From positions 370,689 to 434,688 of IMG/VR virus record IMGVR_UViG_3300038463_000730: a stretch of 64,000 nt of DNA; one strand, written 5' to 3'. Position numbers and translations under genes: made by a program. This document shows, one piece after another, positions 1 through 64,000 of the stretch. The notes beneath the pieces are model-generated. The model searched no databases. It saw only the letters and a program-made list of their open reading frames with translations, and was not told the DNA's origin. Position 1 is the stretch's first letter, and each line of letters opens with the position of its first letter.

Positions 1-203
1 CGCTCGATTCATCGCCTCTCCAATCGTCGGACCGGAGCCTTGAAGTATCTCGCCGTTATCGTAAACGTACCAACCCCAAGGTTCTTTCCTCGAATCAACA
101 AGAGTATTGTCCAATACTAGGTGAACTCGAACATATCCGTCCGTTCCTTTACGATGCCATGGGTAAAGTTGGTCGTCTGTAGAGACTTCCCAAGGCAAAA
201 GAA

Positions 204-542
204 TCATAAGAACGCTCGATGCTTGACTTTTGTCAGCAGAAAACCAAATTCTCGAAGCTTTTTATCAGCGGCAAACTTCGCTTTACGTACAGAATCGATA
301 TTCTCCGAATAACCGGAGTCCTCCGACCCTGGTAAGTGGTAAACAAGGTACTGCCAGATCTCATTGTTAGGATAAATCATCGCAACAATTGATCCGTTGA
401 CGTTTTTTCTATAATAAGATGGTACGGTATGGTATTGGGAATAGGTCGTTACCCAAGGTAGAACCATACGATACCTAGCGATCGTGTCTGCCACGGCTTT
501 TCCCTGTTTTTGCTCTGGATTGACGTATCCGTTTCGCCTCAT
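204..542 (-). CDS. Hypothetical protein, small paralog family A (true start probably downstream of 542)
   Basis: ORF; C-terminal ADKKLREFGFLL motif shared with 1267..1524 and 4847..5158. Confidence 0.6.
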   Translation of the reverse strand: MRRNGYVNPEQKQGKAVADTIARYRMVLPWVTTYSQYHTVPSYYRKNVNGSIVAMIYPNNEIWQYLVYHLPGSEDSGYSENIDSVRKAKFAADKKLREFGFLLTKVKHRAFL

Positions 543-915
543 CCGAGCCAGGAACGTGCGGACGCTTGTTTAGTTCGTACAATATGTCCTTTAATAGGAT
601 CGTAACCGATCTAAATGTCGCCGCATTCTTTTGATTTGAGCCCGTAATTGGAAGAGCCGGATCGAAACGAAGATTCGGTGTATGACCTGATTGATACCGG
701 TATACCGCGTAGAGTGGTGGGGTAGTGTGCTCATCATAAACCACGCCATTCTCGTCCTCGATCAACCCATCCCCGAGGTTATGCGTACTACGCAAGTTGT
801 TTTTGTAACATGAGTCACGCAATGTTAGAAGTTGGCGCGTCGGAATCTTCTCGACCTCCGATGGCGTAGCTTCTTCGTAATCAGGTTTACGAGGCATAGA
901 TTTTCTAGGCATCAT
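475..915 (-). CDS. Hypothetical protein
   Basis: 146-aa ORF, start overlaps the upstream stop. Confidence 0.6.
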   Translation of the reverse strand: MMPRKSMPRKPDYEEATPSEVEKIPTRQLLTLRDSCYKNNLRSTHNLGDGLIEDENGVVYDEHTTPPLYAVYRYQSGHTPNLRFDPALPITGSNQKNAATFRSVTILLKDILYELNKRPHVPGSDEAKRIRQSRAKTGKSRGRHDR

Positions 916-1334
916 TGCTGTTGGCTTTCATAGTCGAAGATGAGTTGCTGAAGATAGTTTGCGCGAAGATTAATCCAACGCAATAACCCGAGCATCACTA
1001 GCATCGGTCCCAACATACAAAGATCCTCCGGCCTCTTGAGAAAGAGGCCTTCGCAAAATATTGCGCTGATTACGGCCAGGATGATCGCTCCGATCACAGT
1101 TATGATCCGCCACGCAACAAGCGCTTCCTCGGCTTTTTTGAACTCCGACTCCGAAATCCTGCGTTTACGTGGCTGTTTCAACGTGAATTCGTTTTCGCTG
1201 ATGTCCATCACTAACTCAGGATCTTCGGACCGACCGCTCGACTTCCGAGCGCATTGAAAGATTTGATCACTGAAAAATCGAAAACCGTTCGCCAAGCAAA
1301 CGGTAGCCCAATTCTTTAGCTTTTCGATCGACAA
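912..1334 (-). CDS. Hypothetical membrane protein (2 TM)
   Basis: Two hydrophobic segments (IITVIGAIILAVISAIF; MLGPMLVMLGLL). Confidence 0.6.
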   Translation of the reverse strand: MSIEKLKNWATVCLANGFRFFSDQIFQCARKSSGRSEDPELVMDISENEFTLKQPRKRRISESEFKKAEEALVAWRIITVIGAIILAVISAIFCEGLFLKRPEDLCMLGPMLVMLGLLRWINLRANYLQQLIFDYESQQQ

Positions 1335-1524
1335 TCTCCACGCCTTCGTCTTTCGTCTGGCAATGCCCCTGCAATATATGCCCGTCTTCTCTAATCAGCA
1401 TCCAAAACCAGCTGTCTTCAAACGGATCTTTTATCACCTTGTGGATAAATCTACGATTCGTCCCAACTTCCTGACGCCAAAAGATTCTTTCGGAAAGAGT
1501 TTGCCAGGGACCGTGTATCCGCAT
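1267..1524 (-). CDS. Hypothetical protein, paralog family A
   Basis: VDRKAKELGYRLL motif. Confidence 0.6.
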   Translation of the reverse strand: MRIHGPWQTLSERIFWRQEVGTNRRFIHKVIKDPFEDSWFWMLIREDGHILQGHCQTKDEGVEIVDRKAKELGYRLLGERFSIFQ

Positions 1525-1583
1525 CTTAAGCAGATATCGAAATATCCATACAGGCTTCCACTACGACTTCGTACGGCTTAAAG

Positions 1584-1615
1584 AGGAAAGGCGACCTAGC
1601 CTGGTCGCCTCTCCC
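1584..1615 (-). terminator. Probable intrinsic terminator closing the ncRNA array
   Basis: GGGAGAGGCGACC-AGGCTA-GGTCGCCTTTCCT hairpin followed by CTTT. Confidence 0.55.
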
Positions 1616-1694
1616 GTTCGTTTTACAAAAACAAAGTTTGTAATGGCCGTTTTTACGAAGTACTCATACGTTTAAAACAAGAAGTCACATTGAA

Positions 1695-1839
1695 GGTCGC
1701 TATTATCCTGCCATTAGACGACTTCCCCGCTAAAGACACAAACCACCAGTCTTTAGTGTTGCTATTTTACAAGTCGTGCCTCAACGAGCTTGTATCCTTA
1801 GCGGGGAAGGTTAGAATTGAACTAACATATAGCTGAACC
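1695..1839 (-). ncRNA. Circularly permuted tRNA-like RNA, element 2 (YrlA-like topology)
   Basis: Order on minus strand: GCTAT, T arm GTTAG-TTCAATT-CTAAC, CTTCCCC ... GGGGAAG, D arm GTC-TAATGGCAG-GAT, ATAGC; acceptor helix extends to 18 bp (1722-1739 with 1792-1809). Confidence 0.75.
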
Positions 1840-1909
1840 TAGCTTCTTATTTTTCGACTAAGCACCTCATTGGCGATTTAACTTGGAATGATAGTCTAAA
1901 GTATCATGT

Positions 1910-2035
1910 GGTCTAAGCTTTTGCCTCTGCCATTCGGCTACCTCCTCAGATGGCCGGTCTAAACCGGTCGTTTTTATGCAACCGAAGTTGCGGCGAGGAG
2001 GGCAGGACTTGAACCTGCAAATTTAAGCTGTCCGA
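1910..2035 (-). ncRNA. Circularly permuted tRNA-like RNA, element 1 (YrlA-like topology)
   Basis: AGCTT, T arm GCAGG-TTCAAGT-CCTGC, CCTCCTC (1995-2001) ... GAGGAGG (1941-1947), D arm GCC-GAATGGCAGA-GGC, AAGCT; linker holds a cUUCGg hairpin. Confidence 0.75.
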
Positions 2036-2122
2036 AGTACTGAAGATTGATTCTAAGTTTGTGTCATTCCTAACATCCGATTCGGCCGAAGCCGTTCCGG
2101 AATCCTTTGGTTCCCGCGAACG

Positions 2123-2869
2123 TTACTTCGCGAACAAGAAACCGAAAACCTTATTACCGACGTGCTGCTGGCTCACATCTGTGTTGTTGGCAGCCTCGCG
2201 AGCAAACTTCACCGCGTTCTGCAACTTCTCGACCCGACGAAGCAACTCGGTTGCTCTGGCCTGCGGCAACGCGCCAGACGCCTTCACCGTGCTCCACGTT
2301 CCGACCAGGACGTCCTCGGAGAAGACATCAACTTGTGCCGGGTGTTTGTCCGTTGCGGGAGCCTTGACGTGGTTCCGCATGACCTTCTTTGTCTTCACCG
2401 TCTCGCTGGCCGGTGTGACGAAGTTATTCGTCGCGTTGCTAAACTCCCAATGCTCAGACGGATCCAGAACGGGAAGCTTCTTCACGAAGGTGTGAATATC
2501 AACCAGTTCCTTCTCCAAGAAGAGAAGATACGTGACCGGAACCTGGGCGAGCAATGTCACCCCATCCACCACGACATCTCCAACAGCCTTCGTGTTACCC
2601 CAGTCCTTTGTCGCCGTGACATCGAATTTCTTCGAAAGAATCTCGGTCGTCTTGTCGAGCATTTCCTCGACCGTCACCTGAACGCGAGTCTCCTCTGAGG
2701 GAAGCTTGTCGCCTTCCTCATCCTTCGGAGAGTACTTCCGCGCAATGCCCTGGAGCAGTGCGGGCTTCTGCAAAGCGTGATGCGCCTCGGTCAACTCAGA
2801 GTGTGACCGTGACTTCGTGCCCTTCTCGATTGCGATGATCTGATTTAGTTTAACTGTGCTCATGTTCAT
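2123..2869 (-). CDS. Conserved uncharacterised protein (KLNQIIAIEKG family; recalled as DUF7873, unverified)
   Basis: 248 aa, GC-biased codons; motifs KLNQIIAIEKG, YLLFLEKEL, HPAQV, RVEKLQNAVKFAREAAN resemble a family I recall from Actinobacteria/Myxococcota. Confidence 0.7.
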   Translation of the reverse strand: MNMSTVKLNQIIAIEKGTKSRSHSELTEAHHALQKPALLQGIARKYSPKDEEGDKLPSEETRVQVTVEEMLDKTTEILSKKFDVTATKDWGNTKAVGDVVVDGVTLLAQVPVTYLLFLEKELVDIHTFVKKLPVLDPSEHWEFSNATNNFVTPASETVKTKKVMRNHVKAPATDKHPAQVDVFSEDVLVGTWSTVKASGALPQARATELLRRVEKLQNAVKFAREAANNTDVSQQHVGNKVFGFLFAK

Positions 2870-2911
2870 TTCTCCGTATCTTAATTTCTCGTAAACGTCT
2901 TTCCCATTTAG

Positions 2912-2986
2912 AGCCCACAGCTGGATTCAAACCAACGACTCCGCAGCACGAAGGCCGCGTACTCTGATCAACTGAGTTATGTGGGC
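2912..2986 (-). tRNA. tRNA-like, Arg(UCG)-like with 8-nt anticodon loop
   Basis: Full cloverleaf; stem CGCGG/CTGCG encloses CCTTCGTG; T loop TTTGAAT; no CCA. Confidence 0.65.
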
Positions 2987-3004
2987 AAAACTGTTACCGT
3001 AACT

Positions 3005-3080
3005 TGGAGCCCAGGGTTGGATTTGAACCAACGACCTTCCGATTAAAACCGGCTGCTCTAACAGACTGAGCTACCCGGGC
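3005..3080 (-). tRNA. tRNA-like, Lys(UUU)-like with 6/8-nt anticodon loop
   Basis: Cloverleaf with encoded CCA; CCGG-TTTTAA-TCGG. Confidence 0.65.
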
Positions 3081-3108
3081 CAATAATGAAACTATGAATT
3101 GAAGGTCA

Positions 3109-3158
3109 ACGATCGACCTCCGCGTGAAGTCTGCACCTGGGTGCATCGTACCGATCGT
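3109..3158 (-). ncRNA. Small structured spacer RNA
   Basis: 8-bp stem 3109-3116/3151-3158 enclosing hairpin TGCAC-CCAG-GTGCA. Confidence 0.3.
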
Positions 3159-3179
3159 AAGTAGGAAACCGTTAACCAG

Positions 3180-3257
3180 TGGGGAGTGCTGCTTTCGAGA
3201 CAGCGACCACTCCGGGTCGAAACCTTTCGTTGCTCTACCATTCTGAGCTAACTCCCC
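3180..3257 (-). ncRNA. tRNA-like RNA without a recognisable anticodon arm
   Basis: GGGGAGT/ACTCCCC acceptor, perfect D arm, T arm GCTGT-CTCGAAA-GCAGC; anticodon region contains GGT-TTCG-ACC. Confidence 0.65.
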
Positions 3258-3287
3258 GTAAACTACAACTCGACAAACGTAACTTGT

Positions 3288-3719
3288 TCATATCTGAACA
3301 ATGAATCGACCGGCCTCCTCAATTCCTTCGATCACCGATCGAGCCGTTGCTCGGTCTAGATCTTTTTGCTCTTCAGAAAGTTCCGTATACGGAACAAACA
3401 AATCCTCACCCTTCGAACTATAATACTCTTTGAACCCTTGCGATTTCTTCTTTGTCATCCAGCCTTCGTGGACTTTATCCGCAATCACTTCCAATACCGT
3501 TACATCTTCGAACTTCGAAAAATACACATCCATTCGGTACATCAACTCTTCGCCAATATCACCGTCTCCACCAGCCTGGAGATCCAGCTGTCCGTCACAT
3601 TGATCTTCATCAATCTTTCGAATTGCATTGAAAAGAGTAACAGACTGTTTGTTATGCGGAATTCCTTGCTCCCAACGTTCTTCAACGGTTAGTTTGGACG
3701 TGTCTTTTTTCTTCTTCAT
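3288..3719 (-). CDS. RyR-domain protein
   Basis: IADKVHEGW...FVPYTELSEEQKDLDR matches the RyR repeat; start moved to the ATG just after the tRNA-like element. Confidence 0.7.
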   Translation of the reverse strand: MKKKKDTSKLTVEERWEQGIPHNKQSVTLFNAIRKIDEDQCDGQLDLQAGGDGDIGEELMYRMDVYFSKFEDVTVLEVIADKVHEGWMTKKKSQGFKEYYSSKGEDLFVPYTELSEEQKDLDRATARSVIEGIEEAGRFIVQI

Positions 3720-3722
3720 GAG

Positions 3723-3797
3723 CGGGACGAGCCGGATTTGAACCAACGTTCGGGCAGATTTCGCCACCCGTATCCTAAGCCACTAGATGATCGTCCC
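3723..3797 (-). tRNA. tRNA-like RNA with extended anticodon arm (no clear anticodon)
   Basis: GGGACGA/TCGTCCC acceptor, Glu/Asp-type D arm, CGGGT-GGCGAAATCT-GCCCG (10-nt loop), 3-nt variable loop. Confidence 0.6.
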
Positions 3798-3807
3798 AAA
3801 GAAAAAC

Positions 3808-3905
3808 GATTCAGAAACCTCACTAACATTTCGAACTATTAGTGCTGCACGTAAGCTTTCAATAATATAAATCAGAAATCTGTTTTATGCTTACTTTCGT
3901 GAATC
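3808..3905 (-). ncRNA. Structured RNA with T-loop-like hairpin
   Basis: Outer stem GATTCA/TGAATC, stem GTAAGC/GCTTAC, hairpin CACTAATA-GTTCGAAA-TGTTAGTG. Confidence 0.4.
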
Positions 3906-3912
3906 ATCTTCT

Positions 3913-3990
3913 TGGCTCGCGCTGATGGATTTGAACCACCGACCTTCCACCCGCTAAGGTGAACGCTCTAACAGACTGAGCTAAGCGCGA
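3913..3990 (-). tRNA. tRNA-like, Val-type body with 8-nt anticodon loop CUUAGCGG
   Basis: Cloverleaf with CCA; TTCAC/GTGGA stem; short variable loop. Confidence 0.65.
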
Positions 3991-3997
3991 ATGATAA

Positions 3998-4477
3998 TTA
4001 CTCGAACAATACTTTGTACACCTCCCGTAGTTTACCTAGCCAGGAGCGCCGAACGGGGCTCGAACCCGTGACCAAGGCATTTAGAGGGCCCTGCTCTGCC
4101 GCTGAGCTATCGACGCGCTTTAGGTCTACGTAGTTACGTAGAGCCAAAGGAAAGCTACTAGTAAGAGAGATCGACGACGCTGACCCAGGCTCAAATGCAA
4201 TCGCTGTTAGGCTATGATTAAGATCTTCTTCGGTAAAAGCTAAGTACCGAGCGCCTATTTCGTCTGCCTTCGCCTTGAGGCTAAGAAGGGCTGCTTCATT
4301 CTCAACACTTAATAGAACTACTGTGTTCGAGTTGACATGCCACTCTTTCGTAAGTTCGGGCCATGCCTGGCTAAAATCAATTGCTGCGTGCAACATCTGA
4401 GATGCCTGTTGGCCAGCACGCAAATCGTTTCGTGTAACGACATAGAATTTAGCAGGTGCGTTCGTCATCTACGACAT
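3998..4477 (-). CDS. Pth2-family peptidyl-tRNA hydrolase-like protein with in-frame TAG at codon 3 (alternative start at 4468)
   Basis: YVVTRNDL..GQQASQ..HAA, NTVVLLSV, E.DLNHSLTAIA, FPLAL motifs; SD GGAGAG 8 nt before ATG-TCG-TAG-ATG. Confidence 0.75.
4045..4116 (-). tRNA. Amber-suppressor tRNA (anticodon CUA) embedded in the pth2 ORF
   Basis: 72-nt cloverleaf; loop CT-CTA-AA (anticodon 4082-4084); one C31:U39 mismatch; no CCA. Confidence 0.8.
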
Positions 4478-4480
4478 GAT

Positions 4481-4645
4481 TTATTCTCTCCGTGTGTAAT
4501 TCTGAGTACGTGTCCCGGAACTACCGCTCGACATCTGGAATAGATTGATCGATTTTTCGAGAAGCTTAAACACAACGACCCCACGAGGAAAATCCAGGTG
4601 AGGCCACAGATGAAGCTGGTCGTTACAAATCTATCCAAACATCAT
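4481..4645 (-). other. Leader ORF(s): MMFG-amber followed in frame by an open 49-codon stretch that includes uORF MSSGSSGTRTQNYTRRE (4534..4481)
   Basis: Manual translation; the region also folds (4574-4580/4618-4624; 4541-4547/4626-4633). Confidence 0.35.
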
Positions 4646-4652
4646 ACCGTAT

Positions 4653-4850
4653 CTATATCACCGGTTTCCAAGAATGAATATCTTTTAATGCAAAAGATCT
4701 TTCAGCCTTTTTATCCAGGTCCATTGCCAATAGTAACCACTGAGCTGGCTTATGGTATTCATTCTCTTCGAATGAAATGCTGATCGGCTCAATCGTTCGA
4801 AAAGAACGTTCGCCTTTCCAGTTAGTGTAGTCGATCAATACGTGTTTCAT
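4653..4850 (-). CDS. Stand-alone WYL-domain protein
   Basis: IDYTNWKGERSFRTIEP...WLLLAMD...ERSFALKDI. Confidence 0.8.
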   Translation of the reverse strand: MKHVLIDYTNWKGERSFRTIEPISISFEENEYHKPAQWLLLAMDLDKKAERSFALKDIHSWKPVI

Positions 4851-5158
4851 AGCATGACCATATGTTTTTCTTTCAACAACATTGCGCCGTTTTCTACAAG
4901 AACTTTGTCCATGAACGCCATTGCTTCTTCTTTCGTATCGAACGTATCATCGAACGAGAACGTGACGTTCCACCGTCTCGGAGCATGCGGGTACGTCATG
5001 CTAATGTCTGATTGCCAAACCATCGCTGAAATGAATCCGTACTCTTTGTCGTTGAGAACACGACGAAGATATTCTGGCGAGTCCCACTCTTCCGTGCCAG
5101 CAACAGGCTCCCACGGAAGAAATATCAACCCTGTTAAATCTTCATACCGTTCAAACAT
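4847..5158 (-). CDS. Hypothetical protein, paralog family A
   Basis: MDKVLVENGAMLL C-terminus. Confidence 0.6.
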   Translation of the reverse strand: MFERYEDLTGLIFLPWEPVAGTEEWDSPEYLRRVLNDKEYGFISAMVWQSDISMTYPHAPRRWNVTFSFDDTFDTKEEAMAFMDKVLVENGAMLLKEKHMVML

Positions 5159-5388
5159 TATTCACAAACTACACCGGCGCCCTGATAATTGCACCAGCAA
5201 TTTGCTCCGACCGGTCCAGCAACGTTCATCACGCATCGGTGATTTCCTAATGCATCGCAACAATAGACGCTGTACACGACCTGTGCAGTCTTCTCTCGCA
5301 CGATAACATCGGGCGGCAATTGACGGGCCGAAGGAATACAGGCGATAAACATCGCGACCGAAAGCAAACAAACAATCTTCTTAATCAT
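5158..5388 (-). CDS. Small Cys-rich lipoprotein
   Basis: Signal peptide with lipobox FIAC; multiple Cys downstream. Confidence 0.6.
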   Translation of the reverse strand: MIKKIVCLLSVAMFIACIPSARQLPPDVIVREKTAQVVYSVYCCDALGNHRCVMNVAGPVGANCWCNYQGAGVVCE

Positions 5389-5396
5389 AGCGTTCC

Positions 5397-6167
5397 TTAT
5401 ATCACGTATCTAGGTTGTGTAAAGACACCTTCATCACTAATTAGTGATGACTGGTGAGAGTTGAACACGGCTCTCAAATCGTACGCAACTCCATTTAGTT
5501 CACAACCAGACAACACCAATCGAATCCCGTGTGAATAGTCAGCGTACGTATTACTATGGCTGACCGGATTCAAACCCTGAATCGGATTGCCATTCGGTTT
5601 AATCCAACCAAATATAGCGACGTTCTTAGGGTACTTGAGCAATTGGGGTGTAATGACAACATCCTTCTTGATACCGCTAACCAACACGCCCAAATGATAG
5701 CCAGGTAACCCGGCAAGCTGTGCCTGCACGACATCGTTATGTTTGCTGAAGTAAGAGGTTGTTGTCATTGCTGCGGTAGGCGGTAGGTTGGTTGGTGTCA
5801 TCTCACATGGCGCAGCCTTCCACGTATCAATGACCATTTTCCTCGTCGGTAACATACACTCGTACTGGTCCGCTATCTTCTGCGCCGTGAGAGGATTCAT
5901 CGGAACCCGAACGAAATCGTCGTCACTCCCGATGCAAAGGTAATCCGGAGCCACGTAATAAACGATCGTGTCACCAACTTCACCGGAGTCTGTTACCGTG
6001 ATCGGAACGAAATTCCGCATGAAGTTCGGCATATTCCCCTGAACGAACTGCTGAAGAATCGCGTCCTCTCGGACAGGCCCGAGATCCATATTGATCACTG
6101 ACTGAACAAACTGTTTCCCTGTCAATGCACTGCTTTGTCTATCCGGAATCATTTGTGCCTCCCACAA
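5397..6167 (-). CDS. Conserved hypothetical protein, possibly a cell-wall-acting enzyme
   Basis: LPTRKMV, KKDVV, AIFGW, HSNTYADYSHGIRLV motifs; function not established. Confidence 0.55.
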   Translation of the reverse strand: MWEAQMIPDRQSSALTGKQFVQSVINMDLGPVREDAILQQFVQGNMPNFMRNFVPITVTDSGEVGDTIVYYVAPDYLCIGSDDDFVRVPMNPLTAQKIADQYECMLPTRKMVIDTWKAAPCEMTPTNLPPTAAMTTTSYFSKHNDVVQAQLAGLPGYHLGVLVSGIKKDVVITPQLLKYPKNVAIFGWIKPNGNPIQGLNPVSHSNTYADYSHGIRLVLSGCELNGVAYDLRAVFNSHQSSLISDEGVFTQPRYVI

Positions 6168-6255
6168 GTAAAATATAACGTCTCAATAATAATCCACACA
6201 AATTCGTTGATTGTATACCGGACACCTTGAAAACTAAGACGAAACAATTTTCGGT

Positions 6256-7119
6256 TCATTTCAAATTCAGAAGCTTCTGGAACTCCGGAACCATCTTAAG
6301 AAGTCTCTTCTTCAGAACGTCATCTGTCTTGAGCAAGAAGTTCCGAGCAATTTTGTAACGAAGGTCTACATCAGTACAAGTGAAGATCGACTTCATGATT
6401 GCTGCGCGCTCACTGACTTTCGAGGAGTACCGACTGTTGTTATAGTTGCCGTAGCCAATCGGGTTGCCCCATATATCAAGCTTCGGCTTACTCCGATGCG
6501 CCCAGAACTCGTTGAACTTTCTCTCATAAATCTCCCCGGCTTTCGGAGTGAACTTATTCAGATAGTCAAGCATTCTGAATGTCACATTGTAATTGGAGTC
6601 ATCCTTGATATCAAGCTCCTTAATATCCAGCAAAAACAACTCGGCTACTTCTTTACTAATCGGAACTTCTCTTGGTATCAGTTTCTTAACGAGGTACCTC
6701 GTGTGTGACTTGTCAGGCTGTATCGAGCTGTTCGGCGCAAACGCGACAACCATATAGTTCTTGAAGTCCGGGCCGTTACCACCGGCAAAGAACTTCATCA
6801 TGTCTTCGACGTAGCCAGTACTGTGCGTGTTGGGTAATTGATTCGTGTTATTCAACGCTAAGTTGTAGAACTCCAACAGAGCATCGTACTGCACGCTCTT
6901 TACGTAAGCGGTCTGCACGATACATTTAGCTAGATCCAGCTCTGATAGATCGGCACGGTGAGTGCGCAATCGATCACGCAACTTATCCGTGACTTCTTCC
7001 AGATTTGACAGAATATAATTCTTCGCTGCGGTTTGCAGGATATGATTCGCGATGCCGGTGCTGTTCGGCACGGCCGAGGTATATCCCGTTGCTGCGAATA
7101 GTTCGTCAATGAACTTCAT
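6256..7119 (-). CDS. Hypothetical protein
   Basis: 287-aa ORF. Confidence 0.7.
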
Positions 7120-7664
7120 TTGCGTGTCTCCTTTAGAATGTTCATAAACAACAAGCCTTGCTCGATTGCATCATCGAGGGCGTGATGAGTATGCTTGGCA
7201 TCAGGAAACCAACGCTTCGGCATGTTTCGCTTGGCAGTCTCCTTGAACTCTGTCTTCAATACAGCCATTGCATAGCTCTTAATATCGAGCGCCGAAAAAG
7301 AGAAAGGGCTTTCCCCGACGAAGGTCATGAGATAATGATAAACAAACATAAAATCAAAAGTCGCCGGGTACCCGACAAAAACAGGTCGTCCAGGTAAGCT
7401 CTTAAGCCACTCAACATATTGGTGCATCGCTTTCGTTGGCGACTGCGGATCAACCCGCGTTAAATCGAACGCACTCTGGTTCTTCGCCCAGAACTCCATC
7501 GTATCTTTTGCCCCGGTTGCTCCGGGCAATGTCTCCAGGTTACGATAGAACGTTCCAATTTGTTTCCCGTAGGAATTGAACGCTGCCGAACCAAACGAAA
7601 GCATCGAGTGCGGCCCCGGAATCGGGCCATCCGTTTCAACATCTGTGCTACAATATATTTCCAT
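7116..7664 (-). CDS. DEDDh 3'-5' exonuclease
   Basis: DVETDG, FDF, HHALDDA motifs. Confidence 0.85.
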
Positions 7665-7817
7665 TTAGTCCTCATTCATTATGATAAGTTTATCATAAGC
7701 CAAATCTCGTTTGTCCCAAGCGCCACAATCACATTGGTACCCACGCAATTTGAACTTGCACTTTGGCGTATGCTGGTACTTATCAATCAAGTATTCTTCT
7801 AATACTTCTCGTTTCAT
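7665..7817 (-). CDS. Small hypothetical protein (not in ORF track)
   Basis: 50 aa MKREVLEEY...CDCGAW; fills the gap with overlapping start/stop. Confidence 0.5.
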   Translation of the reverse strand: MKREVLEEYLIDKYQHTPKCKFKLRGYQCDCGAWDKRDLAYDKLIIMNED

Positions 7818-8125
7818 TTCATGATCTCAAATCTATCACACATATATTTCTTCATCTTCGTCAACGGTATCTCGTCATCAACTCCACTGAGTATTACTCC
7901 ATCCGTCATGAACACGTCACCACGGGTTCTCCTGGTCCAGATGTAGAAAATCCTGGTGCAAACTTGACAGGGCAACAAAACTTCAAAACCTAAATCATCA
8001 TCTAAGTTTACAGGTCGATGTCCTATCCGTCGCATCAATTGCGCTAGCCTTTCAATCGATTCCATTTTGGCCTTCCGCAAAGCATTGCGTGAGCAGTTCA
8101 CTTCAGCACCTCCATTCGAGGGCAC
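7814..8125 (-). CDS. Hypothetical CxxC protein, paralog family B
   Basis: MRRIGHRP..CQVC..KKYMCDRFEIMK. Confidence 0.6.
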   Translation of the reverse strand: MPSNGGAEVNCSRNALRKAKMESIERLAQLMRRIGHRPVNLDDDLGFEVLLPCQVCTRIFYIWTRRTRGDVFMTDGVILSGVDDEIPLTKMKKYMCDRFEIMK

Positions 8126-8349
8126 AAATACTTTCGAACCATGTCTAAAGATATCGGTTCGCCTGCTCTACAAATTACAGCACCTTTGTACGTGAGGAAT
8201 ATTCCACTCACCAAGTAGTAGAGTGCGTTGCACGACTGACAGCGAAGCAAAGAAGTTTCAGGATAACCAACACAAAGAGGACCGGGCTTGTGCCCGGTCC
8301 TCTTCATGAATTTCACTAGATCGCTAGTGAAACAAATATCAGACGTCAC
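8098..8349 (-). CDS. Hypothetical CxxC protein, paralog family B
   Basis: MKRTGHKP..CQSC..RKYLCPRMEVLK; GTG start next to the upstream stop. Confidence 0.6.
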   Translation of the reverse strand: MTSDICFTSDLVKFMKRTGHKPGPLCVGYPETSLLRCQSCNALYYLVSGIFLTYKGAVICRAGEPISLDMVRKYLCPRMEVLK

Positions 8350-8923
8350 GTTCCGCGTTCTTGTAGACCGAGTCCGCAATCTTCTGATACAAGCCCTGTA
8401 GCTCATGGAAGATGGCAGCGAAGATCTTTCGAACCGGATCATTGATAACGGTCCAAACTGCGGACCAGGGCCAGTACATCATCCACAATGTGATCCGGCT
8501 CTTGTTCTGACGAACCTTCGGCTTGGCGTAATGCTGCGCCGAATAATTCAACTTCCACTTATCCTTCATGGTCTGATCCATTTGATCAGCAGCGGTTTTT
8601 CCGTTCACCACCATGAACTCGGCACGAGCTTCAGAGTATTGCCGGTACATATCCTTCACATGGAACCACCACTTCCCAAGTGACCAACCGGCACCCAATA
8701 GGAAGTAACCGATGCCAGAATAAAGAGCCTCCATCGGATTTTCTCGAACAACATGCCAGAGATTGAAATCTCCAAGCAATGCCAGTGCGGCAAATGTTCC
8801 GACGAGTGTTACTGTTGCCCAGAATGTCTTTTCTGCTTCGATGAAGTAGAAATTGAGCAGAAAAACGAACCCGATCAGAATCCAGAACGCAACTCCACCA
8901 AATGCTAATAGTCCGAACAGCAT
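8339..8923 (-). CDS. Multi-pass membrane protein
   Basis: Several hydrophobic segments. Confidence 0.7.
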   Translation of the reverse strand: MLFGLLAFGGVAFWILIGFVFLLNFYFIEAEKTFWATVTLVGTFAALALLGDFNLWHVVRENPMEALYSGIGYFLLGAGWSLGKWWFHVKDMYRQYSEARAEFMVVNGKTAADQMDQTMKDKWKLNYSAQHYAKPKVRQNKSRITLWMMYWPWSAVWTVINDPVRKIFAAIFHELQGLYQKIADSVYKNAERDV

Positions 8924-8942
8924 TCAAACCTCCTAAATCGTT

Positions 8943-9377
8943 TTACTTAAACGATCGTGTCCGTTTGAACAGTTCGTACACTGGAACACCATCTCGTCTA
9001 ATCATCACGTTCGGACACCAAGGGAAGTCGATCGGTTGACTTTTCTTTAGTGGATTTATCCATACCGCCAGATTAATCAACTCGGGATTTTCCGGCGCCC
9101 GCCGAGACTCTTGATGATACGAGTAGCAAACGCACACTTCGTAACCGTGTTCCAATCTATCCAGAGCTTCACAAATGAACTGAGTCGCCAGATCCGGAGT
9201 TAATTTTTCCACCAATCCAACTGAAATGTTTTCGTTTTCTTTCTTGGCTATTATAGTATCCCAGCGTTTCTTCTGCGAATTATAAACCGACACCGTATCA
9301 CCAGGTAACATGGCTTGATATGGATGCTCTTCAAAAGCCAACTTTCTTCCAAACATCTTGAATTTCACAACACTCAT
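8943..9377 (-). CDS. Hypothetical protein
   Basis: 144-aa ORF. Confidence 0.6.
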   Translation of the reverse strand: MSVVKFKMFGRKLAFEEHPYQAMLPGDTVSVYNSQKKRWDTIIAKKENENISVGLVEKLTPDLATQFICEALDRLEHGYEVCVCYSYHQESRRAPENPELINLAVWINPLKKSQPIDFPWCPNVMIRRDGVPVYELFKRTRSFK

Positions 9378-9784
9378 CGTAAGATTAATATACCCGAAAG
9401 AACCAAAACAATTCCAATAAGCCGAGCCATTGTAAATTGCTCGCCAAGGAATAGAATGGCAATCACGAAGGTAACGATTGGGTTACAGGCGGTAAGCCCA
9501 ATGATCGAGCTGACGTCTCGGGACTGGAGGAGCGTGACGAACGCGATCGACGCGCTCGCCGAGACCAGTGCCGCGAGGATGCTCCAGGAGAGCGCCGAGA
9601 CCGAGCTAGGCCAACGCACGAGCTGTGGCCCGGCGAAGCAGTAGAGGGCCGTTACGGCGAATGCCACGGCATAGAAGACGAGCAGTGTGAGCGGCGCCCC
9701 GAGCCGCCCGACCGCAAGCTTCTGAAACGCCCCACCAAGTCCCCAACCAAAAATTGCGATGAGCAGGAGTAAGTTAGCGTTCAC
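9374..9784 (-). CDS. EamA/DMT-family small membrane protein
   Basis: WGLGGAFQKLA, NPIVTFVIAILFLGEQFT...IGIVLVLSGI. Confidence 0.8.
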   Translation of the reverse strand: MNANLLLLIAIFGWGLGGAFQKLAVGRLGAPLTLLVFYAVAFAVTALYCFAGPQLVRWPSSVSALSWSILAALVSASASIAFVTLLQSRDVSSIIGLTACNPIVTFVIAILFLGEQFTMARLIGIVLVLSGILILR

Positions 9785-9798
9785 CCCTACATATATTT

Positions 9799-10179
9799 TT
9801 ATGTAGGAGTCTCTTCCGTCTTCACCGTGATTACAGCAATTTTGCTCTTATCAATCTCGTCTAGATTGATGTTGCCAATATTCCAACAACCTGAGCCAGA
9901 CACTTCCCAAACTACAATTGAATAATACTTCAGCCCATGCTTCTTACATGATGCGCTAATGACATCTGTTATGTCACTGCACTCGTATTTCTTCTTTTTC
10001 GAAGTTGGCTCGATGGTTGCTTTAATGGCAAGCAACCCTGCTGGATTACCCTTTTGCATAAGCGTCAGATCTCCTGATCCAGTCGCGGAGGAGACCGCAT
10101 ATTTTTCTTCTATCAGATCAGTCAGAAGTCTCTCGACGTTCCGAGACATCATCGTGACCCAAATATAGAACGTGTACAT
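9799..10179 (-). CDS. Hypothetical protein
   Basis: ORF. Confidence 0.55.
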   Translation of the reverse strand: MYTFYIWVTMMSRNVERLLTDLIEEKYAVSSATGSGDLTLMQKGNPAGLLAIKATIEPTSKKKKYECSDITDVISASCKKHGLKYYSIVVWEVSGSGCWNIGNINLDEIDKSKIAVITVKTEETPT

Positions 10180-10193
10180 TCACCTCGAATGCA

Positions 10194-10568
10194 TCACCCG
10201 GCCTTGGCTCGACATTCCGGATTACTCAATTCCGTCAGGAGCATGACAATTTCATCCACGACAGGAGCAGTCTCTCCCGTAACGAACGTGACTGAGTCAT
10301 CACTGAAAATGAAATATGCCATGCTGTTGTCGTTCTGATCTGTTCGACCAAAGTCATCCCACGATTTCAATGTAGAAAGATTCTCGTAGACAAAAATCTC
10401 CGATGGTTTGCCAACGGGATATTTCGAACGGTCATCGAGGCGATGCGTACCTTCGCCGGAGAGATGGTAGACGCCATCCTTCCAGATCCGAGCCATACCT
10501 TCCAAAATCTTGCCATGAGCCCCGTTGTGCTCCCAAAGCAACGTCGTATCTTTTCCACCGATTTCCAT
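10194..10568 (-). CDS. Hypothetical protein
   Basis: Start reassigned to ATG 10568 with SD GAGG. Confidence 0.55.
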   Translation of the reverse strand: MEIGGKDTTLLWEHNGAHGKILEGMARIWKDGVYHLSGEGTHRLDDRSKYPVGKPSEIFVYENLSTLKSWDDFGRTDQNDNSMAYFIFSDDSVTFVTGETAPVVDEIVMLLTELSNPECRAKAG

Positions 10569-10575
10569 TAGTTCC

Positions 10576-10839
10576 TCACCGGTACGGCCCGACTTTTTTG
10601 AGTTCCAACTCCAACCGAGTAGCCTCTCTACGAGCAAGCTCAGTTTGCTTCTTCCAATACGCTGCGTCGTGGATTTTCTTTTGCTCACGCTCTCTCCACC
10701 ATTCCGCGAATGATTCGAATAGTGTTTTGCCCGGTACCTCTCGGTAGCCTTCCGGCATTGCAAAGTAGTGCGCCACTAAACTAGCGACCACTATTACCAA
10801 CACAAACACAAATAGAAGCACGGCCTGCACCATCCACAT
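10576..10839 (-). CDS. Single-TM membrane protein
   Basis: N-terminal hydrophobic helix. Confidence 0.6.
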   Translation of the reverse strand: MWMVQAVLLFVFVLVIVVASLVAHYFAMPEGYREVPGKTLFESFAEWWREREQKKIHDAAYWKKQTELARREATRLELELKKVGPYR

Positions 10840-10925
10840 TTATTTATAAAACCTGTTTTTCACACGGCTAAGTAAATCGATCGTGACAACCTTCACAATC
10901 ATGTAGCCAAAGATAATCGTGCTGA

Positions 10926-11222
10926 TCATTTCATTGCCCTCATTTTCTGACACATGAACCGGTCGTAATCTTTCTGGTGCTTCAGCGCGTTTACAAAGTC
11001 TTCGAGACCACTATGGTTGAATGACCAGCTCGTATTCCCATGATGATACACCATCGTTCCAGGCGTATAGCTTATTGAATTGGTGTTGACCTTTATCTCC
11101 AAAGATAGGTGCTTAGAACACCAAATACAAATCCCATTGTAATTGTCTAACCCGAACCGAACGTCTTTTATGCGATGGCAATGGACTAATGATAATCGAA
11201 TAAGTAGCTCCCTAGAGAGCAT
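10926..11222 (-). CDS. Hypothetical protein (family B-like C-terminus)
   Basis: CxxC; YDRFMCQKMRAMK. Confidence 0.55.
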   Translation of the reverse strand: MLSRELLIRLSLVHCHRIKDVRFGLDNYNGICIWCSKHLSLEIKVNTNSISYTPGTMVYHHGNTSWSFNHSGLEDFVNALKHQKDYDRFMCQKMRAMK

Positions 11223-11994
11223 CTTTCAACCTTTGGTACAGTTCATCTGCAATGGTTTCGGATAGCCCACTCATCTGTCCATCGTTGATATCGACGACGA
11301 TTAGTTTCTCTTCTGCGGTCTCGGCAACATCTACCGCACAGAACCTAACGTGACCTTTAGTGCGAGCCGCAACTTCACGAACCCACCCTTGGTCTACTTG
11401 TTTCGGGGCCTCGGGAAGGTCATCGACATGGCTCGACCAGTAGTATGCCGATGTTAGCACTTGACCATCGAGAACGAAATGCCTCCATTCGTTTGTGATC
11501 GGCAAATCTTGGATACCGATGAGATACGTCTTGAGCGGAACATAACGTCGGATATAGATCGGCTGAGCACCGATCATATAATCTTGGGTTAGGTTGTCAT
11601 AGACCTTGATCGCGGCATTCCTATCCGCCGCGTACATCGAAGTCTTCCACTGATGCTTCTTCGAGTTGGTTTTGCCCTTCAGAACGAAAGCTCCGTCCTT
11701 CGGAACGTCTTCCAATCGGTACCAAGTCTGCGGTGTGACATCGGCCAGCTCTTCGGCCCAGTTTCTCAAATCCGCCACCCAATTATGCTGAGCGAACGTA
11801 TTGATCATACTGGCACCAACATAATTGATATCGTACTCTTGCTCTTTGTAGAAAGGCAGAGCGCAATATCGAGCCAGTACCAAATCCCCGGATTGAATCG
11901 TCATCCTTGATGACGTCGTGTAAAAGAACTGGTTAGCCGCAGCCAATTCTTTCGAATCCATATCCCCTTCGCGATACAAAATGACAGGACGCAT
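11212..11994 (-). CDS. ATP-grasp domain protein
   Basis: FVLKG, YIRRYVPL, EWRHFV, AVDVA, DINDGQMSG. Confidence 0.75.
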   Translation of the reverse strand: MRPVILYREGDMDSKELAAANQFFYTTSSRMTIQSGDLVLARYCALPFYKEQEYDINYVGASMINTFAQHNWVADLRNWAEELADVTPQTWYRLEDVPKDGAFVLKGKTNSKKHQWKTSMYAADRNAAIKVYDNLTQDYMIGAQPIYIRRYVPLKTYLIGIQDLPITNEWRHFVLDGQVLTSAYYWSSHVDDLPEAPKQVDQGWVREVAARTKGHVRFCAVDVAETAEEKLIVVDINDGQMSGLSETIADELYQRLKDAL

Positions 11995-12036
11995 TCCAAT
12001 TGAATGCTTCCACAACTGCCCGTATCGACAAAACGG

Positions 12037-12107
12037 AAAGGCCCCGAGCGACCTGAACCCCTCGACGCATCTAGCGGCGGAAGCTCGAAGGTGGGCTCAG
12101 GGCCTTT
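12037..12107 (-). other. Long imperfect hairpin (terminator or small RNA)
   Basis: AAAGGCCCTGAGC...GCTCGGGGCCTTT with inner CCTTCGA/TCGAGGG. Confidence 0.45.
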
Positions 12108-12131
12108 ACAGAGACCGTTGTAGCCGAGGAC

Positions 12132-12341
12132 TTATCCGTTGGCTAGGCTTTCCTTGTGTCTTTTCTGCGACGCCTGACCGCCCTTCCTTCCAGCAATTCT
12201 GGCCTCTTCGGGCGAGAATTGGTGAGCGGTCCCGACTTTGTGCGCCATCTTTCCGCCGCGTGCCGCCAATTCCGACACGAGTTTCGGGTCCATCGCCGCA
12301 AAGCCACGGGGTTTCTTCTTGGGTTGTTCTTGCTCTTTCAA
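12132..12341 (-). CDS. KGG-motif general stress protein
   Basis: RGFAAMD..AARGG..AHQFSPEEARIAGRKGG. Confidence 0.85.
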   Translation of the reverse strand: MKEQEQPKKKPRGFAAMDPKLVSELAARGGKMAHKVGTAHQFSPEEARIAGRKGGQASQKRHKESLANG

Positions 12342-12343
12342 GG

Positions 12344-12685
12344 CTAGCCTTCTTTTCTTGGAATGTGGAAACGGTTGTTGCGGATATGATCTAGGAATTC
12401 AGGCGGCGGTTTAACGGCGTGAGCTTCGACGTAGTGCGCGTAACCCTCGGGCCATTGCCATTCTCCATCCGTAAAGTCTGCCGAACCGAGTCCCGCCTGG
12501 CTTTTGCAGCCTAGTATACACCGAGCCGCAATGCTGTGGGTAGCCAAAATGATCCCGTCACGAAGGTAATGGCCTACCTTGATCCTCTCAACAATATCCC
12601 ATCGGTGGTCTACCGATTGATCAGCGTAGGGCAATGTAACATCCAAATACCCACCGTAATCCGCCCAGTATCCAGCACTCTTCAT
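12344..12685 (-). CDS. Conserved hypothetical protein
   Basis: TDGEWQWPEGYAHYVEAHAVKPP motif. Confidence 0.65.
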   Translation of the reverse strand: MKSAGYWADYGGYLDVTLPYADQSVDHRWDIVERIKVGHYLRDGIILATHSIAARCILGCKSQAGLGSADFTDGEWQWPEGYAHYVEAHAVKPPPEFLDHIRNNRFHIPRKEG

Positions 12686-13206
12686 TCCGGTCTTGGCGTC
12701 TTCTCAAGTAACGCGAGTTGTTTACGTATTGATTCCAGCCATCCCTCCTGGTCATATACCCGATCTTTAGTAACACAACCTTGAATAGCGCGCGAAAAAA
12801 GATAGAGCTGGTATGCGTAACGCCCGGTATACAAAGCGTTCCTCTCATACTTTTTAAACTCCTCGCGCTCCAACTTTTCCCATGCGTCACGATTCGGTGA
12901 ACGGGCAAGCGCCGGATTCTCACGCTCACTCGATTCATAACGATACCTGGTAAACTCTTTTTCTCGTCGCTCATTGTCCTTATGAAGAGCGAGTAGCTCT
13001 TTGATGTCGCCCTCAATCGTCAACACAAACCATTCGGAAAGCGTTGTGGAGAGCTTCTCATCCTTCATAACGAGACAACGGAAATACTTCCTAACAACTC
13101 TACCTGGAGCCGTTGCCAACTCCGCCATTGCTGGCGGAGCTGGCAATGCAACGAACCGCTTCCAATGCTCAGCGAAGACCTCGGGCGGAACTGGAGTCCA
13201 GGACAA
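12682..13206 (-). CDS. Hypothetical protein
   Basis: 174-aa ORF. Confidence 0.6.
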   Translation of the reverse strand: MSWTPVPPEVFAEHWKRFVALPAPPAMAELATAPGRVVRKYFRCLVMKDEKLSTTLSEWFVLTIEGDIKELLALHKDNERREKEFTRYRYESSERENPALARSPNRDAWEKLEREEFKKYERNALYTGRYAYQLYLFSRAIQGCVTKDRVYDQEGWLESIRKQLALLEKTPRPE

Positions 13207-13276
13207 TCTAATTCTCCGATGGTAATGAAGAGCAAATGGAATGGTAGCCGCTCAATTACGTTGGAAAATTCAGGTT

Positions 13277-14026
13277 TCAACGCAATGTGATCTTGAGATA
13301 CTCCTCTAGTGGAGTCATGTCGAAAGCTGCAATGAGCCAGAAGTTCGTTCCATCATGCCCGATGACGAGCGGGTCAGGATTGAACTTCTGCTTCGGTGCA
13401 GTGACGACCTTCTCTTTCAGATCGTACTTCGTAGCCTCTGCCACGATGAAAATCTGTTTGAACTCCTTCTTGCATTCGACAATCTTCTGCCGCACGTCGT
13501 CGGGAATGAGCCCATTGAACTTTGTTTCGAGCGAAACATTTGCCTGGACAACTCGCCGGGCCTTCGGCGCCTTCCGCGCCAGAAGAGAAAGACGATCCAG
13601 CACATCCGAGTAGCACTCCTGAAGCGCTGTCGGAAGACTTGGCGATATATTCTTATGCCAGCGGATTGCGCCCCATCGCCGATTGCGCCTGCCAACAACT
13701 GAGATCTTGAAGACTGGAGATTCGAGATTGAAAATAGCCAGGAGCGGTGCCCCCGACTTGTTTCTCCATTTCAAACAATCGAGTTTGAAAAGTGGATATT
13801 TACCCAGCTTGTCCAGCGACTTTGCTTGTTGTACCTTCTCCTTCAGTTCAGGTACAATAGCTCGTTCGATTGGAAGAAGCTTGTCCCACTTCTTCTGAAT
13901 AGAAGAATGCTCAGCAATGATTTTGTCACGCTGAGCAGCAATCAATGCGAGTTGCCTCGGCGTCGCCGGAATACAAAGATGCATGGCAGCTTTGACTGGA
14001 TTACGAATCATAGTAGCTGTTATCAT
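13277..14026 (-). CDS. Hypothetical protein
   Basis: 249-aa ORF; PDPLVIG..FWLIAAFD. Confidence 0.7.
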   Translation of the reverse strand: MITATMIRNPVKAAMHLCIPATPRQLALIAAQRDKIIAEHSSIQKKWDKLLPIERAIVPELKEKVQQAKSLDKLGKYPLFKLDCLKWRNKSGAPLLAIFNLESPVFKISVVGRRNRRWGAIRWHKNISPSLPTALQECYSDVLDRLSLLARKAPKARRVVQANVSLETKFNGLIPDDVRQKIVECKKEFKQIFIVAEATKYDLKEKVVTAPKQKFNPDPLVIGHDGTNFWLIAAFDMTPLEEYLKITLR

Positions 14027-14052
14027 GATTACCTCCGTTTTTAGAAAAATTC

Positions 14053-14961
14053 TTATGCAAGTGACTTAGGGTCTTTCCAAGAGTCTTGAGTCAAAAACCC
14101 GGCGAAAAATGGCGCGGACAAACCCGGCCTACTGATCCAGCAGAGGAACGGCTTCTCGATGCGAAGCATCGGCGGAGTAGAACGCGCCGCAAGACCACGC
14201 ATCATCCCGACCGCCACGGCAGACTCGGCTCGTGCTCCGATCTCGTTCATCTTGAACTTGGTTTGCTGAAGCGCCTGCGAAATCTTCCACCACTCATCCT
14301 TCTTCGGCCCGTCGATGACTTGCGTCTTCATGCCGAGGAGCCAACCGATATCGACCTCCTGATTGAGATCGACCATTGGAAACACGACGCCTTCGTACTC
14401 ACGACTCGGGATCAAGTTGGCCGCGATGTCCTGAACCTTCGCCGTGAGCTTCAGCCCTTCCAACTCCGTCTCGGCGATCGTCATGTAGACGTGGTCACCG
14501 GTTTTCGTTTCGAGCTGAGCAATCGGGTGAGGATGCTTCTTTGAACTGAGGATGCTGGAGTTGTCTCCCTTGACGCAGACGCCGGGATACTCCTGGCTCC
14601 GATCACCATTGAAGTAGACGTGACTCTTCGTTCCGGGCTCGACCCACTCGACCAGAACATCCATGATGGAGACGCAGCCGAACTCGCCCCGGTCCTTGTT
14701 GAAGTCCTGAAGCTTGATGGTGAAACCGCGCGACTTCATCCAATCGTTCAATTCGGCGGCTACCTCGGAGACCCTTGTTTGAATTTCCGATAGACTCGTT
14801 GCCTCCTTGATGATCTTGTCCGTATAGGTATCGGCCAAGAAAAGCTTCTGCTGATCGTTGTCCGAGATCCAGCCGTTGGTCTTCCCGAGATACTCCACGG
14901 CGTTGTAGACAGCCGTGACGATCGGGAGGGTGCAGGACGTTTTGCTTGTTGTCTTTTCCAT
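14053..14961 (-). CDS. Divergent serpin-like protein
   Basis: LNDWM, s3A-like strand ending in W, FPMVDL..LLGM, hinge MNEIGARAESAVAV, RIEKPFLCWI..FFAG. Confidence 0.65.
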   Translation of the reverse strand: MEKTTSKTSCTLPIVTAVYNAVEYLGKTNGWISDNDQQKLFLADTYTDKIIKEATSLSEIQTRVSEVAAELNDWMKSRGFTIKLQDFNKDRGEFGCVSIMDVLVEWVEPGTKSHVYFNGDRSQEYPGVCVKGDNSSILSSKKHPHPIAQLETKTGDHVYMTIAETELEGLKLTAKVQDIAANLIPSREYEGVVFPMVDLNQEVDIGWLLGMKTQVIDGPKKDEWWKISQALQQTKFKMNEIGARAESAVAVGMMRGLAARSTPPMLRIEKPFLCWISRPGLSAPFFAGFLTQDSWKDPKSLA

Positions 14962-14996
14962 GTTCGTCTCCTACTTTCCAGTCTTGAGAGGCAGTT

Positions 14997-15263
14997 TCAT
15001 TTTCGTCTTACCTTCACTACCTTGTCTAGGTCATTGTCGATCACCTGAGCGAATGCCTTGTAGACTTTGATACGGGATCGGAACCGAAGAACATCCGGAT
15101 CATTACGATCCTTGACGAACTTGGAACCAGTCCAGTATCGATACCCAGATACCTCGCCTCTCCCGGAATCGTTGTATAACCAACACTTGATGACATAGTC
15201 ATACAAAGGTTGACTACTGAAGATACCCGTCCGAGGTTTACCCAGGTTCGACGTCACGTTCAT
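14997..15263 (-). CDS. Hypothetical protein
   Basis: ORF. Confidence 0.5.
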   Translation of the reverse strand: MNVTSNLGKPRTGIFSSQPLYDYVIKCWLYNDSGRGEVSGYRYWTGSKFVKDRNDPDVLRFRSRIKVYKAFAQVIDNDLDKVVKVRRK

Positions 15264-15477
15264 TCGTAAACTCCACTTCGATCTTCAGATGCAACTTCAC
15301 CGTCCTGCCGATCGGCAAGGAGAAATTGTAACCGTCATGGCGAATGAATTTCGGAACAACATCACTAGGTGAACCTAGTTCGTGGTTCACTATCTCATAA
15401 GCCCGCTGAGTTCGATCGATGAAGTCGTATATGATACCTTGTTCTTCAACTCTCTTCTTACGGGGCTTATTACTCAT
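15238..15477 (-). CDS. Hypothetical protein
   Basis: ATG 2 nt after the tRNA-Leu discriminator. Confidence 0.55.
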   Translation of the reverse strand: MSNKPRKKRVEEQGIIYDFIDRTQRAYEIVNHELGSPSDVVPKFIRHDGYNFSLPIGRTVKLHLKIEVEFTNERDVEPG

Positions 15478-15479
15478 CG

Positions 15480-15561
15480 TACGCGGTGAGGGACTTGAAC
15501 CCCCATGCCTTGCGGCGCTGGAACCTAAATCCAGTGCGTCTGCCAATTCCGCCAACCGCGC
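15480..15561 (-). tRNA. tRNA-Leu(UAG)
   Basis: Canonical type II cloverleaf, CTGGA-TT-TAG-GT-TCCAG. Confidence 0.95.
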
Positions 15562-15569
15562 GTATTACG

Positions 15570-15734
15570 TTACCGTCTCAGAGCCCGAGCCACACCGAAT
15601 CCAAGAAGAGTCGCTCCTAATATCATCATCAACCCCAACCAATTCCGCATGACTACATCGGTAATGATTGTCGCAGCAACAACAACCATACCTACCTTGA
15701 TGACAAGTGGCGCTTTCTTTATGTAGTTCTTCAT
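15570..15734 (-). CDS. Small 2-TM membrane protein
   Basis: MKNYIKK..VGMVVVAATII..LGLMMILGATLLGFG. Confidence 0.55.
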   Translation of the reverse strand: MKNYIKKAPLVIKVGMVVVAATIITDVVMRNWLGLMMILGATLLGFGVARALRR

Positions 15735-16006
15735 CGGAAAGCCAACAGTACACCGATTGTCATGGACAGCAAGAGAATCAGTACCGTTACCCCAGGATAA
15801 CGTGCGAAAAACTCCTGCCACCAAAGAGCATAGAAACGGCGTTGCAAAAGACTCGTCAAGGTGATTCGATCTTCATACCGAGGCTCTTCGACCTGTCGAA
15901 CAATCCTGGATCGTTTCGCCCTGATATCCTGTTCAATTCTGAGTGCCCACTCTCGTCGAATGGTTTCGACTGACCGTAGGTTCGTCTTCACACCTGTTGA
16001 AGTCAT
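15731..16006 (-). CDS. Hypothetical membrane protein
   Basis: C-terminal TM. Confidence 0.55.
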   Translation of the reverse strand: MTSTGVKTNLRSVETIRREWALRIEQDIRAKRSRIVRQVEEPRYEDRITLTSLLQRRFYALWWQEFFARYPGVTVLILLLSMTIGVLLAFR

Positions 16007-16024
16007 TACAACACCGATCCAATG

Positions 16025-16714
16025 CTATTTCTTTTCCGCCTTACACGTATCACACCAGCAACCGCACCCAACGAGGCACGGTCCGGTATGAAGACACGCA
16101 TCCGTTACATTGTTCCCGCCACGTTTTTGATTGACGTAGCCTCTGAACGTCAGAGATATCCGCTCGCCACATTGAAAGCTGGCCTTCGGAATACGATGCT
16201 CGAAACGATCCTGCATACCAGGCGCCATAAAGCAAGCGCTCCCATTACCGAGCTTCAGTCTCGTTTCGGACTGGTCTTCATAGACCGTCGCATCGAATTG
16301 CTTCTTCGGCCTGAAACAAATCTCGCGCTCAACGCCCAAGCTCACCGTAACGATCGGGCGAGCGTCGTCCATCTCGGGTGAGTCGTCCGCATGCCACCCA
16401 AGGTGGTCAGATTGGTTCAGGTAGCGATTGAGGAAGCACACCTCGAACTTCGGAACGATGTTCGGGTACAACGTCGGAGCAAGCTTCTCCAACTCCAAAC
16501 GAATCGCCAGGATGGCCGGGATCATCGGGCGCGGAAGATACTCCCGGACACCACGACCTCGACCATAGACATACGGATTGGGAAAGTCGTTGCAATAGTA
16601 TTCGCAACGCGGGGCATCGCTACGACGCTCCCATTCCAACCCATTCTGCAAAGCCTCCAAGGTCCGATCCGGATCTTGAACGAAGTTGGGTATGTATTGC
16701 GTCGGTGCTTTCAT
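16025..16714 (-). CDS. AlkB-like 2OG-Fe(II) dioxygenase
   Basis: NRY..GWHADD, IVTVSLG, EHRIPK, RISLTFR. Confidence 0.9.
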   Translation of the reverse strand: MKAPTQYIPNFVQDPDRTLEALQNGLEWERRSDAPRCEYYCNDFPNPYVYGRGRGVREYLPRPMIPAILAIRLELEKLAPTLYPNIVPKFEVCFLNRYLNQSDHLGWHADDSPEMDDARPIVTVSLGVEREICFRPKKQFDATVYEDQSETRLKLGNGSACFMAPGMQDRFEHRIPKASFQCGERISLTFRGYVNQKRGGNNVTDACLHTGPCLVGCGCWCDTCKAEKK

Positions 16715-16726
16715 TGGAACTACTTG

Positions 16727-16799
16727 TGGGCCCGGCCGGACTTGAACCGGCGACCTACGGATTAAAAGTCCGCAGCTCTACCAACTGAGCTACGGGCCC
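16727..16799 (-). tRNA. tRNA-Lys(UUU)
   Basis: Canonical cloverleaf GCGGA-CT-TTT-AA-TCCGT. Confidence 0.95.
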
Positions 16800-16863
16800 G
16801 GATTGAAACGTCGCGTCAAGCACTCTCCTTTTAGCACGGCTAGAACGAAACTCAAGAGTTCTT

Positions 16864-17262
16864 TCACCCCGTATCGGCAATCATCCGGGCATTCCGGAGG
16901 TTCGTGAAAATCAGCCCGATCGAATGGTCAGCCTGATCCTGTTGGCCCTCGACGTACCGCTCCAACGCTTTGCAGAGGAAGTAGAGCGTTCGAAAGTAAT
17001 TCACACCGTACGTTGGCATGTTGGAATCGCCATCCTTCAGAATGTATTCCGTTACCATTCTGGTTGCATATTCCAATTCTTTGTGCAGGAAAACCCAAAT
17101 GATCCGGTAATTCCCATCGACAGATAGCCTGGTGGCTTTCAATGCCTTGCGGAAACCTGAGCCTATCATGGTTGGATTCCGAACTCCCGATGGTTCGGGT
17201 AGCCCTCGGAAATGTTCATAGTAGGTCTGTAACGTTAATAGGAATTCCATATGACCGTCCAT
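16864..17262 (-). CDS. Hypothetical protein
   Basis: ORF; start uncertain. Confidence 0.5.
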   Translation of the reverse strand: MDGHMEFLLTLQTYYEHFRGLPEPSGVRNPTMIGSGFRKALKATRLSVDGNYRIIWVFLHKELEYATRMVTEYILKDGDSNMPTYGVNYFRTLYFLCKALERYVEGQQDQADHSIGLIFTNLRNARMIADTG

Positions 17263-17452
17263 GGATTTTCATCGCCTCCTCGAAGCCAAGGCAGAACTGT
17301 CTGCGTTCCTGCAATGTACTGAACTGAAAGTATTCGTGGTCATACAGGACCGACATCTTCTCACCGAGCCCAGGCAGAAGGAGCCACCGAATGAATTCTT
17401 TTGGGTCGTCGGTTTCGAAAACAAACACAGGATGGGGCAAGAGACACTTCAA
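17216..17452 (-). CDS. Hypothetical protein (paralog of 59617..59931)
   Basis: FSTLQERRQFCLGF. Confidence 0.55.
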   Translation of the reverse strand: MKCLLPHPVFVFETDDPKEFIRWLLLPGLGEKMSVLYDHEYFQFSTLQERRQFCLGFEEAMKIHGRSYGIPINVTDLL

Positions 17453-17472
17453 GTAAACAGTAAAAACCCTGC

Positions 17473-17790
17473 CTACTCCATAAGAGCGAGCCTTTGTTTC
17501 CGTTCGGAGTGTAAGAACCGAAGTAATTTGTCTGCCTCTTGGGAAACTCTACGGGCTACTTCGATGAGTTTAATATCCCCGGATAAGCGCGCAGAGTGTT
17601 CAAAGCCATCCATAAAGTCGGTGATGCGTGCAACTGTATCGACTGCATCCTTCAGAGTAATGATCAGCTTGATTCGAAGATATAGCCCATTGAAGCAGTC
17701 ATTTAAGCAGCGATCAGCAAAGTCCGCAAGGGCTATCTTCCAACCTGTGTCTTTCTCATCGACCGCTGGTTTATTGTCTTCATTTGTCAT
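17473..17790 (-). CDS. Hypothetical protein
   Basis: ORF. Confidence 0.6.
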   Translation of the reverse strand: MTNEDNKPAVDEKDTGWKIALADFADRCLNDCFNGLYLRIKLIITLKDAVDTVARITDFMDGFEHSARLSGDIKLIEVARRVSQEADKLLRFLHSERKQRLALME

Positions 17791-18127
17791 TCTTTTCCTT
17801 TAGCTTTTCTTCAGCAAGCTTTAGTTTTTCATCCAAATCGTGGAGCTTGAGACTGGCTGCATTCAACAGCCATTGGAGCTGATCTGCGTATTCTTCCTTT
17901 AAATCGAAATCAATCATGTCCCAATCTCTAAAGAGATCCGGTATCTCACGAGCTGTCTTGGTCAGCCCGTTAATGAATTGATCACGTGTTAGATTGCCAA
18001 CGTAATATTCTGGCTTCTCCTCGGCCAAAAGATTTGACAATGGAATTGGCACGCTAGACGGGATTGAATCCAGCACTTCTTGCACCGATTCCTCGTCAAC
18101 CTGTTGAGGTTTACGCTTTGCTTTCAT
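17780..18127 (-). CDS. Hypothetical protein
   Basis: ORF. Confidence 0.6.
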   Translation of the reverse strand: MKAKRKPQQVDEESVQEVLDSIPSSVPIPLSNLLAEEKPEYYVGNLTRDQFINGLTKTAREIPDLFRDWDMIDFDLKEEYADQLQWLLNAASLKLHDLDEKLKLAEEKLKEKNDK

Positions 18128-18548
18128 CTTTTTCCTTTAGAACGGTGAGAAACTCGTGGTCATCCCACGCTCGTTCGATCGTATGGAGAAGCCGCTCGAC
18201 ACGAGGGCGATCAGTAATCGCGATGACTTGGTCACCAATATTAATGTAAACACCGTCTTGATCAGCTTGGATACTAATGTCAGAGGGTTCCTCCTCTGCA
18301 TACTCGATGTAGGGCCGATTCATAATCTCCGAATCGGTTCGGAGCCATCCTTCCGACTTGGCCGGGCGAACTGTCGGAGCTATCGTCTCGGGTCCATTCG
18401 TCTCACTTTCACTCTCCGGGCTCTTGGTTAGGACTTGAGCCGTGACTGACTTAATGAATACAGAAGGACGACCGGCTGTCGTCTCATCACTAACAGGTTC
18501 TTGTCCGGGAACGGGAGTATCGAAAGAATCGAAAGGATCAGGAGCCAT
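18111..18548 (-). CDS. Acidic hypothetical protein
   Basis: Start reassigned to ATG 18548. Confidence 0.55.
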   Translation of the reverse strand: MAPDPFDSFDTPVPGQEPVSDETTAGRPSVFIKSVTAQVLTKSPESESETNGPETIAPTVRPAKSEGWLRTDSEIMNRPYIEYAEEEPSDISIQADQDGVYINIGDQVIAITDRPRVERLLHTIERAWDDHEFLTVLKEKDESKA

Positions 18549-18873
18549 TAGTGGCCGTAACTGGCCAAGGATTCGGATCTCGGGCCTGCCCTTCGTTGTC
18601 CCAAGCCTCGAACTCCTGGAGCAACTGACGAAGCTTCGGAACATCTTCGCGCTTCATGATCGCGTTGTCCCAATGACCGTAGCTCGATTTGTAACCTAGA
18701 ACATACTTGATCGCAGTCCAGCACCGTTTGAAGAATCTATCGTAGGTATTAAGATAAACCTCGACCGAAACCTCGTTATCCCGCCAATCTTTGGCCTTCA
18801 TGAAGACGTAACGGTAGGTATGCTCCGGGCTATGGCAGCTGCACTCAATGTACTCAGTCTGAAGATCCTTCAT
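18538..18873 (-). CDS. Hypothetical protein
   Basis: MKDLQTEYIECSC..; start reassigned. Confidence 0.6.
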   Translation of the reverse strand: MKDLQTEYIECSCHSPEHTYRYVFMKAKDWRDNEVSVEVYLNTYDRFFKRCWTAIKYVLGYKSSYGHWDNAIMKREDVPKLRQLLQEFEAWDNEGQARDPNPWPVTATNGS

Positions 18874-18987
18874 GTTGTTTCCCGCCAGTAAGGTAATTCG
18901 CAAGCAAGATGAGACAGTACACGGCCGCCCCATCAATACATATCCAATATATCTGCTTGGATATGAACTCGGACCAAAAAGTCTCGA

Positions 18988-19266
18988 TCATCTCATCACT
19001 TCAGCCTTCCGGAGTCTCTCAATGAGACCAGTCTCCTCGACTCGACAAAGGCGTTCATGGATGATCTCCATCAACATCATCAGGTTATGCCCGAGACTAT
19101 TGCCTGAGTTGTCAAGATTCATCGAGCGAATCTGCTGAGCAATTGCATCGAACTGATTTTGTAATGCGCCAATCTGTTCGCATTGGCGAGTCCTGTATCC
19201 GGTGTAAACTGGTGAAAAGTAATATCCATTCTGGTAGTTCATAAAGCAAAACGACAAGCCCACCAA
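18988..19266 (-). CDS. Hypothetical protein
   Basis: ORF. Confidence 0.45.
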   Translation of the reverse strand: MVGLSFCFMNYQNGYYFSPVYTGYRTRQCEQIGALQNQFDAIAQQIRSMNLDNSGNSLGHNLMMLMEIIHERLCRVEETGLIERLRKAEVMR

Positions 19267-19304
19267 GGACTTGTCGTCAAACGCGAACTGAATTGTTATC
19301 CGGG

Positions 19305-19580
19305 CTAAACCGGATCTAACGACTTGCGAAACAAGTGACAGGCTTTAATGAATTCATCGTGCGGAGGGACGGTTGGCGTTGGCTCAACCTTGTCTGGCAA
19401 CAAGTCCCATAGCTCCGGGCGATACCAACAAAGCTGATGACCGGTTGCATCACGATCTGCTCGAATCGCTTCTCGAAGCCGGAGAACTGTTTCAATTAGG
19501 TCAGTCCTCGACATCTCCAAGACGTCCCGATCATTCGGGTCAGTAGCGAATTCTTCTTGGGTCAGCGGCGTCTCAGCCAT
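19305..19580 (-). CDS. Hypothetical protein
   Basis: HQLCWYRPELW motif; start reassigned. Confidence 0.6.
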   Translation of the reverse strand: MAETPLTQEEFATDPNDRDVLEMSRTDLIETVLRLREAIRADRDATGHQLCWYRPELWDLLPDKVEPTPTVPPHDEFIKACHLFRKSLDPV

Positions 19581-19789
19581 CGTTGGATCCTGTTGAGAGC
19601 TTTGGAGACAAAGTACGGAGTCAGAGAGCGGATAGTATGAAACCATCTACGCTTCGGTAAATAATAGAACGCCGGGTGAAGATGCCCAAACCCACCAGCG
19701 GCAGCCCACGCTTGGTTAACTGCGGCTTTCTCTGCTGGAGACGGAGGATACTTATCCCAGTCTCGATGCTGAGGTACGCTAGTAGCCAC
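19562..19789 (-). CDS. Hypothetical protein
   Basis: ORF. Confidence 0.45.
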   Translation of the reverse strand: MATSVPQHRDWDKYPPSPAEKAAVNQAWAAAGGFGHLHPAFYYLPKRRWFHTIRSLTPYFVSKALNRIQRWLRRR

Positions 19790-20111
19790 GACGTATGGCA
19801 GGCTTCTGCAACCGGCAACCGTTGTTCAGGCTCATACTCCTGGCACATTCGATTGCGACCGGGTTCGGGTTGCCCTTGAGGGCAATGGTACATGATACAT
19901 ACCCGTCACCATCGCTATCCAGGTCAACGCAATCGACGCCCTGGACATCGTAGTTCATCTTCTTGGCCCACTTGGCGGCTTCGCTCTCGGCCGTGTCGTG
20001 AGAGTTGAAAGCGAACTTGTAGATGCCGCCACCGATGATCAGTAGGACGACTCCTCCGATCGCCATGACGATCATCAACTCGATCAAAGTGAATGCGCGA
20101 CTATTCTTCAT
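19779..20111 (-). CDS. Type IV prepilin-like protein
   Basis: KNSRA/FTLIELMIVMAIGGVVLLII class III signal; four Cys; DLDSDGDG loop. Confidence 0.85.
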   Translation of the reverse strand: MKNSRAFTLIELMIVMAIGGVVLLIIGGGIYKFAFNSHDTAESEAAKWAKKMNYDVQGVDCVDLDSDGDGYVSCTIALKGNPNPVAIECARSMSLNNGCRLQKPAIRRGY

Positions 20112-20124
20112 AGCTAACTCCAGG

Positions 20125-20207
20125 TGGGAACGGAGGGACTTGAACCCTCACGCCAGTTACGGCAATTGATTTTGAGTCAATCGTGTCTGCCATTCCACCA
20201 CGTTCCC
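20125..20207 (-). tRNA. tRNA-Leu(CAA)
   Basis: Canonical type II cloverleaf ATTGA-CT-CAA-AA-TCAAT. Confidence 0.95.
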
Positions 20208-20237
20208 ATGCCGCTTGCGCGGCTCGTGCCCCGATCG

Positions 20238-21401
20238 TTACTCGACGCTCGTGATTACACCAGCGGCGACAGTTCGTCCACCCTCACGAACGGCGAACCG
20301 CACTCCAGGCTCCATCCCGACCGGCTTCTGTAGAAGCAACGTGACATCCGCGTTATCTCCTGGAGAGATCACGCTCTCGAAACCTTCGATGCTTCCCGTG
20401 ACATCGGTTGGCCCGAAAAAGAATTGAGGACGGTAACCCGCGCTGATTGCCGTGTGACGTCCGCCTTCCTTCGTCGGGATCATATACAGCTTCGCTTTAG
20501 CCTTGGTGTGAGGCTTGACGCTACCAGGCAGAATGATGATCTGTCCCTTCTCTACCTCATTGCGATCGACCCCGCGAAGTTTCAATCCGACATTTTCTCC
20601 GGCGCGCGCTTCCAATTGTGACTTGTGGAACATTTCGATTCCGGTCACGACAACCTCGCGCGGCTTCGAATCGACATCGACGAAGCCAATAATCTCGACC
20701 GTTGCGTTGACGGGCAACACACCGCGCTCGACCTTCCCGGTAACAACCGTTCCAATCCCTTTGATCGTGTGAACGCCTTCAATCGGCATCATGAACGGAG
20801 CATCATAGTTACGCACCGGATCGGTAATGTGAGTCTGCATTGCACCGAGTAACTCTTGGATGCAACCGCCATCCTCAGCCGGATTACGATAGGCCTTCAG
20901 TGCCGAACCTTTCACGACCGGCGAATCGGTATAGCCGTGCATCTTGAGGCAGTCGTTCACTTCCTCGATGACAAGTTCGAGCAACTCGGGGTCCGCCACG
21001 TCAACCTTGTTAACGAACACCACGATTTTCGAAACACCAACCTGTTTTGCCAACAGGATATGTTCCTTGGTCTGGTATTGTGTACCTTGAGAACCATCGA
21101 CCAACAGGATTGCGCCATCCATCTGCGCGGCTCCGGTGATCATGTTCTTGATGTAATCCGCGTGTCCGGGGCAATCGATATGCGCATAGTGACGCTTATC
21201 GGTCTCGTACTCGACGTGAGCGATCTGGATCGTAACGGTCTTCGAGTCATCTCGAACCGTTCCGCCCTTCGCGATATCCGCGTACTCTTTGCCCTTAGCA
21301 AGCTTCAACTGCTCCTGAACGGCCAGGATTGCCGCCGTGAGAGTTGTCTTACCATGATCAACGTGCCCAATCGTTCCAACATTCACATGTGTCTTTGACA
21401 T
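20238..21401 (-). CDS. tuf: Elongation factor Tu (divergent)
   Basis: GHVDHGKTT, DCPGHADYIKNMITGAAQMDG, NKVD, GSAL, GYRPQF. Confidence 0.97.
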   Translation of the reverse strand: MSKTHVNVGTIGHVDHGKTTLTAAILAVQEQLKLAKGKEYADIAKGGTVRDDSKTVTIQIAHVEYETDKRHYAHIDCPGHADYIKNMITGAAQMDGAILLVDGSQGTQYQTKEHILLAKQVGVSKIVVFVNKVDVADPELLELVIEEVNDCLKMHGYTDSPVVKGSALKAYRNPAEDGGCIQELLGAMQTHITDPVRNYDAPFMMPIEGVHTIKGIGTVVTGKVERGVLPVNATVEIIGFVDVDSKPREVVVTGIEMFHKSQLEARAGENVGLKLRGVDRNEVEKGQIIILPGSVKPHTKAKAKLYMIPTKEGGRHTAISAGYRPQFFFGPTDVTGSIEGFESVISPGDNADVTLLLQKPVGMEPGVRFAVREGGRTVAAGVITSVE

Positions 21402-21721
21402 GTTACCTTACTCGGGTTGCCAGCCCTTCACCACACTACGTTAGCCCCGCCAGACGAGTTCTGGCTCCAGAGGCGTGAACTTTTGTGTCATATTATTGAT
21501 AGACACTATCGACAAGTTCAATACTACGAAGTCTTTCCCCAGCGTTCGAGGTATTCCTTCAACTTGGCCACGGCGACTTGCCATGAACAAGCGACGCAAG
21601 CCAGGATGTAATCCAGCTTGCCAGTTCCGGTATCGCACCGGTCAACATCATCTTTGCAGCGAGGGCATCTCATATTCTGTCCTGGGCTTGGAGTTAGTAG
21701 CACCGTCGAATGTGGTACGGT

Positions 21722-21806
21722 TCACGCGGACAGGACTCGAACCTGCGATCCAGGACCCTGGAGGCGTAGTTTCATACGCTGTGTATAGCCACTCCACCAA
21801 CACGCT
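21722..21806 (-). tRNA. Type II (Ser-like) tRNA-like RNA, 6-nt loop UGAAAC, weak acceptor stem
   Basis: Good D and T arms, GCGTA/TACGC stem, variable arm TCCAG-GGTC-CTGGA; acceptor 5/7 paired. Confidence 0.55.
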
Positions 21807-21869
21807 GCCGAATGACGACGACGGTGCTAGGGGTCGGAATTGATCCACGACCCCCAGCTCGACATCGCA

Positions 21870-22082
21870 TTACCTTTGATTGAATCCACGACCCAATGGG
21901 GCAACCGTAATGGTTTTCTCACCGTCTTTGGTTCGCATCATCAAATCGAAGTGATCGGATAGCCCGATGATTTGATCGGAGTTGTAATCCCCAATCAATC
22001 CCTTCGGGGTATCCTGGTAGGGCAGGCCTTTAGCCTGGAAGTCCTTCCAGGCCTCGGGCCAAACGATCAGCGCGTACCTCAT
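21870..22082 (-). CDS. Hypothetical protein
   Basis: ATGA overlap with the nadE stop. Confidence 0.5.
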   Translation of the reverse strand: MRYALIVWPEAWKDFQAKGLPYQDTPKGLIGDYNSDQIIGLSDHFDLMMRTKDGEKTITVAPLGRGFNQR

Positions 22083-22978
22083 ACGTCTACGTAACCAAGA
22101 CCCAGCAACAAACCGGTATGAACCTGGCAGACCGGCATATTCGGGTTGTGCTTGTGGCGCGAGACCTTCTCCATCCGGTGCAACGTCTTCAGTACGTGTC
22201 GTTCCCGCTCGGAGTATGAGCCCCATTGTTCATGTTTCTCCGGATGGTTGTCGTGGAAGATCATGTTGGTCTTCACGTCTTCCTTGTCCGCCCACTCGAT
22301 CTCGTCGTACGTCAGCCCTAGTTCCTTCTCGTCCTCCTGGCCAGCATCGGCACCCCAGAGGTCCGCGCTCGGTTTGGCTCGGTAGATTGCGGTCGCGGCC
22401 GGACCCATCGATTTCTTGCCGCCATCGGTTGTGAGATGGTGGAACAACGAGTTGACTTCGCTCTTCCATAGATCGGCAATCGGTGCGATATCGACGCAAC
22501 CGTCACCAAACTTCTGGTAGTAGCGCGTAATATGATCCTCGCTTCGGTTGCCCGTGCCGAGGATGATCCCATTCAATGCATGAGCCATGAGTGACAGCGG
22601 CGGAGCCCGGAGACATGAGCGTAGTGCTCCGGCAACAGCTCGATCGTTCGTGTCCTTGGTTGCTAGGTTGTGTCGCCCGACTTGATCGTTGAACTGGCGC
22701 ATGACCGAAGCATGAGCATCGACTAGGTCGATCTTGATCATCTTAATCCCTTGCTCTTCGGCAAAGGCATTGGCCCGGTCGAACGCCGAGGGCGAACTAT
22801 GACAGGGAAGGTTGGCCCAGAGCGACGGGATGCCGGTCTGCTTGGCCAGGAGAGCTACTAGCGCCGAGTCGATTCCGCCCGACAAGCCTCCAACCCAAGC
22901 GGCAGCACCAGCCTTGGCTTGGTAGTCCGACATCCATGTCACGATATGACCGGCAACCATTTGATGATTCTTGATCAT
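22079..22978 (-). CDS. nadE: NH3-dependent NAD+ synthetase
   Basis: GLSGGIDS PP-loop, GTGNRSE, KFGDG..DIAPIADLWKSEV, PSADL, DEKELG. Confidence 0.93.
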   Translation of the reverse strand: MIKNHQMVAGHIVTWMSDYQAKAGAAAWVGGLSGGIDSALVALLAKQTGIPSLWANLPCHSSPSAFDRANAFAEEQGIKMIKIDLVDAHASVMRQFNDQVGRHNLATKDTNDRAVAGALRSCLRAPPLSLMAHALNGIILGTGNRSEDHITRYYQKFGDGCVDIAPIADLWKSEVNSLFHHLTTDGGKKSMGPAATAIYRAKPSADLWGADAGQEDEKELGLTYDEIEWADKEDVKTNMIFHDNHPEKHEQWGSYSERERHVLKTLHRMEKVSRHKHNPNMPVCQVHTGLLLGLGYVDV

Positions 22979-23052
22979 TGAATTGGCCTTTCACCAAGTG
23001 TAGATGCATGAATTGAAAATTCCAAACATTGACTGAAGAAGTGTACGACGGT

Positions 23053-23280
23053 TCATCCCTCTCCCTCCTTCTTGCCGCCCATTCCAAGTCGCTCAGCCTC
23101 GGCCGGATCCATTCGGAACGAGCCAGACGAAGCGTTTTTCTTCACCATCTTGTTGACCCGGCATACTTTGGCCAGGCCAGATTCGAACATTGCATTCTCG
23201 ATGCGCTTCTTGATTAGATCCTCCGGCTCATCGATCTCGGTCAATAGTTCGATCGTTGCAATCCAGATTTTGACAGACAT
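23053..23280 (-). CDS. Hypothetical protein
   Basis: ORF with SD. Confidence 0.55.
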   Translation of the reverse strand: MSVKIWIATIELLTEIDEPEDLIKKRIENAMFESGLAKVCRVNKMVKKNASSGSFRMDPAEAERLGMGGKKEGEG

Positions 23281-23290
23281 GGTAGCTCCT

Positions 23291-24286
23291 TCAGGCGCCT
23301 AACTTCTTTTGTGGACCGGTCTGTTCCATCTCTTCGAACTCCGACTCGCGGTCCATTACTCGCATGAATTGCTCAGGGTCCATGTTCGTAGCAATCTCGT
23401 CTCGAACTCGGACACGAGCCTTCTCCAATATGCTCGCAGACAACACTATCGAGCTATCCTCGCTAGCAACGCTCTTCACGATGCTTACCAGGTCACCCTT
23501 TGTATTGGCCGCGTCGATCTCGACAGCACCAACCTTTTTGGCTTCGAACGCTCTTATCTTGCAGTATTTGGCGCAGTCTCGGTAATTCTTCAGCTTACGA
23601 GAGTGCTCGGCTTCGTAATCTGAATTCGTATTGCTGGAAACGATCAGAGCAATGATGAACGTTACCAACACCGCAAGCCATCCCAGTCCTTCGAAAGACC
23701 AGCCTTTGGCTACGTGTAGAAAAGCCAGGATTGGAATGGAGGTAAGCCAAAGGCCGTACCAGATGATCTGTCTCACCTGATGCTCGATCTCGTAGCTCTC
23801 CTCTTCCTTATCTACGATGTCACTCGCGGCTCGGAACGAAGTCAATGCGGCGACTTCCAGCTCACGAACCATGTTTCGCGCTTGTTCCCGTTGCTTCGCG
23901 GTCGGGGCAGCTCCAGCGATCTCCTTCTCGATCTCTTTCCGGATCTCCGCACGCTTCTCTAGAGTGAATGCTTTTTCAGCTTCCTCCCTTGTCTTTCCAG
24001 TAATGAGTTCGCGGATCTCTTGCATGAGTCCAGGTCTGATCTCTTCATCGACCTTCTTCTTCATGTCTTCCGCTTCGAGGACGACGTCCTTTCGAACATC
24101 TTCACGATACCGATTAAGTATCATGTTGACGAAGTTGCAGTAGTCCTCTTTGGACAAACGAAACCTATCAGCCTCGGCAACCTCCGACACCTTCATGTCG
24201 TTGACGTTGAGGTACCCGAATGGATTCGTTCGACCGCGCGGATAATTGGCCATGTTCCGTTTCTTCCTCGCCTTTGCCCTCGGCAC
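23291..24286 (-). CDS. Coiled-coil membrane protein (2 TM)
   Basis: Charged helical N-terminus, two TM segments. Confidence 0.7.
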   Translation of the reverse strand: MPRAKARKKRNMANYPRGRTNPFGYLNVNDMKVSEVAEADRFRLSKEDYCNFVNMILNRYREDVRKDVVLEAEDMKKKVDEEIRPGLMQEIRELITGKTREEAEKAFTLEKRAEIRKEIEKEIAGAAPTAKQREQARNMVRELEVAALTSFRAASDIVDKEEESYEIEHQVRQIIWYGLWLTSIPILAFLHVAKGWSFEGLGWLAVLVTFIIALIVSSNTNSDYEAEHSRKLKNYRDCAKYCKIRAFEAKKVGAVEIDAANTKGDLVSIVKSVASEDSSIVLSASILEKARVRVRDEIATNMDPEQFMRVMDRESEFEEMEQTGPQKKLGA

Positions 24287-24443
24287 GGTTCTCAGAAATA
24301 CACTGAGGAAACCGAAAACGCCAGAGCCTTTAGCTCGGAATCGAGAACGGACCCGCTATTTATTTTCGTTCGCTTGAAAGCAGCATGGTTGAATCGTTAG
24401 ATCGAATCAGAGATCCTTACGGCTTCGTCCCAAAGTGGGTCCA

Positions 24444-25595
24444 TTACAGAACCTTGCAATGAGAAAGGATTGTTTCCTGATTCCCATTGGAATTCTTATG
24501 CTCTTTGATTCGAGCCATCATATGATAGCCTTTACCGAGTTCAAGCCTTGACGTTGTCTTCCAGATTCCAATGTTCCCGTTATCATCCCGGAGCCGATGA
24601 ACGAAGGTCATTCCCCAAGCACTTTCGCTGTCGAAGATTTTTTCGACGGTCAAGAAAAAGTCAGCACGTTCCCCAACGACTCCGAAAAACTTTGAGTTCG
24701 TTGCCGGTCCGGTAGGCTCGGACATCATCTCTTTGCGGAAAGAGTAGATGATTGACGCAGCGTAACCTAGCGTACGCCATTCGACGCAACCGCTAAGCGC
24801 GATCGTTCGGATGTTGTGGATGAACTCACTCGCATCATCCGGGAGCCCCTCGGCCCACGTGATGGCTCGTTCCGCCTCCTCCTTGGCCTCAGGAGATGGT
24901 TCCTTCCTCAACTCGGCCCGGGGCTCGTTCATCGCTCCAAAGGCTACGTCAGCCGTTGCCTGGCCACCCTCTTCGCGGGCCCGTTTCCTCGGTACCCAGC
25001 CATACTCTCGAATCATCTCGACAACGAAGGCCAGGTAGTATTCGAGAGGCCATATCGAAGGAGAACCACTGAGAGATGGTAACGATTCGTAAGCCAGGGC
25101 AATGTCAGTAATGTCGGTAATCAACTCGGCTTGCAGAATTACTTTCTCCGGTGTGGCTCCGAAGAACTCTTGCATACAGTTTCGGCCTACTTGAACGAAA
25201 CCATTCCTCGTCGAACCATTGTTACTGGTTGTATCCCGAAGAACAAACGTATCGATACGTTGTCTCTTGACCTGGCAATGATCGCAGTCCGGATCAACGT
25301 TCCGATAAAAGTTCGGCAGATCGATTCCAGAGTAGTTCTTGATAACCGTTCCCTCGGGCAAATGAACCAGCTTCGCAACTAGTAACCATTTCCCTTCGGT
25401 TATGTCGGGCCAGGAAACATGGAACTTCTGAAACCGTTCGACTGTTTTCCCACCATTGGAACGTTCTGCATAAGTGATTCCAGGTTTGACGGTCGGGAAA
25501 GCTAAGCCTTTCGACTCAGCTTTTTTCCGTAGCCGTTCTAATTTTTTTCGCAATGCGTCAAGGTTACGCTCGGGAATCAAAAACTCTTTATTCAT
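24444..25595 (-). CDS. Conserved phage protein with CxxC and probable C-terminal OB-fold
   Basis: CDHC..QVGRNC; C-terminal beta-rich domain. Confidence 0.65.
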   Translation of the reverse strand: MNKEFLIPERNLDALRKKLERLRKKAESKGLAFPTVKPGITYAERSNGGKTVERFQKFHVSWPDITEGKWLLVAKLVHLPEGTVIKNYSGIDLPNFYRNVDPDCDHCQVKRQRIDTFVLRDTTSNNGSTRNGFVQVGRNCMQEFFGATPEKVILQAELITDITDIALAYESLPSLSGSPSIWPLEYYLAFVVEMIREYGWVPRKRAREEGGQATADVAFGAMNEPRAELRKEPSPEAKEEAERAITWAEGLPDDASEFIHNIRTIALSGCVEWRTLGYAASIIYSFRKEMMSEPTGPATNSKFFGVVGERADFFLTVEKIFDSESAWGMTFVHRLRDDNGNIGIWKTTSRLELGKGYHMMARIKEHKNSNGNQETILSHCKVL

Positions 25596-25724
25596 GCTCC
25601 GGATCCTAGAAGAGAGCCTAAGCTCTCCAATCTAAAGGTCTCGGACCACTGTAACGCACCCCACGACTTTAGGCAAGTGGAGTCAATGAAAATGATTCAC
25701 CGCGTCAGTTTCAATGCGCAACTT

Positions 25725-26072
25725 TCATAACCGAGCTGCATTCGTCGGAGTATCGAAGGTGAGGTCACGTAGGTGCATCACCCACCTGCGCCCCTTTGGA
25801 GAAAGCTCAACGATACCGATCTCCGTCACGCCATGTTTGATCAGAAACTCTTTAGCTCGCGGCAACTCGGCCAATGCAGCATCGAGGGTATGATAGGTAA
25901 TGAACTCCTCGACGTAGTCATAGCGAGGACCATACGCCCAGACTCCGTCATAGGCAATGACGTACTGAACTTCGTTCGATGTCTTTGGAAAAATGGCATC
26001 AGAACAAAAATCATCCTCCCACTTCCGATCTGTCTCCCAAGCACGTCTCAAGTCAAGCATTTCATTTATCAT
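25725..26072 (-). CDS. Hypothetical protein
   Basis: ORF. Confidence 0.55.
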   Translation of the reverse strand: MINEMLDLRRAWETDRKWEDDFCSDAIFPKTSNEVQYVIAYDGVWAYGPRYDYVEEFITYHTLDAALAELPRAKEFLIKHGVTEIGIVELSPKGRRWVMHLRDLTFDTPTNAARL

Positions 26073-26085
26073 TGTTCGGTCCTAG

Positions 26086-26511
26086 TTAATGAAGATTGTT
26101 TCTAGTCTCGTTCCATTCATTTAATTCCTGAAGCGTCATTGCTTGAGGTTTAGCCAAACTAGCAACCACTTCTGGTTGTAGTTTTCGGAATAGAAAGGCG
26201 TAGTAGTAAGCAATGGCCAGGATCCCCAGAATGAAGAAGCCTTTGGCGTAAATCCTAAATCCATCGTCGAAGAAGAACTCTCCCGTCATCCATGTCGCGT
26301 TAGCGGCAATCCACATACAAATTGTAAAGTTATGGTATCGCTCGTGGATATCCGCCCAGTGCCGCCGAAGAATGTCAAATGCCACAATCAACGTCGGAAC
26401 GATCATCGTCATCCCGAGAATGTGAAAGCCGCAACACCAACAGAAATCCTTTAGGATCCATAATCCAATGTGAGCGTTTTCATAAGCCCGTTGATTAGGA
26501 AAGAGTTTCAT
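26086..26511 (-). CDS. Multi-pass membrane protein
   Basis: ENAHIGLWILKDFCW; about 4 TM. Confidence 0.7.
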   Translation of the reverse strand: MKLFPNQRAYENAHIGLWILKDFCWCCGFHILGMTMIVPTLIVAFDILRRHWADIHERYHNFTICMWIAANATWMTGEFFFDDGFRIYAKGFFILGILAIAYYYAFLFRKLQPEVVASLAKPQAMTLQELNEWNETRNNLH

Positions 26512-26951
26512 TTTAGCAGATTGAACCTTTTCTTTGCTTTACGTCGGAGCTGCGTCGCTCCACAACTACAACTATCAATTTCTCCATTAGGAACGCTATG
26601 ACAAGCCCAATCATAGATGTCACATTGGGTATCGTGTGGATACTTCTTGATCAACATCTTGCTGATCTTCATTTCAACCGGGGTTTGTTTCCGCTTAGTG
26701 CTCGGCGTCAACATCCAAGTTTTCATATCGTCTTCGAGATTATACCCAAAATGTTCACGTTCAAAATGATGAGCAGCAGGAGTTCCCCATGTCTCGCGAA
26801 GCTCTCTGGCATAATCCATTGCCAATTTCTTTGTTCTTAAATAGGCAACCGGAGGCCCGTAGTGTACCGATAGATACCCACGGCCTCCGGCTACCACATA
26901 CCAGTCACCATCAATCCAGCATCGCAATACTGTCCAGACAGGGTGACTCAC
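26508..26951 (-). CDS. Hypothetical protein
   Basis: ORF, H..C..CSCGA motif. Confidence 0.5.
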   Translation of the reverse strand: MSHPVWTVLRCWIDGDWYVVAGGRGYLSVHYGPPVAYLRTKKLAMDYARELRETWGTPAAHHFEREHFGYNLEDDMKTWMLTPSTKRKQTPVEMKISKMLIKKYPHDTQCDIYDWACHSVPNGEIDSCSCGATQLRRKAKKRFNLLK

Positions 26952-26957
26952 TGAGCA

Positions 26958-28178
26958 CTACTTCGTCGGGCTAGGATTGACGTTCAGTTGGCGAGCTGAT
27001 TGAATTGCGTACATTTCCAACATCTGCTTCATTGGATCTGCACCAACACCGTTGCTGCCACCACCAACAACAACATCAGGCGTTTGACGCTGCTTGCTCA
27101 ACGCATCAGCCATGGCTTGCTGTGCTTTCAACCAGTAATCCAATTTGAGTGCAAGCTGCCCGTCTGCACTCATAACGAGCTTCTTTGCCTCGGCCTGACC
27201 TTGCGCTGTCGTAATGTCGTTCTCCTTGTCGAGCTTTGCTGTTTCAAGTTCGAGCTTGGCGACTTCGACCTTCTGTTGGGCCTCCGTAACCGCCTTCGCC
27301 TTGATTACGTCCTGCTCGCCCTTTGACTTGGCAATCTCGGCTTCGTACTGTTTGGCAACCGTGATTGCGTTCTGCTCGGCCTTCTTTGCGTCAACCATGG
27401 CTTGCTGAACGGCATTGACCGCGGCTTGCTGGTTCTTGATCTGCTCCTCGACAGCCGGATCGTAATCAACTCCGTTGATCGTAATGTTGTATGCCGTGAC
27501 ACCGAAACGATCGATCGGGCTCTCCTCTTCACGAAGAATACCGTTCGGTCCCTCGCCAAGTTTCGGCTCCGTGATATCGACTGTCTTCTCCTGGCCCGAG
27601 ACCGGATCGACTGTCTTGATCGGCTTTCGATCGGTTTTGTAAACGCCCTTCATGATCTGATCCTGAATGAAGTTGATCAGATCGGCACGCTTCTCGGCAT
27701 ACGATTCACGCGAGGACATGAGCGGGCCGGTCATGAAGACCGACTTGTTCACAACCTGGCGAATCAACTCGTGATCGATCGCTTGCATTGACCCGTATGT
27801 TGAGTGCAGAGCAAGCATCTTCGCCGGGTCCAACGGAAGGTTGTACCGGAGTGAGCCCGAAACATTCCCGTGCCCTCCGTCATTGAAACGGACCTTGATG
27901 CTGTCGTCCGTATCTTTGCCCTCATCTTTATGGGCGCTGAACCAGTATTGCGCTGATTTCTTGTAGCGTGTGACGTGACCGTTCCAGAGCATGTGAACGC
28001 CCGGATCACCCCAAACCTGAAGCTGTCCATCCATTGCATTCTGCTTGACTACGATCTCATCTGCTCCAACCGTTGTGAACGAGCTGAAGACGAAGAAACA
28101 GCAGAAGATGATTCCTACGACGACCACAACAATCTTGACTCCAAGCTTAACCAAATCCGCATCCGATTTGTCTGACAT
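26958..28178 (-). CDS. SPFH/Band-7 family membrane protein
   Basis: N-terminal TM, SPFH-like core, AE/AK-rich coiled coil. Confidence 0.8.
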   Translation of the reverse strand: MSDKSDADLVKLGVKIVVVVVGIIFCCFFVFSSFTTVGADEIVVKQNAMDGQLQVWGDPGVHMLWNGHVTRYKKSAQYWFSAHKDEGKDTDDSIKVRFNDGGHGNVSGSLRYNLPLDPAKMLALHSTYGSMQAIDHELIRQVVNKSVFMTGPLMSSRESYAEKRADLINFIQDQIMKGVYKTDRKPIKTVDPVSGQEKTVDITEPKLGEGPNGILREEESPIDRFGVTAYNITINGVDYDPAVEEQIKNQQAAVNAVQQAMVDAKKAEQNAITVAKQYEAEIAKSKGEQDVIKAKAVTEAQQKVEVAKLELETAKLDKENDITTAQGQAEAKKLVMSADGQLALKLDYWLKAQQAMADALSKQRQTPDVVVGGGSNGVGADPMKQMLEMYAIQSARQLNVNPSPTK

Positions 28179-28181
28179 GAC

Positions 28182-28487
28182 CTATTTCACTCTCTTGTTC
28201 GAGTTCGCTGGGAACTCTGTATCTAATTCGTTGAGTGCTTCGTCGTATAGTTTGTTATAGTTCTTTTCAGCCTCCTTATTCAGGCGGTCAGCTTCAAGCT
28301 CCGCTTCGGATAGTCGGACTCGTTTCCTCGCTTCTGCGATCACTTCAGCAGCAGGATCTTTTGGCTTCAACTTATTCCACAGTACAGTGAAGAATTTGAC
28401 GCCAAGTATTACGACTAATCCTCCTCCGCCAAAAAGCAGGATTGCAGCTAAGAGTTCTTCAAAAGCGGGCATTGTTTTTTGACTCAC
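28182..28487 (-). CDS. Single-TM protein
   Basis: N-terminal TM plus coiled coil. Confidence 0.6.
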   Translation of the reverse strand: MSQKTMPAFEELLAAILLFGGGGLVVILGVKFFTVLWNKLKPKDPAAEVIAEARKRVRLSEAELEADRLNKEAEKNYNKLYDEALNELDTEFPANSNKRVK

Positions 28488-29659
28488 GGTTTAGCGAGAT
28501 TGTATCCTTCACCAACTAGCTTGACTTGCATCCGGCTATCCAAGCGAGGTTCATAACGTTCTTTGACCGTGTTGAGAACCCAGCCTTCGCGAAGGTGCTT
28601 ACCGCCAATCGTGGTCATACCTTCTGCCAACGGATACATCTCCTCCTTACCGAGCCACGGTCCCCGATAAAGCTCGGGCACCGGATCCAACCCGGCAGCC
28701 CGTATCATAGCGACCTTGTCGTCGTAATCCAAGTAACGTTTCGTGGATTCGTTGAAGACGTCAAAGACGAACAACTTCGTTTGCAAAGCTCCGTTCAAGA
28801 CAGTTGCTTCGTAACGAAATCCTTTGACTTGTCCTACAACTTCTCCGAAGAAGACCATCATCGGAAATTGCTGGAGTTTGTTTTCCAGATCGTAACGAAT
28901 CGCTATGTCCCACCACATATCGTCTTCGTCACGCTTCTTGTAGTAATTCCTGCTCTTAACCCAGAGCTGGGTACCGTCATGGCAAAAAGCTGCGTTCGAA
29001 CCATGAAGCTTTTCCGTGAGGACAACCTCTTCTTTCTCCTGAAGACAGAGAAGGTATTTCCTCACGCCATCGATGTCGTAGTGCGGGATAGTCCAGCCTT
29101 TTGGCGGCGAAGCTTGATTCGCACCTTTGGTCTTCTTCGCACCAGGAAGATTATCCTCTTCCTCTTCTTCGTGTTTCTTTAGCCAGAGCGCGTCAACGAT
29201 CTGATCACCAACGCTCCATGGAACATTAATGGTCTCGGCAGAGAGGCTTGCCAATCCTTCTGGCGGCAAGACACTTTGTTTCAGAATTGACTTCGCCGGA
29301 AGCAAAGTCAGCGGCATCAACATTCCTTGGGAATAAGTCCCACGAATGCGCTTCGCCTTGATGACCCGGTATTTTTCCGGGACCGATCCAACGGTATACT
29401 TAGGACCCAAACGGCGAGTCTTTAGCTCACCATTCTCCTCGTATTTCTCGTGGATGGCGGGACAAAGAAAGTAGAACGGATCCGTATCCGGAACGATCGA
29501 ATCGATCGGAATATAGCAAACCAGATCCCCAACTCGGTACTCGTCCCGCTTAACGATGACGGGGTAGTCCGTGAGAACGGTAGCAATATCCAGAACATCC
29601 GCATCAGGATGCTTACGGATCGACTCGATCACAACGACCTGAGGTTGCCAGTCAGACAT
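28484..29659 (-). CDS. RNA ligase, Rnl2/DRB0094 family
   Basis: N-terminal HPDAD..GDLVCYIPIDS module; motif I EKLHG; FGE, FVFD, REGWV, K motifs. Confidence 0.9.
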   Translation of the reverse strand: MSDWQPQVVVIESIRKHPDADVLDIATVLTDYPVIVKRDEYRVGDLVCYIPIDSIVPDTDPFYFLCPAIHEKYEENGELKTRRLGPKYTVGSVPEKYRVIKAKRIRGTYSQGMLMPLTLLPAKSILKQSVLPPEGLASLSAETINVPWSVGDQIVDALWLKKHEEEEEDNLPGAKKTKGANQASPPKGWTIPHYDIDGVRKYLLCLQEKEEVVLTEKLHGSNAAFCHDGTQLWVKSRNYYKKRDEDDMWWDIAIRYDLENKLQQFPMMVFFGEVVGQVKGFRYEATVLNGALQTKLFVFDVFNESTKRYLDYDDKVAMIRAAGLDPVPELYRGPWLGKEEMYPLAEGMTTIGGKHLREGWVLNTVKERYEPRLDSRMQVKLVGEGYNLAKP

Positions 29660-30051
29660 GCCCCGGAGGGCATGGTCACTTTACTGAACTCGACATCTGG
29701 AAGGGTTCAGAGGATTTCCGTCACCTTGATATCGATTTGGATTTGATATTTACCCTGCTGGTACTTCGATGAAAGATGATGTTCTCTGTTGAAAACTTTC
29801 TCATCGTTCCCTAGCACACTTACTTCCATTTCCGGCTCAATCCATTTGTGAAGACCGCGGCCCCAAGTCTTCAGCAATCGAACTAGATCTGAAATCGGAT
29901 CATTTTCCGCGGATGACCGGCTTAACTCGTTTTTTGATCGTTGAGACGTAGACTTCGATGTCACGAGAACCCCTCTTTCGAATCTTGTACTGCTGGCCCG
30001 GAAACTTCACCGCATTCGTATCAAACTGATTTTGCATTCTTTGTTCTGAAT

Positions 30052-30399
30052 TTAGAGGAACGTCACGAGGCGATTGAATTCGGTAGAGATTTGTAGCGAT
30101 AGCACATCGAGTTCATCAGACGTCATTGACTTCGACTTCAAGTCCAGTGTGAAGACGCAGCTTTGGGATTGACGTCGGTTTTGGCTTATGTTGATGCAGA
30201 ACGGCCAAACGTACGTGTCACCGAAATCATTGCAGTGATTCTTGCGCGATTCCAAGATGAGTTGGTTCGCTATCTCTTTCGGCGAGCCACCGTAGAGCCC
30301 ATTCGCAATTACGTACCCTGCTTCACATTTTTCAATGTAGTACGTTGACGGGCCGTAAAGCCCAGGAGTTACGTAGTACGCGCCAGGAATATTCGCCAT
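30052..30399 (-). CDS. Hypothetical protein
   Basis: ORF with internal GLYG repeat. Confidence 0.55.
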   Translation of the reverse strand: MANIPGAYYVTPGLYGPSTYYIEKCEAGYVIANGLYGGSPKEIANQLILESRKNHCNDFGDTYVWPFCINISQNRRQSQSCVFTLDLKSKSMTSDELDVLSLQISTEFNRLVTFL

Positions 30400-30502
30400 A
30401 CCGCTTCATATATCGAAGCCCCAGCGTTCGTTTTATCAGCGTTAGCGCGGCTCGGCGGCAGCCCGAGACCATGCCACATTCCGAGCTTCTTGCCAAATAG
30501 TT

Positions 30503-31234
30503 TCAGGTCTGAACGATGACGTCGAACATTTTTGTTCGATCATTAGCGTACAAAAGTGTAGCGGCCATCGTTCGATGGTATCCATCAATCACGAAGTATT
30601 TGCCTTTGTATTCGTAATAAATACCAATCGGAATGTCGTAGTTAGCCATTGCTTTGGCGTACGAACCAACGACATCTGTATCGATTCGTTTCGAATAATC
30701 CTGGTTTGGATAGATCAGATCGCCAGGGCTGACTCTTTTTATTACGAAATCATTTGCTTGCTTTACGCGATCAATCAGGAAACCGTATTCGTTCATGAGA
30801 ACGAATTCTATCTGGGCTTTAGACGAAAGATCCCAAATCTTGTTGATTTGTTCACCGAGTAGCGAACTACTACCGCAATCAACCGAATCCAACTCTTCGC
30901 CATAGTATCCCATCGAAACGTTCGGATGCCATCGATCCTCGTCCCAAAGTTTTGCATTGGTTACGAGCCGGTCAATGCAGTAGCCAAGGATCGGATCCTT
31001 CACTCCAGTGCGAATCGATGCAGAAATAGATGGTACGTCAATGCTACTGATTCTAAAGTTAACGATATGACAATTACGATGATAATCGTCAGTATTGCAA
31101 CCTGAACAGTCCTTGTCGTAATCGTAGTTTAGCCCACTCCAATAACGAGTGGAGAGGGCGGCGATAACTTCCCTGCGAAGATCTTTGACTGGCTTCGGCG
31201 GTCTTGCCGTTGGCTTTCGTTTCATCCCGGCCAA
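30503..31234 (-). CDS. Protein with C-terminal ParB/Srx-like domain
   Basis: PIGI..YFVIDGYHR. Confidence 0.65.
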   Translation of the reverse strand: MAGMKRKPTARPPKPVKDLRREVIAALSTRYWSGLNYDYDKDCSGCNTDDYHRNCHIVNFRISSIDVPSISASIRTGVKDPILGYCIDRLVTNAKLWDEDRWHPNVSMGYYGEELDSVDCGSSSLLGEQINKIWDLSSKAQIEFVLMNEYGFLIDRVKQANDFVIKRVSPGDLIYPNQDYSKRIDTDVVGSYAKAMANYDIPIGIYYEYKGKYFVIDGYHRTMAATLLYANDRTKMFDVIVQT

Positions 31235-31266
31235 CAGGGATCGTTACCGATCCTATCGTCACGGCC

Positions 31267-32094
31267 TCAGCTACGCATTTTGTTCAGAACATCAATGAAT
31301 GACTGATCGCCACCCTTCTCTCGAATGTGGCCGATTATCCTGACAATATGTTCGCCAGTCGTTGTCCGGAACGAATCGCGCTTTTGTTTCTGAAACAGTT
31401 CCAACGCTCGCTTATCTTGGAACGACATCAATGCCAGGATTCCGTTGTAGGACGGAACGTAGGTCTTTTCCCTGTCGCTCTCGATAAGCCCGAGAGTAAT
31501 CTCGTAGACTCGATCACGGATCTTTTGAGCTCGGTCCTGGTCATCCCAATACGGGACAGACCAATTGAATGAGCATTGGAGAACGACTTGCTTGACCGTC
31601 AGGTCATCTGTATCGGCCAACGTCAGAAGAAGGTCAGGATTGAAGTCTCCAAGCCAGGCATAAGCTCGGACCACGGCCCAAGCTTCCGGTGCTTTGTCTT
31701 CGACCGTTAGGCGAGCGTAATGAAACAGGATCTCGTTAACCCGTTTGCTTAAAACTGGATCCACCGGTTTCATCAATTCGCACTGAAGAATCAGCTGATA
31801 TGTTTCGTTGCCATACGAAACACCGAGGGATTTCTCCAGTTCTTCAAGCAATAGCTTTTGTCGTTCCGATTCACGCCCGACGTAAGCGAGCCAGCTGATT
31901 TCCCGAAGCTTTGGACTCAGGTGTTTGTAATGCCCGAGCGAAGGGCACATACCGCAAACCGCTGGGTCAGCCTGATCGATCGCTTTGCTGAACTCTTCGA
32001 GAGTGCAGTTCTCTTCTGGAAAATTATTGTGCTCATCAGGCATTAGGCCACCTTGCACATGCCTTTTCCAGGCTTGATTTCGAGCCCGGGGCAT
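31267..32094 (-). CDS. Hypothetical helical protein
   Basis: 275-aa ORF. Confidence 0.65.
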   Translation of the reverse strand: MPRARNQAWKRHVQGGLMPDEHNNFPEENCTLEEFSKAIDQADPAVCGMCPSLGHYKHLSPKLREISWLAYVGRESERQKLLLEELEKSLGVSYGNETYQLILQCELMKPVDPVLSKRVNEILFHYARLTVEDKAPEAWAVVRAYAWLGDFNPDLLLTLADTDDLTVKQVVLQCSFNWSVPYWDDQDRAQKIRDRVYEITLGLIESDREKTYVPSYNGILALMSFQDKRALELFQKQKRDSFRTTTGEHIVRIIGHIREKGGDQSFIDVLNKMRS

Positions 32095-32294
32095 TGGTCA
32101 AGGAAGACCTTGACGATTGGGTAAACTTGACCGTAATCCATCGTCACTCCAGCCTTTTTGATGGCGTTCGTGATCAGGTCGCGAACCGTTGACTTGTCGC
32201 CAACCTTCATGGCCTCGACTTCATCGGCGGCTGCCTGGACGAGTTTCGTGATGACTTCCAATGACTTCTGAAGGTGTTCGGCTCTGGTGCTCAT
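32043..32294 (-). CDS. Small probable DNA-binding protein (related to 61831..62304)
   Basis: QVYPIVKVFL..PGLEIKPGKG. Confidence 0.6.
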   Translation of the reverse strand: MSTRAEHLQKSLEVITKLVQAAADEVEAMKVGDKSTVRDLITNAIKKAGVTMDYGQVYPIVKVFLDQCPGLEIKPGKGMCKVA

Positions 32295-32301
32295 AGCTCA
32301 C

Positions 32302-32330
32302 ATCCTAAGTCAAGTGGTCCAATGTGTCAA
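32302..32330 (-). promoter_or_regulatory. Sigma70-type promoter, probably giving a leaderless mRNA
   Basis: TTGACA-17-TAGGAT, 7 nt before the ATG at 32294. Confidence 0.7.
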
Positions 32331-32401
32331 GCCTTTTCGCCCACCTCGCAAACCCCAAAACATTTACGAGAATGAGCGAAAAGATCTGGACTGACACCGG
32401 C

Positions 32402-32602
32402 TTACTCTAAGACGCGATACTTAGTATTCCGTATCAGTAGTAAGTAAATAGTAATGATCTCTTTCGAATCTAAATCATACTTGATATGTTTCAAGCGCCA
32501 ACCTTTCTTGGCATACTTGTTTAGTTCTTCGTTAATATACCTACTGATCCGGTCCTGTCCATATGACGCGGATATGCTACAGTGATGATACTCGTAGGCC
32601 AT
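32402..32602 (-). CDS. DUF4177-like small protein
   Basis: YEY..ELNKYAKKGWRL. Confidence 0.6.
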   Translation of the reverse strand: MAYEYHHCSISASYGQDRISRYINEELNKYAKKGWRLKHIKYDLDSKEIITIYLLLIRNTKYRVLE

Positions 32603-33309
32603 TACCGCTTGTGACTAAAGGTCACATTCAAATTCGCCACGACCTCGGCTTCACCCGCCTCGATCTTAATCGGCGACCCTCCACCCAAGGTTTTTGCCAT
32701 CGGCGCCGCTTGAGCCATTGCGTATCCACGAGACTCGGCATGATCACGACGACGACCCTGCGACTCATCGTAACGAACGCTCCAAGCCGAAACCTCGTAG
32801 TTCTGATGAACCTTCCCCAGAACATCACACTCATTCGCGAAACGAACCGAGGCACGAGCAAAAGCATTCTTCAACGCTTCCTTATGCAAACCGTCGAGGT
32901 TGCGGACCTTGAACTCCGGCTCTTCAACCGCAAGCCCATCGATCGGCAACGATGACAACCGGTCATGCGCCACGCTGACCAAATCAACGTTCGTCACGGT
33001 GAAGTTAAGAGTGTAGGTCGCGGTATATCCACGAGTCTCCTGCTTCTCTTTCTTATCGTTCCAAACGCGATTCGGAGCCGTACGTGTTCCGCCCTTGCGA
33101 GTCTCGGCCTCAATCTTCACACCATCCTTCTCAGTCAGGACACGAATCATTTCATCGAGAGCATGAACGGCCTTGCCAAGCTTCTCCTTGGCTTCCGGAC
33201 CTGTCTTGCCTTCCGACTGCACCACGACAGTAAACTGGGCAAGATCGTAATCCGCCAACGCAACACCAGCAACGTTCACATTTGTAACGATCGAATTGTG
33301 ATCACTCAT
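32602..33309 (-). CDS. SIMPL-domain protein
   Basis: VNVAG..DYDLA, GYTATYTL, PEFKV, EALKNAFARA, IEAGE..VVANLNVTF. Confidence 0.8.
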   Translation of the reverse strand: MSDHNSIVTNVNVAGVALADYDLAQFTVVVQSEGKTGPEAKEKLGKAVHALDEMIRVLTEKDGVKIEAETRKGGTRTAPNRVWNDKKEKQETRGYTATYTLNFTVTNVDLVSVAHDRLSSLPIDGLAVEEPEFKVRNLDGLHKEALKNAFARASVRFANECDVLGKVHQNYEVSAWSVRYDESQGRRRDHAESRGYAMAQAAPMAKTLGGGSPIKIEAGEAEVVANLNVTFSHKR

Positions 33310-33332
33310 TGATAATCTCCTGATGTATCTAA

Positions 33333-33821
33333 CTAAAGAAAAGCTCTGAATTTTTCATGAGTAACCAAGTCTTTTGGTTTGATACCAAAAGCCCTGATTA
33401 TGTCTAGTAGCACGTCTTTGATATTGTTGTTCGCATCTCGACTCGACTCCTCGTTGAACTCCGTTCCCATTCCTCCGTTCTGTTCTTCCCCGGATAAACA
33501 TGAGACAGCAAAAGCTAACCGTTGGTGAAGGCGAGCAATACGGTTGGATGAATAATGCCCACCACCACAAAACAGTTTGTCCTTAGCGAACTCATTCACC
33601 TTGCAATATCGACTCTTCCGAATCGAATAATACAGTTCTCTATCTGCGCCAGCTGCTTCAATCAGCGGCGCCGTTAATACTGCTTGTGTTGATCCATAAC
33701 CTAATAGATCGGTCGAACCCAAATCTTCTTCGACGTAATTGGAATACAAACACTTAAGAAGGAAAATAATTTGGTCCACTCGAAAATGACGTTGCAAGTC
33801 TTCTTTGATTGTCTTCATCAT
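33333..33821 (-). CDS. Hypothetical protein
   Basis: ORF. Confidence 0.6.
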   Translation of the reverse strand: MMKTIKEDLQRHFRVDQIIFLLKCLYSNYVEEDLGSTDLLGYGSTQAVLTAPLIEAAGADRELYYSIRKSRYCKVNEFAKDKLFCGGGHYSSNRIARLHQRLAFAVSCLSGEEQNGGMGTEFNEESSRDANNNIKDVLLDIIRAFGIKPKDLVTHEKFRAFL

Positions 33822-34390
33822 TTTAGATAGCCTTCCAACAGCATTGCCACGACGAAGCCATGCCCCATCGACCTATGAGGATTGTTGATCACGTCCTCGT
33901 ATGATAGGTTCAATTCCTTATGATTGTACCCATCGAAGTCCCACAGATAGACATCATGTTTCTCTGCGACAGATTGTAATTTAGCAAAAGCCGCAGACTT
34001 CTTCACCGCACCAGCATAGAGCGGCATGTAGATCTTCTTGCGGGCTTCGATGTAAGATAGCCGTTCGCCAGCCCAATAAGCGCAGAGCGGAACGGCCTCT
34101 CGATCCATCGGACGACGAACGGCTCGCGGATTATTCCAACCATCACGGGCCCATTTGAAATACCGTTCGCCGATACTCCCGTCGCTTTCGGCGTAGTACT
34201 CGTAGAACTTGGAGTATTGCCAAGCGTTCTCGACGTTCTTCGCAACGTAACCATCGTACAACTCAACCGGGCCCAAAACAAAAGGGCTCAATCCTCGACT
34301 CCAATTGGAGGAGCGCGAAGTCGTGTTGATGATCAGTGCGTCGTTCGGTACGCTATAGTTCGGACCAATTACGTACACATTAGTCGTCAT
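33818..34390 (-). CDS. Conserved protein (DUF6939-like)
   Basis: NTTSRS..LSPF..VENAWQYSK; start reassigned. Confidence 0.55.
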   Translation of the reverse strand: MTTNVYVIGPNYSVPNDALIINTTSRSSNWSRGLSPFVLGPVELYDGYVAKNVENAWQYSKFYEYYAESDGSIGERYFKWARDGWNNPRAVRRPMDREAVPLCAYWAGERLSYIEARKKIYMPLYAGAVKKSAAFAKLQSVAEKHDVYLWDFDGYNHKELNLSYEDVINNPHRSMGHGFVVAMLLEGYLK

Positions 34391-35192
34391 AGTCTTCTCC
34401 CCAATCGCTTTCCTCGAAGGCATCTTCGAGAGCTTTGGAGAGGGCGCCAGTATCGATCGTGTCGCTAACATCCACCGTGCGACGAAGCTGTCTCGTCTTG
34501 GTTTTCATCGAGTCGATATGAATGTCTTTGCCGAGACTCTCTCCAATGAAGAAAGCCATGATGTCGATCGGCTTCTCGTCATTCGACTTCGTTGGGATCT
34601 TCTTGTCGATCGCTGGCGGCTTGATTGGCGCCTTCTCAACCGGTGCCAATACATCAGACTTCACTTCGGGTTGAACCGGCGCATGACGCACGGTTCCCGT
34701 AATAGCAAAGTCTTCGTACTCAATGTTATCACGAACGCCTTTGATAAGGCCTTCGCAAAAAGAATCTCGATAGACCTTCCCTCTGTTCGGGGCGCATTTC
34801 GTTTTGATAACATTATCTATCTCGCCATAGACATACTTAAACAATTCCTTCGAAATCACTACGTCCTCTGGATCTCCATAGACATAGTATTTGAAGACCT
34901 GCTCGCCTGTCGTGGCAATGTTATCTTCTTGAATTGCGTAGCAATCGTATTTCTTGGTGACAATCAACGCGAGGAGCTTTTTCCAGTCCTCTAGCGTCGA
35001 TGACTCGTGCAATAAGTTATCATCTGTGTAGATCGGTTTGTCACTACCCTCGATCTCCGACAACTGGCTATCAGTTACATTGAACTTTGCAATAAGCCTC
35101 TGAGCCATCGCTGCGGCAGCAGCGGCCTCGTTCTCATTCGGGGACTTTGCTAGATTCAGTAAGAACTTGATTTTCTGGAGATGGGGTTCCAT
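34380..35192 (-). CDS. DUF2786-domain protein
   Basis: KIKFLLNLAKSPNENEAAAAAAMAQRLIAK. Confidence 0.8.
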   Translation of the reverse strand: MEPHLQKIKFLLNLAKSPNENEAAAAAAMAQRLIAKFNVTDSQLSEIEGSDKPIYTDDNLLHESSTLEDWKKLLALIVTKKYDCYAIQEDNIATTGEQVFKYYVYGDPEDVVISKELFKYVYGEIDNVIKTKCAPNRGKVYRDSFCEGLIKGVRDNIEYEDFAITGTVRHAPVQPEVKSDVLAPVEKAPIKPPAIDKKIPTKSNDEKPIDIMAFFIGESLGKDIHIDSMKTKTRQLRRTVDVSDTIDTGALSKALEDAFEESDWGEDYDD

Positions 35193-35211
35193 ATCCCATC
35201 TATATCAAGAT

Positions 35212-35496
35212 CTAGTCGTTGTCTTCGCCCTCTTCACCATCTATCTTGTAATCATGCCATCGGTCTTTCTTATAATTCCAATGCCGATGATCCGAAATAT
35301 TCACGTTGATCCAAAATAGTTTGAATATCGAGAACGTAAAATCCGGACCGGCATGATCGCGCTTCCTTGTCCAAGCCAAGGACAACTCGAAGAACTCGTT
35401 GGCAAAGTTGTCACCTTTTTCAAACTGCCATTCCAACGTCTTGTGCTCCGAGACTTGGATCGCTCCTTGTCTCAAGTTAGCGTGATAGAATTTCAT
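35212..35496 (-). CDS. Hypothetical protein
   Basis: ORF. Confidence 0.6.
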   Translation of the reverse strand: MKFYHANLRQGAIQVSEHKTLEWQFEKGDNFANEFFELSLAWTRKRDHAGPDFTFSIFKLFWINVNISDHRHWNYKKDRWHDYKIDGEEGEDND

Positions 35497-35678
35497 TTGC
35501 CCTCACGGCGCCTACTTACTTCTTCGATCTGCCCTTCGATATCCATTTCGGTCAGCAGTTCGAATAGTTCGTCAGTATGCATCTCCACTGTTTTCTTCGG
35601 CGGTGGTTGAGAACTTGCTCGACGAAGACGATTGACTTCGGCAACCGGCATTTCTTTCGTAATGCGACGCTTATTCAA
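35493..35678 (-). CDS. Hypothetical protein
   Basis: ORF with overlapping start/stop. Confidence 0.5.
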   Translation of the reverse strand: MNKRRITKEMPVAEVNRLRRASSQPPPKKTVEMHTDELFELLTEMDIEGQIEEVSRRREGK

Positions 35679-36082
35679 CTTGACTTCCTTTTCGCATATT
35701 CAATAGCATCGGTCCAACCTTCCGGACTCGCCGGAAATCGAGCGGCCGGGCTCGGAGCTTCCTTTACAAACTTCTGTTTCGGATCCCGAAAGTGTGGATC
35801 AATCCGACGCCAGCGGATGACATCAGCCTCGGTCACGTTGAGAAAGACCATCACCTTGTTCCCTTCGTAAGAACATTTGGTACAGTTTGGATACTGTACC
35901 TTCATCACAAGGTGCTGGTTAATCCGTACGAAATCAACTATCTCGTACTTGTCCGCATCCGGTGTTCGCGCTTCCACTTCTTTCCTTGTTCGCTCCGAAG
36001 CCTCGTATTCGTACTGCCGCTGCGCCACATTACTAGGATGTGATGAGCAATTCGGATCACCTGGAGCATGTCTGCAAGTCAT
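35675..36082 (-). CDS. Hypothetical protein
   Basis: IDPHF..SPAARFP motif. Confidence 0.65.
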   Translation of the reverse strand: MTCRHAPGDPNCSSHPSNVAQRQYEYEASERTRKEVEARTPDADKYEIVDFVRINQHLVMKVQYPNCTKCSYEGNKVMVFLNVTEADVIRWRRIDPHFRDPKQKFVKEAPSPAARFPASPEGWTDAIEYAKRKSS

Positions 36083-36243
36083 TCGTCAGTCTCGTTGGGC
36101 TTCTCTGTCTCGACCCGCTTCCGCCTCGAAGCGGTGAAGCGCTTTAGCTCCTCCAATCCCCACTGGACCAGGCCCGTTGCCAATGTTGTAAGCATCGCGA
36201 TGGCTAAAACTTTGCGCGTTTCTCGATCGAAATTGGTTTGCAT
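36079..36243 (-). CDS. Small membrane protein (not in ORF track)
   Basis: MQTNFDRETRKVLAIAMLTTLATGLVQWG..; ATGA overlap. Confidence 0.55.
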   Translation of the reverse strand: MQTNFDRETRKVLAIAMLTTLATGLVQWGLEELKRFTASRRKRVETEKPNETDE

Positions 36244-36251
36244 CACTTATC

Positions 36252-36485
36252 TTATTTTCGGATCTGATCCGAAGCTGCAAGGAAGAGTTTACCAAGTTTT
36301 TCCAAATGATCGGCATTTAGATGATTGAGTGTCATTATGTTTTCCGAGTAACCATAGAACGAATTACTCACTTCCAAACCGTCTGGAACAAACTGATCTC
36401 CATTCCAGGACATGGTGTATTTGAATCGATACCCTCCGTTATCGATATGAATCGACTCATCGAGTACAACTTTTTTATCCATCAC
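36252..36485 (-). CDS. Hypothetical protein
   Basis: ORF. Confidence 0.55.
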   Translation of the reverse strand: MMDKKVVLDESIHIDNGGYRFKYTMSWNGDQFVPDGLEVSNSFYGYSENIMTLNHLNADHLEKLGKLFLAASDQIRK

Positions 36486-36699
36486 ATTCTCCTTTTAGAC
36501 AACCACCAGGGATCGTAACCGTAGTCCACGGTCGGTCATGACCTTTCACGATGAGCGGCTCGTCAAGTGTGATGATATAGATGAATACGATGTGCTCGGA
36601 TGAAATCCCGGTAATTCGCCCGGTTCGCTCAATTCCAGGACCGATCTCGAACCGAACGTGTTCTTCGATTTGAAAGTCGCGATGTAATCCGGGTTTCAT
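36475..36699 (-). CDS. Small SH3/KOW-like hypothetical protein
   Basis: ORF. Confidence 0.5.
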   Translation of the reverse strand: MKPGLHRDFQIEEHVRFEIGPGIERTGRITGISSEHIVFIYIITLDEPLIVKGHDRPWTTVTIPGGCLKGECDG

Positions 36700-37979
36700 T
36701 TCGGCAACTCGACCGGCCCACCGGTTTTGCCCATGATGTCAAAGTTGTTCAGGATGAACGCGATCACTTCACGTGAATCGACATTCCGATTGAATACGAC
36801 GTTCGGCCCATGCTCCTTCAGATAGACTGCGGAAAGGTTCCCAAACTTCTTGAGACCACGAGACGTGTTCTCGCCACACTGATGGGATCCGCATTCAAAT
36901 TCCCGCTGGCTAACCTGCGGCACTTCCGAGCCAGGCTTGATCGGGATATGAGCGTGAACGATGCAGTCATACTCCGGGTGCTCGCTGAATACGATGCGCT
37001 GGCTCTGCCCACCGACTGATGGCTTCGAGCCATAGGCCAGGACCGAATCAGGTCCATCCGTCTCGATCTTGACGAGCCCAATCTTCTCCAGGTCGTTGAA
37101 GTTGGTTTTGCGCCGGGACGTCAGGAAGGTTCGTTCGTCGATTTTGCATGCGAAGTGCCCGACCGTTACGCCTCGGAACGGTTTGTATGCACCACAGTTG
37201 ATCAGGCTATTCACTACGGCACGCAACGACTCTGGAACATCCTTCGATGACCACGGGACCGGCTCGCCTGCGACGACCGTGCTTCTGGTAAACGTCAAGT
37301 GACTTCGTAGATAAGCCATCTCGACAAGATTACGGAGCACTTCGTCACGTGATCCGTTGACCGTTTTCGATACGTGATACCTGGCTTCTTCCGGCGTCAC
37401 GATCATATTGACACGAGTCTTCGTATCATTTGCTAGGACTAGGTTGGAGCTAGATCTCTTAAGCAACCCCAGTGCTGCCACGTACTGTTCGTCTTCCGAA
37501 GCTCCACATGTGGTCTTGAAAGACACCAGAAAAATGTCTTTGCGGTCTCGCCGGATCTTCGAAACGAGTTTCGGAGCCGCCTCCAACTCAATCCGAATCG
37601 CAGGATCAATGTTCCGTGACTCCAACCTCGGTTCATATTTCCCACTCTCTGAGCCACCGTAACCATCGTTTATGTACCCGTTGAAGTCACATATCGCTGG
37701 ACTGAAGAAGATAATCTTTACGTTCGGATTGGCAGTGATCGTAGAGAGCAACATGTCAACATCTTCATTTGTTTCGATGTCGCTATGTTGCGGATCGGCC
37801 ATCCTGGTCAGGTGCAAGTTGACCTTGAGCTTGTCCGAATGTTCTTCGCACAAGCCCTTCAGACGCCTCGCGGTGAACCCGTAGGCCGGAGCTGCCAGTG
37901 CCAAGTGAGAACGAATGTGAGAGATCGTTCCACCACCAATAATCTCGACCGATTTCTTGAATGTCATGCGGACCTCCAA
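36696..37979 (-). CDS. CoaB (PPC synthetase)-like domain fused to a class II aldolase/adducin-like domain
   Basis: GGGT, PAICDF, APKLV, LVSFKTT, LVLAND; then FLTSRR, KPSVG, IVHAH. Confidence 0.7.
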   Translation of the reverse strand: MEVRMTFKKSVEIIGGGTISHIRSHLALAAPAYGFTARRLKGLCEEHSDKLKVNLHLTRMADPQHSDIETNEDVDMLLSTITANPNVKIIFFSPAICDFNGYINDGYGGSESGKYEPRLESRNIDPAIRIELEAAPKLVSKIRRDRKDIFLVSFKTTCGASEDEQYVAALGLLKRSSSNLVLANDTKTRVNMIVTPEEARYHVSKTVNGSRDEVLRNLVEMAYLRSHLTFTRSTVVAGEPVPWSSKDVPESLRAVVNSLINCGAYKPFRGVTVGHFACKIDERTFLTSRRKTNFNDLEKIGLVKIETDGPDSVLAYGSKPSVGGQSQRIVFSEHPEYDCIVHAHIPIKPGSEVPQVSQREFECGSHQCGENTSRGLKKFGNLSAVYLKEHGPNVVFNRNVDSREVIAFILNNFDIMGKTGGPVELPK

Positions 37980-38184
37980 GCCTCAGTCTACCACGGAAGT
38001 CGTCAGCTTGATCATGAAATGACCGATCCATTGCCGCGACGTAGCCAATCGATCCGCCAAGAATGCCTGTCGATCAATCGAACAAGTATCGAACTGATGC
38101 TGTAATTCCCGATGCAATCCGATCAGGCTAACAACCGATTCGATATCGGTGATCCACTCCGTTAGGCGTTTCAATTTAGCTAGC

Positions 38185-38598
38185 TCAATCATGTTCCTCA
38201 AGATAATCAGCCGCAGACCTTAGTAATGCCGGGTTGTCCAACATGTATCCAAGCGCGAAGTTACAAGTGACACACAACAATCCGCGAACTTTGCCGGTTG
38301 AATGATTGTGGTCAACACTTAATCTTTTGCCACTTTTATTAACCCTGCGACAGATGGCACAAACTCCATTCTGTTTTGTTACCAAAGTCTCGAATTCATC
38401 GAGGCTCATATCGTACATTCTTTTCAGTTTGCGCCGTAAATATCCTACTTTAGCTTTCGTAGGATTAGATTCTTTTCTCCATGTGTCCTGTAACTGTTTG
38501 AATTTCTCGGGGTGGTTTTGTCGCCACCGTTTCTGAGTTTCGAGGCGCCGTAGTCTTCGAGATTCAAGTTCTTCTGGAGTGGTTAGTTTTTTACTCAC
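38185..38598 (-). CDS. Endonuclease VII-family (HNH-like) nuclease
   Basis: CAIC..LSVDHNH.TGKVRGLLC..CN..LG. Confidence 0.9.
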   Translation of the reverse strand: MSKKLTTPEELESRRLRRLETQKRWRQNHPEKFKQLQDTWRKESNPTKAKVGYLRRKLKRMYDMSLDEFETLVTKQNGVCAICRRVNKSGKRLSVDHNHSTGKVRGLLCVTCNFALGYMLDNPALLRSAADYLEEHD

Positions 38599-38616
38599 AC
38601 TCCAGATATATCGGTG

Positions 38617-38955
38617 TCATTCGTAACGACCGTTTTTGCACTTGGTAATATCTACCCCGATCGCCGTTCCAGCCTTAGCGAAAGCTCCGTGCTCCACCTG
38701 AATTCTGTTGTACCAGCCGGACAGATGAATCAAACCTGCTTCATCGTTCCAGAAGATACCGTCACTTGCAGTCTCATTGGTTATCCCAACTCCTTTCAGT
38801 TGCCAGCAATTGAAAGGTTTACCATCCATTCCAATCTGAGTAACGACCCAATCGGCACCGAGCTGGGTCGCAGAATACGAATTGCAATCTCTTTCCCACC
38901 CGGCACAACCAACCAACAAGGTAAGACAAAGTGAAGCAGTGACAACTTTTTTCAT
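38617..38955 (-). CDS. Lipoprotein
   Basis: Lipobox LVGC. Confidence 0.65.
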   Translation of the reverse strand: MKKVVTASLCLTLLVGCAGWERDCNSYSATQLGADWVVTQIGMDGKPFNCWQLKGVGITNETASDGIFWNDEAGLIHLSGWYNRIQVEHGAFAKAGTAIGVDITKCKNGRYE

Positions 38956-39040
38956 TGTAGTTTCCTTAAGGCCTTTCCAACTATCAATCCAATTAAGACG
39001 AAGACAACGAAGGTAATGTAGAACTTGACGTACTCAGGAT

Positions 39041-39397
39041 TCATCCCTTCTTTCGCGGAACAATTGCCTTGGCCCGACGCTCCCAAACTACTTTGTATTC
39101 ATCCTGGTAACCCATCGTTGTCTTGACGTTCGCAATCTCTTCCGGCGTCAGGGCTTCGTCGAGGTTCCATGTCTGAGCAATATCACCCTTCGGATTGATT
39201 GCTTCGATTACCGCGTTACCAATTGCCCATCCGAAGTTCGACCAACCTCGACCCCAAACCTCGGGATACGCCTTGGCAATGTTGAAAGCGTTCTGTAGCA
39301 ATGCCGGGCGACCAACCAACTCGACTGCCTTATCGAAGTACTTCAGCCCACAACGACGCTCGGTAACAACCTGATCCTTCGTATACTTTGAAGCCAT
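39041..39397 (-). CDS. Hypothetical protein
   Basis: ORF. Confidence 0.6.
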   Translation of the reverse strand: MASKYTKDQVVTERRCGLKYFDKAVELVGRPALLQNAFNIAKAYPEVWGRGWSNFGWAIGNAVIEAINPKGDIAQTWNLDEALTPEEIANVKTTMGYQDEYKVVWERRAKAIVPRKKG

Positions 39398-39398
39398 G

Positions 39399-39626
39399 TT
39401 AGTCTCCGGTATGTTCGTAGCTTAGTAAGCTGTCTAAGTAATTATCGTCTTCAGCATCTTCTTCGCTATCGACGACTATGAAGTTGTGTAACGTTCGTTC
39501 CATGAGATAAGCTTCGAGTATCCTCTCCAACTCCTCGTTGGATTTTCGTTTCTCTCGAAGCTTATCTATTTTGTCTAGCGCGGCTTTTCTCGATACGGTA
39601 AGTGTTGAGTAGACGCCCATGTTCAA
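39399..39626 (-). CDS. Hypothetical protein
   Basis: ORF. Confidence 0.55.
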   Translation of the reverse strand: MNMGVYSTLTVSRKAALDKIDKLREKRKSNEELERILEAYLMERTLHNFIVVDSEEDAEDDNYLDSLLSYEHTGD

Positions 39627-40765
39627 TCTAGTGAGTCGTCACTACCTCCGCCACCGCAGTCACCACCGCCACCCGTGAAGGGATCATCATCGTCATCGTT
39701 CGAGCTGCTACCGCTACCCCAGCCCTTGTCCGTGTCATCACTATCATCGTCGTCATCATTCGACAGTATTAACGCAACCGCGCCGATCGCTCCGATTACT
39801 CCAGCCGCAACCTCCACATCCTCCACCACGTTACTTCGCCGTTCCTCGCGCTCTTCGTAGATCGGTGAGGTAGAGGGCTGCGGCGGAACGTAAGGCGGCG
39901 GTGCAACGTAGGCTCTGGGTCGCGAGTACGGAACCGGAACCGGAACCGGAACCGGTGTCGGAAGCGGAACGGTAGTACGTTCGTCAGAGAAACTAGGTTG
40001 CGGTGAATAGATCGGCGAAGCGTAGGCCGGGACAGGAGGAGTATATGAATAACTGTAGTTATCCTCATTCTTACGACGGAACATCCAGGCTGCCAACGCA
40101 ATGGCGCAACCAATCAATGCGAGCAAACCAAGAACAAATCCTGCTCCAACCGAGTCACTCTGAGGAGTGCTGGTTGCCGCCGCTGCTTCAGTAACGGGAG
40201 TGGTATTGTCGGTAGCCGTGTCGGTCGCTGGTGCAGTTACCGGAACATTGCTCACGCTCGTTGCAGTCAAGCCCTGGTCCACGCGCAATAGATTGGCCGC
40301 AGCACTCGTTCCATCGTCGATTGCTTTGCGGAGGTTCCCTGCCTTGAAAGGCGGGCGGATTTGGTTCTTGATGATGTCGTTGCATTGAACATCGGTTAGT
40401 GCTCCGCCTACTCCCTTCCCAGTATCGATTCGAGCTTTCCGATCATCCGTGACAATGAGGAACAATACCCCGTTGTCCTTCCCGCTCTTTCCTAGATGCC
40501 AGGAAGAGAATGTGGAATACCCTATGTCCTTGATGTCTTCCCCATTGAGTTTCGAAATGACCAGTACTGCGATCTCGTTCGTCGTCTGTCGGTTTTCGAC
40601 TTCGAGTTGGTGATCCAAATACTTCACGTCAGCCGTAGACAATCGGCCCGACTGATCAACGACATGATGACCGTTGAGCGGTGGAGGAGTGAATGCAAAG
40701 GCGACGTGCGGCATAACCAAAATGGTTAGGGCCAAAACCAAACTTGAAAGGAAAGTCTTATTCAT
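39623..40765 (-). CDS. TPM-domain membrane protein
   Basis: Signal peptide, VVDQSGRLS, EIAVLVI, WHLG..DNGVLFLI..DRKARIDTGKG, GGG tail. Confidence 0.85.
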   Translation of the reverse strand: MNKTFLSSLVLALTILVMPHVAFAFTPPPLNGHHVVDQSGRLSTADVKYLDHQLEVENRQTTNEIAVLVISKLNGEDIKDIGYSTFSSWHLGKSGKDNGVLFLIVTDDRKARIDTGKGVGGALTDVQCNDIIKNQIRPPFKAGNLRKAIDDGTSAAANLLRVDQGLTATSVSNVPVTAPATDTATDNTTPVTEAAAATSTPQSDSVGAGFVLGLLALIGCAIALAAWMFRRKNEDNYSYSYTPPVPAYASPIYSPQPSFSDERTTVPLPTPVPVPVPVPYSRPRAYVAPPPYVPPQPSTSPIYEEREERRSNVVEDVEVAAGVIGAIGAVALILSNDDDDDSDDTDKGWGSGSSSNDDDDDPFTGGGGDCGGGGSDDSLD

Positions 40766-40805
40766 GACACTCAACTTAGGTTGGGAGTAGACGTGGCCAG
40801 CGCAG

Positions 40806-40997
40806 TTACTTGTGATCGATGCGACTCTCGATGTACTTCGTAACTTCATCGAAGGACTTGTCCGCAGCTTCGAACTTCTTCGTCAGCTCCGGGTCGTTGA
40901 TCATCTTGATATGTTCCGCAGCATGCTTCAACGGAGCCTTCTGTTGCTGAAGATACGTGACCACCTGAACGAGACGAGACTTTGTATCTAGCGCCAT
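40806..40997 (-). CDS. Hypothetical protein
   Basis: ORF with SD. Confidence 0.55.
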   Translation of the reverse strand: MALDTKSRLVQVVTYLQQQKAPLKHAAEHIKMINDPELTKKFEAADKSFDEVTKYIESRIDHK

Positions 40998-41015
40998 AGT
41001 GACCTTCCTTCTTTG

Positions 41016-41612
41016 TTACGGGTGCGGTTGCTGTTGTGCCGGTTGAGCTGGAGCCTGCGGAGCAGGCTGATAGTATTGCGGCTGCGGAGCCGGAGCATAC
41101 TGCGGAGGGTATGGCTGCTGTACCGGTTGCGGCGCGAGCTGCTGGGGATACTGGTAGGGCTGCGGTGCGTACTGCACCTGCTGAGCGGGAGGAGCCTGGG
41201 CCGGAGCCTGAACATAGATGACGGTGGGCTGAGCCGGTGCCGCGGGAGCTTGGGCCGGTGCTGGAGCTACCGCAACCGGAGCGGGCTTCATTAGGTTGGC
41301 CACGTTCGGCGCATCCTTCGCGCTCGCATCAGCCTCGAAGTAAAGGCGAGCCTGAAATGGATGACCCGTTACGGCGTTCGTAACTTGCCCGTGAATCTTT
41401 CCCAGCTCGGTATTGTACTGGGCAACGACCTTGTTGTACTCCTGGCGAGAACGCAGGATACGATTCTCCGTTCCCTCGATTTGTATTGAGAGATCGTGAA
41501 ACTGCTGCGTCGCTTTCAACTCGGGATAATGTTCGCTAGCAACCATCAACCGAGACAACGATCCATGCAGTTGGCTTTGTGCCGCATTGAATGCAGCAAC
41601 CTTCGCCGGATC
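41016..41612 (-). pseudogene. lemA: 5'-truncated lemA
   Basis: DPAKVAAFNAAQSQLHGSLSRLMVASEHYPELKA..IEGTENRI..R..YN; N-terminal TM half absent. Confidence 0.75.
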
Positions 41613-41827
41613 CGGATTGAGTTCGCGATGCGCGGCTGCCAGTCCACGAGTCCCTTCTGTTGAAGGGCTTTCATGTGACCGTGGCCAACAGTGTCGTTGT
41701 TTCCGCCGAGGTGATCCGAAATCTGTTTGAATGTCGGACTCTCGCCCTTGTTCTTGGCGATGTAGGCCTTGACGAAGCGAAAAGTTTTTTCCTGGATCTT
41801 CGTCAACGAAACTTCTACCTGCTGCAT
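41546..41827 (-). CDS. LexA-type N-terminal DNA-binding domain (no peptidase domain)
   Basis: LTKIQEKTFRFV..SPTFKQISDHLG..HMKALQQKGLV..NSIRI; strong SD. Confidence 0.75.
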   Translation of the reverse strand: MQQVEVSLTKIQEKTFRFVKAYIAKNKGESPTFKQISDHLGGNNDTVGHGHMKALQQKGLVDWQPRIANSIRIRRRLLHSMRHKANCMDRCLG

Positions 41828-41855
41828 GGTCGTCTCCCTCTCGGTTGATCGGAGG

Positions 41856-43184
41856 CTAAACGAGGCGCTTTTCTGCCACGTTGGCCTTCGGAAGAGGCGA
41901 TCCTACACCCTTTTCCACAGGAGGCAACCGTTCCTGTTGCACGTTTGAAAGGCGACGCTTTGCAAGCTTGATGAACTTTCGTGGCAACCCGACAGCTACC
42001 ATTATCGTTTCCAATTGACGCCGTTTGTAGGGCAAAGAATTGCGGCGCTTTACCTCCAATGCCAGAAGTTTTTCGGCCTTGACCTTCATTCTCTCAAGCT
42101 TCCGCAACGTCTTCAAAAGATTGAGCCTTGCCTTCAGCATAGCAAATGCCTCTCGCTTTTTGGTCCAAGCCATGCTCTTCCGACGACGTTCGATCTGACG
42201 AGGACTCGCCGGTCTTTCGCCATTGATCACAACACGAGCGTTGTTCTTCGAACGCTCTGCAATGACTCGTTCAACCTCGGAGGTTATGAAAAGGAATTCG
42301 AAATCGTCCAGCGGAGATAGGATCGATTTGAGTCCTGCTTCCGTTACCCAGCGCTTTGTGATCTGCCATCCAATACCAATCCTATGCGCGATGGCAGTGA
42401 GTGTGTCTCGACCTACCATTAGTGCGAGATTGGCAGCAACGACCCGATCAATCGTGGCAGTACTGACCCACCAAAGACAATTGTTCGACGGTCGCTCTTC
42501 TCCGGCAGCTTCGAGCCATTTGCGAAGTCGAACTTTGTTTATCCCGCGCTTTGTTGCAGCCGGACCAACAACCTCGGCATTCTTCACCCAATGCGCGGCG
42601 GCTTCATCAACTTCCTCAATCCAAACGTAATGCCGGTCACACGCTTTGCGCTCGGGAGTCTTCTTCTTGTTCCTCTTCCATGCCTTCCTTCGAACCCTGT
42701 TCTTCCAGGATTTTGGGTATGTTTTGCATGGAAAGATTTCCACTTCGCTGAAGGCTAGTATCTTCTTCAGCATATTGAGACTGGTGAAACCAGTCCGCCT
42801 ACAAGCAGACATTAGAGACTCGGCGCCTTCGGGAGGCCCGACATACAACTCCATGGTCATCGCCCGCTTGATGACCGAAGCTTGCGAGCGGTTCAAACCC
42901 TTGGCAATTGCAGCGACGGTACTGAACTCCCACTCACCGAGTAGGTACTGTAGCTCGTGAGGTTCCCACCGCTTGTGGCCCTTGGCAGCTTGGAGCCCGA
43001 GCTTACCGCCCATCGCCATGATGGCGGACTTGGAACGATTCGGCAGTAACTTCATTATCGCGCGAACACTTTTGCCTTCGTAGTTCGCCTTAATGATTTC
43101 GAGTTCCTCGGGCTTCCAAACCCGGCCCCAAGGTCCACCCTTCTGCGGCGTTGCTTGCTCGTGAGAGATTGCTGCAACCATCAT
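41856..43184 (-). CDS. Basic protein with Myb/SANT-like and HTH-like repeats
   Basis: WKPEELE..LPNRS, WEPHELQ..LNRS repeats. Confidence 0.65.
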   Translation of the reverse strand: MMVAAISHEQATPQKGGPWGRVWKPEELEIIKANYEGKSVRAIMKLLPNRSKSAIMAMGGKLGLQAAKGHKRWEPHELQYLLGEWEFSTVAAIAKGLNRSQASVIKRAMTMELYVGPPEGAESLMSACRRTGFTSLNMLKKILAFSEVEIFPCKTYPKSWKNRVRRKAWKRNKKKTPERKACDRHYVWIEEVDEAAAHWVKNAEVVGPAATKRGINKVRLRKWLEAAGEERPSNNCLWWVSTATIDRVVAANLALMVGRDTLTAIAHRIGIGWQITKRWVTEAGLKSILSPLDDFEFLFITSEVERVIAERSKNNARVVINGERPASPRQIERRRKSMAWTKKREAFAMLKARLNLLKTLRKLERMKVKAEKLLALEVKRRNSLPYKRRQLETIMVAVGLPRKFIKLAKRRLSNVQQERLPPVEKGVGSPLPKANVAEKRLV

Positions 43185-44461
43185 CGCCTCTGCTGCAAAG
43201 CTAGCTTACGTTTCGCCGCTTGCTTCGCCGCACGTCTTGCTTTCTTTCGCTCTCGAAGTTTCACTTTTGCCAACGCTAGTTCGGCCCTAGCTTTACGTTT
43301 GGCATCTCGCTCCACTATCCGTTGCTGCTGCGCCCTCAGCTTGAGAACGACGAGGAATGAACGTTGAGCGGCTTTCGTTTCTCGAATCCTCCAACGAAGA
43401 ATGGAGATGAATCTCCGATACTCCATTTTGGAATGATTGACTCGAACGCCATTCACTCGGGCGAGAACACTCTTCGATAGGTTTTCCCCGACAACCCGAT
43501 CCACGTCAGCCGGATCAAGTCTCCACTGGCGAGTCTTCGGGTTCCAATCGAACCCCGCTTTTCTCAACCATAGCCGGAGTGACTCGTACCAGAGCCCATG
43601 CCGATCCGCAGCTTGGAGCAGTGTTTCGAAGCGACTGTCTTCCTCACGCTTCTTTCGCCAATCCGCAACGAGCTTGTCGAGCGTCTTGCTATTTAGCCTG
43701 AGGGCAAACTTTTTGTCTTTCGAGACAACCTTTAGTCCGGCCGCGATGAGTATATCAGTGAGCCGGTGCTGAGAGATTTCGAGACGTTCGGCAGCCTTGG
43801 GAATTGTCTCGGTCTCGGTAACCCACTTCCTTACGGCCTCTTCCGCCTCCATGATGTCAACGTAGCGGTGCGGAGCCTTGAACCGCCTGCGCGTCGTTCG
43901 CTTGGTACGCTTCCGTTTTCCCTGAGGGATTGTTGGAAGGCGCGTTACCTTGACATTGAAGTGCTCCAATATTCCGTAGAACGTGGAGGGCTCGTAACCC
44001 ATCTTGTTTGCAACGGCAGTAACGAAGTCGCATCCTTCAGGCGGACCTTTGTGGAGGCCGAGATTTTCCGCCTTGTTGATGATAGCCCTTATCTTTCGAT
44101 TCAATTCACGAGCAATGATATGGGGTTTGGTAAACTCCCATTCGCTTTCGATGTATTGAATCTCATCATCCGTCCAACGACGACGATGATTCCCGTTGAC
44201 CTTGATCCCGAGCTTCTCCGCTTTCTGAACCAGCGAGGAATGGGTACGGCCAGGTAAGAGCTTGAGAGCTTTCTTCGGTCCTAACTCCGGGTATTGAGTC
44301 TTGACAATTTCGATTTCCGCAGCGGACCAGAACTTTCGTTGCGCCGTGTTCTGAACACGTTTCGGGTTCGAAACCTCAACGAGTTTCGCCGGTCCTTCGA
44401 ATTGTACTGCCGTTGCGGTCATCGGACCAATCGACGTACTACGCCGAGATCCGGCTGTCAA
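43181..44461 (-). CDS. Basic protein with Myb/SANT-like and HTH-like repeats (tandem paralog)
   Basis: WSAAEIE..LPGRT, WTDDEIQ..LNRK repeats. Confidence 0.65.
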   Translation of the reverse strand: MTAGSRRSTSIGPMTATAVQFEGPAKLVEVSNPKRVQNTAQRKFWSAAEIEIVKTQYPELGPKKALKLLPGRTHSSLVQKAEKLGIKVNGNHRRRWTDDEIQYIESEWEFTKPHIIARELNRKIRAIINKAENLGLHKGPPEGCDFVTAVANKMGYEPSTFYGILEHFNVKVTRLPTIPQGKRKRTKRTTRRRFKAPHRYVDIMEAEEAVRKWVTETETIPKAAERLEISQHRLTDILIAAGLKVVSKDKKFALRLNSKTLDKLVADWRKKREEDSRFETLLQAADRHGLWYESLRLWLRKAGFDWNPKTRQWRLDPADVDRVVGENLSKSVLARVNGVRVNHSKMEYRRFISILRWRIRETKAAQRSFLVVLKLRAQQQRIVERDAKRKARAELALAKVKLRERKKARRAAKQAAKRKLALQQRR

Positions 44462-44500
44462 CGCTCGGCATTCACTCTGTTGTTTCTGTCATCGAACAAT

Positions 44501-45217
44501 TCAGTGCGTGTGATCTCCGCCCGTCACATAGGCTGAGCAAACATCGCACCACCGCCCTGTAGGCAATGGCCCAACGTGAACGCCAATTTCATCGCTCGGC
44601 TTCCCCTGAATCGCCAGCATTAGCCGATCAACACCGATAGCCCAGCCGATTCCTTCCTTGTAACGCCCGCCTCCAGCAATTTGCTTCTGCGCTCCAAGAT
44701 ACGATACTTCGGCCTCGAACCCGTCCTCCACGTAATAGGAGAGTCCTCGCTTGACCGTATCATTGAATTGATACGGGATGCCGAAAAGATTCAGCGTCTC
44801 CTTCAATGCTTTTACCGCATCTTCTTTCGTGACCCGATTCCCGAGGAGTTCGACTCCAGCCTGGGTAAACTCGCGGTGACGACCAGCCTGCGGCTTCTCG
44901 TAGCGATAGCACCGTTGGATGTAAAAGATCTTCATTGGGTGACGAACGCGATTGTGCCATTCGTCATTCCACATCTTCTGAACAACCGCCGTACATTCCG
45001 GAATCAAACAGATGTCACGATCGCCTTTGTCTTTGAAGGCGTACATTTGATTGATGATTTCAGGCCCGGCCTTATCGATGAAGGTCTGTTGATCCCACAT
45101 TGATGGCAGAAGGATCTCGTTGAACCCTTGTGCAACGAGGGCTGCACGAATCCCTTGACAGGTAGAAAAGTAAAGATCTGCTTCTTCACCAATCAGCAAT
45201 CGCGTGCCTTTCACCAT
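44501..45217 (-). CDS. Truncated histidyl-tRNA synthetase-like catalytic core
   Basis: LIPECT, motif 2 YRYEKPQAGRHREFTQAGVE, RGLSYY, GGGRY, motif 3 GWAIGVDRL. Confidence 0.85.
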   Translation of the reverse strand: MVKGTRLLIGEEADLYFSTCQGIRAALVAQGFNEILLPSMWDQQTFIDKAGPEIINQMYAFKDKGDRDICLIPECTAVVQKMWNDEWHNRVRHPMKIFYIQRCYRYEKPQAGRHREFTQAGVELLGNRVTKEDAVKALKETLNLFGIPYQFNDTVKRGLSYYVEDGFEAEVSYLGAQKQIAGGGRYKEGIGWAIGVDRLMLAIQGKPSDEIGVHVGPLPTGRWCDVCSAYVTGGDHTH

Positions 45218-45225
45218 AACCGCTC

Positions 45226-45435
45226 CTATCGACGACCAAAGAACGTGGACCTAATGTCTACGGCATACAGGCGTGCCACCTCAACGATACGGTACCACAC
45301 TCGGCGGCGAAAGGCCATCGTTGTCCAACCGTTCCAGCAATGGGAGCAGGCGCACCAGTCGTAGCACGGTCCATCGCTAAACTTTCGACTAGTGAACTTG
45401 AACCGTCTCAATTTAGACAGGTACCGCTTGAGCAT
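45226..45435 (-). CDS. Small Cys-containing hypothetical protein
   Basis: ORF. Confidence 0.45.
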   Translation of the reverse strand: MLKRYLSKLRRFKFTSRKFSDGPCYDWCACSHCWNGWTTMAFRRRVWYRIVEVARLYAVDIRSTFFGRR

Positions 45436-45790
45436 TGTCTTTTCCCCAGATCCACCCTAGAGAGAAAACAATCCGAGTTCCCTCGGTAACTTCCGTGACA
45501 CGGTGCGGGTTGATGTCAGGTCGGAAGATATGTAGACGTCCCCAATCCACGATCGTTTCGCCACAAAGGAAATCCCCACCTTTGCCGCGCCACAATTCAA
45601 AATTCAAACGGTAATGATTACCGAATGGATTTGGGTCACTATGCCATCCAATTGACGATCCCTTCGGGTAGTGAAGAATGTATGAATCGAACCGAATCGG
45701 AATCGGATATATCCATCTCATCAAAGGGAAGATCCGATATCCCGTGCCTTGACGCCCTGGTGTCCAACGGAAAAGTTTGGGTAGCTTCAT
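45413..45790 (-). CDS. Minimal 2OG-Fe(II) oxygenase
   Basis: YPKG..IGWHSD, HRVT, TRIVFS. Confidence 0.8.
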   Translation of the reverse strand: MKLPKLFRWTPGRQGTGYRIFPLMRWIYPIPIRFDSYILHYPKGSSIGWHSDPNPFGNHYRLNFELWRGKGGDFLCGETIVDWGRLHIFRPDINPHRVTEVTEGTRIVFSLGWIWGKDNAQAVPV

Positions 45791-45851
45791 GAAATCCTTT
45801 GTAGGATCTGGTCTCGATCGGAGCCAGTCTAAAACAGTGGAGAAGCTACCT

Positions 45852-45912
45852 TGACGATATCGTCAGTCTGAGAGGGGGATATTAGGGGGAGGGATTAGTG
45901 ATCTTAAGATCA
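45852..45912. promoter_or_regulatory. Pair of TGA-N8-TCA palindromes flanking a G-rich tract
   Basis: TGACGATATCGTCA (45852-45865) and TGATCTTAAGATCA (45899-45912). Confidence 0.4.
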
Positions 45913-45930
45913 GAGATCTACTGTGTTAAC

Positions 45931-46164
45931 TTAAGGGTCAGAGAGAAACTTCTGAAGCGCAGGACTTTTTACCTTGAGAGGATCTCCGGGTACTCTCTTT
46001 GTCAGAAACGAAACGGCCTCCAACATAAGATCCTGGTTATCAGTTTTTCGCTTCTCTCCACCACCAGCTGGAACGCTGGGAGAATAAGAAACAGCGCAAT
46101 CCAGACAGCGAAGGTGTTCATTCAGAAACCTCGGTTTCATGCAACCGTGACAAGCCATTATCAT
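45931..46164 (-). CDS. Small CxxC..CxxC protein
   Basis: CHGC..CLDC. Confidence 0.5.
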   Translation of the reverse strand: MIMACHGCMKPRFLNEHLRCLDCAVSYSPSVPAGGGEKRKTDNQDLMLEAVSFLTKRVPGDPLKVKSPALQKFLSDP

Positions 46165-46469
46165 TTAGAGTCTTCCTTTAATAGGTCCTGAACCCAAGCC
46201 AGCATCAGTTCGTTGAGTTCTTTTTGAATGTCTGGTGATTCGAATGTTTCGTTGTATTCAACGAATTTCACGTCGCATCTACCGGTGATGATATCGAGTG
46301 ATTCGACATTCCAGCCTTTCACACTCATGTCAAAGAGGACGCTGAACTCTCTACCTTTGAACCTGGCGGATAAGAACGAAAGGCAATTGTCTAGCACTTC
46401 TCCTGGTAATTTTCTACGACGGGACATGTTCGGTCCCCTCGCTTGGTTGAGGCTCGGGTAGATACTCAA
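46161..46469 (-). CDS. Hypothetical protein
   Basis: ORF. Confidence 0.55.
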   Translation of the reverse strand: MSIYPSLNQARGPNMSRRRKLPGEVLDNCLSFLSARFKGREFSVLFDMSVKGWNVESLDIITGRCDVKFVEYNETFESPDIQKELNELMLAWVQDLLKEDSK

Positions 46470-46854
46470 AGTCTACCCCGACGACCGGGTCCATTTTGAA
46501 ACAAAGGATTTCGTCTTTGACCAAAGCTACGGCGTTGTTAAACAATCTCATGACCGTATGGTTTGACCCAGCCTTTACGATATTCTGTTTGCCTTTGGTT
46601 GATTTACCCAAAGGAAAATCCTTCAGCAATTGAATGGGGTAATGATGGTACTGCTCCATCTTTGTCCCATCAGGAAGTAGCGGTGCCGGAGTTGCGGGCC
46701 GGAGGTGATTGAAATAGGGAAGCGGTGTTTTCTCCGCCATTCGATTTAGGTTAGGACGCTTAATCCCTTTCGTATGGCTGCCGCTGAATTCCCCAAATGC
46801 CGCTCGTGGTTTGCCCTCAGACGTCCTTTTAACGTTGTTCACGGTTCCCTCCAC
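46414..46854 (-). CDS. Hypothetical protein
   Basis: ORF. Confidence 0.55.
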   Translation of the reverse strand: MEGTVNNVKRTSEGKPRAAFGEFSGSHTKGIKRPNLNRMAEKTPLPYFNHLRPATPAPLLPDGTKMEQYHHYPIQLLKDFPLGKSTKGKQNIVKAGSNHTVMRLFNNAVALVKDEILCFKMDPVVGVDFEYLPEPQPSEGTEHVPS

Positions 46855-47057
46855 CCTGTAAGGTTCGGCTTACCGTACCGTTGTCGTAGAAGCTTTTCAA
46901 GTGATTCTTGACAAGCCGGAGAACAATAGAGCCATCTGCGCAGAACTGGTTTACCACAAGCTGTGCATTCAAAATCCTCGTTCGAATCCAAGTCCCGCAC
47001 AAAGAATGGGCGAAGAAGCTTAAAAACAATCAAGCGAAATAGAAACCGAGGCATCAA
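46839..47057 (-). CDS. Small zinc-ribbon protein
   Basis: CTACG..YCSPAC. Confidence 0.55.
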   Translation of the reverse strand: MMPRFLFRLIVFKLLRPFFVRDLDSNEDFECTACGKPVLRRWLYCSPACQESLEKLLRQRYGKPNLTGWREP

Positions 47058-47485
47058 ACCAGATGATTCGGAAGGATTGTGAATATCGCAATATTTCTCA
47101 TCTCATTAATTACATCTTGATTATCGTAGTGGTACGATAACGCAATTCCTTTATCCTCAGGTAAGTGTTCTGAAAACTTTAGATCGGCTCCCCAAAGTCT
47201 GGGGCCGTAGACTCGATGTCCTAATTGGTATGTTTCGATATCCTTGGCAAGAACGGTCAAGATTGACAGTTCGTGTTTTGCCGGGAACAAAACATAACAT
47301 GTGACCAGGTCCCATCGATCGACTTGTACCTTCGCCTCTAATATAAGGGTGCGGAGCGATGGCGCGTTGTAACTCTCAGGGAGGTAGTTATTAACTCCGG
47401 TAGGAGCCATTCTGATCCAGTAATCAATTAGTTCGGAAGGCGGTAACCAATACGGAAGTTCTTTTAATGGTGGTATGTCAAGCAT
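47054..47485 (-). CDS. Hypothetical protein
   Basis: ORF. Confidence 0.6.
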   Translation of the reverse strand: MLDIPPLKELPYWLPPSELIDYWIRMAPTGVNNYLPESYNAPSLRTLILEAKVQVDRWDLVTCYVLFPAKHELSILTVLAKDIETYQLGHRVYGPRLWGADLKFSEHLPEDKGIALSYHYDNQDVINEMRNIAIFTILPNHLV

Positions 47486-47537
47486 ACCACGCTATATAAC
47501 GGCTATCTGCCGTGCCGCGCCTACCCTGACAAACTAG

Positions 47538-47879
47538 CTACGTTCCTCGTTTCTTACGAGACATTGGTGCCTTCGTCTCGGCTTCGTTCTCTGGGAACGA
47601 ACTTCGACTCGGCGGTTTCGACTTCCTACTCGGTACCGCGACGGGAGAGACGAGTGAGGTACGATCATCCCGGTTCGGGGCGTCCTCCAACACGGCTTTC
47701 ATAATGTCGATACACAAGCTGAGAAGCCGATCTGCTTCGTGAGAATGGAAGAAACCTAGCTCGCAATAGTCTATGAGATAATTGTAGGCATTAGACTCAT
47801 ACCCAATCATCTTAACATTTTGGACCTTATCAAGGAGCTGATTGACCTCGGGGACTTTGTCTCTGTCTCTCCCGTCCAT
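47538..47879 (-). CDS. Hypothetical protein
   Basis: ORF. Confidence 0.55.
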   Translation of the reverse strand: MDGRDRDKVPEVNQLLDKVQNVKMIGYESNAYNYLIDYCELGFFHSHEADRLLSLCIDIMKAVLEDAPNRDDRTSLVSPVAVPSRKSKPPSRSSFPENEAETKAPMSRKKRGT

Positions 47880-48142
47880 GTTCTCTGCTCCATTGCAATG
47901 TAGTATGTAGTTTTTACAATAGGTTCTGGCTTACACTCTCTGCAACGTCGCTTCAGTTTTCCTTTTAGCGGACCGCCAATTATGGGGCGGGTAATAATTT
48001 CATGAAGGCACGTCAGGCGTTCATACGACACACCATCCTTCTCAAACGTAAGAAGGACATCACGCTCCGGACCAAACTTTACTTCTTGTTCGGCCCGGCG
48101 TCGGATGCGCGACGGTTTTTGGTGGCGACCTTTACCCATCAA
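47807..48142 (-). CDS. Hypothetical protein
   Basis: ORF, C..H..CREC. Confidence 0.5.
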   Translation of the reverse strand: MMGKGRHQKPSRIRRRAEQEVKFGPERDVLLTFEKDGVSYERLTCLHEIITRPIIGGPLKGKLKRRCRECKPEPIVKTTYYIAMEQRTWTGETETKSPRSISSLIRSKMLR

Positions 48143-48325
48143 CTAGTGACGTTTTGGTTTATTCGTCCAGACCTTACGAATGAACACGGTTCGGATTCCC
48201 ATCAGATCGGATGGAAGATGATTCGGAATATGTTCCTCAGCTTGGGCCTGAGTATCCCAGGCATCAGCGAGCCGCTCTTCGCCTTGGCCATCAATCACGA
48301 TGATCTGATGCTGAATGACAACCAT
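48143..48325 (-). CDS. Hypothetical protein
   Basis: ORF. Confidence 0.45.
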   Translation of the reverse strand: MVVIQHQIIVIDGQGEERLADAWDTQAQAEEHIPNHLPSDLMGIRTVFIRKVWTNKPKRH

Positions 48326-48328
48326 GAT

Positions 48329-48709
48329 TCAGGTCCCTTCATCTACCGGGTCTTTGGGAGCCGGAATACCGCAACCTCGTTTGTTCAAATCTTCGAGAAC
48401 GAAGCGCATTGTTTCCTCGGTACGCTGCATCTTCTGCTCGGCCTCGTGAGCCTCTTTGATCGCCAGGTCCCAGTGTTCTTTGCACTTCAGCCTGAAGTGT
48501 TTGAACAGGTTCTCCGTGGCCTCATCGATGTTTTTCCCCTCTGCGGTGAGGAAAATGAACGGACCTCGGGCATCGGCATCACGACTACAATGCACCTGGT
48601 AGACGCCGGATTTGGCGTGGTAACTACTGGTGAATGTATATTTGCCAGGCCATACCTTCTCCGCCAATGCCGGAAGAACCTGGAGAAGTGTTTCGTATTT
48701 TGTGGGCAT
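48329..48709 (-). CDS. Hypothetical protein
   Basis: ORF with SD. Confidence 0.6.
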   Translation of the reverse strand: MPTKYETLLQVLPALAEKVWPGKYTFTSSYHAKSGVYQVHCSRDADARGPFIFLTAEGKNIDEATENLFKHFRLKCKEHWDLAIKEAHEAEQKMQRTEETMRFVLEDLNKRGCGIPAPKDPVDEGT

Positions 48710-48722
48710 GACAACTCCTGCA

Positions 48723-48962
48723 CTAACCTGGTTTGAGATCTGTTTCCTTTTGCGTTCGCAATGCGTTCTCGTGACCGTAGGGAATTCCTTTTTTGCTAGG
48801 ATGTTCCCACGCGATGTCTTTTACGGATTGCGGTGATTCGATCACCACTCCGACATTCTTCTGCCGCCAGCCTGAAGCGAGAAGGTATTCGACCTCGGCC
48901 AGGAACAGCTTGCTAAAGGCAGCGCTCACGGTTTTGTACCTTCCCACGAAATGACTCGGCAT
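48723..48962 (-). CDS. Hypothetical protein
   Basis: ORF. Confidence 0.5.
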   Translation of the reverse strand: MPSHFVGRYKTVSAAFSKLFLAEVEYLLASGWRQKNVGVVIESPQSVKDIAWEHPSKKGIPYGHENALRTQKETDLKPG

Positions 48963-49150
48963 ACGCCTTTCACTTCGGACTTGACTCCGGTGATAAATTG
49001 GTCACCGGATGGATAGTTGAATTGCAACTTGACCATATTACCAATCAATACCCAAACGGTGTCATCGGTATACTCAATGACTTTAGCTTGGAATACTTTT
49101 GATTCAGTCTTGCCCTTCAACTCAACCGAAACTATCTGCCCTTTTTCCAT
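48926..49150 (-). CDS. Small SH3-like hypothetical protein
   Basis: SD GGAGG; MEKGQIVSV. Confidence 0.55.
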   Translation of the reverse strand: MEKGQIVSVELKGKTESKVFQAKVIEYTDDTVWVLIGNMVKLQFNYPSGDQFITGVKSEVKGVCRVISWEGTKP

Positions 49151-49164
49151 GAACCTCCCCTGGT

Positions 49165-49230
49165 AAAAAAAAGGCGCCCCGCTTCGAACCGCAACCTTGG
49201 GGGGAAGGTCTTGCGATTCTAACGGGGCGC
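49165..49230 (-). terminator. Intrinsic terminator-like structure after the tRNA
   Basis: GCGCCCCG...CGGGGCGC followed by T8; branched interior. Confidence 0.65.
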
Positions 49231-49232
49231 TG

Positions 49233-49313
49233 AGCTAGAAGTGGGATTCGAACCCACGAAGGTTTCCCGCCGCTTTACAAAAACGGTCCCGTTGACCACT
49301 TGGGTATTCTAGC
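49233..49313 (-). tRNA. tRNA with Thr(UGU) anticodon on a Tyr-type (type II) body
   Basis: CCGTT-TT-TGT-AA-AGCGG; 3-bp D stem; variable arm GG-GAAA-CC. Confidence 0.75.
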
Positions 49314-49358
49314 GCATTCGAATTGTCGATAGTTTGATTGCTGTTTCCAGCCCTATTT

Positions 49359-49949
49359 ATGAATAGGGCCGAAGCTGGAAGACTTGGTGCAATTGCCTCT
49401 CGACAAACACATAATAAAAAGAAACAGGATCGAATTACCTCCTATCTTGAGAACCCATCGCATTGTAAACAATGCGATGGAATCTTGCCGTATTCACGGC
49501 GGAGTGAAAGTTTCTGTGGTCATTCGTGTGCTGCCACGTATAGCAACACACGACGCGAAAGCCGAGCGAAATTAGTTGTTTGTCCAGGTTGCGGAACTAA
49601 TACCTCCAATCCAAAATTCTGTTCGAATCAATGTCAGCGCGATTTAGAATCAGAACAACGTAGGCAACGCATTCTTGCTGGAGAATCTCTTTCACCCAAA
49701 GTAATGAAAGCTTATCTCATCGAGCAAGCTCACGGTGCCTGCCAGATATGTTCGATTGATTCTTGGCTTGGTAAACCGATCCTTTTGATTCTCGATCATA
49801 TCGACGGTGATTCGAGCAACGGTTCACTCCAAAACCTTCGCGTCATCTGTAGCAATTGCGACGCTCAACTACCGACCTACAAGTCCCGGAACCGTGGTCA
49901 TGGCAGACATGCTCGCAAGATACGCTACGCAGCCGGACAGAGTTACTGA
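49359..49949 (+). mobile_element. Free-standing HNH endonuclease (opposite strand)
   Basis: Zn-ribbon repeats plus LDHIDGDSSN..NLRVICSNCD. Confidence 0.9.
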
Positions 49950-50010
49950 GCTAACTCCTCGATGTCAACTCTTCGGTATCTCTTCCTCTTATGCCTCGTT
50001 GCGAATTTCG

Positions 50011-50184
50011 TGGGTAGCATGGGACTTGAACCCACCCCTTACCAAGAGAATGTCGCTGCCAGCGAACGCGAAGAAGTATCCCGCTTGCGGATTAGTATCT
50101 GGGGAGGTGACCTATGGCAGCAAACGATGGTTGCGACAGCAACACCCTCTCTTAATGGCAAAGCCTTCCAGCTAACGGCTACCC
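50011..50184 (-). ncRNA. 174-nt RNA with tRNA-like ends and tmRNA-like topology
   Basis: GGGTAGC/GCTACCC-A acceptor, T arm GTGGG-TTCAAGT-CCCAT, long helix AAGAGA/TCTCTT enclosing about 90 nt. Confidence 0.7.
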
Positions 50185-50236
50185 GGACGTCCAGAACAGG
50201 GGAACGCTTTCAGCGGGTCCTTTCTGAACTGGTGTG

Positions 50237-50265
50237 ACTCTACCGACCTACAACCAACCGGTCAA
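50237..50265 (-). promoter_or_regulatory. Sigma70-type promoter for the ncRNA
   Basis: TTGACC-17-TAGAGT. Confidence 0.65.
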
Positions 50266-50364
50266 GAACTCTTCGCGAGTTCTTCTGATTTTTCTTTCTG
50301 GCCGAGGGCTAAACCAACTCTTCGTTTCTCCTCATTTTTTCCACAGCCGTTCAAACCGAAACAT

Positions 50365-50982
50365 TCAGAGAGTCGTTTTAGGCTGACGCGAATAAGCCTT
50401 CTGAATCAAAGCCCGCATTTCGGCGCGATGATTTGGCTCCGAGCTTTTGTCGTCGAAGCGGAAAACGTTGGAGTGTTCCGACTTCCCGCCTTTGGCGTAG
50501 TCAGCATTCCACGGTTGAGCCACGGCGATCACGAGTCCCCTCGGGCGAACTCGAAGCCAAGCCTCGAAGTAGTGAGGGAAATCATCCACCAATACTTTGC
50601 CGTACACTAGAGACTTGTCTCCACCGATTGTCAACGGAACATTCGGCAAATGCATATCGACCCACTGTTTCTTTTCCGTGAAAGCCGTGGGAGTTCCCTT
50701 CGGGCCTTTGGTGAGAACATGTAGACCGAACCCGGCTTTCGTTAATTCATCGGCAACTTCGAACCCGGCAGGGATTCGTCCCATGTCACGCCAAAAGCCA
50801 GGGTAAGCTTGGATTAGCTTCCGCCTGGCTTCAATGTGAGGAGGTTCACCTCCCGATTCGTAGCGCCCTGTAAACACCGGTTCTTCCGGCGCACGAAGGC
50901 GATTCATGTGGTAATGCAGAGAACTATCGTAATCTGCAAGCGTACTGTCTAGGTCGATTAGAGCAACTTGATCGGTTTCCAT
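50365..50982 (-). CDS. 5'(3')-deoxyribonucleotidase (HAD, NT5C-like)
   Basis: DLDSTLAD, VLTKGP, EKKQWV, VLVDD. Confidence 0.85.
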   Translation of the reverse strand: METDQVALIDLDSTLADYDSSLHYHMNRLRAPEEPVFTGRYESGGEPPHIEARRKLIQAYPGFWRDMGRIPAGFEVADELTKAGFGLHVLTKGPKGTPTAFTEKKQWVDMHLPNVPLTIGGDKSLVYGKVLVDDFPHYFEAWLRVRPRGLVIAVAQPWNADYAKGGKSEHSNVFRFDDKSSEPNHRAEMRALIQKAYSRQPKTTL

Positions 50983-51015
50983 AAAATGGAAACCTGGCGA
51001 CCTAGACCGTTATCG

Positions 51016-51939
51016 TCATTCTACTTTTGTGATCATTCGGTACTGGGTACCATCCAGTACGAATTCGTCTTTGCGAGCCCGAAGAGCTTTCCTCAAGGTA
51101 CTCTTCGCATCGACGCCGTTCCAATCCGTTTTCACCAATTCCAACGCAATCTCTTCGAAAGACAATGTGCGGTTCAATGCCAAGAATATCTTCCTGACGT
51201 ATGAGATAACCGGAACGGAACGGTTGTTTGTTCCAACCCTAACGCTTTTTGCTTGAGCAATTTGGGATTGAATTTCTTTCACTTCCTTTTGCTTTGCAGC
51301 CAGCTTTTCGTTCAACACTGACAATACCGCAGCTTGACGCTGCTGTAGATCATTGGCCAGGTCGAATGGTTTGGAATTTGAGTTGGACATTTCTACCGTC
51401 TTTACTTGTGAAATCATATCGCCTCTCTCAATAGTATAAGCGCAACCAATCTGTTTGAATACTCCTGGCATCAGGAGCCGTAATGTTTTACTGATGAAAT
51501 CGTCGCGAAGCGTAATCCCACGCTTCTTAAACTCCGTCATCAATTTACTACGGTCCATTGGATAGAATGTCTTCTCCAAGACTTCGTAGCAAATGTGAAG
51601 CACGGCTCTTTGGCGCGTGGGGTGTAGCGAAAGAACAGAGAACGTTTTGATTCCCCAAAGCGCCTGGTTATCGTACAAACTCCCAAAGAAGATCGTTACG
51701 AATCCTCGAAGGGTATTCAATACGATTTGGAATTTGTCCCCGGTTGGTGGGATCCAACCGCATGCTTCGAGATCCCTAACGATGTCGGAGGCGTTCGTCG
51801 GAACACCTCTACGAATGAGAATCTCTACGATCATGTCTTTCAATTCGCAGTCATTCAGGACTCGCGAATCGAATTGTTTGCAGACGACGCACTCTTCGTG
51901 CGGGTGTTTGTAGAGAGCCCGTAACGTGAGCTTATCCAT
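51016..51939 (-). CDS. Protein with repeated winged-helix-like segments
   Basis: Three similar helical units plus a coiled coil. Confidence 0.55.
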   Translation of the reverse strand: MDKLTLRALYKHPHEECVVCKQFDSRVLNDCELKDMIVEILIRRGVPTNASDIVRDLEACGWIPPTGDKFQIVLNTLRGFVTIFFGSLYDNQALWGIKTFSVLSLHPTRQRAVLHICYEVLEKTFYPMDRSKLMTEFKKRGITLRDDFISKTLRLLMPGVFKQIGCAYTIERGDMISQVKTVEMSNSNSKPFDLANDLQQRQAAVLSVLNEKLAAKQKEVKEIQSQIAQAKSVRVGTNNRSVPVISYVRKIFLALNRTLSFEEIALELVKTDWNGVDAKSTLRKALRARKDEFVLDGTQYRMITKVE

Positions 51940-52196
51940 GGTTCGTCTTCAAATTAGAAGTACGTGGACGCTCGTCTCGTCATCTACAGCACTTCCAGCA
52001 CATGACACACGGAGCAACCGAATGTCGGGCCTAGCGCACCGTTCAGGTGAAACGTCATGCGTTTACGCCATGTCGCTTTGAAAGGCCCGAGTTGTAGCTG
52101 GTACCGGCAATAGCATTTCGGATGGAACACGAGGCTCCACGTGATCTCTGCCAGACGCACCGGAATTCGTAGGGGATTGAACATCCAACGAATCTA

Positions 52197-52802
52197 TCAG
52201 GGCTTTTTCTGGCGCGCAAGAAAGGAGCGAACCACGGAAGCGTATGGGAGATCCTTCAAGTCGGTCTCGTCACCATAGCTACCATGCCGGTGTTCATCAC
52301 ACCATACGCGCATAACCGCGTTGTCATATGTTCGTGTCCCTACGGACCCACAATCTGCCGCACACTTTGGAAGATTGTCAACGAGCGTCTTCAGCTCGGT
52401 ACTGTCTAGCTGAATATTCGCGAGGTAGCGTGCCTTGGCTGCTTGCTGTTCCGGCGATCCGTACGTGCAACACCGACGACAACCGGAGCTAGAGAATGAC
52501 TCTATGCACGTACATCGCGGGTGACACGGAGTCGTGTGGAGACACGGACATGGAGAACGTTCGGTTTGTTTGTCTACGCCGTGAATGAACGCATACGCAG
52601 CTCGAACGATCGGTGCTCCAGGTAGATCGGTCCACTTGATACCAGCCGTTGCATGCTCCTCACATGCGTAACGTTTGGCATCAGTAGGCTTCTCGGTAGA
52701 GAATGTCGTGCCTTCATACTTCACTGCTGGCCGGATACACCCGGAGCAATGCGGCACGACCAAGTCAAGGAGCCCGGCAATGATGTACTTGATATGTTTC
52801 AC
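52197..52802 (-). CDS. Cys-rich hypothetical protein with internal repeat
   Basis: CEEHA..DLPGAPIVR and CDEHR..DLPYASVVR. Confidence 0.6.
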   Translation of the reverse strand: MKHIKYIIAGLLDLVVPHCSGCIRPAVKYEGTTFSTEKPTDAKRYACEEHATAGIKWTDLPGAPIVRAAYAFIHGVDKQTERSPCPCLHTTPCHPRCTCIESFSSSGCRRCCTYGSPEQQAAKARYLANIQLDSTELKTLVDNLPKCAADCGSVGTRTYDNAVMRVWCDEHRHGSYGDETDLKDLPYASVVRSFLARQKKP

Positions 52803-53167
52803 GCAATCTCCGGCTTCAGCTCCGAACCACCGATCACGTGCATGTGCATGTGCTTGATCGCTTGGTGAGCATCGGAACCATTGTTCATCACGATTCGGAA
52901 GCCGGTTTTGTCAATGCCGGTTGCTTCGATGTGTTGCTTCATCAGCAGGAACATCATTGGAAGAACGATGTAGTAATGATGCTCAGTTGTTCCGACGAGA
53001 CTATCCTCGTGCGCCCACGGGATGATCAGGAGATGGTGTGGAGCGATCGGATCCTTCGGTTTGATCGCGAAGGCATGATGGTTCTGGTACGGCATCTCCA
53101 CCGGGATTTCCTTCTTCGCAAACTTGCAGAAGAGGCAATCTGGTTTAGAGTTTGTGAGGTTTGACAT
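52799..53167 (-). CDS. HIT-family (HinT-like) hydrolase
   Basis: CLFCK, PIAPHHLLIIP, HMHMHVIGG. Confidence 0.9.
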   Translation of the reverse strand: MSNLTNSKPDCLFCKFAKKEIPVEMPYQNHHAFAIKPKDPIAPHHLLIIPWAHEDSLVGTTEHHYYIVLPMMFLLMKQHIEATGIDKTGFRIVMNNGSDAHQAIKHMHMHVIGGSELKPEIA

Positions 53168-54263
53168 TCGTTAGTTCCTTGTCCGTGCAGCGCCAGAACG
53201 GGTTGACGTAGATCCATCTACGCAGCGCGCTTCCCGGTCCCCACGGTTGATTCCGGTAGAACCCACGCACGAGATGCCGAACCATCGGGCTCGCGCCGTT
53301 ACCGGCAATGTACTCTTTTGCCGCCCGATAGCAATGGACATTCACCGCACTTCCGAACGTGTAGAGATTGCTGAAGACAGGTTTCGGATGACGCTTTCGC
53401 ATCTCCGGTTTCTTCCAGCTGACAACGTGGAGAGGCTTCGTGTGCGCGAAGTTCTCCGGCGATTGCAGCTCGACGATTGCGCAGAGAGCAATGCGCGTGG
53501 CGGCATTGATTGCGACCGTCATCGAATCTTGTTCGGCTTGTGAAATATGACCAGCAAAAGCGGCACCAGCTTCGTCGAGCGAATTACTGTTTCGGATAAT
53601 CTCCTTCATTGTCCCGTAAACAAATCCCTGACGATAGTTCACTGTTTCGAGGAAGATCTGAAACCTAGTTCCAACTTCTTCTTCCCATTGCATCACCATG
53701 GCGCGCTCGATCGTGTCGATGCCATTGGGAGCTTTGTCGTTCTTGATCGTGATCAAGTTTCGCGGAAACTCGACCGTGAACGCATCCCACGGAGCCTTGA
53801 GCGTTTCGGCCTTGTCGGGCGAGATAGAACTAATGATGAATTGCGCGGCCTGGTCCTGGTTCAACTTCACGCGCGGGCACGCAAGCCTGCCCCAAGCGAG
53901 CGTAAATATCTCCAGTTCGATCAACCCTTCTTTGCGTTCACTCTTCAGTTCCTCAAGAGCCAGCTCGTGCTCCGGATCAGCCGTACCATTCGCAACCTTC
54001 TCTTCGAAGTTGGCGACAACATCGCGGAACATTGAATGGACATCGTTTCGAATATCAATGATGCTTTTCCCTTCAACGATCCAACGATCGGAGTAATCCC
54101 GGATGGCTTCGAGCGCGGTGAAGATCATCACCTCGTTCGTTTTGTATCGCTCGGCCATTTTCTGTTTGAAATCCATTGTCGTCTCCCCACGTATGCTTAC
54201 ATGCCAGTATCGTTTATCTGTTGAGGAGGTAGAGTCGGTCCTCTTCTGCTCTGGCATGATCAT
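53145..54263 (-). CDS. Hypothetical protein (paralog of 60335..61384)
   Basis: VRGFYRNQPWGP..WIYVNPFWR. Confidence 0.7.
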   Translation of the reverse strand: MIMPEQKRTDSTSSTDKRYWHVSIRGETTMDFKQKMAERYKTNEVMIFTALEAIRDYSDRWIVEGKSIIDIRNDVHSMFRDVVANFEEKVANGTADPEHELALEELKSERKEGLIELEIFTLAWGRLACPRVKLNQDQAAQFIISSISPDKAETLKAPWDAFTVEFPRNLITIKNDKAPNGIDTIERAMVMQWEEEVGTRFQIFLETVNYRQGFVYGTMKEIIRNSNSLDEAGAAFAGHISQAEQDSMTVAINAATRIALCAIVELQSPENFAHTKPLHVVSWKKPEMRKRHPKPVFSNLYTFGSAVNVHCYRAAKEYIAGNGASPMVRHLVRGFYRNQPWGPGSALRRWIYVNPFWRCTDKELTNVKPHKL

Positions 54264-54600
54264 CTTCCTCGTCGTCTGACACTAGGTCCCACCACTGGCC
54301 CTTCATGAACTGACCGATGAAGTCCTGTACTGGTTGAGGTAGTGCTGTAGCTTTCGGATTGAAGTATCTCGGATCTACGCGCACGATTGCGTCTATTGTC
54401 CAATGACCTTCGAAACCATGGTGCCCATGGCCAAATGGTGTCTGGAGTCCTCGCGGGAAATCAGGAATGGCATCATAGATACCATTCACGATCGGATTAT
54501 ATCGTGTAGATCGAACACCTTTGACACCTTGTTTACGAAGGCTCTCGGCGACCTCAGCTGATGTCTTCCCAAGGGAAGCTAGGTAAGTATCGATCTCCAT
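54214..54600 (-). CDS. Hypothetical protein
   Basis: Start reassigned to ATG 54600. Confidence 0.55.
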   Translation of the reverse strand: MEIDTYLASLGKTSAEVAESLRKQGVKGVRSTRYNPIVNGIYDAIPDFPRGLQTPFGHGHHGFEGHWTIDAIVRVDPRYFNPKATALPQPVQDFIGQFMKGQWWDLVSDDEEDDHARAEEDRLYLLNR

Positions 54601-54854
54601 GGCGCATCCTTGATGACTTCTTCGTGTGTCGTGCCTTCTCGTTTGCACGCCTGATCGTAGAAAGCCTGCAACGCCGCGACGATGAATCCGCTGGCCAACG
54701 AACCGTGAATGCACCAGTCCAGCACTTCGAGAATCTGTTTGGCTGTTGGTTCATCATCCCACTTCTCGATCAACGGTTTCATCTTCGCGTCAATCGAGGA
54801 GTCGGACATGTTGAGTAAACATGTAGCTAGCTCACCCATTGTATTGGTGCTCAT
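54579..54854 (-). CDS. Hypothetical protein
   Basis: ORF. Confidence 0.55.
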   Translation of the reverse strand: MSTNTMGELATCLLNMSDSSIDAKMKPLIEKWDDEPTAKQILEVLDWCIHGSLASGFIVAALQAFYDQACKREGTTHEEVIKDAPWRSILT

Positions 54855-54857
54855 TTG

Positions 54858-56366
54858 TTATTGGACCAAGTAGAGAGAGTGACGTGCCCGAGAAGCCGCG
54901 ACGTAATATACGTTCGCTTCCTCCGGATTCTTGTTTTTGTGGAAGGTCTTCGAGAGCATGAACACACGGTCCCGCTCATCTCCCTTCGCTCGGTGTGCCG
55001 TGCTGAGCATGACACGATCCTTGAAGCTGCCTGCCTGAAACATCGTGCGAATACGTTCACGCACTTGATCCAATTGGGTCAGACCTTCACAGAGAGCATC
55101 GACACAAGCCTCCTTGTCATCGACCCACTCGGTCTTCTTATCCAGTGCGACCAGTTGCTCGCGACGTTCGCGGCACCACTCACGATTCCAATCTCGGAAG
55201 CCCTCAACCGACAAGGCTCCTGATTTTGAAATGGCGTATGTATACTGCCACGAAACATCTCGGCCAAGAATATTGGCCGGGCGCCCAACAGAGTTGAGCT
55301 TCGTGCAGATGCGCATGAGAGGGGCGTTTGTTCGCGCCAGGATGTAGTCTCCAGCGCGTGTCTCCTTCAACATGTCGTCCGTTGCCATGTTGGCTACGAG
55401 CCCGTCAGGAGCACCAGGAGCAGCCTCGATGTCAGGCACGATTTCCTGAAGCAATTTAACTATGTTCCGTGCGCACCGGTACGTGACCGAAAGCGGCAGA
55501 ACATGCGCATTGGTTTGTTCGATGATACGCTGAATCGATTTGGCATCGGCGCCATTCCAACCGTACAGAGCTTGCCTATCATCGCCTACCGCGATCATGC
55601 GCCCACCTTCACGGAGCGACTTCATGATCACCGCGAACTGCGCCGGAGCAAGATCTTGTCCCTCGTCCAGCATGACGCAATCGTGTTGCGGAACGTCGAG
55701 TCCCAGCACGACCGGAAGATAAATCATGTCAGCGAAGTCGATCGACTTAGTTTGTTCCCGATTACGCTTGAGAACTTCCAAGGTAATCTGAACGAACTGT
55801 TTGCGATCCGAGCCCTTGCCAGCATCGATGTCGTACGTGTCGATCACATTCTCGATGCCTTCTTCGGTATCGAGCAGCGTAACCTTACACTTTTGTACGC
55901 ATTCAGTCAGCTGTTCGATCATCCCGGTATTCTCCGGACCAATGATTCCCTTGATGATGTTGGGAACCTTAACTCCAGGACGAATCTTCTCCTTTGGATC
56001 GATACGAACCTTCAGCGGCTTGAGAGCTTGGAAACCGATGCTGTAGCTCGTCTGAGCCTGGACCTTATCCAAGTCCGATAGACGAGCTGCGATCGTATCC
56101 TTGATGTCGGTATTGAACGCGCACACCAGGATCCCGACATTCGGAGTAACTTCGTTCACCTTGCGAACGAGCATCTCGATCGTCGTGGTCTTCCCTGTTC
56201 CGGCCCGAGCCAACACAACAACATTCTCGCGTGAGTTCTGAATGAAGTTGAGAATGTTTGCTTGTGCGGGGCTGGGTGCGGGTAGCGGCTTTTGTTCTCG
56301 CTCGACAGCTACCGGCTTCTTGTAACCCCGATAACTACCTTTCTTTGCTGATGATCTGTACGCCAT
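54858..56366 (-). CDS. UvrD/Rep-like superfamily 1 helicase
   Basis: ARAGTGKTT, DEGQD, VGDDRQ, TYRC, STAHRAKG.E, YVAASRA. Confidence 0.92.
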   Translation of the reverse strand: MAYRSSAKKGSYRGYKKPVAVEREQKPLPAPSPAQANILNFIQNSRENVVVLARAGTGKTTTIEMLVRKVNEVTPNVGILVCAFNTDIKDTIAARLSDLDKVQAQTSYSIGFQALKPLKVRIDPKEKIRPGVKVPNIIKGIIGPENTGMIEQLTECVQKCKVTLLDTEEGIENVIDTYDIDAGKGSDRKQFVQITLEVLKRNREQTKSIDFADMIYLPVVLGLDVPQHDCVMLDEGQDLAPAQFAVIMKSLREGGRMIAVGDDRQALYGWNGADAKSIQRIIEQTNAHVLPLSVTYRCARNIVKLLQEIVPDIEAAPGAPDGLVANMATDDMLKETRAGDYILARTNAPLMRICTKLNSVGRPANILGRDVSWQYTYAISKSGALSVEGFRDWNREWCRERREQLVALDKKTEWVDDKEACVDALCEGLTQLDQVRERIRTMFQAGSFKDRVMLSTAHRAKGDERDRVFMLSKTFHKNKNPEEANVYYVAASRARHSLYLVQ

Positions 56367-56376
56367 GGTATTCCTC

Positions 56377-56404
56377 ATCATAGCACTTAACGTGAAGTAG
56401 TCAA
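56377..56404 (-). promoter_or_regulatory. Sigma70-type promoter of the helicase gene
   Basis: TTGACT-16-TATGAT with extended -10 TG. Confidence 0.6.
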
Positions 56405-56419
56405 GTTATATGATTGTGT

Positions 56420-56950
56420 ATGGATTTAGAGTGTAGGATATGCGGAAAGATTGGTCCATTATTAGAATTTGAGAAGACCAATAAAACTAAGATCGGTCGT
56501 CTGAAACGATGCAAAGTATGTTGCAACGCAGCCCAGAGAAAATACCTGAAAGATAATCCTGGTCCACGCGCAAAGGCACTAGCGCTTACTGAGCAATGGC
56601 AACGTGACAACCCGGAGAAACAATTATTGATCCAAATTAGGCATCGTGCAAAACGAAATAAGATTCCGTTTTCACTTACAATAGAAGATATTGTCATCCC
56701 AACATACTGTCCGCTGCTTGGGATTGAATTACAGCGTGGAGTTGGGACAGGCGGACATTGTGATAGTTCACCGTCTCTTGACCGTATCGATCCGAAACTT
56801 GGATACGAACGTGGAAACGTATGGGTAATTAGTAATCGAGCAAACCGAATTAAAAATGATGCAACAGTGAAAGAACTCCGCATGATTGCTGATGGGTTAG
56901 AACGGCGCCAGTCGCCTAGCGACGACTACCATTTTTGTGCTCCACGGTAA
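56420..56950 (+). mobile_element. Free-standing HNH endonuclease (opposite strand)
   Basis: CRIC..CKVC; CPLLG..SPSLDRIDP..GYERGNVWVIS.RAN..KN. Confidence 0.88.
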
Positions 56951-57191
56951 TAAGTTCTTCAAGCACGTCGAAAAGAATCTCCGGATGAATCTCCGTGATT
57001 ACATCGGGCTCCCAAATGAATTCGGAATGCCCTTTTGCGGCGATACCCTCTGTGTATACGTAACTCTGCATTCTAGGCGCCAGTTTAGCACCACTGTGCG
57101 CAAAGATCAAGTCTAGACGCCTATCCCCGTGTTTCGGTTTGGATTCCGCAGTCTTCGGGAAATAGAATTTCTTTTTCGAATCAGCGTTCAT
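56916..57191 (-). CDS. Hypothetical protein
   Basis: ORF. Confidence 0.55.
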   Translation of the reverse strand: MNADSKKKFYFPKTAESKPKHGDRRLDLIFAHSGAKLAPRMQSYVYTEGIAAKGHSEFIWEPDVITEIHPEILFDVLEELITVEHKNGSRR

Positions 57192-57439
57192 TGGCTCGTA
57201 TTTGTGTGGATGCTCAGAACGTTGTACGCAAGACCAACGTGCAAAACCTGCACGAATTTCTTGTGCCTGTCCAAATTCCCGAGGATTGGATCCAGTCGAG
57301 GGCTATGGTACGCATTCGTCAGCGCACGCCAAATCTTTTCATCTGCGATCAACTTCTTCGCAAATGATTCGAGTCTGCCCTGATCTTGATCTGTTTCCCC
57401 TAGGCTTTTGTAGGCCGCGATGAAATCCACTTCTAGCAT
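57188..57439 (-). CDS. Hypothetical protein
   Basis: ORF. Confidence 0.55.
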   Translation of the reverse strand: MLEVDFIAAYKSLGETDQDQGRLESFAKKLIADEKIWRALTNAYHSPRLDPILGNLDRHKKFVQVLHVGLAYNVLSIHTNTSQ

Positions 57440-57442
57440 AAC

Positions 57443-57958
57443 TCACCCCGTTGTGTCTTCACTCGTAGCGGTTGGGCTGGCCCGTCCGGCTGCCTCTTCC
57501 CAGTACTGATAGGTCGTCTCCCCGATTTCCTCCGGAAAACAACTGAATAGAAAAGCGATCTGAAACCAAAGGAACTCCATTTCCAAATCCAATCCAACCG
57601 TGCGCATAAACGTAAGGATTCGCGTGATGCGCAAATAGTTGTGATTTCCTTGTTCGACCCACGTTGGCTTCTCTGGATTTCCGATGACCGATAGCCTGAG
57701 AAATATCATGGCTCGTTTGAATGCTGCCTTGATATTTCCGAGAGCCGTTTGATCGAGCTTGATTGCTTCGATCGTTTCTTCGTCGAGAAGCGGAGCACCG
57801 GCATTGAATTGACTTGGCTGCGACGAAGGGAAGAGCCATTGAATAAAATTGTGAGTTCGTTCCCAGCGTTCGTCGTCCCACTGGATCATCTGGCCAAGTA
57901 AACGCCCGTTTGTATCGGTGCCGTTTCCGTGGAGGAATTCCAAAAGCTTCGTGTTCAC
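57443..57958 (-). CDS. Opioid growth factor receptor (OGFr)-like conserved domain protein
   Basis: ERTHNFIQWLFP, HNYLRITRIL, YW. Confidence 0.8.
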   Translation of the reverse strand: MNTKLLEFLHGNGTDTNGRLLGQMIQWDDERWERTHNFIQWLFPSSQPSQFNAGAPLLDEETIEAIKLDQTALGNIKAAFKRAMIFLRLSVIGNPEKPTWVEQGNHNYLRITRILTFMRTVGLDLEMEFLWFQIAFLFSCFPEEIGETTYQYWEEAAGRASPTATSEDTTG

Positions 57959-58470
57959 GGTGCCTCCGCAATGTTTCCGATTGTGATGGAGTAATCTTTT
58001 TTTCCATCATCCAACAATACTCGATATGAATCAGGGTATCTAGGACAAGGCCCAACGATTACGCCTGGTTCGTTCTTAGCGTAACACAAGACGCGCGTTC
58101 CAGGAACCAATTGAAGAAGTAGTGTACGCTTGCGGTAGTCATCCCACGCTGCACGCACCTGTGTGTGCGTGAGCTTATCTTCCAGCTCGAAGCAACATCC
58201 CTTCTCGTTGTTTGCCAACATGCGCCAACGTAGAGACGTACCGAGCGAAGTCTCACGACTCTCCCATACCCAGAAACGAAACTCTCCATTGAAATAGGTA
58301 TAGTCTTGCTGACCTAGTCTAGCCTTGTGCCATTGAACCGGCTTCTCCTTGTGAGCTGCGCTCATCATAGCACGCAGCTCTTCGTGAAGAGCCTTCTGCT
58401 CGGCAGCAGTACAGTCGTAGAAGTATTGCTCGACCCCAACGCTATCCCAATCGGTGATTCGTTTTTTCAT
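57955..58470 (-). CDS. Hypothetical protein
   Basis: ORF. Confidence 0.6.
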   Translation of the reverse strand: MKKRITDWDSVGVEQYFYDCTAAEQKALHEELRAMMSAAHKEKPVQWHKARLGQQDYTYFNGEFRFWVWESRETSLGTSLRWRMLANNEKGCCFELEDKLTHTQVRAAWDDYRKRTLLLQLVPGTRVLCYAKNEPGVIVGPCPRYPDSYRVLLDDGKKDYSITIGNIAEAP

Positions 58471-58476
58471 GGTGGC

Positions 58477-58929
58477 TCACAGATAGTAGTAGTGAACGCC
58501 CCACTTCACATCCACGTTGTCGTAGACCTTGGCGAGCTTGATTATCTCAGTCTGGTAGCGTCGAGCGAACCAACCCATCTCTTCCGCGATATTGACACCG
58601 GTAAGATCCTGAGGCTCGTCCAAGTCAACACCGAACTCGCGTGGGCCTTGTTCATTCGGGATGAGAAAGAATGTATCGTTTGGACTGTTCGTGACCGGAG
58701 ACAGTTCGTCATCCGTGAGGACTTCGTGGTAATTGATACACGCCGGTTGCTTCTCGGCGAACGGTTTGATCTTGCTTCCGCATGTGGCGCAGAACTTGAT
58801 CGTCGTATCATCGATAGGCTTTCGATGCTTCTTACATTTCGCGTTCGAGCACCGGTTCACCTTGACGTCTTCCGTCTGTTTGCGTTGCGTACAGGTAAGG
58901 TACGGACCGACGTATACGTTCTCGCTCAT
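58477..58929 (-). CDS. Zinc-ribbon hypothetical protein
   Basis: CSNAKC..FCATCG. Confidence 0.65.
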   Translation of the reverse strand: MSENVYVGPYLTCTQRKQTEDVKVNRCSNAKCKKHRKPIDDTTIKFCATCGSKIKPFAEKQPACINYHEVLTDDELSPVTNSPNDTFFLIPNEQGPREFGVDLDEPQDLTGVNIAEEMGWFARRYQTEIIKLAKVYDNVDVKWGVHYYYL

Positions 58930-58932
58930 GAC

Positions 58933-59241
58933 CTACTCCTTGTAACCGCGCCCTAGATCGCCTTCACAACACCAAGTCGGATCCTCGTCTACGAGAAGAT
59001 GAAACACGGTATACCGTGCCGGTATTGTTGGATGCATTCTGGGGCCTGGTTGATGACACCATATCTCCAACAGTACTTTGCCTTTTGGTCGTATCTTGCT
59101 GACCTCAACATAGAAAAGTTCTTCCTTTTTACTATGCTTTTTGATCTGTTTCAAGAGCGGCGCAGGCAAATGAATCAGACGTAGCCACACACCCTTGCGA
59201 AGGTGACGACGCTTCGGCGTACCGTAGTCGAACCACGACAT
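58933..59241 (-). CDS. Hypothetical protein
   Basis: ORF. Confidence 0.55.
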   Translation of the reverse strand: MSWFDYGTPKRRHLRKGVWLRLIHLPAPLLKQIKKHSKKEELFYVEVSKIRPKGKVLLEIWCHQPGPRMHPTIPARYTVFHLLVDEDPTWCCEGDLGRGYKE

Positions 59242-59243
59242 AG

Positions 59244-59735
59244 TTAGACCCTTCGTTGTTCGTCGAACTTGGCTAGATCACTTGGCATCATCTCAAGATC
59301 CCCAACGAGGATCTTCCAGATATCGTCGCCAAAATCTTTCTTCGCCTGAGCGATAGCGGCATCGGGGAATGAGCCACCACCAATCAATGCTCGCCACTCA
59401 TCGTAAGAGAGACTATCGAGCTTGATCGCGTTGCCCGATCGTTCGACTTTGCTTTGGTTAGTTCCAAAGCCATATGAAGCAACTTGTCCATTCATATCTT
59501 TGATATACTCTTGGACAAGCGCGAATGCTGCTTCGAGCATTTGGTTCGACATCGAGCCGGAGAAATCGACGAAGAAGACTACGATGCGATCCGCCAGAGT
59601 ATGCCTAGCAATTCGCTCAACGCGGTCCACGAGTTGTTCGAGTGATGTGGCTGGGTTCTTCATCTGATCGCTGCAAAGGCTCTGAATCTTCCTCAGCGCC
59701 CACCGGAAATCTCCCGCTTGCTTTACGAAAACCAA
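59244..59735 (-). CDS. VWA-like domain protein
   Basis: MIDAS-like VDFSGSM, GGGS, ILVGD. Confidence 0.7.
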   Translation of the reverse strand: MVFVKQAGDFRWALRKIQSLCSDQMKNPATSLEQLVDRVERIARHTLADRIVVFFVDFSGSMSNQMLEAAFALVQEYIKDMNGQVASYGFGTNQSKVERSGNAIKLDSLSYDEWRALIGGGSFPDAAIAQAKKDFGDDIWKILVGDLEMMPSDLAKFDEQRRV

Positions 59736-59931
59736 TGGCCCAAGATATTCTTTCGTTCACCGTATTGAATCGAAATGTGTTCCCGTTGAACACCAGGATC
59801 ATTCGGCGACCAAGCATCGTGTTGATCAACCAAACGCACATGCGTTCGTAGTTATCCTTCGATGCTGCTACGGTGTATACTTGGATACTTGAATGCTCCA
59901 GCACTTCGAAGCTGGATACAATTTCAAACAC
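59617..59931 (-). CDS. Hypothetical protein (paralog of 17216..17452)
   Basis: FNTVNERISWAIGF. Confidence 0.5.
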   Translation of the reverse strand: MFEIVSSFEVLEHSSIQVYTVAASKDNYERMCVWLINTMLGRRMILVFNGNTFRFNTVNERISWAIGFRKASGRFPVGAEEDSEPLQRSDEEPSHITRTTRGPR

Positions 59932-60328
59932 GTTTGGGCCTGAGCGCTGCCCGGCGAGCTTGTTCCTTAAAGAATCCCATCTTGTGTTCGCGCCATCTAT
60001 CCATCGCGACGCGGTGGGCTGCTGCGGCGAATACCTCCGGCTCCGGGTTGTTTATACTATCTACGGTGGGAGAATTTTTGAATAGCGTGAAAAGATGATC
60101 GAGACAGAACTCGCACAATGAAAACGTGTAGCTGGTGCAATCATCCAACGCACCACAACCATTTCCAGGCGTGGAATCGTATCCTCCCATTACTCGTATC
60201 GTATGTTTGAGTAACCCGCCTTCACCAATCTCATTGTGCAACGGTACAGACGGATCCGGTCCTTCGCCAAGAACACATGGTTCCCCGCACCAGTTGCACA
60301 ACGTAGGATTGGCGATAGCCTCAGTCAT
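59924..60328 (-). CDS. Hypothetical Zn-binding protein
   Basis: CNWCG..CEFC. Confidence 0.6.
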   Translation of the reverse strand: MTEAIANPTLCNWCGEPCVLGEGPDPSVPLHNEIGEGGLLKHTIRVMGGYDSTPGNGCGALDDCTSYTFSLCEFCLDHLFTLFKNSPTVDSINNPEPEVFAAAAHRVAMDRWREHKMGFFKEQARRAALRPKRV

Positions 60329-60334
60329 CGATAT

Positions 60335-61384
60335 TTATTCCTCCGGAAGCTTATGGGCACGGAGAAGAATGGGCGAATCTTCCGGACCCTTCCAGTATGG
60401 AGAGATCCATAGCGTTTTGGTCTTCGAATATTTCGGGCCATGATGAACACGTTTGAAATGTCCGGCGACCAAACTCTGAACTGAAAGCTGGCCTGAACGA
60501 CTACCCTCACGCACGAATTTACGCACGTGGTCGCGAAAATCCAACTCGATCGATTTACCAAGTTGGAACGAACGAACGTGTGGAGTCGTGTCGCGTTTCT
60601 TTTCGCGACGGGAACTCTCGTAACGTTTGTGTCCGGGACCGAACTTCTCCACCTGGTCCGGATCATTCATCGCCAAACACATGTTGATGATGAGCCTTCC
60701 AATGAGCGAAGCTACTCGCCCATCTTGCTCTGTCAGCTCCATTGAATGGTTCAGAAGCGGATTGCCTTCGAGATCAGGTGGAAGCAGTTCTTCCGTCGTT
60801 ACTCCAAACCGCCAGATAGAAAGCGACGTATCGGTCATTCCGAAATACGCCCAATACTTTCCATCCGAAGTCTGAGGACGCGACTTATCCCGATTCGTGA
60901 TCTCGGTCACGAGCAGACGTGTGATCGGAATTTGTTCATTGGTTTCTGGCGCGGAGATATCGAGGAGCCCACTCGGAACTTCAACTACGAATGCAGGCCA
61001 CGGGCGATGAATGTGCGGGAAGATATCCGCAGAAACATTCGTAGCCAACAGCGCAGCCGCGAACTTGTGACCCATCGTGATCTGAGGGTATCCGCAGTCA
61101 GCCCACCTTGAAAAGGCAACAAGACAGATCTGTCCATCGGGAGTCTCCCGAAAGACATTGTGGTAAACAGCCCACCTAAGAATCTCTTCTTCTTCAGGTG
61201 TGCTCATGCCGCCACGACGCTCATTGTTTCGAATAGCAATGGCGCGAAGAGCAGAGAAAGAACGTTGAGCAGAATCAAGTAGCTCGTGTGTTTGTTCTGG
61301 AATTGCCTGTTGTCCACCTAATGTTATGGCTTGCCACAACTGTTCAGCGAACCGAATCATGTCATCCTTGCTCAACGTTCCCAT
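60335..61384 (-). CDS. Hypothetical protein (paralog of 53145..54263)
   Basis: VAGHFKRVHHGP..WISPYWKG. Confidence 0.7.
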   Translation of the reverse strand: MGTLSKDDMIRFAEQLWQAITLGGQQAIPEQTHELLDSAQRSFSALRAIAIRNNERRGGMSTPEEEEILRWAVYHNVFRETPDGQICLVAFSRWADCGYPQITMGHKFAAALLATNVSADIFPHIHRPWPAFVVEVPSGLLDISAPETNEQIPITRLLVTEITNRDKSRPQTSDGKYWAYFGMTDTSLSIWRFGVTTEELLPPDLEGNPLLNHSMELTEQDGRVASLIGRLIINMCLAMNDPDQVEKFGPGHKRYESSRREKKRDTTPHVRSFQLGKSIELDFRDHVRKFVREGSRSGQLSVQSLVAGHFKRVHHGPKYSKTKTLWISPYWKGPEDSPILLRAHKLPEE

Positions 61385-61400
61385 AGATCACCTCTCGGAA

Positions 61401-61661
61401 TCATTCCGCGTTCGCTGTCGTCTCCTTGGCTTTCTTCCCGCGGATTTGCCCGCCGATGCGCCCGATCGCGGCCATGTGATCGCGGTTCTGGCTGACCGCC
61501 GCTCCGCCCTTCTGCCCGGCCGAGCGCGCTTCGGCTGTGGAGAAAGTGTGAGCCGTGCCCTTCTCGTGCGCCGCACGCCCGCCCTTGCTCGCAATCTCGC
61601 GCTGCTTTGACGGGTCCATTGAAGCGAACCCTCGGTGACTCTTCGGCTTTTCGCTGTCCAT
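61401..61661 (-). CDS. KGG-motif general stress protein (second copy)
   Basis: RGFASMDP..IASKGG..AHTFSTAEARSAGQKGG. Confidence 0.88.
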   Translation of the reverse strand: MDSEKPKSHRGFASMDPSKQREIASKGGRAAHEKGTAHTFSTAEARSAGQKGGAAVSQNRDHMAAIGRIGGQIRGKKAKETTANAE

Positions 61662-61700
61662 TTTGCCTCTTCTTTTCGTTGAACGAAACTGCGCTGAGGG

Positions 61701-61728
61701 ACTTTATCGTTTCCACAAGTAAAGTCAA
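61701..61728 (-). promoter_or_regulatory. Sigma70-type promoter
   Basis: TTGACT-16-TAAAGT. Confidence 0.5.
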
Positions 61729-61765
61729 AACTTTTCGACGGAGATTCGGTAATGCTTTAAACGAG

Positions 61766-61795
61766 AAAAGCCCGGTGGATATTAATCCACCGGGC
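61766..61795 (-). terminator. Intrinsic terminator
   Basis: GCCCGGTGGAT-TAAT-ATCCACCGGGC followed by TTTT. Confidence 0.85.
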
Positions 61796-61830
61796 CAATC
61801 TCACCGCCTACTTCCTAGCCGAAGGCCGGA

Positions 61831-62304
61831 TCAGGAAGCCGCGGGTGCCTCCGGAGCGGTCGTGGTCGTGGGGATGCGGGTGCGCAGCTCCTCGGCCTTC
61901 TTGTTCGCCGCCGCCGCCTGGGCCTCGAACCGAGCGAGCTTCTTCACGAGCCGCGCCGCCTGCTCCGGATCGATCGCCTTCGCCGGAGGAGCGCCGCGGT
62001 ACACGCCACCCTGGCGACCCGTGGCGATCGTCACGCCGGGGCGCGACTTCAGGTAGAGCGAGACGAAGGGATAGACCTTGTCCTGCTTGAGACCCGTCAT
62101 TCCCGCCACGGCGCTCGTGAGAGAGTCCATCGAGACCTTCTCTCCGTCCTTCAGCCCACCGAGCACGGTCTCGCACGTCGTCGAAGCCGCCGTGACCACC
62201 GCGAGAACCGCCGCGCTGGCGATGTCCTGCGGGAGCGGCGAGTTCTGCTCCGTCGTCGAGTTGCTGTTCTTCGTGGCCTTGGTGCTGTTCTTCTTGGTGC
62301 TCAT
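61831..62304 (-). CDS. GC-rich, probably highly expressed basic protein (nucleoid-associated-like)
   Basis: K/A-rich ends, KVYPFV..PGVTIATGRQGG; strong GC3 bias; own terminator. Confidence 0.65.
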   Translation of the reverse strand: MSTKKNSTKATKNSNSTTEQNSPLPQDIASAAVLAVVTAASTTCETVLGGLKDGEKVSMDSLTSAVAGMTGLKQDKVYPFVSLYLKSRPGVTIATGRQGGVYRGAPPAKAIDPEQAARLVKKLARFEAQAAAANKKAEELRTRIPTTTTAPEAPAAS

Positions 62305-62665
62305 GTTCGTATCTCCCCAATTGTCCTTACAAGTTCGAATCTTCAACCATTGAAGCTCCGGACCTGAATTCTAATTGTTCTTTCGTTACTTTGAACTACG
62401 TTTCCGTGACTGGTTGAGTCTCTGTTGGTTGATCCTTGGAAGACTGAGACTCTTTGGTCTTCCGTGGTTTTTTCTGAGCACGCTTGCGCGTACCCGGAAG
62501 TTCTCCGAGATCCTGAGCGCCAGCTCGAAACTCGCTTGCTTGCAAGCCGAGGTCTTGAAGTTCCATCCTCAAGAGGTGGCGAAGTAGGATCTGCATCTCG
62601 TTGCCCTCAGTGGTGAGTAGTATGCGAGCTATGTTTGGCTTGTCAAGCCAGACCAACCACTTTTG

Positions 62666-62809
62666 TTAGCGTTGGTAGATAAGCTTGCGTTTTCGCTTCT
62701 TTGGAGCGCCGCCATGTTGCCTGAGCAGATGGCGACGCAACATCTTCATGTCCGTGTAGACCTTGCCAAAACTAGGACAATTGCGTGTCTCGGGATTACT
62801 CGTCTCCAT
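62666..62809 (-). CDS. Small degenerate C2H2 zinc-finger-like protein
   Basis: CPSFGKVY..LRRHLLRQH plus basic tail. Confidence 0.45.
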   Translation of the reverse strand: METSNPETRNCPSFGKVYTDMKMLRRHLLRQHGGAPKKRKRKLIYQR

Positions 62810-63590
62810 CGCTTCTATGTAGAGACTCGTACTCTCGCCGGGCCTGAACCTGGACGACATCCATCTGAGGATAGAATAGAGCCGAGAGTCTTCCGCCGAA
62901 GCAACATCCCGTATCGATGCCGTAGCATTTGACGCCGGACTTGTTCGTGTCCACACGTACATCCGTAAGAGAATGCACGCAGTGACCGTAGACAATGTTC
63001 TCCGGACCCGGCCATAGCTCAGACCAGTAAGTCGAGTTAGGAGGTTGTTTCTTGTTCGGAAGCAATGCTAACGGCTTACCAGTCGTGTTGTCTACCCAGC
63101 GGCACCGAATAACCTGCTTCGGATCCTGGTGACCTAGCTTCTTGTTCGGTTCCAGTCCTCCGTGAATGGCGTACCAGTTCTGATCGAAGTCGATCATGAT
63201 CGGAAGACGATCCAACCAATCCACTTCTGCATCAGTAAGACTCATCCATTCTTTGAGACGAGAACTACCTTTCTGTTCAGCACGTTCGGCGTTTGCACGC
63301 ATTGGGTTGGTTTTGCCGGTAGCCAGGAACGCTCGCTCGTGTCTACGGAAACGCACGGCTTTGTCGTCGTGATTTCCTTTGATCGGCATCAGCTCCATCG
63401 CCATGATTTGTTCGACGACTTTCTTTGGCTCCGGCCCTCGATCGATCAAATCTCCAACCGGAATCAAAGCCATCGTGTTGACATCATACTTGATCTTTTC
63501 AAGTAGCTCGTTGAATTCCTCGATACATCCGTGGATGTCTCCAACCAAAACGATTTGCCGATTCGGTTTCCATTGTGTACGATCGATCAT
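62796..63590 (-). CDS. Metallophosphoesterase, ApaH/PrpE-like
   Basis: GDIHG, GDLIDRG, GNHD, HGG, YGH, GIDTGCCFGGRLSA. Confidence 0.9.
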   Translation of the reverse strand: MIDRTQWKPNRQIVLVGDIHGCIEEFNELLEKIKYDVNTMALIPVGDLIDRGPEPKKVVEQIMAMELMPIKGNHDDKAVRFRRHERAFLATGKTNPMRANAERAEQKGSSRLKEWMSLTDAEVDWLDRLPIMIDFDQNWYAIHGGLEPNKKLGHQDPKQVIRCRWVDNTTGKPLALLPNKKQPPNSTYWSELWPGPENIVYGHCVHSLTDVRVDTNKSGVKCYGIDTGCCFGGRLSALFYPQMDVVQVQARREYESLHRSDGDE

Positions 63591-64000
63591 ATCTGAACTC
63601 CACGCTTTGCCATCAAAGCGAATTTCACAGGTATTGGTCTGGCTTCAAATCCCCAGGCGCTCAAGCGGCTAGCAAATTCCTCAGCTTCGATCATTCGCAA
63701 TTCGCCAGGTAATATTGAGGATTCGATTTGTGTTCCTACGATGAAGTCTTTCGCTTGTTTCAATCCACAATTGGTGAACCGTCGAACTTCTTTGATTGCG
63801 TTGATCAGATTACCGCTTCCGGTTGGTAACGGTGAACGCGCAAGATAAACTGTGTACGGACCCACCAACATGTCACGAACAGATTCTTCAATCACTTTTC
63901 GAAGCTGTTCTTTTTCGATGTGAAGTTCTCCTTCTACATCGATGCTGCCAGTAATGATTAGTTTCCCTGCGATTAGTTCAATCGGAATGTTCGTTTTCAT
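63587..64000 (-). CDS. Protein with ribosomal bL12 (L7/L12) C-terminal-like domain
   Basis: INAIKEVRRFTNCGLKQAKDFI; start lies at the window edge. Confidence 0.65.
   Translation of the reverse strand: MKTNIPIELIAGKLIITGSIDVEGELHIEKEQLRKVIEESVRDMLVGPYTVYLARSPLPTGSGNLINAIKEVRRFTNCGLKQAKDFIVGTQIESSILPGELRMIEAEEFASRLSAWGFEARPIPVKFALMAKRGVQI

What the first reader, a model, noticed from the sequence alone, without database searches (positions are those of the whole stretch)
44501..45217. Miniature HisRS: catalytic core without insertion or anticodon-binding domains
Seen: motifs 2 and 3 and the histidine-binding RGLxYY and GGGRY motifs are intact in 238 aa, but there is no anticodon-binding domain and the tail ends in WCDVC. 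Established: HisRS identity rests mainly on the acceptor stem, whereas HisZ paralogs lose the catalytic motifs. Inference: it may charge tRNA-like RNAs, make Ap4A or histidylate another substrate. No tRNA-His is present in this window.
Basis: partly seen in the sequence, partly recalled or inferred. Interest (0 to 1): 0.6.

Follow-up and report, generated by a model that had tools for sequence, protein, structure and literature searches.

The report
Minimal histidyl-tRNA synthetase of huge phages
This gene encodes a half-size histidyl-tRNA synthetase with only the catalytic core, one of a large undescribed family in huge phages that usually sits beside a histidine tRNA gene, so it probably charges the phage's own tRNA-His by reading only the acceptor end.

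Summary
Window 44501-45217 (-) is an intact 238-aa ORF with HisRS motifs 1-3, HisA and HisB. It lacks the helical insertion domain, an 11-residue loop before motif 3, and the anticodon-binding domain.

It is not a recent truncation. More than 1,100 relatives of about 165-215 aa share this architecture, mostly on 250-670 kb phage contigs. The sampled minis form one clade apart from 60 full-length HisRS (SH-aLRT 99). dS is saturated while dN is 0.18-0.41.

All residues that bind ATP and histidine are conserved. So are those that bind the G-1 phosphate and the C70-A76 strand of tRNA-His, including the Gln that covaries with G-1:C73.

In related phages the nearest tRNA gene is tRNA-His in 9 of 21 loci (1.7 expected, P about 8e-7). 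This includes cultured Sinorhizobium phage Phosso. The window's own genome carries one tRNA-His with templated G-1 and C73, 66 kb away. It also has two Thg1-like genes and no other aaRS homologue.

Best reading: a dimeric, acceptor-stem-only HisRS for phage tRNA-His (inferred, untested).

Novel possibility: in Rhizobiales-type hosts, whose HisRS rejects G-1:C73 tRNA-His, this is a natural orthogonal pair.

I found no description of the family in ten literature searches.

The parts
44501..45217 (-). mini-HisRS ORF, 238 aa, ATG start, TGA stop
   Evidence: identical in three assemblies
45223..45227 (-). AGGAG ribosome-binding site, 6 nt before the ATG
   Evidence: read directly from the sequence
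45092..45217 (-). Residues 1-42: N-terminal K3-G-T-R6 segment, helix 10-29 and the motif 1 strand with Pro38. This is the predicted dimer interface. K3 aligns with T. thermophilus Arg7, which contacts G-1 and C68.
44990..45037 (-). Residues 61-76, FKDKGDRDICLIPECT. This is the counterpart of the Tt 70-DRGGR-74 loop, which forms the G-1 pocket from the other subunit. It also holds the histidine-binding E74 and T76 (E. coli E83 and T85).
44840..44935 (-). Residues 95-126: motif 2 with its tRNA-binding loop. R105, E107, K108, Q110, R113, R115, Q119 and E123 correspond to E. coli R113, E115, R116, Q118, R121, R123, Q127 and E131.
44771..44839 (-). Residues 127-149: a single helix and a short linker in place of about 89 residues of bacterial HisRS (about 159-247), which include the helical insertion domain.
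44732..44755 (-). Residues 155-162, HisA motif VKRGLSYY. R157 corresponds to the E. coli catalytic R259.
44660..44677 (-). Residues 181-186, HisB motif AGGGRY. It is followed directly by motif 3, because the 11-residue loop of E. coli HisRS (289-301) is absent.
44612..44653 (-). Residues 189-202: motif 3, GIGWAIGVDRLMLA. R198 corresponds to E. coli R311.
44504..44605 (-). Residues 205-238: a C-terminal tail specific to this protein, with C224-x2-C227 and H236-x-H238. It may be a zinc knuckle. It is absent from the 77-81% identical relatives and has low model confidence.

Best explanation
The ORF encodes a functional, homodimeric minimal histidyl-tRNA synthetase from a family specific to huge phages. 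It activates histidine with ATP in a complete class II active site and transfers it to A76 of the phage-encoded tRNA-His(GUG).

It selects that tRNA only through the acceptor end. The 5' phosphate and base of G-1 are held by the motif-2 Arg/Lys pair and by the loop from the partner subunit. The C70-A76 strand is held by the motif-2 loop, including the Gln that goes with C73. No anticodon is read.

It gives the phage its own supply of His-tRNA-His alongside its tRNAs, EF-Tu and tRNA-repair enzymes.

Shown here: the architecture, the conservation, the family and its monophyly, the linkage to tRNA-His genes, and the presence of a G-1:C73 tRNA-His in the genome. Inferred: histidine activation, tRNA charging, the dimer, and the benefit to the phage.
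For: Fold and motifs: (AlphaFold pLDDT 88; best Foldseek hits are E. coli HisRS, TMq 0.75-0.79).

Conservation: 47 invariant columns in 79 family members include every ATP, histidine and acceptor-contact residue. These map to E. coli numbering and to the contacts seen in the T. thermophilus HisRS-tRNA complex (PMC4357726). In that complex the insertion-domain contacts are weak: the R197A mutant keeps more than half the activity and K209A is like wild type. The invariant motif-2 Gln is the ancestral residue that covaries with G-1:C73 (PMC3937112).

Selection: dN 0.18-0.41 with saturated dS.

Family: 1,158 hits, and of the best 120 listed 116 are 164-243 aa long (four of 268-296 aa carry N- or C-terminal extensions). 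28 IMG/VR loci lie mostly on 250-608 kb contigs. All 35 sampled minis form one clade against 60 full-length HisRS, SH-aLRT 99.

Linkage: the nearest tRNA is tRNA-His in 9 of 21 non-redundant loci against 1.7 expected, P=8.5e-7. In Phosso a G-1:C73 tRNA-His lies 275 bp upstream. In LR745206 two tRNA-His genes lie within 3 kb.

Own genome: one tRNA-His with templated G-1, C73 and CCA; two Thg1-like genes; no anticodon-binding domain anywhere.

Dimer: predicted homodimer score 0.90, best of 3 controls 0.00. That mark was reached by 21 of 30 proteins solved as pairs and 0 of 23 solved as single chains. Runs agree in at least 98% of contacts and pLDDT is 90. The pass may come from memory of solved HisRS dimers.

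Precedent: the engineered 320-residue E. coli catalytic domain and 119-145-residue urzymes keep activity (PMC3060492). Minihelices are HisRS substrates (PMC3064791).
Against: In this phage the tRNA-His gene is 66 kb from the synthetase, and the adjacency is strongest in the N-terminally shorter subfamily, not in the window's subclade.

The engineered E. coli catalytic domain is about 2000-fold less active than the full enzyme, so a core this small could be a poor enzyme.

The window protein has K108 and H114 where the family has Arg and Tyr. It has G-D where T. thermophilus has the G-G of the G-1 pocket, and C. crescentus HisRS blocks that pocket with D-D.

One relative (G016) has only a G-1-less, A73 tRNA-His next to the gene.

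The score against the hisS equivalog model is well under the cut-off.
Confidence: 0.62

Rival explanations
1. It is a histidine-adenylating enzyme that does not use tRNA. It would pass histidine to a carrier protein, small molecule or nucleic-acid base, or make Ap4A, as other stripped-down class II paralogues do (amino acid:carrier-protein ligases, AsnA).
For: It has lost both appended tRNA-binding domains. Chromosomal relatives in Pseudomonas and Paraburkholderia sit among metabolic genes (GNAT, TauD, metallophosphoesterase) and not beside tRNAs. Other small class II cores of unknown role exist in phages.
Against: The residues that bind only tRNA are invariant or nearly so: the counterparts of the G-1 phosphate-binding Arg pair, the Gln/Arg contacts to C70-C74, and the Glu contact to A76. 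The genes lie in tRNA arrays, next to tRNA-His far more often than chance. The ORFs on either side of the gene that were scanned against Pfam show no carrier protein: the 426-aa ORF at 43181-44461 and the 125-aa ORF at 45413-45790.
Confidence: 0.13
2. It is a non-catalytic or regulatory HisRS mimic. Either it is a HisZ-like partner of ATP phosphoribosyltransferase, or it is a subunit that forms heterodimers with host HisRS to tune or poison it.
For: One relative is named 'ATP phosphoribosyltransferase regulatory subunit' by NCBI (P0113). The class II dimer interface is kept.
Against: All catalytic residues are under strong constraint, which a mimic would not need. The hisZ model scores 74 bits against a cut-off of 272, and hisS scores twice as high. 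There is no HisG in the genome.
Confidence: 0.07
3. It charges unusual phage RNAs with histidine rather than tRNA-His: the window's tRNAs with 6-nt anticodon loops, the tRNA(CUA), or tRNA-like structures.
For: HisRS ignores the anticodon and accepts minihelices and viral tRNA-like structures (PMC3064791). Such odd tRNAs are present at 2911-4116.
Against: None of the four has C73, and none has a G-1:C73 pair. Their discriminators are U, U, G and U. Only one (3005-3080) has a templated G at -1, and it lies opposite U73. The family's linkage is to tRNA-His(GUG) genes.
Confidence: 0.05
4. It is a recently truncated or decaying fragment of a full-length hisS picked up from a host.
For: It is short and scores under the hisS equivalog cut-off. 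One relative (L024) is frameshifted.
Against: More than a thousand relatives share the same architecture. They form a clade separate from full-length HisRS. No remnant of an anticodon-binding domain occurs in any frame of the genome. The next gene starts 39 nt after the stop. Purifying selection is strong.
Confidence: 0.02

Closest known systems
Bacterial histidyl-tRNA synthetase (HisS; E. coli 2EL9/1KMM, T. thermophilus 4RDX)
   Same: It has the class II fold; motifs 1-3; the HisA and HisB motifs; the motif-2 loop RPQxGRxR(E/Q)FxQ that holds G-1 and the 3' strand; and a predicted dimer through motif 1.
   Different: It is about half the size. It has no helical insertion domain, no 289-301 loop and no anticodon-binding domain. 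It scores 158 bits against a cut-off of 287 for the hisS equivalog model. It is encoded by phages and forms its own clade.
Engineered E. coli HisRS fragments: the Ncat catalytic domain (residues 1-320) and the HisRS urzymes (119-145 aa)
   Same: They show that a HisRS without the anticodon-binding domain, and even without the insertion domain, still activates histidine (PMC3060492).
   Different: Those are laboratory constructs with 2e3- to 9e6-fold lower activity. Ncat keeps the insertion domain, and the urzymes lack the HisA loop. The phage protein is a natural, selected intermediate of about 205 aa that keeps HisA, HisB and motif 3.
HisZ (regulatory subunit of ATP phosphoribosyltransferase)
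   Same: It is a HisRS paralogue without an anticodon-binding domain, and it is the second-best family match (3od1).
   Different: HisZ keeps the insertion region, has lost adenylation activity (PMC9437257) and works with HisG. Here the catalytic residues are invariant and no HisG is encoded.
The two orthogonal bacterial HisRS/tRNA-His systems: the G-1 type and the alpha-proteobacterial delta-G-1 type
   Same: The phage enzyme carries the G-1-type signature (motif-2 Gln; Gly-Gly or Gly-Asp in the pocket loop). Phage tRNA-His genes occur in both types.
   Different: The known systems are cellular and use full-length enzymes. Here a G-1-type pair is carried by phages, at least one of which infects a host of the delta-G-1 group: Phosso on S. 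meliloti.
Other small stand-alone class II cores of phages in BFVD (for example K7QJG2 of Escherichia phage phAPEC8, 185-222 aa)
   Same: They are of similar size and have the same core fold.
   Different: They are only 10-18% identical, carry no HisA or HisB signature and have no known function.

Membership tests
Histidyl-tRNA synthetase (class IIa, hisS) | Class II motifs 1, 2 and 3 with the catalytic Arg residues | tested here: met
   R105, R113 and R198 correspond to E. coli R113, R121 and R311 and are invariant in 79 relatives.
Histidyl-tRNA synthetase (class IIa, hisS) | Histidine-specific HisA (RGLxYY) and HisB (GGGRY) motifs, and the E/T of LRPEGT | tested here: met
   RGLSYY at 157-162, GGGRY at 182-186, plus E74 and T76.
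Histidyl-tRNA synthetase (class IIa, hisS) | Score at or above the curated cut-off of the hisS equivalog model TIGR00442 | tested here: not met
   158.3 bits against a cut-off of 286.75. The Pfam tRNA-synt_His domain cut-off is passed.
Histidyl-tRNA synthetase (class IIa, hisS) | Insertion domain between motif 2 and HisA | tested here: not met
   T. thermophilus residues about 159-238 have no counterpart. The model shows one helix there.
Histidyl-tRNA synthetase (class IIa, hisS) | C-terminal HGTP anticodon-binding domain | tested here: not met
   The protein ends 40 residues after the motif-3 Arg (R198). PF03129 is absent from all six frames of the 434,688-bp genome.
Histidyl-tRNA synthetase (class IIa, hisS) | Homodimer through motif 1 | tested here: inconclusive
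   Prediction only: score 0.90, best of 3 controls 0.00. The mark was reached by 21 of 30 solved pairs and 0 of 23 single chains. Contacts agree at 98% or more; pLDDT is 90. The pass may reflect memory of solved HisRS dimers.
Histidyl-tRNA synthetase (class IIa, hisS) | Histidine activation and G-1-dependent charging of tRNA-His | not testable with these tools
   Needs ATP-PPi exchange and aminoacylation assays.
HisZ | Catalytic residues lost; works with HisG; passes the hisZ equivalog model | tested here: not met
   Catalytic residues are invariant. TIGR00443 scores 73.7 bits against a cut-off of 271.65. No HisG in the genome.
Phage mini-HisRS family (defined here) | About 165-215 aa core with motifs 1-3, HisA and HisB; no insertion or anticodon-binding domain; encoded on huge-phage genomes | tested here: met
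   52-81% identity to the best 119 relatives listed. It nests inside the mini clade. Its own contig is 502,994 bp.
Phage mini-HisRS family (defined here) | Gene lies in a tRNA array next to tRNA-His | tested here: not met
   In this genome the nearest tRNA is tRNA-Thr, about 4 kb away, and tRNA-His is 66 kb away. Linkage holds for 9 of 21 relatives.
Amino acid:carrier-protein ligases (class II paralogues that do not use tRNA) | Adjacent carrier protein; tRNA-contact residues lost | tested here: not met
   The ORFs on either side that were scanned against Pfam (43181-44461 and 45413-45790) show no carrier domain. The tRNA-contact residues are conserved. Only these two neighbours were scanned.

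The most novel reading that the evidence does not exclude
The mini-HisRS and the G-1:C73 tRNA-His form a natural, phage-borne orthogonal aaRS/tRNA pair.

Rhizobiales, Rhodobacterales, Caulobacterales and their relatives use a G-1-less, A73/U72 tRNA-His. Their divergent HisRS charges E. coli-type tRNA-His about 250-fold worse (PMC3064791). Phage Phosso infects S. meliloti. Its only detected tRNA-His is the G-1:C73 type and lies 275 bp from its mini-HisRS. That enzyme keeps the Gln and Gly-Gly signatures of G-1 recognition.

In such hosts the phage tRNA-His would be useless without the phage enzyme. The pair would also be insulated from the host's control of histidine charging. This could explain why HisRS is the only synthetase in the window's phage.

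Several relatives carry a second, host-type tRNA-His as well, and 11 of 18 carry Thg1-like enzymes that could install or repair G-1.
Probability: 0.3. Interest if true: 0.85.

Novelty: new variant of a known kind. Interest (0 to 1): 0.72.

Why it matters
This would be the smallest natural aminoacyl-tRNA synthetase architecture for histidine. At about 170-215 aa, it sits between the engineered E. coli catalytic domain and the HisRS urzymes used as models of ancestral synthetases.

A widespread, selected enzyme of this size would show directly how much of a class II synthetase is needed for specific tRNA charging. It would do so for the one tRNA whose identity sits almost entirely in the acceptor end.

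It also bears on how huge phages take over translation. In this phage it is the only synthetase, alongside tRNAs, an EF-Tu homologue, an RNA ligase and two Thg1-like enzymes.

If the orthogonality idea holds, it is a natural example of what genetic-code engineers build by hand. It would also supply a compact, anticodon-blind HisRS/tRNA pair. A cultured member (Sinorhizobium phage Phosso) makes all of this testable.

Tried and rejected
- **One search is void.** I gave the wrong locus coordinates for the tRNA-His query (937-1015 instead of 10938-11015 of L033). BLAST is in any case too insensitive for tRNAs.
- **Covariance model R1 is not specific.** Built from 19 tRNA-His genes, it also matches other tRNAs. 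I used it only to fetch the top hits, then typed them with ARAGORN.
- **Host inference failed.** EF-Tu is about 52% identical to all bacterial EF-Tu, and the helicase is closest to unrelated phages. The host stays unknown.
- **Two papers not held.** Wang et al. 2007 and Ardell & Andersson 2006 were unavailable. I relied on PMC3064791 and PMC3937112 instead.
- **PHROGs gave no family**.
- **No consistent Thg1 linkage.** Thg1 genes are not consistently near the mini-HisRS gene.
- **The big all-against-all protein search was not run**, as the operators advised. No claim here rests on the absence of relatives.
- **HisZ sequences could not be added to the tree.** The HisZ comparison rests on HMM scores and residue conservation.
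- **Literature.** Ten searches found no description of this family. That is not proof that none exists.
Full report
**1. The observation**

Window 44501-45217 (minus strand) is an uninterrupted 238-codon ORF. It has an ATG start, an AGGAG site 6 nt upstream and a TGA stop. It lies in a long run of minus-strand genes in DNA of about 48-50% G+C. The same 714 nt were recovered without a single difference in a 502,994-bp JGI contig and in two independent Logan assemblies. The length and the stop codon are therefore not assembly artefacts.

The protein matches Pfam tRNA-synt_His (E=1.2e-17) and the NCBIfam hisS equivalog (E=2.8e-46), but at 158 bits against a cut-off of 287. The hisZ model scores only 74 bits. 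PHROGs gives nothing.

Against solved structures the best match is T. thermophilus HisRS. Query 2-147 aligns with chain residues 8-158, and query 135-205 with 239-320. So the insertion domain and everything beyond the catalytic domain are missing.

An alignment with Klebsiella HisRS, which has the same length as E. coli HisRS (E. coli residue numbers from my own knowledge), places the deletions at about 159-247, 289-301 and beyond 320. An AlphaFold model (pLDDT 88, pTM 0.81) is a compact class II core. Its best Foldseek matches are E. coli HisRS chains (TMq 0.75-0.79, E about 1e-16).

WCDVC is at residues 223-227, not at the very end. And a tRNA-His gene exists in the same genome, outside the window.

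**2. Not a truncation: a large family**

A word-based search of 5.8 billion proteins gave 1,158 hits at E <= 1e-3. Of the 120 best, which are 52-81% identical to the query, 116 are 164-243 aa long; four of 268-296 aa carry N- or C-terminal extensions. Many come from very long contigs, up to 669 kb. The median tail after the motif-3 arginine is 10 residues.

IMG/VR holds 28 loci, most on contigs of 250-608 kb. Several of those contigs have terminal repeats and 100% estimated completeness.

Among deposited phages the family occurs in:
- the cultured Sinorhizobium phage Phosso (469 kb, 61% identity, annotated 'histidyl-tRNA synthetase');
- more distantly (41-43%), two 635-642 kb metagenomic phages.

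In a maximum-likelihood tree, all 35 mini sequences form one side of a branch with SH-aLRT 99. The 35 comprise 30 from phages and 5 from bacterial assemblies. The other side holds 60 full-length bacterial and archaeal HisRS. The full-length set is a biased sample, namely those that share the family's peptide patterns, and the root is unknown.

Between the window gene and its relatives dN is 0.18-0.41, while dS is saturated. Where a ratio can be computed it is 0.07-0.14.

No trace of an HGTP anticodon-binding domain occurs in any frame of the 434,688-bp genome record. The next gene starts 39 nt after the stop codon.

About a quarter of the family is shorter still. These members begin just before motif 1 and lack the first 25 or so residues.

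**3. What is conserved**

Forty-seven columns are invariant among 79 members. Mapped to E. coli numbering, they include:
- the motif 2 arginines (R113, R121);
- E131 and Q127;
- the HisA arginine R259 and Y263/Y264;
- the GGxY residues of the GGGRY motif (its Arg, R185 here, varies in a few members);
- the motif 3 arginine R311;
- T85 (E83, E74 here, is conserved in at least 90% of members).

More telling are residues that matter only for tRNA. In the T. thermophilus HisRS-tRNA-His complex (PMC4357726):
- Arg115 and Arg122 hold the 5' phosphate of G-1;
- Arg7 contacts G-1 and C68;
- Gln117, Lys118 and Arg120 contact C70-C74;
- Glu114 contacts A76;
- the 70-DRGGR-74 loop of the other subunit forms the G-1 pocket.

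The counterparts here are K108 (Arg in most of the family), R115, K3 (Arg or Lys in the family), Q110, R113, E107 and D63-K64-G65-D66-R67. All are invariant or nearly so, apart from K3, K108 and the G65-D66 pair.

The same paper reports that the insertion-domain contacts are made by non-conserved residues. R197A keeps more than half the activity and K209A behaves like wild type.

The motif-2 Gln is the ancestral state that covaries with the G-1:C73 pair. The alpha-proteobacterial clade that lost G-1 has Gly there (PMC3937112).

A homodimer is predicted with score 0.90, against a best of 3 controls of 0.00. That mark was reached by 21 of 30 proteins solved as pairs and 0 of 23 solved as single chains. 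The runs agree in at least 98% of contacts and pLDDT is 90. The interface uses residues 1-17, 33-42 and 61-69, that is motif 1 and the G-1-pocket loop. Because HisRS dimers are solved, this shows likeness, not binding.

**4. Genomic company**

The window belongs to a virus record of 434,688 bp. It has 24 tRNA genes, including exactly one tRNA-His(GUG), at genome position 348937-349013 on the minus strand. That is 66 kb from the synthetase. It has a templated G at -1, G1-C72, C73 and an encoded CCA, the classical bacterial identity set.

The genome also encodes two Thg1-like 3'-5' nucleotidyl transferases, each with both Pfam domains. The window itself encodes an EF-Tu homologue and an RNA ligase.

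The mini-HisRS is the only match in this record to ten aaRS catalytic-domain families: Pfam tRNA-synt_1, 1b, 1c, 1d, 1e, 1g, 2, 2b, 2c and 2d. The 68 kb of the contig outside the record were not searched.

Related phages carry 23-76 tRNAs and several other synthetases. Thg1 is present in 11 of 18.

**5. Linkage to tRNA-His**

In the related loci the gene is embedded in tRNA arrays. Among 21 non-redundant loci with tRNAs within 10 kb, the nearest tRNA is tRNA-His in 9. If the nearest tRNA were a random draw from each locus, 1.7 would be expected; the Poisson-binomial P is 8.5e-7. This is not corrected for shared ancestry.

In five loci a tRNA-His lies within 15-120 nt of the gene; in four of them it starts 15-51 nt after the stop codon. 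In Phosso a tRNA-His lies 275 bp upstream. In the distant 635-kb phage two lie within 3 kb.

Of ten records searched with the tRNA-His model (nine at 97-100% and one at 90% estimated completeness), nine have a G-1:C73 tRNA-His among the top hits.

The adjacency is strongest in the N-terminally short subfamily. In the window's own subclade it is seen in L006, but not in L007, L023, L031 or the window.

**6. Two kinds of phage tRNA-His**

The phage tRNA-His genes fall into groups:
- Type A: templated G-1, G1-C72, C73.
- Type B: no G at -1, G1-U72, C2-G71, A73 (once U73).
- A few genes: a templated G-1 opposite A73.

Type B matches the tRNA-His of the alpha-proteobacterial clade comprising Rhizobiales, Rhodobacterales, Caulobacterales and relatives. 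That tRNA lacks G-1 and is recognised through the anticodon, U72 and A73 by a divergent HisRS (PMC3064791; PMC3937112).

That work showed the two systems to be orthogonal. C. crescentus HisRS charges E. coli tRNA-His about 250-fold worse than its own. Its G-1 pocket is blocked by two aspartates.

Phosso infects S. meliloti, a member of the Rhizobiales. Yet the only tRNA-His detected in it is type A, next to a mini-HisRS with the Gln and Gly-Gly signatures. This prompts the novel reading that the pair is orthogonal to the host system.

Points against generality:
- The host of the window's phage is unknown.
- The distant members come from metagenomic phages whose hosts were not determined here.
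- One relative (G016) has only a type B gene beside the synthetase.
- Most relatives encode further synthetases.

**7. Mechanism and rivals**

The best-supported account is an acceptor-stem-only HisRS that serves the phage's tRNA-His. I put it at 0.62.

The rivals are weaker for these reasons:
- A tRNA-independent adenylating enzyme (0.13) does not explain why tRNA-only contacts are conserved, nor the tRNA-His linkage.
- A HisZ-like or dominant-negative mimic (0.07) does not explain why the catalytic residues are conserved, and no HisG is encoded.
- Charging of the window's odd tRNAs (0.05) is unlikely. They have U or G at position 73 and no G-1:C73 pair.
- A recent truncation (0.02) is contradicted by sections 1 and 2.

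The activity could be low. The engineered E. coli catalytic domain loses about 2000-fold (PMC3060492). The window protein also has three departures from the family consensus (K108, H114, D66).

**8. The tail**

Residues 205-238 are absent from the 77-81% identical relatives. They hold C224-x2-C227 and H236-x-H238 around a predicted beta-hairpin of low confidence.

Two other members carry unrelated Cys-rich tails at the same place: P0039, with a precomputed DnaJ CxxCxGxG-type Pfam hit (PF00684), and P0115. Small zinc-binding additions at the point where the anticodon-binding domain is normally attached may add RNA affinity. This is speculation.

**9. Novelty**

Databases label these proteins histidyl-tRNA synthetase, or in one case HisZ. 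Ten full-text searches found no paper that describes a minimal phage HisRS, its linkage to tRNA-His, or the two tRNA-His types in phages.
- The huge-phage survey mentions synthetases only in general (PMC7162821).
- The jumbo-phage overview mentions sporadic Thg1 and no conserved aaRS complement (PMC7824862).
- The paper on a 471-kb Sinorhizobium jumbo phage does not mention a synthetase (PMC11242549).

I class it as a new variant of a known kind.

Noticed in passing
L005:10704-10776, L009:8994-9069, L013:9264-9339, L015:9287-9360, L030:9372-9447: Huge phages carry a second kind of tRNA-His(GUG) with no templated G-1, G1-U72, C2-G71 and A73 (once U73). This matches the G-1-less tRNA-His of Rhizobiales, Rhodobacterales and Caulobacterales, and may mark the host group of these phages. 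A third kind has a templated G-1 opposite A73 (L010:9356, L024:12627, L170:7265).
   Followed up: partly
own genome outside the window: G000:C1:284360-285154 (-) and 269328-270131 (-); loci L003, L004: Two Thg1-like 3'-5' nucleotidyl transferase genes (Pfam Thg1 plus Thg1C). The family is present in 11 of 18 related huge-phage records but in only 1 of 14 control cellular genomes. They could add or repair G-1 of tRNA-His.
   Followed up: partly
window 20238-21401 (-), 28484-29659 (-), 54858-56381 (-), 39623-40849 (-): An EF-Tu homologue with all three domains (about 52% identical to bacterial EF-Tu), an RNA ligase with an OB domain, a UvrD-type helicase and a TPM-domain phosphatase. The first two are further parts of a phage translation and tRNA-repair toolkit.
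   Followed up: partly
window 2911-2986, 3005-3080, 3913-3990, 4043-4116 (all -): Three tRNA genes that ARAGORN draws with 6-nt anticodon loops (two-base 'anticodons' tc, tt, ag), plus a tRNA with anticodon CUA (amber suppressor type). tRNA(CUA) genes also occur in the related loci L009, L010 and L015. The mini-HisRS ORF ends in TGA and holds no in-frame TAG.
   Followed up: partly
window 41856-43184 (-) and 43181-44461 (-): Two tandem paralogous ORFs (442 and 426 aa) lie directly downstream of the mini-HisRS. They share a repeated W-x2-E-E/I-x-I-x-K...LLP-x-R motif and a Lys/Arg-rich C-terminal third. The 426-aa ORF has only a faint IF2_N match; the 442-aa ORF was not scanned.
   Followed up: no
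L091:2977-3558, L093:2935-3564, L094, L095, L092 (Pseudomonas cerasi, Pseudomonas sp. Au-Pse12, Paraburkholderia aspalathi and P. caffeinilytica, a Burkholderiales MAG): Chromosomal mini-HisRS-like genes of 193-209 aa, 43-48% identical to the query, nest within the mini-HisRS clade. Four of the five form their own tight group. They have GGGAY (one GAGAY) where HisB is GGGRY, and they sit among unrelated metabolic genes rather than tRNAs.
   Followed up: partly
PV764938 (Phosso) 172624-173127 and 170010-170894; G001:154679-155749; G004:174947-175993: Phosso has a second small (251-aa ORF) class II core next to a CysRS. Related phages have 517-527-aa ORFs matching the Ile/Leu/Val-type class I family, about half the usual size. 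Reduced synthetases may be a general habit of these phages.
   Followed up: no
L024:10001-10622: The mini-HisRS homologue of this 252-kb record is out of frame from codon 74 (TGA, then nonsense). It is either a pseudogene or an assembly error.
   Followed up: partly
window 45413-45790 (-): The ORF just upstream of the mini-HisRS (125 aa) has a weak match to the 2OG-Fe(II) oxygenase superfamily, below the Pfam cut-off.
   Followed up: no
whole record G000: IMG/VR classes the 434,688-bp record as a 'provirus' cut from a 502,994-bp contig. Its gene content is that of a huge lytic-type phage: tRNAs, EF-Tu and so on. The trimmed 68 kb were not examined.
   Followed up: no
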